Numbered from the stretch's first letter, positions 1-19,832 are shown. The stretch is DNA of 19,832 nucleotides from Elusimicrobiota bacterium (GCA_046153645.1 JBJXGI010000059.1:1-19832), one strand, 5' to 3'. Translations and numbers: made by a program. The notes: generated from the sequence alone by a model not told the origin.

Positions 1-3000
1 AACATGTCAGAGGCATCACCTTCCACATGTAATTGAAGGTTAACCACCTGTGATGGTGTCACAGGCGCCTCTTCAATTTGAAGAGAAGGAAGGGTTAATT
101 CATTGTTTTGGTTTCCCAGCCAAGGAATATAGTTTACTTTGTTGCTGACTAAGACACCTTGACCTTGGGGGTTGTACCAGCCATGGGTGTTGGTATCATC
201 ACTTAAATCGGCGGGGCCTGAAACATTATTCCAATCATTAAAACGCGCGTCAAAATTTTGGAGTGTGGTGTTCCGCACACCGTGCGTGGCTTGACCAAAA
301 TAACAATAACGAGCGCTGCTTGAAGAATGAAACGTTTCTAAATAAATACCATCATTAACAAACTGAAAACTGGTATTTTTTACCGTAAAACTTGAACTGG
401 TCGCACTATAAATTGATTTATCGGCATACTGAAAAATAGCATTTGATATTTGGGACGGTTTAAAAAGTTTGATTCCGTTCCAATCGCCCTTTTGTGGAGT
501 AACATTTCCTTCAGAGACATTACTGTTGCCACCAATTAAATCATCTTTATAAGAGGTAAAAATAACGGGGTTATTTTCATCTCCGTTAACGATTAATTCG
601 CCATTGGCAAGAAAATGGCCTTTTAATTTCAGAATAACACCAGGGTTAATAGAGAGTTTTCCAGTTGCGGGAATAAAAAAATTATTCAAATAATAAGGCC
701 AAACAATCGGTGACAACGTGGTCACACCAGTGGTTCCTGAATACATCAGTTCAATAGCATGAATACTATTGGTTGAAATTATCGTAGATGTTTCTAGGCC
801 AGAAAGTTGAATGTTCCCCCCTATTCGAACGAGAGCCGAATTATTATTACCAAAAGAATTTCTTAAAATTAAAACGGTTCCCACTCCTGTTGCATCAATA
901 CTTCTGGCATTAGAAAGAAAGGTGTTATCTATTGACCGAATTCCGGCATTAACAATTTGCAAAGCAACGCCATTTTTCTGAAATAAAGAATTCGAAATGA
1001 GAATATCGTTATTCGGAACGGAATCTTCTTGGATAACGCCAGAATAGGAATTTTGATGAAAAGTGCAACTGCTGATGGTGACTGTTTTTCTGTTTTGAGA
1101 GGGTGGAAAATAAATTCCAATTTGTGAATTTGAAAAATTAGAATTTGAAATAAAAGAAGGTTCATTGCTATCAATTTTCACAGTTTGTTGGCTAAATCGA
1201 AAATAAGTGTTGTTAAAATTAATTTTTCCTGGGCTATTAACTGTGAGCCCGACCCAATTACCCAAAGAAGGTGATGCCAACGGCCCTTCATATATATTGG
1301 TGTCCCCTCCAATTGAATCGTCTTTATAAGAAGTGAAATAAATGGGGGCAGCCTGAGTTCCATTGGCTTCAAGACTTCCCAAAATATTCATAGATTGATT
1401 TAAAAAATATTTGACCACGGTTCCAGGCTGCAAAATTAAACGAGAGCCTGCGTTTAAACTAACGCCATTAATAAGATAAGGAAATTTCCACGAGGACCAG
1501 GTTTCATGAGAGGTTAAGGTTCCTGAAACAATGATTCCTTCAATTTTATTGGGAGAAAGAATGATAGAGGAATCAAAATCTTGAAAATGAACGGCAGGGT
1601 GAATGTATAACAAAAAACCTTGATTGTCCCCAAACCGATTTTGCGAAAGAAACGGATTTCCGCTTCCGCTGGAAATATTAATACAGAAGTTAGAATTTTG
1701 AGTAAAGGTGTTATCTGAAACTTCAGAAACATTGTTTTTAACAAGGAGCGCTTTTTGATTCAAGTGAAAACGATTATTTTTAATTTGAGCTGGCGCCACT
1801 GAATCACTTCCATTAATGCCAAGAATGTTATTTTGAATGGTACACCCTTCAATCAGCATGGATGAGGATCCAACATATCGAATGGCGGTATTTGATTTTT
1901 CAAAGGTACTGTTGCAAATATTTCCGTTGTTTCCTATGAGAAGAAGATAAGGCTCGCTCACATAAAAATTTGTTCCAGCACCATATCGCAAGAGAGCATT
2001 TTGAATAATAACATGATCTCCCCCTTGAATTCCTTTCCAGTCGCCGATGTTGGGTTGACTTGAGGGGTTATACCCTAAGTGAGTATTGCCTTTAACTGAA
2101 TTATCATAGAGCGAAGTAAATATAACAGGTTCGCTTTCTGTTCCTAAAACATGAAATAAACCGCTGTTAATTATTTCACCAGAATCAGATAATTTAACAG
2201 CCACTCCTGGGTTTATGGTGAGACCTCCAGAGGGTTGGATGTTTAATCGACTTCTCATAATATAAGGGAAGTTTTTGACGTCTAGTGTCCAGGGTATAGT
2301 GAGAGAAAAAGTATTTATTATTTCAATACCATCAAGCCCTCCTGCGGAAAGAATGGTTGAGGTATCAAACTCACGCAACGAAACTCCAGGAACAATATTG
2401 GCCAAAGTTTTTGTATTAGAGGAAAATTTATTATTTGAAATTAACGGCGCTCCCTGAGAATAAATATAAATAGGTTGTTGATTTGAAATAAATTTATTAT
2501 TTGATATTTCAGCGACTTGACCGCTGACATGAATACCAGCGATATTATTTTCAAACACATTCCCCCTAATAAGAGCTCCACCATTGGCGCTAAAGGCACC
2601 AGAGGTAATGGCCATACCATTAAAAGCAAAGGTGCTGTTTTGAATAACACAAGGCGTGATTGATTCCAATGATATTCCGGCTTTATTATTTTGAAAGGAG
2701 CACTTATTTATTGTCAGTAGCGCCGTTTGGGAACCTGAGTTTTCATGTTTGATATTAAGCGCCCCTCCCGTAAAATTAATTGAGGTGCCGCCGGCGTAGA
2801 AGAATTTACAATCGTCTAAAAGGGTCTCAGAAACTTTATTTTTTGATAGGTAAGTTATTCCGCCCCAATCTCCGGGTCGTGGTGTTAAACCAGTGGTTAA
2901 ATCTTTAATAGAGGTAAACAAAACGCGCTGAGCCCTTAAAGCGCCGTTTTCAACGACAATGCCAGTCTCCTGTTGAAATTTAAGAATGATTCCAGAAGGA

Positions 3001-3170
3001 ATGGTTAATACGGCGCCATTTTGGATACGAACAATATCATTAATAATACGGGGCGATGGAACAGCTGGCCAAGCGGTATCGGTAGAAATAATAATATCTG
3101 CGTAAAGGAGAGGACCGACTGAGAAGAAAAAGAAAGCCCCTCCAAAAACAAAACTTAAAAGTTTGCGCAT
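1..3170 (-). CDS. Large secreted right-handed parallel beta-helix repeat protein (partial, runs off the left edge, >1056 aa)
   Basis: Absent from the ORF track because it has no stop in the window. Translated by hand from ATG at 3170: MRKLLSFVFGGAFLFFSVGPLLYA-DIIISTDT (signal-peptide-like), and the same frame is open at position 3 (...VNLQLHVEGDASDM). It has four modules with the motif FTS-x-x-D...P-x-x-G-[DN]-W-x-G-[IL], Asn-rich beta-helix-type strings (IQNSTF, ISNNKF, ISNSNF) and a DARFNDW...SGP...VNYIPWL segment near the left edge. Confidence 0.85.
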   Translation of the reverse strand, partial: MRKLLSFVFGGAFFFFSVGPLLYADIIISTDTAWPAVPSPRIINDIVRIQNGAVLTIPSGIILKFQQETGIVVENGALRAQRVLFTSIKDLTTGLTPRPGDWGGITYLSKNKVSETLLDDCKFFYAGGTSINFTGGALNIKHENSGSQTALLTINKCSFQNNKAGISLESITPCVIQNSTFAFNGMAITSGAFSANGGALIRGNVFENNIAGIHVSGQVAEISNNKFISNQQPIYIYSQGAPLISNNKFSSNTKTLANIVPGVSLREFDTSTILSAGGLDGIEIINTFSLTIPWTLDVKNFPYIMRSRLNIQPSGGLTINPGVAVKLSDSGEIINSGLFHVLGTESEPVIFTSLYDNSVKGNTHLGYNPSSQPNIGDWKGIQGGDHVIIQNALLRYGAGTNFYVSEPYLLLIGNNGNICNSTFEKSNTAIRYVGSSSMLIEGCTIQNNILGINGSDSVAPAQIKNNRFHLNQKALLVKNNVSEVSDNTFTQNSNFCINISSGSGNPFLSQNRFGDNQGFLLYIHPAVHFQDFDSSIILSPNKIEGIIVSGTLTSHETWSSWKFPYLINGVSLNAGSRLILQPGTVVKYFLNQSMNILGSLEANGTQAAPIYFTSYKDDSIGGDTNIYEGPLASPSLGNWVGLTVNSPGKINFNNTYFRFSQQTVKIDSNEPSFISNSNFSNSQIGIYFPPSQNRKTVTISSCTFHQNSYSGVIQEDSVPNNDILISNSLFQKNGVALQIVNAGIRSIDNTFLSNARSIDATGVGTVLILRNSFGNNNSALVRIGGNIQLSGLETSTIISTNSIHAIELMYSGTTGVTTLSPIVWPYYLNNFFIPATGKLSINPGVILKLKGHFLANGELIVNGDENNPVIFTSYKDDLIGGNSNVSEGNVTPQKGDWNGIKLFKPSQISNAIFQYADKSIYSATSSSFTVKNTSFQFVNDGIYLETFHSSSSARYCYFGQATHGVRNTTLQNFDARFNDWNNVSGPADLSDDTNTHGWYNPQGQGVLVSNKVNYIPWLGNQNNELTLPSLQIEEAPVTPSQVVNLQLHVEGDASDM

Positions 3171-3224
3171 ACACCAACCTTAAATAAATTAAAGAGGCCG
3201 GATAGGCCCTTAGAGGGGAGCTGG

Positions 3225-3254
3225 AGCTTATAATATGTATGTGAAAGGCGTCAA
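3225..3254 (-). promoter_or_regulatory. Candidate sigma70 promoter for the beta-helix gene
   Basis: Minus strand TTGACG (3254-3249), 18-nt spacer, TAAGCT (3230-3225), about 55 nt upstream of ATG 3170. Confidence 0.35.
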
Positions 3255-3260
3255 ATAAAA

Positions 3261-3386
3261 TTAAAAATTTTTCAGGTAAGTACGAATGTGGTTTGAAAAA
3301 ATAACAAAATCTTTTAATTGTGTGGTTAACACTTTGTGAACTATGAGTTTTTGATGGACAGTTTTTTTGTCTAACTTTTTAGTCAT
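3261..3386 (-). pseudogene. Internally deleted HepT/DUF86 (HEPN) toxin remnant, 41 aa
   Basis: ATG directly abuts the mntA stop (TAA-ATG). Product MTKKLDKKTVHQKLIVHKVLTTQLKDFVIFSNHIRTYLKNF resembles a DUF86 N-terminal helix joined to a DUF86 C-terminal helix pair. No R-x4-H RNase motif. Position is the usual one for the MNT partner. Confidence 0.6.
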
Positions 3387-3776
3387 TTATTTGGAGTCCC
3401 AGTGTACTGACATGAGTCGTTCGATATCAGGAAAACGATTCATTGTATCGGCCTGAAAACAAACACGATCCCATTCATTCCTAGAATATAGAAGTTTTCC
3501 GGTTGAAATAACTTGATGTCTAAGAAAAATGGAAGCTTGATTTAAAATAACCAAATCAACATTTTGATTTTTTAAGAATTTTATCAGTTCAGTTATTAAC
3601 TGAGATTTATAACCATAAGGTATTTTTTTAAGTAAGGCTTTTGAGTCAACCAAAACGGCGATATCAATGTCACTCATTTTATTTGAATTTCCATTGGCAT
3701 AAGATCCAAATAAATAGGCAGCTCTAATCTCTTTTTTGTTTCTGAAAAACCTTTTTAAGGCGCTAAAATTTTTCAT
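3387..3776 (-). CDS. mntA: Minimal nucleotidyltransferase, MntA-family antitoxin (type VII HEPN/MNT TA)
   Basis: AAYLFGSYANGNSNKMSDIDIAVL matches GS-x10-DxD, followed by VDLVILN and a typical C-terminus (HQVISTGKLLY). ATG 3776 preferred over the track's TTG 3782. Confidence 0.85.
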   Translation of the reverse strand: MKNFSALKRFFRNKKEIRAAYLFGSYANGNSNKMSDIDIAVLVDSKALLKKIPYGYKSQLITELIKFLKNQNVDLVILNQASIFLRHQVISTGKLLYSRNEWDRVCFQADTMNRFPDIERLMSVHWDSK

Positions 3777-3779
3777 AGC

Positions 3780-3810
3780 CAAATTCTATAGAATTTGCCC
3801 AAATTGGCAA
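3780..3810 (-). promoter_or_regulatory. Candidate mntA promoter overlapped by palindromic operator-like sites
   Basis: TTGCCA (3810-3805), 16 nt, TAGAAT (3788-3783), 6 nt, ATG. A perfect 18-bp palindrome CAAATTCTATAGAATTTG at 3780-3797 covers the -10, and TTGCC-N6-GGCAA at 3795-3810 covers the -35. Confidence 0.55.
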
Positions 3811-3834
3811 AGGGAATTAATTCAATATAAGTAA

Positions 3835-4257
3835 TTATGAATATTTAAGACGCGTGGGGAGAGAGAATTTGCCGGCAAGGGCGTCATTGATTTGGACCAA
3901 GAGCTCGTTAAACATGATGGGTTTTTCTATCAATCCTTGGGCACCTGCCTGCTGGGTTTTGGTGAGGCTAGAGGGGTCGGCGTAGGCGGTTACAAACAAA
4001 ACCGGGGTTTTTATGAACTGAGGGTTTTCTCTGAGTCTTTTACACATGGTAAACCCGTCCATATTGGGCAGCATAATATCGAGTACAAATAAATCAGGTT
4101 TTTCAGTTTTGAGACGTTCTAAGGCTGATTCAGCGTTTCGAGCGGGAATAACATTAAACCCTTCTTGTTTGAGTGAAAATTCAAGAAATGACAAAACCGA
4201 CTCATCATCGTCAACAACCATCAGACTTTTTCCAGGAATATTAAAATCAAGATCCAT
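3835..4257 (-). CDS. Single-domain response regulator receiver (CheY-like)
   Basis: LMVVDDD acidic pocket, FVLDIMLP phospho-Asp, FVTA and EKP motifs, no output domain. ATG 4257 (MDLDFNIPGK) preferred over 4287. Confidence 0.9.
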   Translation of the reverse strand: MDLDFNIPGKSLMVVDDDESVLSFLEFSLKQEGFNVIPARNAESALERLKTEKPDLFVLDIMLPNMDGFTMCKRLRENPQFIKTPVLFVTAYADPSSLTKTQQAGAQGLIEKPIMFNELLVQINDALAGKFSLPTRLKYS

Positions 4258-4332
4258 AGAAGTAATATATCCAGATAAAATAATCATTTCCAGGCCTAAA
4301 ATTAAATATGTTTTTAGGTTATACTTCGTAAC

Positions 4333-5010
4333 ATGGAATCCGCTATTAAACTTTCCATTGTTATTCCTGCTTATAATGAAGAAGCGCGTATTGCTTTAAC
4401 CTTAAAAAAAATGGTTCAGTTTGTTGAAACACAACCTTATCGTTGTGAAGTTTTGGTGGTAGACGATGGTTCTAGTGATAACACCAGCGCCTTGGTTAAA
4501 GGTTTTTCCGCTCAATATTCATTTATTTCTCTTCTTCAAGGACAGCTTAATCAGGGAAAAGGTTTTTCTGTTAAAAAAGGAATGTTGGCAGCCAAAGGCG
4601 CGTTTCGCTTATTTAGTGACGCAGATTTATCAACTCCTATAGATGAAGTAAATAAATTTTTCCCCCTTTTAGAAAATGAAAACCCCGAAGAGCGTTTTGA
4701 TATTGTCATCGGTTCTCGACGAATGGAAGGGGCCGATTTAATTCAACGGCAACCCAAGCACCGTGAAGGGGCAGGGCGCATTTTTAGTTTATTGGTAAGG
4801 TTTTTGGTGTTGCCGGGCTTTCTTGATACGCAGTGCGGTTTTAAAATGTTCTCAGCTCAAGCGGCAGAAACCATTTTCCCCAAACAAACCATTAGCGGCT
4901 TTGGGTTTGATGTTGAAATTCTCTCTATCGCCACTGAATTAGGCTATAAAATCAGCGAAACCCCCGTCGCTTGGGAAAATTCCCCCTTAAGTAAAGTAAA
5001 CCTATTTTGA
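4333..5010 (+). CDS. GT2 glycosyltransferase, polyprenyl/dolichyl-phosphate hexosyltransferase (DPG-synthase/ALG5-like); probably truncated by a premature TGA, natural end 5079
   Basis: LSIVIPAYNEE, VVDDGSSD, NQGKGFSVKKG, FSDADLSTP, VIGSR, DTQCGFKMF and FGFDVEIL motifs. The frame continues past the TGA as DAPQMLFDLLKIR... to TAG at 5077-5079. Confidence 0.88.
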   Translation: MESAIKLSIVIPAYNEEARIALTLKKMVQFVETQPYRCEVLVVDDGSSDNTSALVKGFSAQYSFISLLQGQLNQGKGFSVKKGMLAAKGAFRLFSDADLSTPIDEVNKFFPLLENENPEERFDIVIGSRRMEGADLIQRQPKHREGAGRIFSLLVRFLVLPGFLDTQCGFKMFSAQAAETIFPKQTISGFGFDVEILSIATELGYKISETPVAWENSPLSKVNLF

Positions 5011-5065
5011 GACGCCCCTCAAATGCTTTTTGATTTACTCAAGATCCGCTTGCACGTGGGTCATT

Positions 5066-5095
5066 TACATGGTAAATAGCCTACATGGTTAATAG
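5066..5095 (+). repeat. 14-bp near-perfect tandem direct repeat at the GT2/ATPase junction
   Basis: TACATGGTAAATAG (5066-5079) and TACATGGTTAATAG (5082-5095), 13/14 identical. Confidence 0.6.
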
Positions 5096-6245
5096 AACCG
5101 CCATCAAACGAATCCAAAATTCAAAAAAAAGCATTCTTTTATTGGGCCCGAGACAAGTAGGAAAATCAACTTTATGTCGCGGGCTTAATCCAGATTTGGT
5201 TATCAATCTTGCTGATGAAGCGCTATTTTTAAAATTTTCTAAGGATCCTGAGAGATTAAAAAGAGAAATAGATTCAATAAAAAGACCGAGTATTATTTTA
5301 ATTGATGAAATTCAAAGAGTTCCTTCATTGTTAAATTCCATACAAGCCTATTTAGACCAGCATTCAAAAACTCGTTTTATTCTCACCGGGTCGAGCGCAC
5401 GTAAATTAAAAAGAGGGGGCGCTAATCTTTTACCTGGAAGAATTATTCTGGAGTATTTAGATCCTTTATCTATTTGGGAACTGGGGAATAAATTCAAATT
5501 AGAAAAAGCATTGAATATTGGGAGCTTGCCCGGTATTTATCTTGACGAAGCGGAATCAAATGAAGTGTTATCAACTTATGTCCAAGTTTATTTGAAAGAA
5601 GAAATTCAAGCCGAGGCGCTAAGTAGAAACATTGGGTCATTTGCTCGTTTTTTAGATGCTGCCGCTGAAGCATCAGGGCAGTGGATTAATTATTCTAAAC
5701 TTGCTAGCGATACCGAAACACCCAAAGAAACCATTCGCCGCTATTATGAGATACTTGAAGATACGCTTATTGTTCACAGAGTCCCCCCCTTTCAATTACA
5801 AAAAAATCATCGTAGATTAAGCCAACGTGATCGGTTTTTCTTTTTTGATGTGGGTGTTCGTAATTCTATTTTAGGATTGGTGAATCAAAACTTACCTTTA
5901 TCTGAGAAAGGTAAGTTATTTGAACAATGGATTGTTCTTCAAGTTATTGGTTTTATTCATGCGCATAAAAAGAGTTGGAAAGTAAGTTCATTTCGTACTG
6001 ACACAGGGTTAGAAGTTGACCTTATTATTGAAACTCCTCAAAAAAATATCGCAGTGGAATGTAAATATAGTCAAAATGTGGGTGTTTCTGATTTGGTGGG
6101 CTTACAAGCTTTTGAAAAGTTATCCAAGAAGAAATGTGAAAAAATTGTGCTCAATCTTTCAACACGTAGGCAACTTTTTCCCACAAAAGAACGGGTTGTA
6201 CACTTTCAAGACTTTTTACTTAAAGAATTGCCAAAAATCTCTTAA
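5085..6245 (+). CDS. AAA_14 / DUF4143 ATP-binding protein (COG1373-type) with C-terminal PD-(D/E)xK-like domain
   Basis: Walker A GPRQVGKST, Walker B ILIDEIQR, LTGSSA, LPGR, FFDVG, GKLFEQW and C-terminal EVDLII...AVECK. Confidence 0.88.
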   Translation: MVNRTAIKRIQNSKKSILLLGPRQVGKSTLCRGLNPDLVINLADEALFLKFSKDPERLKREIDSIKRPSIILIDEIQRVPSLLNSIQAYLDQHSKTRFILTGSSARKLKRGGANLLPGRIILEYLDPLSIWELGNKFKLEKALNIGSLPGIYLDEAESNEVLSTYVQVYLKEEIQAEALSRNIGSFARFLDAAAEASGQWINYSKLASDTETPKETIRRYYEILEDTLIVHRVPPFQLQKNHRRLSQRDRFFFFDVGVRNSILGLVNQNLPLSEKGKLFEQWIVLQVIGFIHAHKKSWKVSSFRTDTGLEVDLIIETPQKNIAVECKYSQNVGVSDLVGLQAFEKLSKKKCEKIVLNLSTRRQLFPTKERVVHFQDFLLKELPKIS

Positions 6246-6321
6246 AAATCTCTCCAATTCTTACTATTTCTTTACAACCCTCTTATTTTAAACTTTTCTT
6301 TTCTTTCTAATATCCAGGGAA

Positions 6322-7242
6322 ATGATAAAGACCTTTCAGTTTAAATTTTATTTTTTCCCCTTCTTTCTGCTTTTATATTTGGGCTCTAAACCCATCAAGG
6401 CCATTTCCAATCAAAGCAGTGGCATCCCTGAAGAATGTTCACACCTTGTGAAAAAAGTTTTGATGTTACCTGAAGAAAAAATTGACGTCGGAATGGCGGC
6501 TCTGGCTTTTGCAAAAGAAATATATCCCGATTTAGATATAGCCGCTTACTCAAATAAACTTGACGTTTTGGCTGAGCAAGTGCGGCAAATGTCCAAAGAA
6601 ACTAAAAACCCCGATCAAAGAATTCGATGCCTTAATACGGTCATACTTCTTCATGAAAAATACCAAGGAACTAAAGATCTTGCCACAGCTCGTACATCGC
6701 AGATGTATTACCTTAACCGCGTTTTGGACACCAAACAGGGTAACTGTGTCTCCATGCCACTCCTTTATATTGCTGTGGCAGAGAGATTGGGTTGGCCTAT
6801 TTATCTTGTACATGTACCGGATCATTCGTTTGTCCGCTATGTTGACCCGGCTCTAAAAGAGCAAAACATTGAAGCAACCAGTAATGGCGGAACTGTGTCT
6901 GATGAACAGTACTCAAAAGATTTTTTGGTGAGCCAAAAAGGGAGAAAAAGTGGCGCTTATCTCAGAACGTTAACCCATCGAGAGTTACTGGGAGACTTGG
7001 CGGCTATTAATGGAATTTCTTTCGCCCGACAAAAAAAGAGGTCAACAGCCGTCGCGTATCTAGAATTGGCCACAAAACTAAATCCCAAAAATGTCGCCGC
7101 ATGGAGAAACCTTGCCTACGCCTATCATATATTGGCAAAACACTCAAAAGATGAAGATGCAAAAAAGTATGCCGAGAGAATTAAAGTCATAACAAAAAAA
7201 CTAAATGAACTGGGGTTTGTCGATCCGAAAGACATCTACTAA
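6322..7242 (+). CDS. Exported transglutaminase-like (Transglut_core2/SirB1-like) protein with C-terminal TPR
   Basis: Hydrophobic N-terminus. YLNRVLDTKQGNCVSMPLLYIAVAERLGWPIYLVHVPDHSFVRY...NIEAT gives a Cys/His/acidic candidate triad. TPR-like AVAYLELATKLNPKNVAAWRNLAYAY. Confidence 0.75.
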   Translation: MIKTFQFKFYFFPFFLLLYLGSKPIKAISNQSSGIPEECSHLVKKVLMLPEEKIDVGMAALAFAKEIYPDLDIAAYSNKLDVLAEQVRQMSKETKNPDQRIRCLNTVILLHEKYQGTKDLATARTSQMYYLNRVLDTKQGNCVSMPLLYIAVAERLGWPIYLVHVPDHSFVRYVDPALKEQNIEATSNGGTVSDEQYSKDFLVSQKGRKSGAYLRTLTHRELLGDLAAINGISFARQKKRSTAVAYLELATKLNPKNVAAWRNLAYAYHILAKHSKDEDAKKYAERIKVITKKLNELGFVDPKDIY

Positions 7243-7244
7243 CC

Positions 7245-7949
7245 ATGAGAAAAATTGTTCTCATCTCCATATCATCACTTATTTTTATGACTGGTTGTTT
7301 TAGGACCGCCAATGGAGTTTCTCCCCGGTTCTGGAAAAACCGAGCGGTTCATATTGGTGTTGGGATAAGGGTATTGCCTCCTCATATAGATGTAAACAGA
7401 AAAGATTTATATCGTGAGATGTTGCTCCATAACGATTTCCCAACATTCACTGAAAACGAGAAATACATTATTCAGAAGTTTGTAATAGAAGAATTTAATG
7501 ATGTCGTAAGTGATTTTGTTAGGGAGTTAAACAGATGTGGATTTCAAGCAAAAAAAATTTCTGACTTTGTAATACCAAAATCGGAAAGGAAGACTGAAGT
7601 CGATTTGACTTCAATTGCAAATGAAGCAAAAGTCGATATATTAATCTTGTTTAATGTGCATTCCCTCGGAATTCTAAACCATTATGATAGAAAAAATAAT
7701 CTCATTCAAAGCAGTGCTAAGCTGGGCGTCTACGGATATATGTCAGAAATGAAAAACGGAAAAATGAAGGCGGGTTTTTTCAAGCAACACCTATGGACAA
7801 TGTTTTTTTCAGAAGAAAACGGAACGATTCCCATTGAAGGCGATTGGAGGCAACCGCCAGACTATCCAAAACTAAAATCGGCCCTCAAAGAAGCCATTAC
7901 AAAAGCCAAAGTTTTTTTTATTGAAGATTTTTTTAAACGGGAAGAGTAA
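7245..7949 (+). CDS. Hypothetical lipoprotein
   Basis: MRKIVLISISSLIFMTG-C: basic N-terminus, hydrophobic core, lipobox-like MTGC. Starts 2 nt after the upstream stop. The 3' end overlaps the convergent kinase by 17 bp. Confidence 0.65.
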   Translation: MRKIVLISISSLIFMTGCFRTANGVSPRFWKNRAVHIGVGIRVLPPHIDVNRKDLYREMLLHNDFPTFTENEKYIIQKFVIEEFNDVVSDFVRELNRCGFQAKKISDFVIPKSERKTEVDLTSIANEAKVDILILFNVHSLGILNHYDRKNNLIQSSAKLGVYGYMSEMKNGKMKAGFFKQHLWTMFFSEENGTIPIEGDWRQPPDYPKLKSALKEAITKAKVFFIEDFFKREE

Positions 7950-9531
7950 AAGAAATTTTAGTTCCTTTTCCTATTCCTTCAGATTCAGCCCAAATTTTCC
8001 CTTCGTGAGCTTCTACCCAAGCCTTAGCGATAGCTAACCCAAGGCCTGAGCCTTTGGCTTGGTGTTTACCTTGATAAAAACGATTGAATATTTTTTTTAG
8101 GTCGTCTGATTGTATTCCCCTTCCTTGATCTGATACAGAAAAAATCACAGAGTTTTGTATTTTCTTAAAACTGACAGATATATCGCCTGAGTTCGAAAAT
8201 TTAATGGCATTTGTAAGAATATTAGAAATGATTTGTTTTAGACGAACTTCATCAGCTGGAATGAATAAACTTGAATCTAACGAGAGTTGAAACTTGAGTC
8301 CTTTTTTTTCAACCGCTGGTAATAATAAGTTTATTATTGATCGTGTTACTTCTGAAAGATTTATATTTGTTTTGATTAATTGAAAACTTCCTTCTTGAAT
8401 TTGAGCTATGTTCAGCAAGTTAATAGTCAATTCTTCTAACCGCAGTGAATTACTTTTTATCATTTCGACATATTCTCTGAGTCGTTCCTGATTCAATGCA
8501 GGTTTTTTAATTTCTGTAGATAGTACTTCCAGTGCACCATCAATAGAAGAAAGAGGGCTTTTTATTTCATGGGTAAACCCAGCGGCCAGTTGCCCTTTTA
8601 ACCAAAACTCCTCCTTTGTTAAAAAAGCATAAATAAACGGACCCACGGATAACAGCAGTCCCGATATCAACATACTAAGTCCAAATTCAATGATGTTTCT
8701 CTTAGAGGCACCAAAATGGAAAACAGAAATTAATTTGGGAATAAATAAAGGAATCGTGATGGCAAATAACCCAATATAAATAAGTAAAAGAAGAATAATT
8801 TTTCGATTAACTAAATTAATTTGAAGAAATTGATATCGAATCATTGTATAAGCAATGATAGATAAGAATATCAGCATTGATATATGTCCTGTTACCCATT
8901 GGTTGAGACCTATACAAACCAGAAAATCATTAGCGCCTAAAACAGCGATTGAAAAACCAATAGTAAAATTTAAATATTGTCGTTTTTCTTCAGGGGCAAC
9001 AGAAGATTTATAAGTTATAAATATTTGTTTTAGTGATAGGTAAGTAAACGAAAAGAAAAATATCAACAGAGATGAAAAAAACAAAGGACCCATTAAATTT
9101 GTGGTAATTAGTTTGTTGAACTTCCCCCATTGGGTCAATTGAAGCACAAAAATATCATCAAAATAAAACGCATTCCATAAAGAAAAAATAATCCCAACAA
9201 TAAAGCCTAACATGGGTTTTATTTTAGGTTTCTTCTCTTTACTCCACACAACGGTAAAAAAATAAACGCTTGGCGCAATATAAGGAACAGAAAAAGTGTA
9301 ATTAAGGTATGCCCAAAATAAGCTTTGCGTATGAGAGGTTAATGACAAAACCATAAAAAAACTAAACTGCCATAAAAAGCACGTTAGTGTAATAAGGAAA
9401 AAAGATTGATTAAGCTTGGACTTAGGTTTATATAAAAGAACAATTAAACCAAGTACGGAACAAAGAATAGCCGCAGATAAATAATAAAGCCCTAAAAGGT
9501 TATATTGAAAAGTTTCCTGAATCCATTTCAT
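7933..9531 (-). CDS. Membrane sensor histidine kinase (HisKA_7TM-type polytopic sensor + HisKA + HATPase_c)
   Basis: About 300-aa polytopic N-terminus (KSKLNQSFF...LW; YTMIRYQFL). H-box THEIKSPL, N-box NILTNAIKF, G1 DQGRGI, F-box IFNRFYQ, G2 GSGLGL. Confidence 0.92.
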   Translation of the reverse strand: MKWIQETFQYNLLGLYYLSAAILCSVLGLIVLLYKPKSKLNQSFFLITLTCFLWQFSFFMVLSLTSHTQSLFWAYLNYTFSVPYIAPSVYFFTVVWSKEKKPKIKPMLGFIVGIIFSLWNAFYFDDIFVLQLTQWGKFNKLITTNLMGPLFFSSLLIFFFSFTYLSLKQIFITYKSSVAPEEKRQYLNFTIGFSIAVLGANDFLVCIGLNQWVTGHISMLIFLSIIAYTMIRYQFLQINLVNRKIILLLLIYIGLFAITIPLFIPKLISVFHFGASKRNIIEFGLSMLISGLLLSVGPFIYAFLTKEEFWLKGQLAAGFTHEIKSPLSSIDGALEVLSTEIKKPALNQERLREYVEMIKSNSLRLEELTINLLNIAQIQEGSFQLIKTNINLSEVTRSIINLLLPAVEKKGLKFQLSLDSSLFIPADEVRLKQIISNILTNAIKFSNSGDISVSFKKIQNSVIFSVSDQGRGIQSDDLKKIFNRFYQGKHQAKGSGLGLAIAKAWVEAHEGKIWAESEGIGKGTKISFTLPV

Positions 9532-9551
9532 AAGTAAACATGACCCTTAAA

Positions 9552-9586
9552 TTAAAAACCCCCGCTCTGAAAAAAGAGCGGGGGTT
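9552..9586 (-). terminator. Intrinsic terminator after the FadL-family gene
   Basis: 12-bp perfect stem AACCCCCGCTCT / AGAGCGGGGGTT (9557-9568 and 9575-9586) with a 6-nt loop. On the minus strand it runs into TTTTTAATTT. Confidence 0.85.
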
Positions 9587-9617
9587 GAATGATAATGAAT
9601 AAACCCTTTCTAGGGAA

Positions 9618-10895
9618 CTAGTTCCCTCCCCAACGGTGGGAGAGACCAATAGAGACAATATTAATCATTGTTTCGAATTTGCCATCTTGAGATGAAAGTG
9701 CGTTTCCTGCATTGTTATCAAAACTTCTATCATTAAAGAAGTCAGCAACATATGAAAAATCAAGATTGGTATTACCCCATTTATATCCCGCTCCAGTTGT
9801 AAGTGCTACACGTCCAGAATCAGGAAGAGACGCTTCCAAGGTTTTTGATGGAATGACGCGCTCGTAGGCTAAAACCCCACCTCTTAAACTTAGTTTTTCA
9901 TTGGGTTTATATTCTGTGCCAATAGCAACATTGTTTGAACTTTGCCAGTCTCGGTTAATCGTATGAGTCAAATTGGCATTGTCGTTTTTATATTGAAAGT
10001 TTGTTTGCTTGACGACAGTCCAGTCTGCCCATTCATAATCCGCAAAAATAGTCCACCTATCGGTTGGTTTAAATCCATAGCCGAATGTCCATGTTTGAGG
10101 AAATGAAAATTCTGTTTTGGTGTCCGATTTAAAAGAAGTGCCACCAAAAAGAAAAGCTGCAGTTGGGCCAAGATTTGTCAGTTCTGTTTCACCTTCAATA
10201 GGAACTTTTACTTGGCTACGATAAGAAACTCCAAAGGAGTGCTTTTCATTTGCTTTAAATAATAATCCGGCATTATACCCCCAAGCATCACCATCACCTG
10301 TGATTTTTCCATTACCATCAGTTTCAACTCCAGGGTTAAAATTTACTTTCTGATTTAATTCAGTGTCATAAATATTAAAGTAATCAACCCCAACACCCAG
10401 AGAAACCTTATCATCAAAAGCATACGAAACGGTAGGATTAATCATGTACATTAATAACTTTGACTCAGTCGCATAATATTTAGAAAAACTTGTGTCTTTC
10501 CATTCAGTAACCAATCCATAAGGAGAATTGATACCCAAACCAAAGGCCCAAGGGCTTTCTGTTCTGGAAAAAGAAGCATAAAAATAAGGAACAATAGGAA
10601 CATTAGAATCCATTTTGTCTTTGACTCCAGTCGCTTTCGCTGTATGTTCGGTATTGATGTCTAAATATGCCCCTCCATACTGAATATTGAATCCTTTTAC
10701 ATTTACCAAGCCCGCCGGATTAAAAAATACAGCCGATGGATCATCCGCAACACCAACAAACGAATAACCGTGCCCCGTAACTTTTGCGGAAGTTCCGGAT
10801 TGGTTACTAAGTGCTCCGGAACCTAGTGCGTGAATGTTACTACCACGCAAAAACAAAAGACCAACTGAAACTAGAATTATTCTTTTTACAATCAT
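9618..10895 (-). CDS. OmpP1/FadL/TodX-family outer-membrane channel for hydrophobic molecules
   Basis: Signal peptide ending IHA. Hatch region with VADDPSAVFFNPAGL (conserved NPA). WAFGLGINSPYGL, INPTVSY, SLGVG, WGYNAG, FGVSYRS and LPDSGR strands. Strong SD GGAGG. Confidence 0.92.
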   Translation of the reverse strand: MIVKRIILVSVGLLFLRGSNIHALGSGALSNQSGTSAKVTGHGYSFVGVADDPSAVFFNPAGLVNVKGFNIQYGGAYLDINTEHTAKATGVKDKMDSNVPIVPYFYASFSRTESPWAFGLGINSPYGLVTEWKDTSFSKYYATESKLLMYMINPTVSYAFDDKVSLGVGVDYFNIYDTELNQKVNFNPGVETDGNGKITGDGDAWGYNAGLLFKANEKHSFGVSYRSQVKVPIEGETELTNLGPTAAFLFGGTSFKSDTKTEFSFPQTWTFGYGFKPTDRWTIFADYEWADWTVVKQTNFQYKNDNANLTHTINRDWQSSNNVAIGTEYKPNEKLSLRGGVLAYERVIPSKTLEASLPDSGRVALTTGAGYKWGNTNLDFSYVADFFNDRSFDNNAGNALSSQDGKFETMINIVSIGLSHRWGGN

Positions 10896-10908
10896 TTTTT
10901 CCTCCTAT

Positions 10909-12339
10909 TTAGCTATAAACAAACCTAGATAATTTTCCTTTAATCATTGAAGAAATGTGAACAATGAGTTTTCTATCCTCTTCATTAAATAAATTTGATT
11001 TTTTTTTCTTACCCAAAACAAGTACTCCAATTAGATCATCTTTAAATATAATTGGGGCACATAAGTCAGCATTAAGCCATCGCATTGTTCTTCTCATTTT
11101 CCAGAAAGTAGTTTTAACTCCTGGCAATGATCTGTTCCCTAGTGAAGTGAGATCTTCTTCAATAATGATACCTTCTTTGAATAATCTTCTTTCGGTTAAG
11201 AGGGTTTTAATTAGAAAGTCATTATGATCAATTTTCACCCCCACTTTATTTACAGGTAAGTCTTTGAAATTGTTACTAGGTGAAAAAACATATTTTGTTG
11301 TTTGATTTATCCATACGCCTATTCCAGCATGATTAACATCCCAAATTCGTTTTAAATGCATTGATAGTGTCTCACAAAAGTTAACTATAGAATCTGTTTT
11401 TTCAAGATCTAACAGCAAAGATCCAATTAATTCATTCATATCCGGTGTTTTAAAAATTACTCTATCAACAAAGTTAATAATACTTTTTCGAATGAATCCA
11501 AAAAACATAACAGATAAGCTAGTAATAATTAAACTTAATAATCCGGTTTGAATATGAAGCTTACGACTGACACTGGTTTCAATAAAATAAAAGAAAAGAA
11601 TAAAGGAAGAAAAAACAATAATAAACGAAATTCCAAAAACAATTCCCCATCTGACCAATAAATTGAAATCCATCAAACGATAGATCAGTATGGAATATCC
11701 AACCATGAAAACGTAAACAGTTGTTAAGGGGACCCCAAACGGAAAAAGAGGGATATTATATACTGGAAAAAAAGCAGTACTGCCACCGCCAAACCCAATA
11801 GCAGTTCCAATAAATAAGTATAGAATTTGTCGTCTTTGTAAACCTTCGGATTTTTTAAACGCTCGAAATAAGTGTATATGCGAGAAAATAACACATAAAG
11901 AAAAATATGCGGAATAAATATTATAGTAAGACCCAGGTGAGGTGTAAAAATTGAATGGTGGCTTAGGAATCGCAACTGAGAGTTGTCCCATGAAATTTAA
12001 GCCAAGAAACAGGAAACAGAAAAAGTAATTTAAAAACAAAACCCGAGAGAATTTTTTAGCCAATTGTAAAAAATCTAATGAAAAATGAAGAAAGAAAGAA
12101 GGAATAAAAATTGCGCCAATGTAATGAATTTTAATCCAAAAGTTAGCTTCTACCTCAGAAGATGATACTGTCATTAATCCTAATCCGAGACTCCAAAAAG
12201 AAACTGCAAAACAAAAAAAACTCCATATTGTAACAGGGGTTGATTTTAATGCTTTCCATCTATTAATTAAGATTAGCAATCCAAATAAAAAACTAATTAG
12301 AGAAGTAATCTCACAAATAATAGAAAATAATTTAAGCAT
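10909..12339 (-). CDS. HisKA_7TM-type membrane sensor + GAF-like domain, no kinase or other output domain
   Basis: WSFFCFAVSFWSLG, FIPSFFLHF, GFGGGSTAFFPVYNIP and YSILIYRLMD in the membrane part. FVDRVIF linker. C-terminal GAF-like LCAPIIFKDDLIGVLVLGKKKKSNLFNEEDRKLI, then stop. No H-box or G-boxes. Overlaps the upstream gene by 8 bp. Confidence 0.8.
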   Translation of the reverse strand: MLKLFSIICEITSLISFLFGLLILINRWKALKSTPVTIWSFFCFAVSFWSLGLGLMTVSSSEVEANFWIKIHYIGAIFIPSFFLHFSLDFLQLAKKFSRVLFLNYFFCFLFLGLNFMGQLSVAIPKPPFNFYTSPGSYYNIYSAYFSLCVIFSHIHLFRAFKKSEGLQRRQILYLFIGTAIGFGGGSTAFFPVYNIPLFPFGVPLTTVYVFMVGYSILIYRLMDFNLLVRWGIVFGISFIIVFSSFILFFYFIETSVSRKLHIQTGLLSLIITSLSVMFFGFIRKSIINFVDRVIFKTPDMNELIGSLLLDLEKTDSIVNFCETLSMHLKRIWDVNHAGIGVWINQTTKYVFSPSNNFKDLPVNKVGVKIDHNDFLIKTLLTERRLFKEGIIIEEDLTSLGNRSLPGVKTTFWKMRRTMRWLNADLCAPIIFKDDLIGVLVLGKKKKSNLFNEEDRKLIVHISSMIKGKLSRFVYS

Positions 12340-14005
12340 TATTGTTTATAGGTTTATTTCTTCCAAGTAACTCATGGGCCAATACATATGTCCCATTTAC
12401 AATAGCTGCGCAAATGCTTATTTCGCCAGCAAGAGCGGTAACAGTAATTATTTCGGCGAGCTTTTTGGCCTTATTTTCTCCTAAACAGTCCATCAAACTT
12501 AAACATTCTGCAGCAGTTTTCAACGATGTCCCTCCTCCGACAGTGCCTATAAGTAAACTACTAAGGTATACACTAAAATACATATCACCAGATGCGGTCA
12601 CCTCACATGTACTTATTCCGATGTGAGAATTAGCAACAGAAGCAACATCCTGTCCAGTTGCAATAAAAATTGCAGTAATTGCATTAGAAAAATGTCCATT
12701 TGCCCCAATCATTCCAGCATGACTATCTGATAATAAAGTTCTGTAAACATATCGTTGCATTTTCTCTGGTGTAGTATTTAATAAAGAGATTACTTTTCTG
12801 GGGATTGTCACTTCTGCTGTTACAGTTTTTCCGTATCCACTTATTAATCCGTTAAAAGTAGCTTTTTTATTTGCATTAAAATTTGAGCGTAACCAAAACT
12901 CCTCAGGTTTAACCGTATTAACAATTTTCTTACAAACAGCATCAGTTGCTTTGCAAGCCATATTCATTCCCATAGCATCCGAAGTCGAATAATGAAAATT
13001 GGCATTTACTTTTCTGCCATCAAGAATAGTTTCAATTTTTATCAATTTCAAATATTTACTGGTATTTTCAGCTGTTTCTTTCAGAATTAAAAAATTTATT
13101 TTCAACCATTTACTGAAAGCTTCAGCTTCAAAAAGATTTTTAAAAACAAAAATAGGTCCAATTTTTAACTCATCCCTATTAATTTTTACATTCGCTCCGC
13201 CAGAACGAGCAATAATGTGTGCACCTAATGAATATGAAGTAATTAATGCCCCCTCAGTAGTTGCCATAGGAACAAAAAACTGACCTTTTGCATGATCTCC
13301 ATTTACAAATAAAGGTCCTATTACACCGACTGGGATTTGAACTGCACCAATGGGGTTTTCAATTTTTCCTCGTAAACTTTGAGAAGAATCCACAAAGTTT
13401 CCAATGTTTGACAATGAGCAGCTTTCGGAAGTTTCTAACCAACTTCTTAAAGAAGAGATCGATTCATCCGAATAGTCATTTAACTTTAAAACAGGAGGAA
13501 TTGCTTTTTGCTTATTTCGTTTAATTTTCGCTGGCAGCTTGCTTAAAATATAATCAAAACGTCTTTCGTTTTTTCTTTGTTCGAGAGTTGATATTTTTAG
13601 AAATTCTCGTCTTTCTTTTAATCTTCTCTCTCTAATTGGGTCCATTTCGCCATTTTCGGTAAAGTTATTAATAAAATCTCGCCAAGCCTCAGGGATTTTT
13701 CGAAATTTAAAACCACATTTTAATTTTTCAGATGAGTACCACGTTAAAAGCGCTGATAAGTTAAACTTCAAAGAACCAGCATTAATTTCGATTATACATT
13801 CAGAGAAATTTTTACTGGGAATAGGTGAATCTATTGAACATCCTAATCCAAAAAGATTAATAGAAATACATTTTCCGGAAAATTCAATTTTTTTCATATC
13901 GAATTTAATGGATATTTTCACTGGATATGAAACTTTGTACCTCTTCTTATTTTGGAAAAAAAGATATTCTGAATTTAAAGGGTCATTGTTAGTGTTTGTT
14001 GCCAT
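12332..14005 (-). CDS. N-terminal PilZ-like domain fused to a class I HMG-CoA reductase-like domain
   Basis: HMGR motifs ENPIG, PMATTEG, DAMGMNM, GQD, GTVGGGT, AGEIS...HELLGR. The first ~115 aa have a PilZ pattern (KRYKVSYPV...GKCISINLFGLG...ALLTW...CGFKF), followed by an ERRLKERR...QRKNERR linker. Confidence 0.88.
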   Translation of the reverse strand: MATNTNNDPLNSEYLFFQNKKRYKVSYPVKISIKFDMKKIEFSGKCISINLFGLGCSIDSPIPSKNFSECIIEINAGSLKFNLSALLTWYSSEKLKCGFKFRKIPEAWRDFINNFTENGEMDPIRERRLKERREFLKISTLEQRKNERRFDYILSKLPAKIKRNKQKAIPPVLKLNDYSDESISSLRSWLETSESCSLSNIGNFVDSSQSLRGKIENPIGAVQIPVGVIGPLFVNGDHAKGQFFVPMATTEGALITSYSLGAHIIARSGGANVKINRDELKIGPIFVFKNLFEAEAFSKWLKINFLILKETAENTSKYLKLIKIETILDGRKVNANFHYSTSDAMGMNMACKATDAVCKKIVNTVKPEEFWLRSNFNANKKATFNGLISGYGKTVTAEVTIPRKVISLLNTTPEKMQRYVYRTLLSDSHAGMIGANGHFSNAITAIFIATGQDVASVANSHIGISTCEVTASGDMYFSVYLSSLLIGTVGGGTSLKTAAECLSLMDCLGENKAKKLAEIITVTALAGEISICAAIVNGTYVLAHELLGRNKPINNNA

Positions 14006-14064
14006 ATTATTTTATTTTCCTGTGTTTCATTAATTCAAGAAAATTTTAACCTATTAAAGGATGA

Positions 14065-15687
14065 TTAAAAAGCGGAAATTTGCTGATAACTAGGTATTTT
14101 GAATAAAATCCTGCTCCCATTTTGAAAGGCTTCATCCACCCAAATTTTACCACTATGCGCCTCAATCCAAGACTTTGCCACGGCTAAGCCAATTCCAGCT
14201 CCTTTAACAGAATTCTTTCCTTGAAAAAACGGGTTAAACACCTTTCCAATATCGCTTTTAGGAATTCCGATGCCTTCATCTTCTATTGAGAATGTTAAAT
14301 AGTCGTCTCTAAGATCAGCGTTGATACTAATCTTGCCTTTAGAAGGTGTGAATTTCAATGCATTTGATAATAAATTGGAAATAACTATTTTTATTTTGTC
14401 AGGGTCTAAAAACACTTTTTCTGAAAGAATTTTTTCATAGATTATCTTTATATTTTTTTGCTCTGCTAAAGGTAAGTAGGTAACTAAAACTTCTTTAATG
14501 AGTAAATCAAATTCAATCCATTCTTTTTTAACGGTAACGTGAGAATTGGTTATTTGAGCTAGCCTAAGTAAATCGGTTATGAAAAATTCTAAACGACGGG
14601 TATTATTTTCAATGATTTTTAAATAATCTGAAACAAGATGGTTTTCTTTTAAATCAGCGGTTTTTATCATTTGAATTGCCCCTTGAATTGTTCCCAGTGG
14701 ACTTTTTAATTCGTGAACCAAACCTGTTGAGTGGTTCATTTTTAACCAAAAGTTATTTCGCTGTATTAATGTGTAAATATATGGACCCAGAGAAAAAATT
14801 GCCCCAAAGAACACGCTTAAGATTAATATCTTGATAATTAAAGGGAGAGATATTCCACCTACACCAGAGCGTACATAGAAGATCGATATGGGAACGGCTA
14901 AAGTTAATAAAAAACTATAAACAAAAAACACAATAGAAAGTTTTCTAACCAAACCGGACAAGTCTAGAAAACTACTCTGGATAATTTGTCTAGCAATAAT
15001 AAAAAAATAAATACCTAAAGATATATAGCCAGAAGCATAAATAGGTACTTTATGGGCCACCAGATAATCTGTTCCTCCGGTATAAGCAATGAAAATACCA
15101 ACTAAATATATTTTTAACGTTCTTCGTTCATCTGTAGATTCAGCTTTTTTCAAATCTTTCAATAGATCAACCACAATAAGAATAAAGCCACCGAACATGT
15201 TGAGGTACAATAAAATCTCATAAATTGAAGCCATGAGGTTGTCACGATATATAGGGAATCTTCCCCATGTTAATTGATTAAAATCAATCATGTGTTCATT
15301 TCCCCTAATCATCCAAGCCATTAAAAAAAATGAAACCATAAAGTCGATCAATATGAACTTATTGTTACGAGTTCTTCCCGAAATAACACAGGTAAAATAA
15401 TAGAATCCAAGTGAAATGAACGGGATCCCAAAGGTATAACCCAATTTAAACCAAAACCTCGCTTGAATATTTGTTTCGACTAAAGAAATCATTCCAAAAC
15501 AAAAACACCAAATAAAGGTTGGAATGGTGGCGACAAAAAATGATCTATTTATTTTTGACTTATGTCCCCCTAATAACACAATTAAACCGGCAGATAAATC
15601 AAAAATAGCAACTGCTACAACTAAGAAGCCATGAATATTAAATCTGAAATAACTTTGAAGTGCCAAAAGTAAATTTTCCATGTTCAT
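14065..15687 (-). CDS. Membrane sensor histidine kinase (HisKA_7TM-type + HisKA + HATPase_c)
   Basis: Polytopic N-terminus (KSKINRSFF...IW; GGTDYL). VHELKSPL, NLLSNALKF, DEGIGI, VFNPFFQ, GAGIGL. ATG 15687 overlaps the upstream TAA (TAATG) and is preferred over TTG 15708. Confidence 0.92.
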   Translation of the reverse strand: MNMENLLLALQSYFRFNIHGFLVVAVAIFDLSAGLIVLLGGHKSKINRSFFVATIPTFIWCFCFGMISLVETNIQARFWFKLGYTFGIPFISLGFYYFTCVISGRTRNNKFILIDFMVSFFLMAWMIRGNEHMIDFNQLTWGRFPIYRDNLMASIYEILLYLNMFGGFILIVVDLLKDLKKAESTDERRTLKIYLVGIFIAYTGGTDYLVAHKVPIYASGYISLGIYFFIIARQIIQSSFLDLSGLVRKLSIVFFVYSFLLTLAVPISIFYVRSGVGGISLPLIIKILILSVFFGAIFSLGPYIYTLIQRNNFWLKMNHSTGLVHELKSPLGTIQGAIQMIKTADLKENHLVSDYLKIIENNTRRLEFFITDLLRLAQITNSHVTVKKEWIEFDLLIKEVLVTYLPLAEQKNIKIIYEKILSEKVFLDPDKIKIVISNLLSNALKFTPSKGKISINADLRDDYLTFSIEDEGIGIPKSDIGKVFNPFFQGKNSVKGAGIGLAVAKSWIEAHSGKIWVDEAFQNGSRILFKIPSYQQISAF

Positions 15688-17220
15688 TAAATCGGCAACG
15701 TAAACCAAAACGTCGCCCCCTTCCCCACTCCCTCTGAGTCGGCAAAGATCTCTCCACCGTGGGCTTCTATCCAGGTTTTGGCGATGGTAAGACCGATGCC
15801 ACTGCCTTTGGAGTTTTTATTGTTTTTACCACGATAGAAACGGTCAAAAACATAAGGCAAATCAATGTGATCAATACCAATTCCTGTATCAATAACTGAA
15901 ACAATTAACTTATCCTTATCACACTTGGTTTCTATTGATATTTTTCCAGAATCTGTAAATTTTATGGCGTTAGATAATAAATTAGAGATAACCAGCTCTA
16001 GTTTATTTTCATCTGCTTTTACGAGAAGTTTATTTGATTGGTCCTTTATTTGAAGTTGGATATTTTTTTTGTTTTGCAAGAGATTCATATTGAGGAATTA
16101 ATTTTTCAATGACGGTTGAAATTTCAACATCATGGAAATTTTCTTCACACATTTTTTGATTTGGCTGATATATCTGGAGAAGCGATTGAACATAATCTGT
16201 TAAACGGTCCGAATTTTTTTGAATCATTTCTATATATTCTTCTTTATTGCCTTGGTGATGTTTAATCATATCTAGTGCGCCATGAATGGCTGAGAGTGGG
16301 CTTTTGAGTTCATGCGTTAAAGCAGAAAAATCCCCTTCTTGAAAGTATTGGTTGCGTTTAATTAAATAAGCGTAAATAAATGGTCCCGTTGAAAGAACAC
16401 AGGCAACCATAATAATTTCAAAGAAAAAAAGTGAAAAAGGCATATAAAGAGTAGAAATTATTTTTTTATGCAAGAGATACACAACTGGAATTGAAACAAG
16501 AATTAAACCAATGTAAAGGATGATCCCCAAAGTAGCTCTTCTGAGAAAAATTCGAACATCCAAAAGACTATACTTCAAAATGGCATAAGCCATAATAATG
16601 GGATAAATGCCTAATAAAAAATTTCCATAGGGGTAAATATCAACATAAAAATTGGGAAGGAAACATAAAAAACCACCGAAATAACCAATAGAAGTCGCAA
16701 TAAGAAAATACTTAATTTGTGTTCTTTTTCTAAAGGAAACCTTTCGCATTGAAACAAAGAGCTTGTATTGACACAGTAATATGAGGCCTGCCCACCACAA
16801 GAAGAAAACAGGGAAAAGGATTCCCATCCGGGCATAAAAAAATTCACCAAAAAGAAGTTCCGTTTTGTTAAAGAAGTATTGAGTTGGAAGCAACAATAAG
16901 AAAAATAAAGCAATCAGATAGTGAGTTATAACTAAGCTTGTTTTTGACTTTTCTATAAATACGCTAACAAAATGATAAAAAAGAGGTGAAATCCAAATAA
17001 CGCCTAAAGCATATGCCAAAGTACAATAGCGCATGCCCAATTCAGAATTAATAGAGTTACTTCCGATAAAATAACTACCAATTCCCCAGCTTGAGGCAGC
17101 AATTGTAAAAACAAACCACAACTTCCCAACCAATTCATTTCTGCTTTTTAAATATACCAAGAATCCAAATATTAAATTTGAAATCGCGCCGAATACGCCA
17201 GACAAGGCAAAAGCTGTCAT
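15687..17220 (-). pseudogene. HisKA_7TM-type histidine kinase split by a +1 frameshift in an A8 tract
   Basis: ORF 16030-17220 has the TM sensor and H-box THELKSPL but no ATPase domain. ORF 15687-16088 is the HATPase (NLLSNAIKF, DTGIGI, GSGIGL). Removing one A from the T8 run at 16063-16070 gives YESLAKQKNIQLQIK and a single 510-aa kinase. Confidence 0.88.
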
Positions 17221-17345
17221 AAATTATATTGCAATTTATATATATAGAATAAATGATTGGTTAACACATAAACCGCCAGCCACAGGCAGGTAATGCAATT
17301 GAAGAGGGCGCCGGCTTGGTTGAAATCTAGGTTAGTAGGGGACAA
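17217..17345 (-). CDS. Small 42-aa ORF with one hydrophobic helix; possible remnant of a 7TM-kinase 5' end
   Basis: TTG directly after the regulator's TGA. Product (M)SPTNLDFNQAGALFNCITCLWLAVYVLTNHLFYIYKLQYNL. Its TGA overlaps the next ATG (ATGA). No clear SD. Confidence 0.35.
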   Translation of the reverse strand: MSPTNLDFNQAGALFNCITCLWLAVYVLTNHLFYIYKLQYNL

Positions 17346-18032
17346 TCAGTCTTCGTCGGCTTCGAAACGGTAGCCAATTCCTTTCAAACTTTTGATCCAT
17401 TCACCGTATTTTCCTATCTTTCGGCGGATCTGGTCGACATGAACATCAATGGTGCGAGTGGAGCCCGTGTATTCAATGCCCCAAATGGCTTCTGATATGA
17501 CAGGTCTGGTTAAAACACGCCCTTTTCGTTGCATGAAATAGCCCAGGAGTTGAAATTCTTTGGGTGTAAAAACAACATTTTTATTATTGACCGTGACATT
17601 GTAGCTTGAAAAATCAAGCGTGATAGGACCGGCATGGACGCGTTCAGTGGCAGGTTCATTAAAGTTTCTTCTCAAAACGGTTTTTAGGCGAGCTAACAAT
17701 TCGCGCTTACGAAATGGCTTTGAAATATAGTCTTCCGCTCCCATTTCAAGACCCACCACGACATCGGTTTCATCGGCTTTAACGCTGATCATTATAATGG
17801 GAATATTTTGTGTTTTAGGATCACTTTTAAGTTTCTTGCATACTTGAAACCCGTCTATTTCAGGAAGTCGAATATCGAGCAAAATAATATCGGGTGGGTT
17901 TGCTTGAATTTTTCGAATTCCATCTACAGGGTGTTCAGCCGAAACAACGGTATAACCTTCCGATTGCAATAAATCGGTGGCTATTTTGATCATATCTGGT
18001 TCGTCATCGATGATAAAAACGCGTGGATTCAA
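17346..18032 (-). CDS. OmpR/PhoB-family DNA-binding response regulator
   Basis: REC domain (IIDDE, LLDIRLP, GAEDYISKPF) plus winged helix (FTPKEFQLL, TRTIDVHVDQIRRKIG, IKSLKGIGYRF). TTG start. Confidence 0.93.
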   Translation of the reverse strand: MNPRVFIIDDEPDMIKIATDLLQSEGYTVVSAEHPVDGIRKIQANPPDIILLDIRLPEIDGFQVCKKLKSDPKTQNIPIIMISVKADETDVVVGLEMGAEDYISKPFRKRELLARLKTVLRRNFNEPATERVHAGPITLDFSSYNVTVNNKNVVFTPKEFQLLGYFMQRKGRVLTRPVISEAIWGIEYTGSTRTIDVHVDQIRRKIGKYGEWIKSLKGIGYRFEADED

Positions 18033-18045
18033 GGTATTAGCCTAA

Positions 18046-18062
18046 TGCAACTGGTTTGCCAG
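18046..18062 (-). promoter_or_regulatory. Candidate sigma54 (-24/-12) promoter upstream of the response regulator
   Basis: Minus strand CTGGCAAACCAGTTGCA = TGGCA-N6-TTGCA with exact GG-N10-GC spacing, in a 49-nt intergenic gap. Confidence 0.45.
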
Positions 18063-18081
18063 AGGAGATTTTGAAAACGTT

Positions 18082-18651
18082 TCATTCCGAAATATTTTTG
18101 GCTTCTTTGCAAAAAGCCTGATAGGCGGTAGGGTTAATAGCGGAAAATAAAACCGCTTCAATTTTTGTTCGTCGACGGTGAAAATATTGGTTAACTTCTT
18201 CCATCATGTATTTGGCAACGGCTTCAAACGGAGGCGATACTTCAGCAGACCCCAATAAAGGAAATGCAATCGATTTTAACCTTAAAAATTCTGCATATCG
18301 AATGGTGCGGTCCACCGCTTGTTGAATGACCCGTTTCATTTTTTCGGGGTCTTTTTCGCCCATAAGTACCGTCATAAAAATATATTTAACATTGAGTTTT
18401 CCCCCTGGAAATACCACAACTTTTCCAAAGGACTCATGGGTTTGAGGTTTTTCTTGACTTATTTGTTGGCCAGCGGCATGTGAAACAATCCGAGCCAAAC
18501 CCGAATTGAGACTAAATTTTTGATCGACAGGACAAACCAACGCATCAGCTTTCAGGGTAAGAATATCGCCTTTATGAAGAGACAACTTTCCATCTCCAAT
18601 ATGAAGCTGGACTGTTCCGCCTTCATCTGTAAGACGAATTTTTTGAGCCAT
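18082..18651 (-). CDS. Macro-domain protein with degenerate catalytic loops
   Basis: LSLHKGDILTLKADALV...AAG, GKVVVFPGGKLNVKYIF, LKSIAFPLLG follow the MacroD layout. ATG 18651 lies 2 nt after the PilZ stop and is preferred over 18735. Confidence 0.82.
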   Translation of the reverse strand: MAQKIRLTDEGGTVQLHIGDGKLSLHKGDILTLKADALVCPVDQKFSLNSGLARIVSHAAGQQISQEKPQTHESFGKVVVFPGGKLNVKYIFMTVLMGEKDPEKMKRVIQQAVDRTIRYAEFLRLKSIAFPLLGSAEVSPPFEAVAKYMMEEVNQYFHRRRTKIEAVLFSAINPTAYQAFCKEAKNISE

Positions 18652-18653
18652 TT

Positions 18654-19127
18654 TTATTTTGGCACGTGGGACTTGGGATGTTTTAGTTTGGCTGGTTTTT
18701 CGCAGAGATCCCAGTAAGAACAGCCATGAAAACAAATGGTGGGCGCTTTTTCTTTGATTCTATTTTCACATTCCCAATAAGCCTCGCCCATATGGATCAG
18801 TTGCTTCGAATGATCGGAATCAATCTTTGTAAATTCAATACCAATGGCAGAAGTGCTTTCTTTCGGGCGAGACCATGCCAGTCGGCCTTCTACTTCAAAA
18901 CGGTCGAAACCGGGTAAATGCATGGTGAGTTTTAAATTAGGTTTTCCATCGATCACTCCCATTAACACCAAATCCATTCCGCCGGCAGATAAATTGGTGA
19001 CCACTCCAGGAACGGTTCTATGTGATTTTCCATGGTTATCCATGATGGCAAGTTCAATGGGTTCTGCTAAATCTTTAATGACAGGAAGGCGTTTATGCTT
19101 GCGGCGTTCATCGTGTTTGAGTGTCAT
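18654..19127 (-). CDS. PilZ-domain (c-di-GMP-binding) protein with Cys4 C-terminal extension
   Basis: ERRKHKR (RxxxR), NLSAGG ([DN]xSxxG), VEGRLAW, IGIEF. The tail is C-x11-C-x3-C-x5-C. SD-like AAGAGGGG before ATG. Confidence 0.88.
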   Translation of the reverse strand: MTLKHDERRKHKRLPVIKDLAEPIELAIMDNHGKSHRTVPGVVTNLSAGGMDLVLMGVIDGKPNLKLTMHLPGFDRFEVEGRLAWSRPKESTSAIGIEFTKIDSDHSKQLIHMGEAYWECENRIKEKAPTICFHGCSYWDLCEKPAKLKHPKSHVPK

Positions 19128-19281
19128 TGTCCCCTCTTCTAAGAGTTGTTAAAAGCAAGTTTGAAGTAATTTACTTCGAGAAAATTACTAAATGAATGAT
19201 TTTCACGCAATAGAAAATAACTGTCCCCGAGTTCAAAGTGTTAGTGCAACACCTATAAAGGAAAGAGTATCTGGCTGAATT

Positions 19282-19333
19282 CGTCACCCCCGGCTTGCCC
19301 GCCACGTTGCTTGTCGGGCAAGCCGGGATGACG
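19282..19333. repeat. GC-rich palindromic element (REP/RPE-like hairpin)
   Basis: CCCGGCTTGCCCG (19289-19301) pairs perfectly with CGGGCAAGCCGGG (19315-19327), and the outer CGTCA/TGACG also pair. No U-tract on either side. Confidence 0.6.
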
Positions 19334-19429
19334 GCCTAAAGTGCATTTCGTAACAGTCCCTACCGCTCCTTACAATTAATTGACACAAGATTGATTTGAT
19401 TTAACAATTCGTTTCGTAAAGTTTTGTTA

Positions 19430-19832
19430 ATGAAAAAAAGTGTTCTAATCTTTATTTTATCAACCATGACCAGTATCACCGCGCAAGCCCGTTATTATGA
19501 CCCCACCCAGGGACGCTTTCTTACTCCTGATATTATTGTTGAAGAGCCAAGTGATCCCCAATCTCTTAATCGGTATTCTTATGTTCGAAATAACCCCATT
19601 AATTTTAACGATCCACTGGGTTTATGGCGCGTTGGGTTAAGTTTTCATTTGGGACTCGGAGGTCATTTTTTCTACGATTCAGATAATGGTCGAATAAAAG
19701 GTGGCCTTGGGGCGGGGTTAGGTATGAGTGCCGGGTTTGGAAATAGTAATTGGGACATTGGGTTTTCAAATGATAATTATGTCGATTTTGGCTACGATAA
19801 TAAATTGATGAGTGGTTATATCCAAGGAAAAT
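19430..19832 (+). CDS. Signal peptide + Rhs repeat-associated core + variable C-terminal domain (partial, runs off the right edge)
   Basis: Absent from the ORF track. Hand translation: MKKSVLIFILSTMTSITAQA-RYYDPTQGRFLTPD...PQSLNRYSYVRNNPINFNDPLG-LWRVGLSFHLGLGG..., with the PxxxxDPxG motif ending at 19621. An in-frame TGA at 19397-19399 closes the frame upstream. Confidence 0.85.
   Translation, partial: MKKSVLIFILSTMTSITAQARYYDPTQGRFLTPDIIVEEPSDPQSLNRYSYVRNNPINFNDPLGLWRVGLSFHLGLGGHFFYDSDNGRIKGGLGAGLGMSAGFGNSNWDIGFSNDNYVDFGYDNKLMSGYIQGK

Follow-up and report, generated by a model that had tools for sequence, protein, structure and literature searches.

The 19,832-nucleotide stretch of an Elusimicrobiota genome analysed here (GCA_046153645.1 JBJXGI010000059.1:1-19832; the window) raises the question of what an enzyme related to HMG-CoA reductase (HMGR) does within a run of seven-helix (7TM) sensor genes. 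The initial annotation had described eight elements on the minus strand between 18032 and 7933, and ORF calls together with Pfam matches bear out all of them at the positions in Table 1. From the upstream end, these tightly spaced elements are an OmpR regulator, a split 7TM kinase, a 7TM kinase, a PilZ-like::HMGR-like enzyme, a 7TM-GAF protein, a FadL-family channel, a terminator and a further 7TM kinase. The same annotation had reported the window to be devoid of HMG-CoA synthase, mevalonate-pathway and beta-oxidation families, and none was matched by Pfam in the window ORFs scanned.

Table 1. Features of the run and of its upstream flank, in window coordinates
Feature	Position (strand)	Match or basis
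OmpR/PhoB-type response regulator, REC + winged-helix DNA-binding domain	17346..18032 (-)	Response_reg 1.2e-31, Trans_reg_C 5.2e-23
Split 7TM histidine kinase	15687..17220 (-)	ORF 17220-16030 HisKA_7TM + HisKA, ORF 16088-15687 HATPase_c (Pfam)
7TM histidine kinase (7TM + HisKA + HATPase_c)	14065..15708 (-)	HisKA 1.2e-10, HATPase_c 3.8e-25
PilZ-like::HMGR-fold reductase, 557 aa	12332..14005 (-)	HMG-CoA_red 1.3e-100, residues 186-549
Kinase-less 7TM-GAF sensor protein, 476 aa	10909..12339 (-)	HisKA_7TM 2e-19, weak GAF_2 match
FadL/TodX-family outer-membrane channel	9618..10895 (-)	Toluene_X 1.4e-56
Intrinsic-terminator-like hairpin + T-run, between FadL and last kinase	9557..9586 (-)	Sequence
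7TM histidine kinase	7933..9531 (-)	HisKA_7TM 3e-08, HisKA 3.2e-12, HATPase_c 1.8e-29
Stand-alone PilZ protein, upstream, same strand	18654..19127 (-)	PilZ 5.7e-12

The gene run and its host

The start of the 7TM-GAF gene overlaps the stop of the reductase gene by 8 nt, and a gap of 13 nt separates the 7TM-GAF and FadL genes. The regulator, the sole DNA-binding one within the run, falls under all NCBIfam equivalog cut-offs. In their N-terminal membrane region, all four 7TM proteins exceed the HisKA_7TM (PF16927) gathering score of 28.6, with 70.8, 35.0, 34.2 and 30.2 bits, and they make up four of the six matches in the host genome. The lowest score belongs to the intact kinase preceding the reductase, whose 7TM region was missed by the ORF Pfam scan and found by the genome search at 14959-15618; a custom 7TM HMM, built partly from the same sequence, matches this kinase at 2.3e-86. 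In the split kinase the frame changes at an A8 homopolymer near 16064-16071; the gene may be a true pseudogene, contain a slippage site or have been misassembled. The channel matches PF03349 with 192.2 bits and the FadL equivalog NF007988 with 88.6 bits, the cut-off of 585 not being reached. The hairpin has a 12-pair stem with 8 G-C pairs, a loop of 6 and a T-rich tail, and the hairpin scan overall shows no enrichment, with 12 found and 8.8 expected from shuffles. The stand-alone PilZ protein is a possible accessory part of the module. The G214 module likewise holds a stand-alone PilZ (L172:13001-13447).

The initial annotation had pointed to the host's isoprenoid route as a check on the role of the enzyme. 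The genome, which is 99.7% complete, contains DXR and IspH of the MEP pathway, gives no match to HMG_CoA_synt_N and has no second HMGR. The reductase is thus an orphan.

Fold, pocket and fused domains of the reductase

The reductase consists of a six-strand N-terminal domain (residues ~22-118), a helical linker (123-156) and a class-I HMGR-type catalytic domain (186-549). Its AF2 model has a pLDDT of 78.5, and the closest solved structure is that of an archaeal HMGR (6hr7; 1.6e-80, 274.5 bits). The catalytic residues E251, K380, D453 and H544, equivalent to human E559, K691, D767 and H866, are all retained. At the pocket positions of human R590, S684, K735 and L862, the enzyme presents I282, R373, K393 and Y540, so that K735 alone is kept. 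This I-R-K-Y arrangement constitutes a third pocket signature beside R-S-K-L in canonical and R-E-x-F/W in FcrA-like enzymes. Against TIGR00533, the NCBI HMGR equivalog, the reductase scores 319.6 bits, below the cut-off of 441.8. The Arg at the S684 position and the retained K735 leave room for a polar or acidic substrate in place of a plain fatty acyl chain.

No HMGR-fold enzyme in a lipid-signal role was known to the initial annotation, which had overlooked FcrA. Reduction of a lipid thioester to an alcohol is known from FcrA, a class-I-HMGR-derived fatty acyl-CoA reductase of Ca. Promineifilum breve (Pb-FcrA) with a homolog in Natronomonas pharaonis, which converts C14+ acyl-CoA to alcohols (Grossi et al. 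2025, ISME J, PMC11948995). The activity that defines FcrA uses NADPH and does not extend to HMG-CoA. The pairing of such an enzyme with a 7TM sensor, in contrast, was not found described in the literature. In the main text of PMC11948995, FcrA has a bulky residue at L862, an acidic residue at S684 and a generally small replacement of K735; Lys795 is printed there, and the N. pharaonis numbering given fits K735. Among 72 FcrA-like representatives, E or D occupies S684 by definition of the group, and most carry a non-Lys residue at K735, often a small or hydrophobic one.

As FcrA is described in that main text, the window enzyme resembles it in the HMGR fold, the retained E559/K691/D767/H866, a bulky aromatic at L862 (Y540), additional N-terminal domains and hosts that lack a mevalonate pathway; it also belongs to a bacterial group distinct from the canonical HMGR rows, which are mostly archaeal. 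There are differences as well. The window enzyme has Arg, not Glu or Asp, at S684, retains K735 and carries Ile for R590, departing from FcrA at two of the three discriminating pocket positions; where FcrA has an N-terminal Lad or ACP domain, it has a PilZ-like domain and a paired 7TM-GAF sensor. The words 'PilZ' and 'signal' are both absent from the main text of PMC11948995. In an IQ-TREE phylogeny of 80 locus proteins, the window enzyme and the FcrA-like R-E-K-F clade share one bacterial group (support 100). Outside it stand 42 rows, 40 of them archaeal and 2 Patescibacteria-type, every one belonging to the canonical R-S-K-L class. Among the sequences gathered here, the window enzyme falls in a branch of its own, with 24 rows in IQ-TREE (support 95) and, in a FastTree phylogeny, 35 rows (support 92).

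The N-terminal domain matches PilZ (PF07238) at E 0.013 and 16.2 bits, short of the gathering cut-off of 22.5, and the PilZ label rests on aligning homologs above threshold (L008, 5e-08; L171, 3.8e-10). PilZ was found in the N-terminal domain of 16 of the 41 representatives scanned and REC in 2; one representative carries AfsA, and the 7TM-linked relative L096 a 4HBT thioesterase-like domain. PilZ domains bind c-di-GMP through the motifs RxxxR and [DN]xSxxG. The window copy reads QNKKR where RRxxxR is expected and SINLFG where [DN]xSxxG is expected, so both motifs are absent at the aligned positions; across 15 aligned proteins, the window's own included, the N-terminal RxxxR is present in 14 and [DN]xSxxG in 10. 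The cellulose synthase BcsA, an example of a PilZ-domain c-di-GMP effector fused to an enzyme, likewise joins PilZ to a catalytic domain, as most of the reductase's relatives do, and differs from the window copy in that the latter has lost both motifs. No PilZ-HMGR fusion was found in the literature searched.

Recurrence of the enzyme-sensor pair

A HisKA_7TM gene lies directly downstream of an HMGR-like gene at 17 loci, spread over Elusimicrobiota, Nitrospirota, Planctomycetota, Spirochaetota and metagenomes, the metagenome loci not all being independent. Fourteen of them, with both genes on the same strand, come from the 142 loci flanked by 700 bp or more; the others are L144 and two further Elusimicrobiota genomes. 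The 14 are confined to two pocket classes, the window class (11/29) and a neighbouring one (3/24), with none in the FcrA-like (0/14) or canonical (0/75) class, that is, 0 of 89 such loci with enough flank. The linkage to 7TM genes, on whose recurrence the initial annotation had staked its reading, therefore extends to four named phyla. The same pocket signature occurs without a 7TM neighbour at 18 of 29 loci, mostly in Actinomycetota. In a survey of the phylum, the enzyme was present in 5 of 301 genomes and the pair in all five. The partner is a HisKA_7TM protein in 17/17 loci, in most cases one that carries GAF; no other kind of sensor takes this place, and the enzyme stop and 7TM start codons overlap or almost touch in most of them.

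The channel fared differently. FadL had been included in the proposed system, yet a module-specific FadL subfamily stands beside the enzyme in just 5 of 18 loci, four of the loci without it having less than 230 bp of upstream flank, and it is better regarded as accessory than as core. The window FadL is 27-31% identical to FadLs beside HMGR-like genes elsewhere (E 1e-38 to 1e-74), compared with 24% (1e-10) for the genome's own next-best FadL-like copy.

The kinase-less 7TM-GAF protein has relatives of similar length (472, 479, 471 and 489 aa) that likewise lack a kinase. In its AF2 model (pLDDT 87.2), the GAF part matches GAF structures (Z 14.8) and the membrane bundle resembles the GPCR arrangement (Z 16.4, rmsd 3.9, 207 aligned). 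A tree of 7TM domains, of moderate support and with unlabelled rows chosen as homologs of the window's own sensor, gathers 12-13 of 14 HMGR-adjacent domains into one group (support 84-86), with paralogs elsewhere mostly outside. The two intact kinases of the window have sister 7TM domains, while the 7TM domain of the split kinase is sister (support 99) to the HMGR-adjacent one of L118. Sensor output varies among loci, being a kinase in most, an HD-GYP phosphodiesterase in L045 and lacking in some, and the L007 operon contains a GAF-GGDEF gene. No ligand assigned to HisKA_7TM was found in the available text of the literature naming the domain.

The full catalytic tetrad is kept in the window copy and in 10 of the 14 other 7TM-linked copies. 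Four of the 15 lack the catalytic His, and two of these also lack the Glu (EKDF in L011 and L118, QKDD in L008 and L144), indicating that pairing does not always require catalysis. Relatives sharing the window signature have WS/DGAT (L114) or SDR, acyltransferase and hydrolase genes (L033) as neighbours, and 7TM-linked relatives are preceded by KS and ACP genes in L099 and by a PilZ::KS fusion in L144.

Readings of the module

The preferred reading, a tentative one drawn from sequence to which we give a probability of about 0.42, is that the enzyme would be an acyl-thioester reductase gated by its receiver domain and that the 7TM-GAF sensor would read the lipid it makes, or a related lipid. 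Gene content, order and overlap, the orphan status, the recurring enzyme-7TM pair and the pocket residues are observed, whereas substrate, product, the assignment of sensors to signals and the role of FadL are inferred. The enzyme would act on an acyl thioester, either acyl-CoA or acyl-ACP, and its product would be a lipid of the long-chain alcohol or aldehyde type, not mevalonate. In the inner membrane, the 7TM-GAF protein would detect this lipid or one chemically akin to it, and the reading would pass on through the window's three paralogous 7TM kinases to its one OmpR-type regulator, which would control how strongly the enzyme and the FadL-type channel are expressed. The channel may offer a hydrophobic molecule a passage through the outer membrane, in line with the module-specific FadL subfamily at 5 loci. 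Among relatives, the enzyme may also be gated post-translationally by the domain fused to it, PilZ for c-di-GMP or REC for a phosphoryl group; such gating, together with the varying sensor output, is why the module is read as a closed lipid-sensing and lipid-making loop. We infer a lipid-thioester reductase from the retained catalytic E/K/D/H, the FcrA precedent, the tree grouping and the lipid-gene neighbours of relatives. The directly downstream position of the 7TM gene in 17 loci, its absence from canonical and FcrA-like loci and the single 7TM tree group argue for a specific tie to the sensor. Control of the enzyme by signalling is suggested by the PilZ and REC fusions, the kinase and HD-GYP outputs, the GAF-GGDEF gene and 11 GGDEF matches in the host genome.

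In lipid-signal quorum systems such as RpfF/RpfC, CqsA/CqsS, LqsA/LqsS and PhcB/PhcS, a synthase gene lies beside that of a polytopic membrane kinase. The window shares with them a putative lipid-synthesising enzyme whose neighbour is a multi-pass sensor kinase in the membrane that feeds a response regulator. Their enzymes, however, are a crotonase, an aminotransferase or a methyltransferase, families that the Pfam scan did not find in the run, whereas the window enzyme is HMGR-type and has a receiver domain of its own; the sensor is an unrelated HisKA_7TM + GAF protein. A bolder proposal, which we consider unlikely, is that an HMGR-fold synthase, gated by c-di-GMP or phosphorylation, produces a long-chain alcohol or aldehyde as a diffusible autoinducer, with GPCR-like 7TM-GAF receptors in the inner membrane and a dedicated FadL entry, and that the system has spread by gene transfer across at least four phyla, mostly uncultured.

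The sensors could instead read an unrelated cue, for instance stress on the membrane or a lipid from a host or the surroundings that arrives via FadL, while the lipid alcohol alters the envelope or surface and is itself unsensed. The PilZ and REC fusions are what is usually seen in an effector below c-di-GMP or a kinase, typical of signalling output, and they agree just as well with a sensor of an unrelated cue; to our knowledge the described autoinducer synthases have no receiver domains. Sensor output also sometimes matches the enzyme's input domain, as with HD-GYP and PilZ in L045 and the GAF-GGDEF gene of L007. An invariable HisKA_7TM partner whose 7TM domains cluster in the tree would nevertheless be unexpected for an arbitrary cue, and this explanation is rather doubtful. 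It is distinctly less plausible that the enzyme is an ordinary FcrA-type fatty acyl-CoA reductase that uses FadL-imported fatty acids to supply the fatty alcohols of wax esters or ether lipids, with kinases tuning a metabolic operon. Such chemistry is established (PMC11948995, main text), the WS/DGAT and acyltransferase neighbours of L114 and L033 fit it, and the host has three AMP-binding enzymes and one acyl-CoA dehydrogenase. Yet no acyltransferase, AGPS or WS/DGAT was found among the ORFs scanned beside the 17 linked loci, the pocket departs from that of FcrA, and the enzyme is rare in the phylum; the genome gives no WS/DGAT match either, a weak difference from FcrA since control genomes were unmatched too.

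The HMGR-like domain might also serve mainly as a metabolic sensor that binds acyl-CoA or NADPH and passes this state to the 7TM-GAF protein by contact, catalysis being secondary or lost. Pairing is retained in the copies without the catalytic His, and the overlapping start and stop codons suggest joint production of both proteins, but the tetrad is intact in the window copy and most others, leaving this account quite improbable. A true HMG-CoA reductase making or degrading mevalonate in an unrecognised pathway is barely credible. With class I HMGR of archaea and eukaryotes (6hr7, 1dq8) the enzyme shares Pfam family (PF00368), fold and catalytic tetrad, and it matches both family and 6hr7 strongly. 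It differs as an orphan in an MEP host, with a sub-cut-off score, a fused receiver-type domain, three of four HMG-pocket residues (R590, S684 and L862) replaced, and a position apart from the canonical clade; its solitary state, the missing synthase match, DXR and IspH, the score and the pocket together make a mevalonate role unlikely.

HMG-CoA reductase is one of the best-studied folds, and its fatty-alcohol branch was shown only in 2025. The window enzyme belongs to another branch, distinguished by a pocket signature of its own and tied to signalling across phyla by receiver domains and a dedicated seven-helix sensor, and the current annotation of these genes as 'hydroxymethylglutaryl-CoA reductase (NADPH)' would falsely imply a mevalonate pathway. 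If the sensor reads the enzyme's lipid, HisKA_7TM would gain a candidate ligand class. If true, the preferred reading would also provide a new example of c-di-GMP control over lipid chemistry and possibly a new lipid-signal family in phyla such as Elusimicrobiota and Nitrospirota, for which we know of no described cell-to-cell signals.

An orphan HMGR-fold enzyme in a run of membrane sensor genes

The ORF list and Pfam matches confirm the arrangement described in the initial annotation: regulator, 7TM kinases, HMGR-like enzyme, 7TM-GAF protein, FadL channel and terminator lie in one co-oriented run on the minus strand (see table). The 7TM-GAF gene shares 8 nt with the end of the HMGR gene. The genome holding the window (2.63 Mb, 99.7% complete) has six HisKA_7TM matches, four of which fall inside the window. 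The four 7TM domains are old paralogs because they share just 16–30% pairwise identity, which rules out recent duplication. One kinase is split into two ORFs, and the exact point of the frame change is an A8 homopolymer. A slippage-prone switch, a pseudogene and an assembly error are all possible explanations.

Features of the module and of the surrounding genes in the window
Feature	Coordinates	Strand	Place or remark	Evidence
OmpR-type regulator		minus	first gene of the run 18032-7933	ORF list and Pfam
7TM histidine kinase in two ORFs		minus	second in the run	ORF list and Pfam
A8 homopolymer	~16064-16071	minus	frame change in the split kinase
Second 7TM kinase		minus	after the split kinase	ORF list and Pfam
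557-aa protein with class-I HMGR domain	14005-12332	minus	after the second 7TM kinase	ORF list and Pfam
HisKA_7TM + GAF protein, 476 aa, without kinase	12339-10909	minus	after the HMGR gene	ORF list and Pfam
FadL/TodX-family barrel	10895-9618	minus	after the 7TM-GAF gene	ORF list and Pfam
Hairpin of 12 pairs with T-run	9586-9557		between FadL and the last kinase
Third 7TM kinase	to 7933	minus	end of the run	ORF list and Pfam
Stand-alone PilZ gene	18654-19127	minus	just upstream of the regulator
Macro-domain gene, TTG start	18082-18735	minus	overlaps the stand-alone PilZ gene by 82 nt
Transglut_core2 + TPR gene	6322-7242	plus	few kb from the module
AAA_14 + DUF4143 ATPase	5085-6245	plus	no tie to the module
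Pol-beta-type nucleotidyltransferase	3387-3782	minus	no tie to the module
Right-handed beta-helix/NosD-repeat protein, >1056 aa	3-3170	minus	continues beyond the window; no tie to the module

Among the surrounding genes, the Macro-domain gene probably starts further downstream than the annotated TTG. A stand-alone PilZ gene is also found in the module of a second genome, G214 (L172:13001-13447), and a Transglut_core2 + TPR gene recurs near the module of the same-family genome G003 (L008:3864-4859, minus strand).

The HMGR-like enzyme is an orphan with an intact catalytic tetrad. It is the only HMGR of the genome, in which the HMG-CoA synthase N-domain has no match and the MEP enzymes DXR and IspH are present. 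The remaining genes of the window match no mevalonate or beta-oxidation family, and the earlier statement that the window lacks such genes holds. The enzyme scores 319.6 bits against the NCBI class-I HMGR equivalog model, below the cut-off of 441.8, and among solved structures it matches the archaeal HMGR 6hr7 best (1.6e-80). Residues were mapped through HMMER alignments to 6hr7 and human HMGR. The tetrad E559/K691/D767/H866 of the human enzyme corresponds to E251/K380/D453/H544, while the HMG pocket is changed at three positions (R590 to I282, S684 to R373 and L862 to Y540) and retains K735 as K393. True mevalonate synthesis by this enzyme is highly improbable.

Pocket classes and N-terminal fusions

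The HMGR fold is known as an acyl reductase since 2025. The available text of Grossi et al. (PMC11948995) describes FcrA, a large branch of class-I HMGR from bacteria and haloarchaea that uses NADPH to turn C14+ acyl-CoA into fatty alcohol, does not reduce HMG-CoA, is not inhibited by simvastatin and is found in genomes without a mevalonate pathway. According to the same text, FcrA retains the catalytic tetrad and has Lad or ACP as N-terminal domains. Three positions set it apart from HMGR: S684, which is Glu in N. pharaonis; a Lys given as Lys795 that by its numbering corresponds to K735, where the residues are small; and L862, where the residue is bulky. Neither "PilZ" nor "signal" appears in the main text of the paper.

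The pocket of the window's enzyme is unlike that of both HMGR and FcrA. Pockets were read in 127 of the best 150 matches among 1.84 billion cluster representatives, the 127 being those with a full catalytic domain. The canonical R-S-x-L pocket is found in 10 and an R-E/D-x-F/W pocket in 72, mostly with I, V, T or K at the K735 position. This second group is termed FcrA-like on the residue criteria in the available text of PMC11948995 and on its PF25653 N-terminal domain. The window's kind, I/V/L/F-R/K/Q-K/R-F/Y/H, accounts for 31, and 14 fall outside all three. A FastTree of the 127 rows places the window's kind in a 35-row group (support 92) and the FcrA-like kind in a separate 81-row group (support 93); the pocket groups are set by four columns of the tree-building alignments, few among about 390. 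In an IQ-TREE of 80 genome-locus proteins, the window lies inside a bacterial group (support 100) that also contains an R-E-K-F clade of Bacteroidota, Spirochaetota and one Bacillota MAG; the window's own branch in this group is a separate one of 24 rows (support 95). The canonical R-S-K-L pocket is found in every one of the other 42 rows (40 archaeal, two Patescibacteria-type). Judging from the residues, the retained Lys and gained Arg suggest a polar or acidic substrate, not a plain acyl chain.

The two non-canonical kinds also carry different fusions, scored by Pfam on 41 of the best representatives. Within the window's kind, 16 proteins have a single or tandem PilZ fusion, two a REC domain, one an AfsA hotdog and one a 4HBT thioesterase-like domain. 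FcrA-like proteins are fused to AMP-binding and PP-binding domains, to the PF25653 N-terminal domain or to EcKL/APH kinase domains. Some of the latter kind reach 900–1500 aa, with AMP-binding and carrier domains joined to the HMGR fold in the manner of an NRPS reductive release domain; others bear the EcKL/APH-type kinase domain (large or multidomain examples are representatives P0026, P0034, P0039, P0046, P0060, P0042 and P0043).

The PilZ::HMGR fusion proposed for the window stands in its HMGR part, while the PilZ label is soft, with an E-value of 0.013 in this copy. An alignment of 15 PilZ-type proteins, window included (A2), shows RxxxR close to the N-terminus in 14 and, some 30 residues further on, [DN]xSxxG in 10. 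In the window's copy these positions read QNKKR and SINLFG, and both motifs are absent there; canonical c-di-GMP binding by this copy is unlikely. In an AF2 model of the enzyme (pLDDT 78.5), a six-strand domain at 22–118 and the helix after it are joined to the catalytic domain by a long helical linker.

The enzyme is paired with one sensor lineage across phyla

Models of the FadL, 7TM and N-terminal domains, built from the window and two relatives, were run over enzyme-bearing loci from genome and metagenome contigs. A single-protein query of the enzyme found no loci in the genome contigs; an alignment query did retrieve them. There are 162 loci with an HMGR match, window included, of which 142 have at least 700 bp downstream; L009 covers the same site as L007 and was left out of the counts. 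In 14 of the 142, the enzyme gene is followed immediately by a co-oriented 7TM ORF: 11 of 29 with the window's signature, three of 24 with other signatures (F-A-K-F type), 0 of 14 FcrA-like and 0 of 75 canonical. A 7TM gene is present too in L144, where the downstream flank is 466 bp. With two further Elusimicrobiota genomes, the proposed linkage recurs at 17 loci across phyla (five Elusimicrobiota genomes, three Nitrospirota, one Planctomycetia, one Spirochaetales and seven metagenome contigs), with none among the canonical or FcrA-like loci that have at least 700 bp of flank. In L089 the order is rearranged, and its 7TM genes lie 2.5 kb upstream and 1.1 kb downstream. Within the phylum, the enzyme occurs in five of 301 genomes, the window's own included, and all five have the adjoining 7TM gene; among closer relatives it occurs in three of 61.

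Wherever the contig is long enough, the partner is HisKA_7TM plus GAF by Pfam. Its output is HisKA/HATPase_c in most loci, HD-GYP in L045 and none in the window. In a tree of 7TM domains, 12–13 of 14 enzyme-adjacent domains form one group (support 84–86), outside which fall most other 7TM paralogs from the same loci and from the window's genome. In the same tree, the frameshifted kinase of the window and the enzyme-adjacent sensor of L118 are sisters (support 99).

The kinase-less 7TM-GAF protein is not a truncation artefact because relatives of the same length (471–489 aa) exist elsewhere. Its AF2 model (pLDDT 87.2) has seven helices, a beta-hairpin at 121–135 and a C-terminal GAF fold. A Foldseek search of the PDB returned nothing at E <= 0.001. 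VIA-align matched GAF domains at Z 14.8 and GPCR-type bundles at Z 13–16 (maximum 16.4, rmsd 3.9, 207 aligned), a likeness of architecture only because helical bundles reach nearly such Z by arrangement alone; no homology to GPCRs is claimed. In the ESM Atlas, all matches were other HisKA_7TM clusters, partnered by kinase, HD-GYP or PAS. The available text of PMC5847659 names no ligand for HisKA_7TM.

FadL adjoins the enzyme in the window, L007, L008, L011 and L089. These five loci are a lower bound because four others have less than 230 bp of upstream flank. The enzyme-adjacent FadLs share 27–31% identity (E 1e-38 to 1e-74), and the window's FadL matches its genome's next-best FadL-like copy more weakly (E 1e-10). 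Several 7TM-linked loci also carry parts for building or handling acyl chains or for moving lipids: KS and ACP in L099, which has three 7TM kinases in a row as in the window, a PilZ::KS fusion in L144, a methyltransferase gene in L089, and MMPL and OEP genes in L045. A GAF-GGDEF gene follows in L007, REC and a cyclase in L008, and REC genes in L118, L130 and L172. Large RHS-repeat/TcdB-midN-type proteins lie upstream of the module in L013 (460-5772, Planctomycetia) and L020 (36-3134, Nitrospiria), probably by chance neighbourhood.

Relatives without a 7TM neighbour may give away the chemistry through the genes beside them. One adjoins WS/DGAT (L114), and another lies beside SDR, acyltransferase and hydrolase genes (L033). 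The V-F-K-F pocket type precedes an FAD amine-oxidase-like gene in L050, L101, L103 and L110 and, except in L110, follows a KS pair; one record is an Acidobacteriota MAG. These V-F-K-F loci resemble a type-II-PKS-like cluster in which an HMGR-fold reductase would carry out the release. WS/DGAT has no match in the window's genome, a weak absence because control genomes are silent too.

Proposed lipid signalling and its alternatives

A lipid enzyme adjoining a membrane kinase is a layout known from quorum sensing. Searches of the open-licence literature and bioRxiv found no description of this enzyme subclade and its pocket signature, of its PilZ and REC fusions, or of its constant pairing with HisKA_7TM-GAF sensors.

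The preferred reading, tentative at a probability of about 0.4, is a closed loop in which the enzyme is an acyl-thioester reductase and the neighbouring sensors respond to its lipid or a related one. The pocket Lys and Arg and the window's non-canonical PilZ count against it. The main rival makes the enzyme the regulated output of sensors that read something else; this is rather unlikely, and the constancy of the sensor type stands against it. A bulk-lipid role like that of FcrA is improbable: it fits the relatives adjoining WS/DGAT but misfits the 7TM-linked loci, where no lipid-assembly genes were seen. Catalytic residues bear on a further alternative, that the protein is itself a sensor or pseudoenzyme. 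The catalytic His is missing in four of 15 7TM-linked copies, as E559Q with H866D in L008 (G003) and L144, where the Glu is lost as well, and as H866F in L011 and L118; all four retain the adjoining sensor gene. This sensor or pseudoenzyme role is quite improbable.

Under the closed loop, the enzyme would make an alcohol or aldehyde-type lipid by reducing an acyl thioester, and the 7TM-GAF sensor would read this lipid or a related one. In the window, the paralogous kinases and the OmpR-type regulator would turn that reading into transcription, and in relatives the enzyme may additionally be gated by PilZ or REC.
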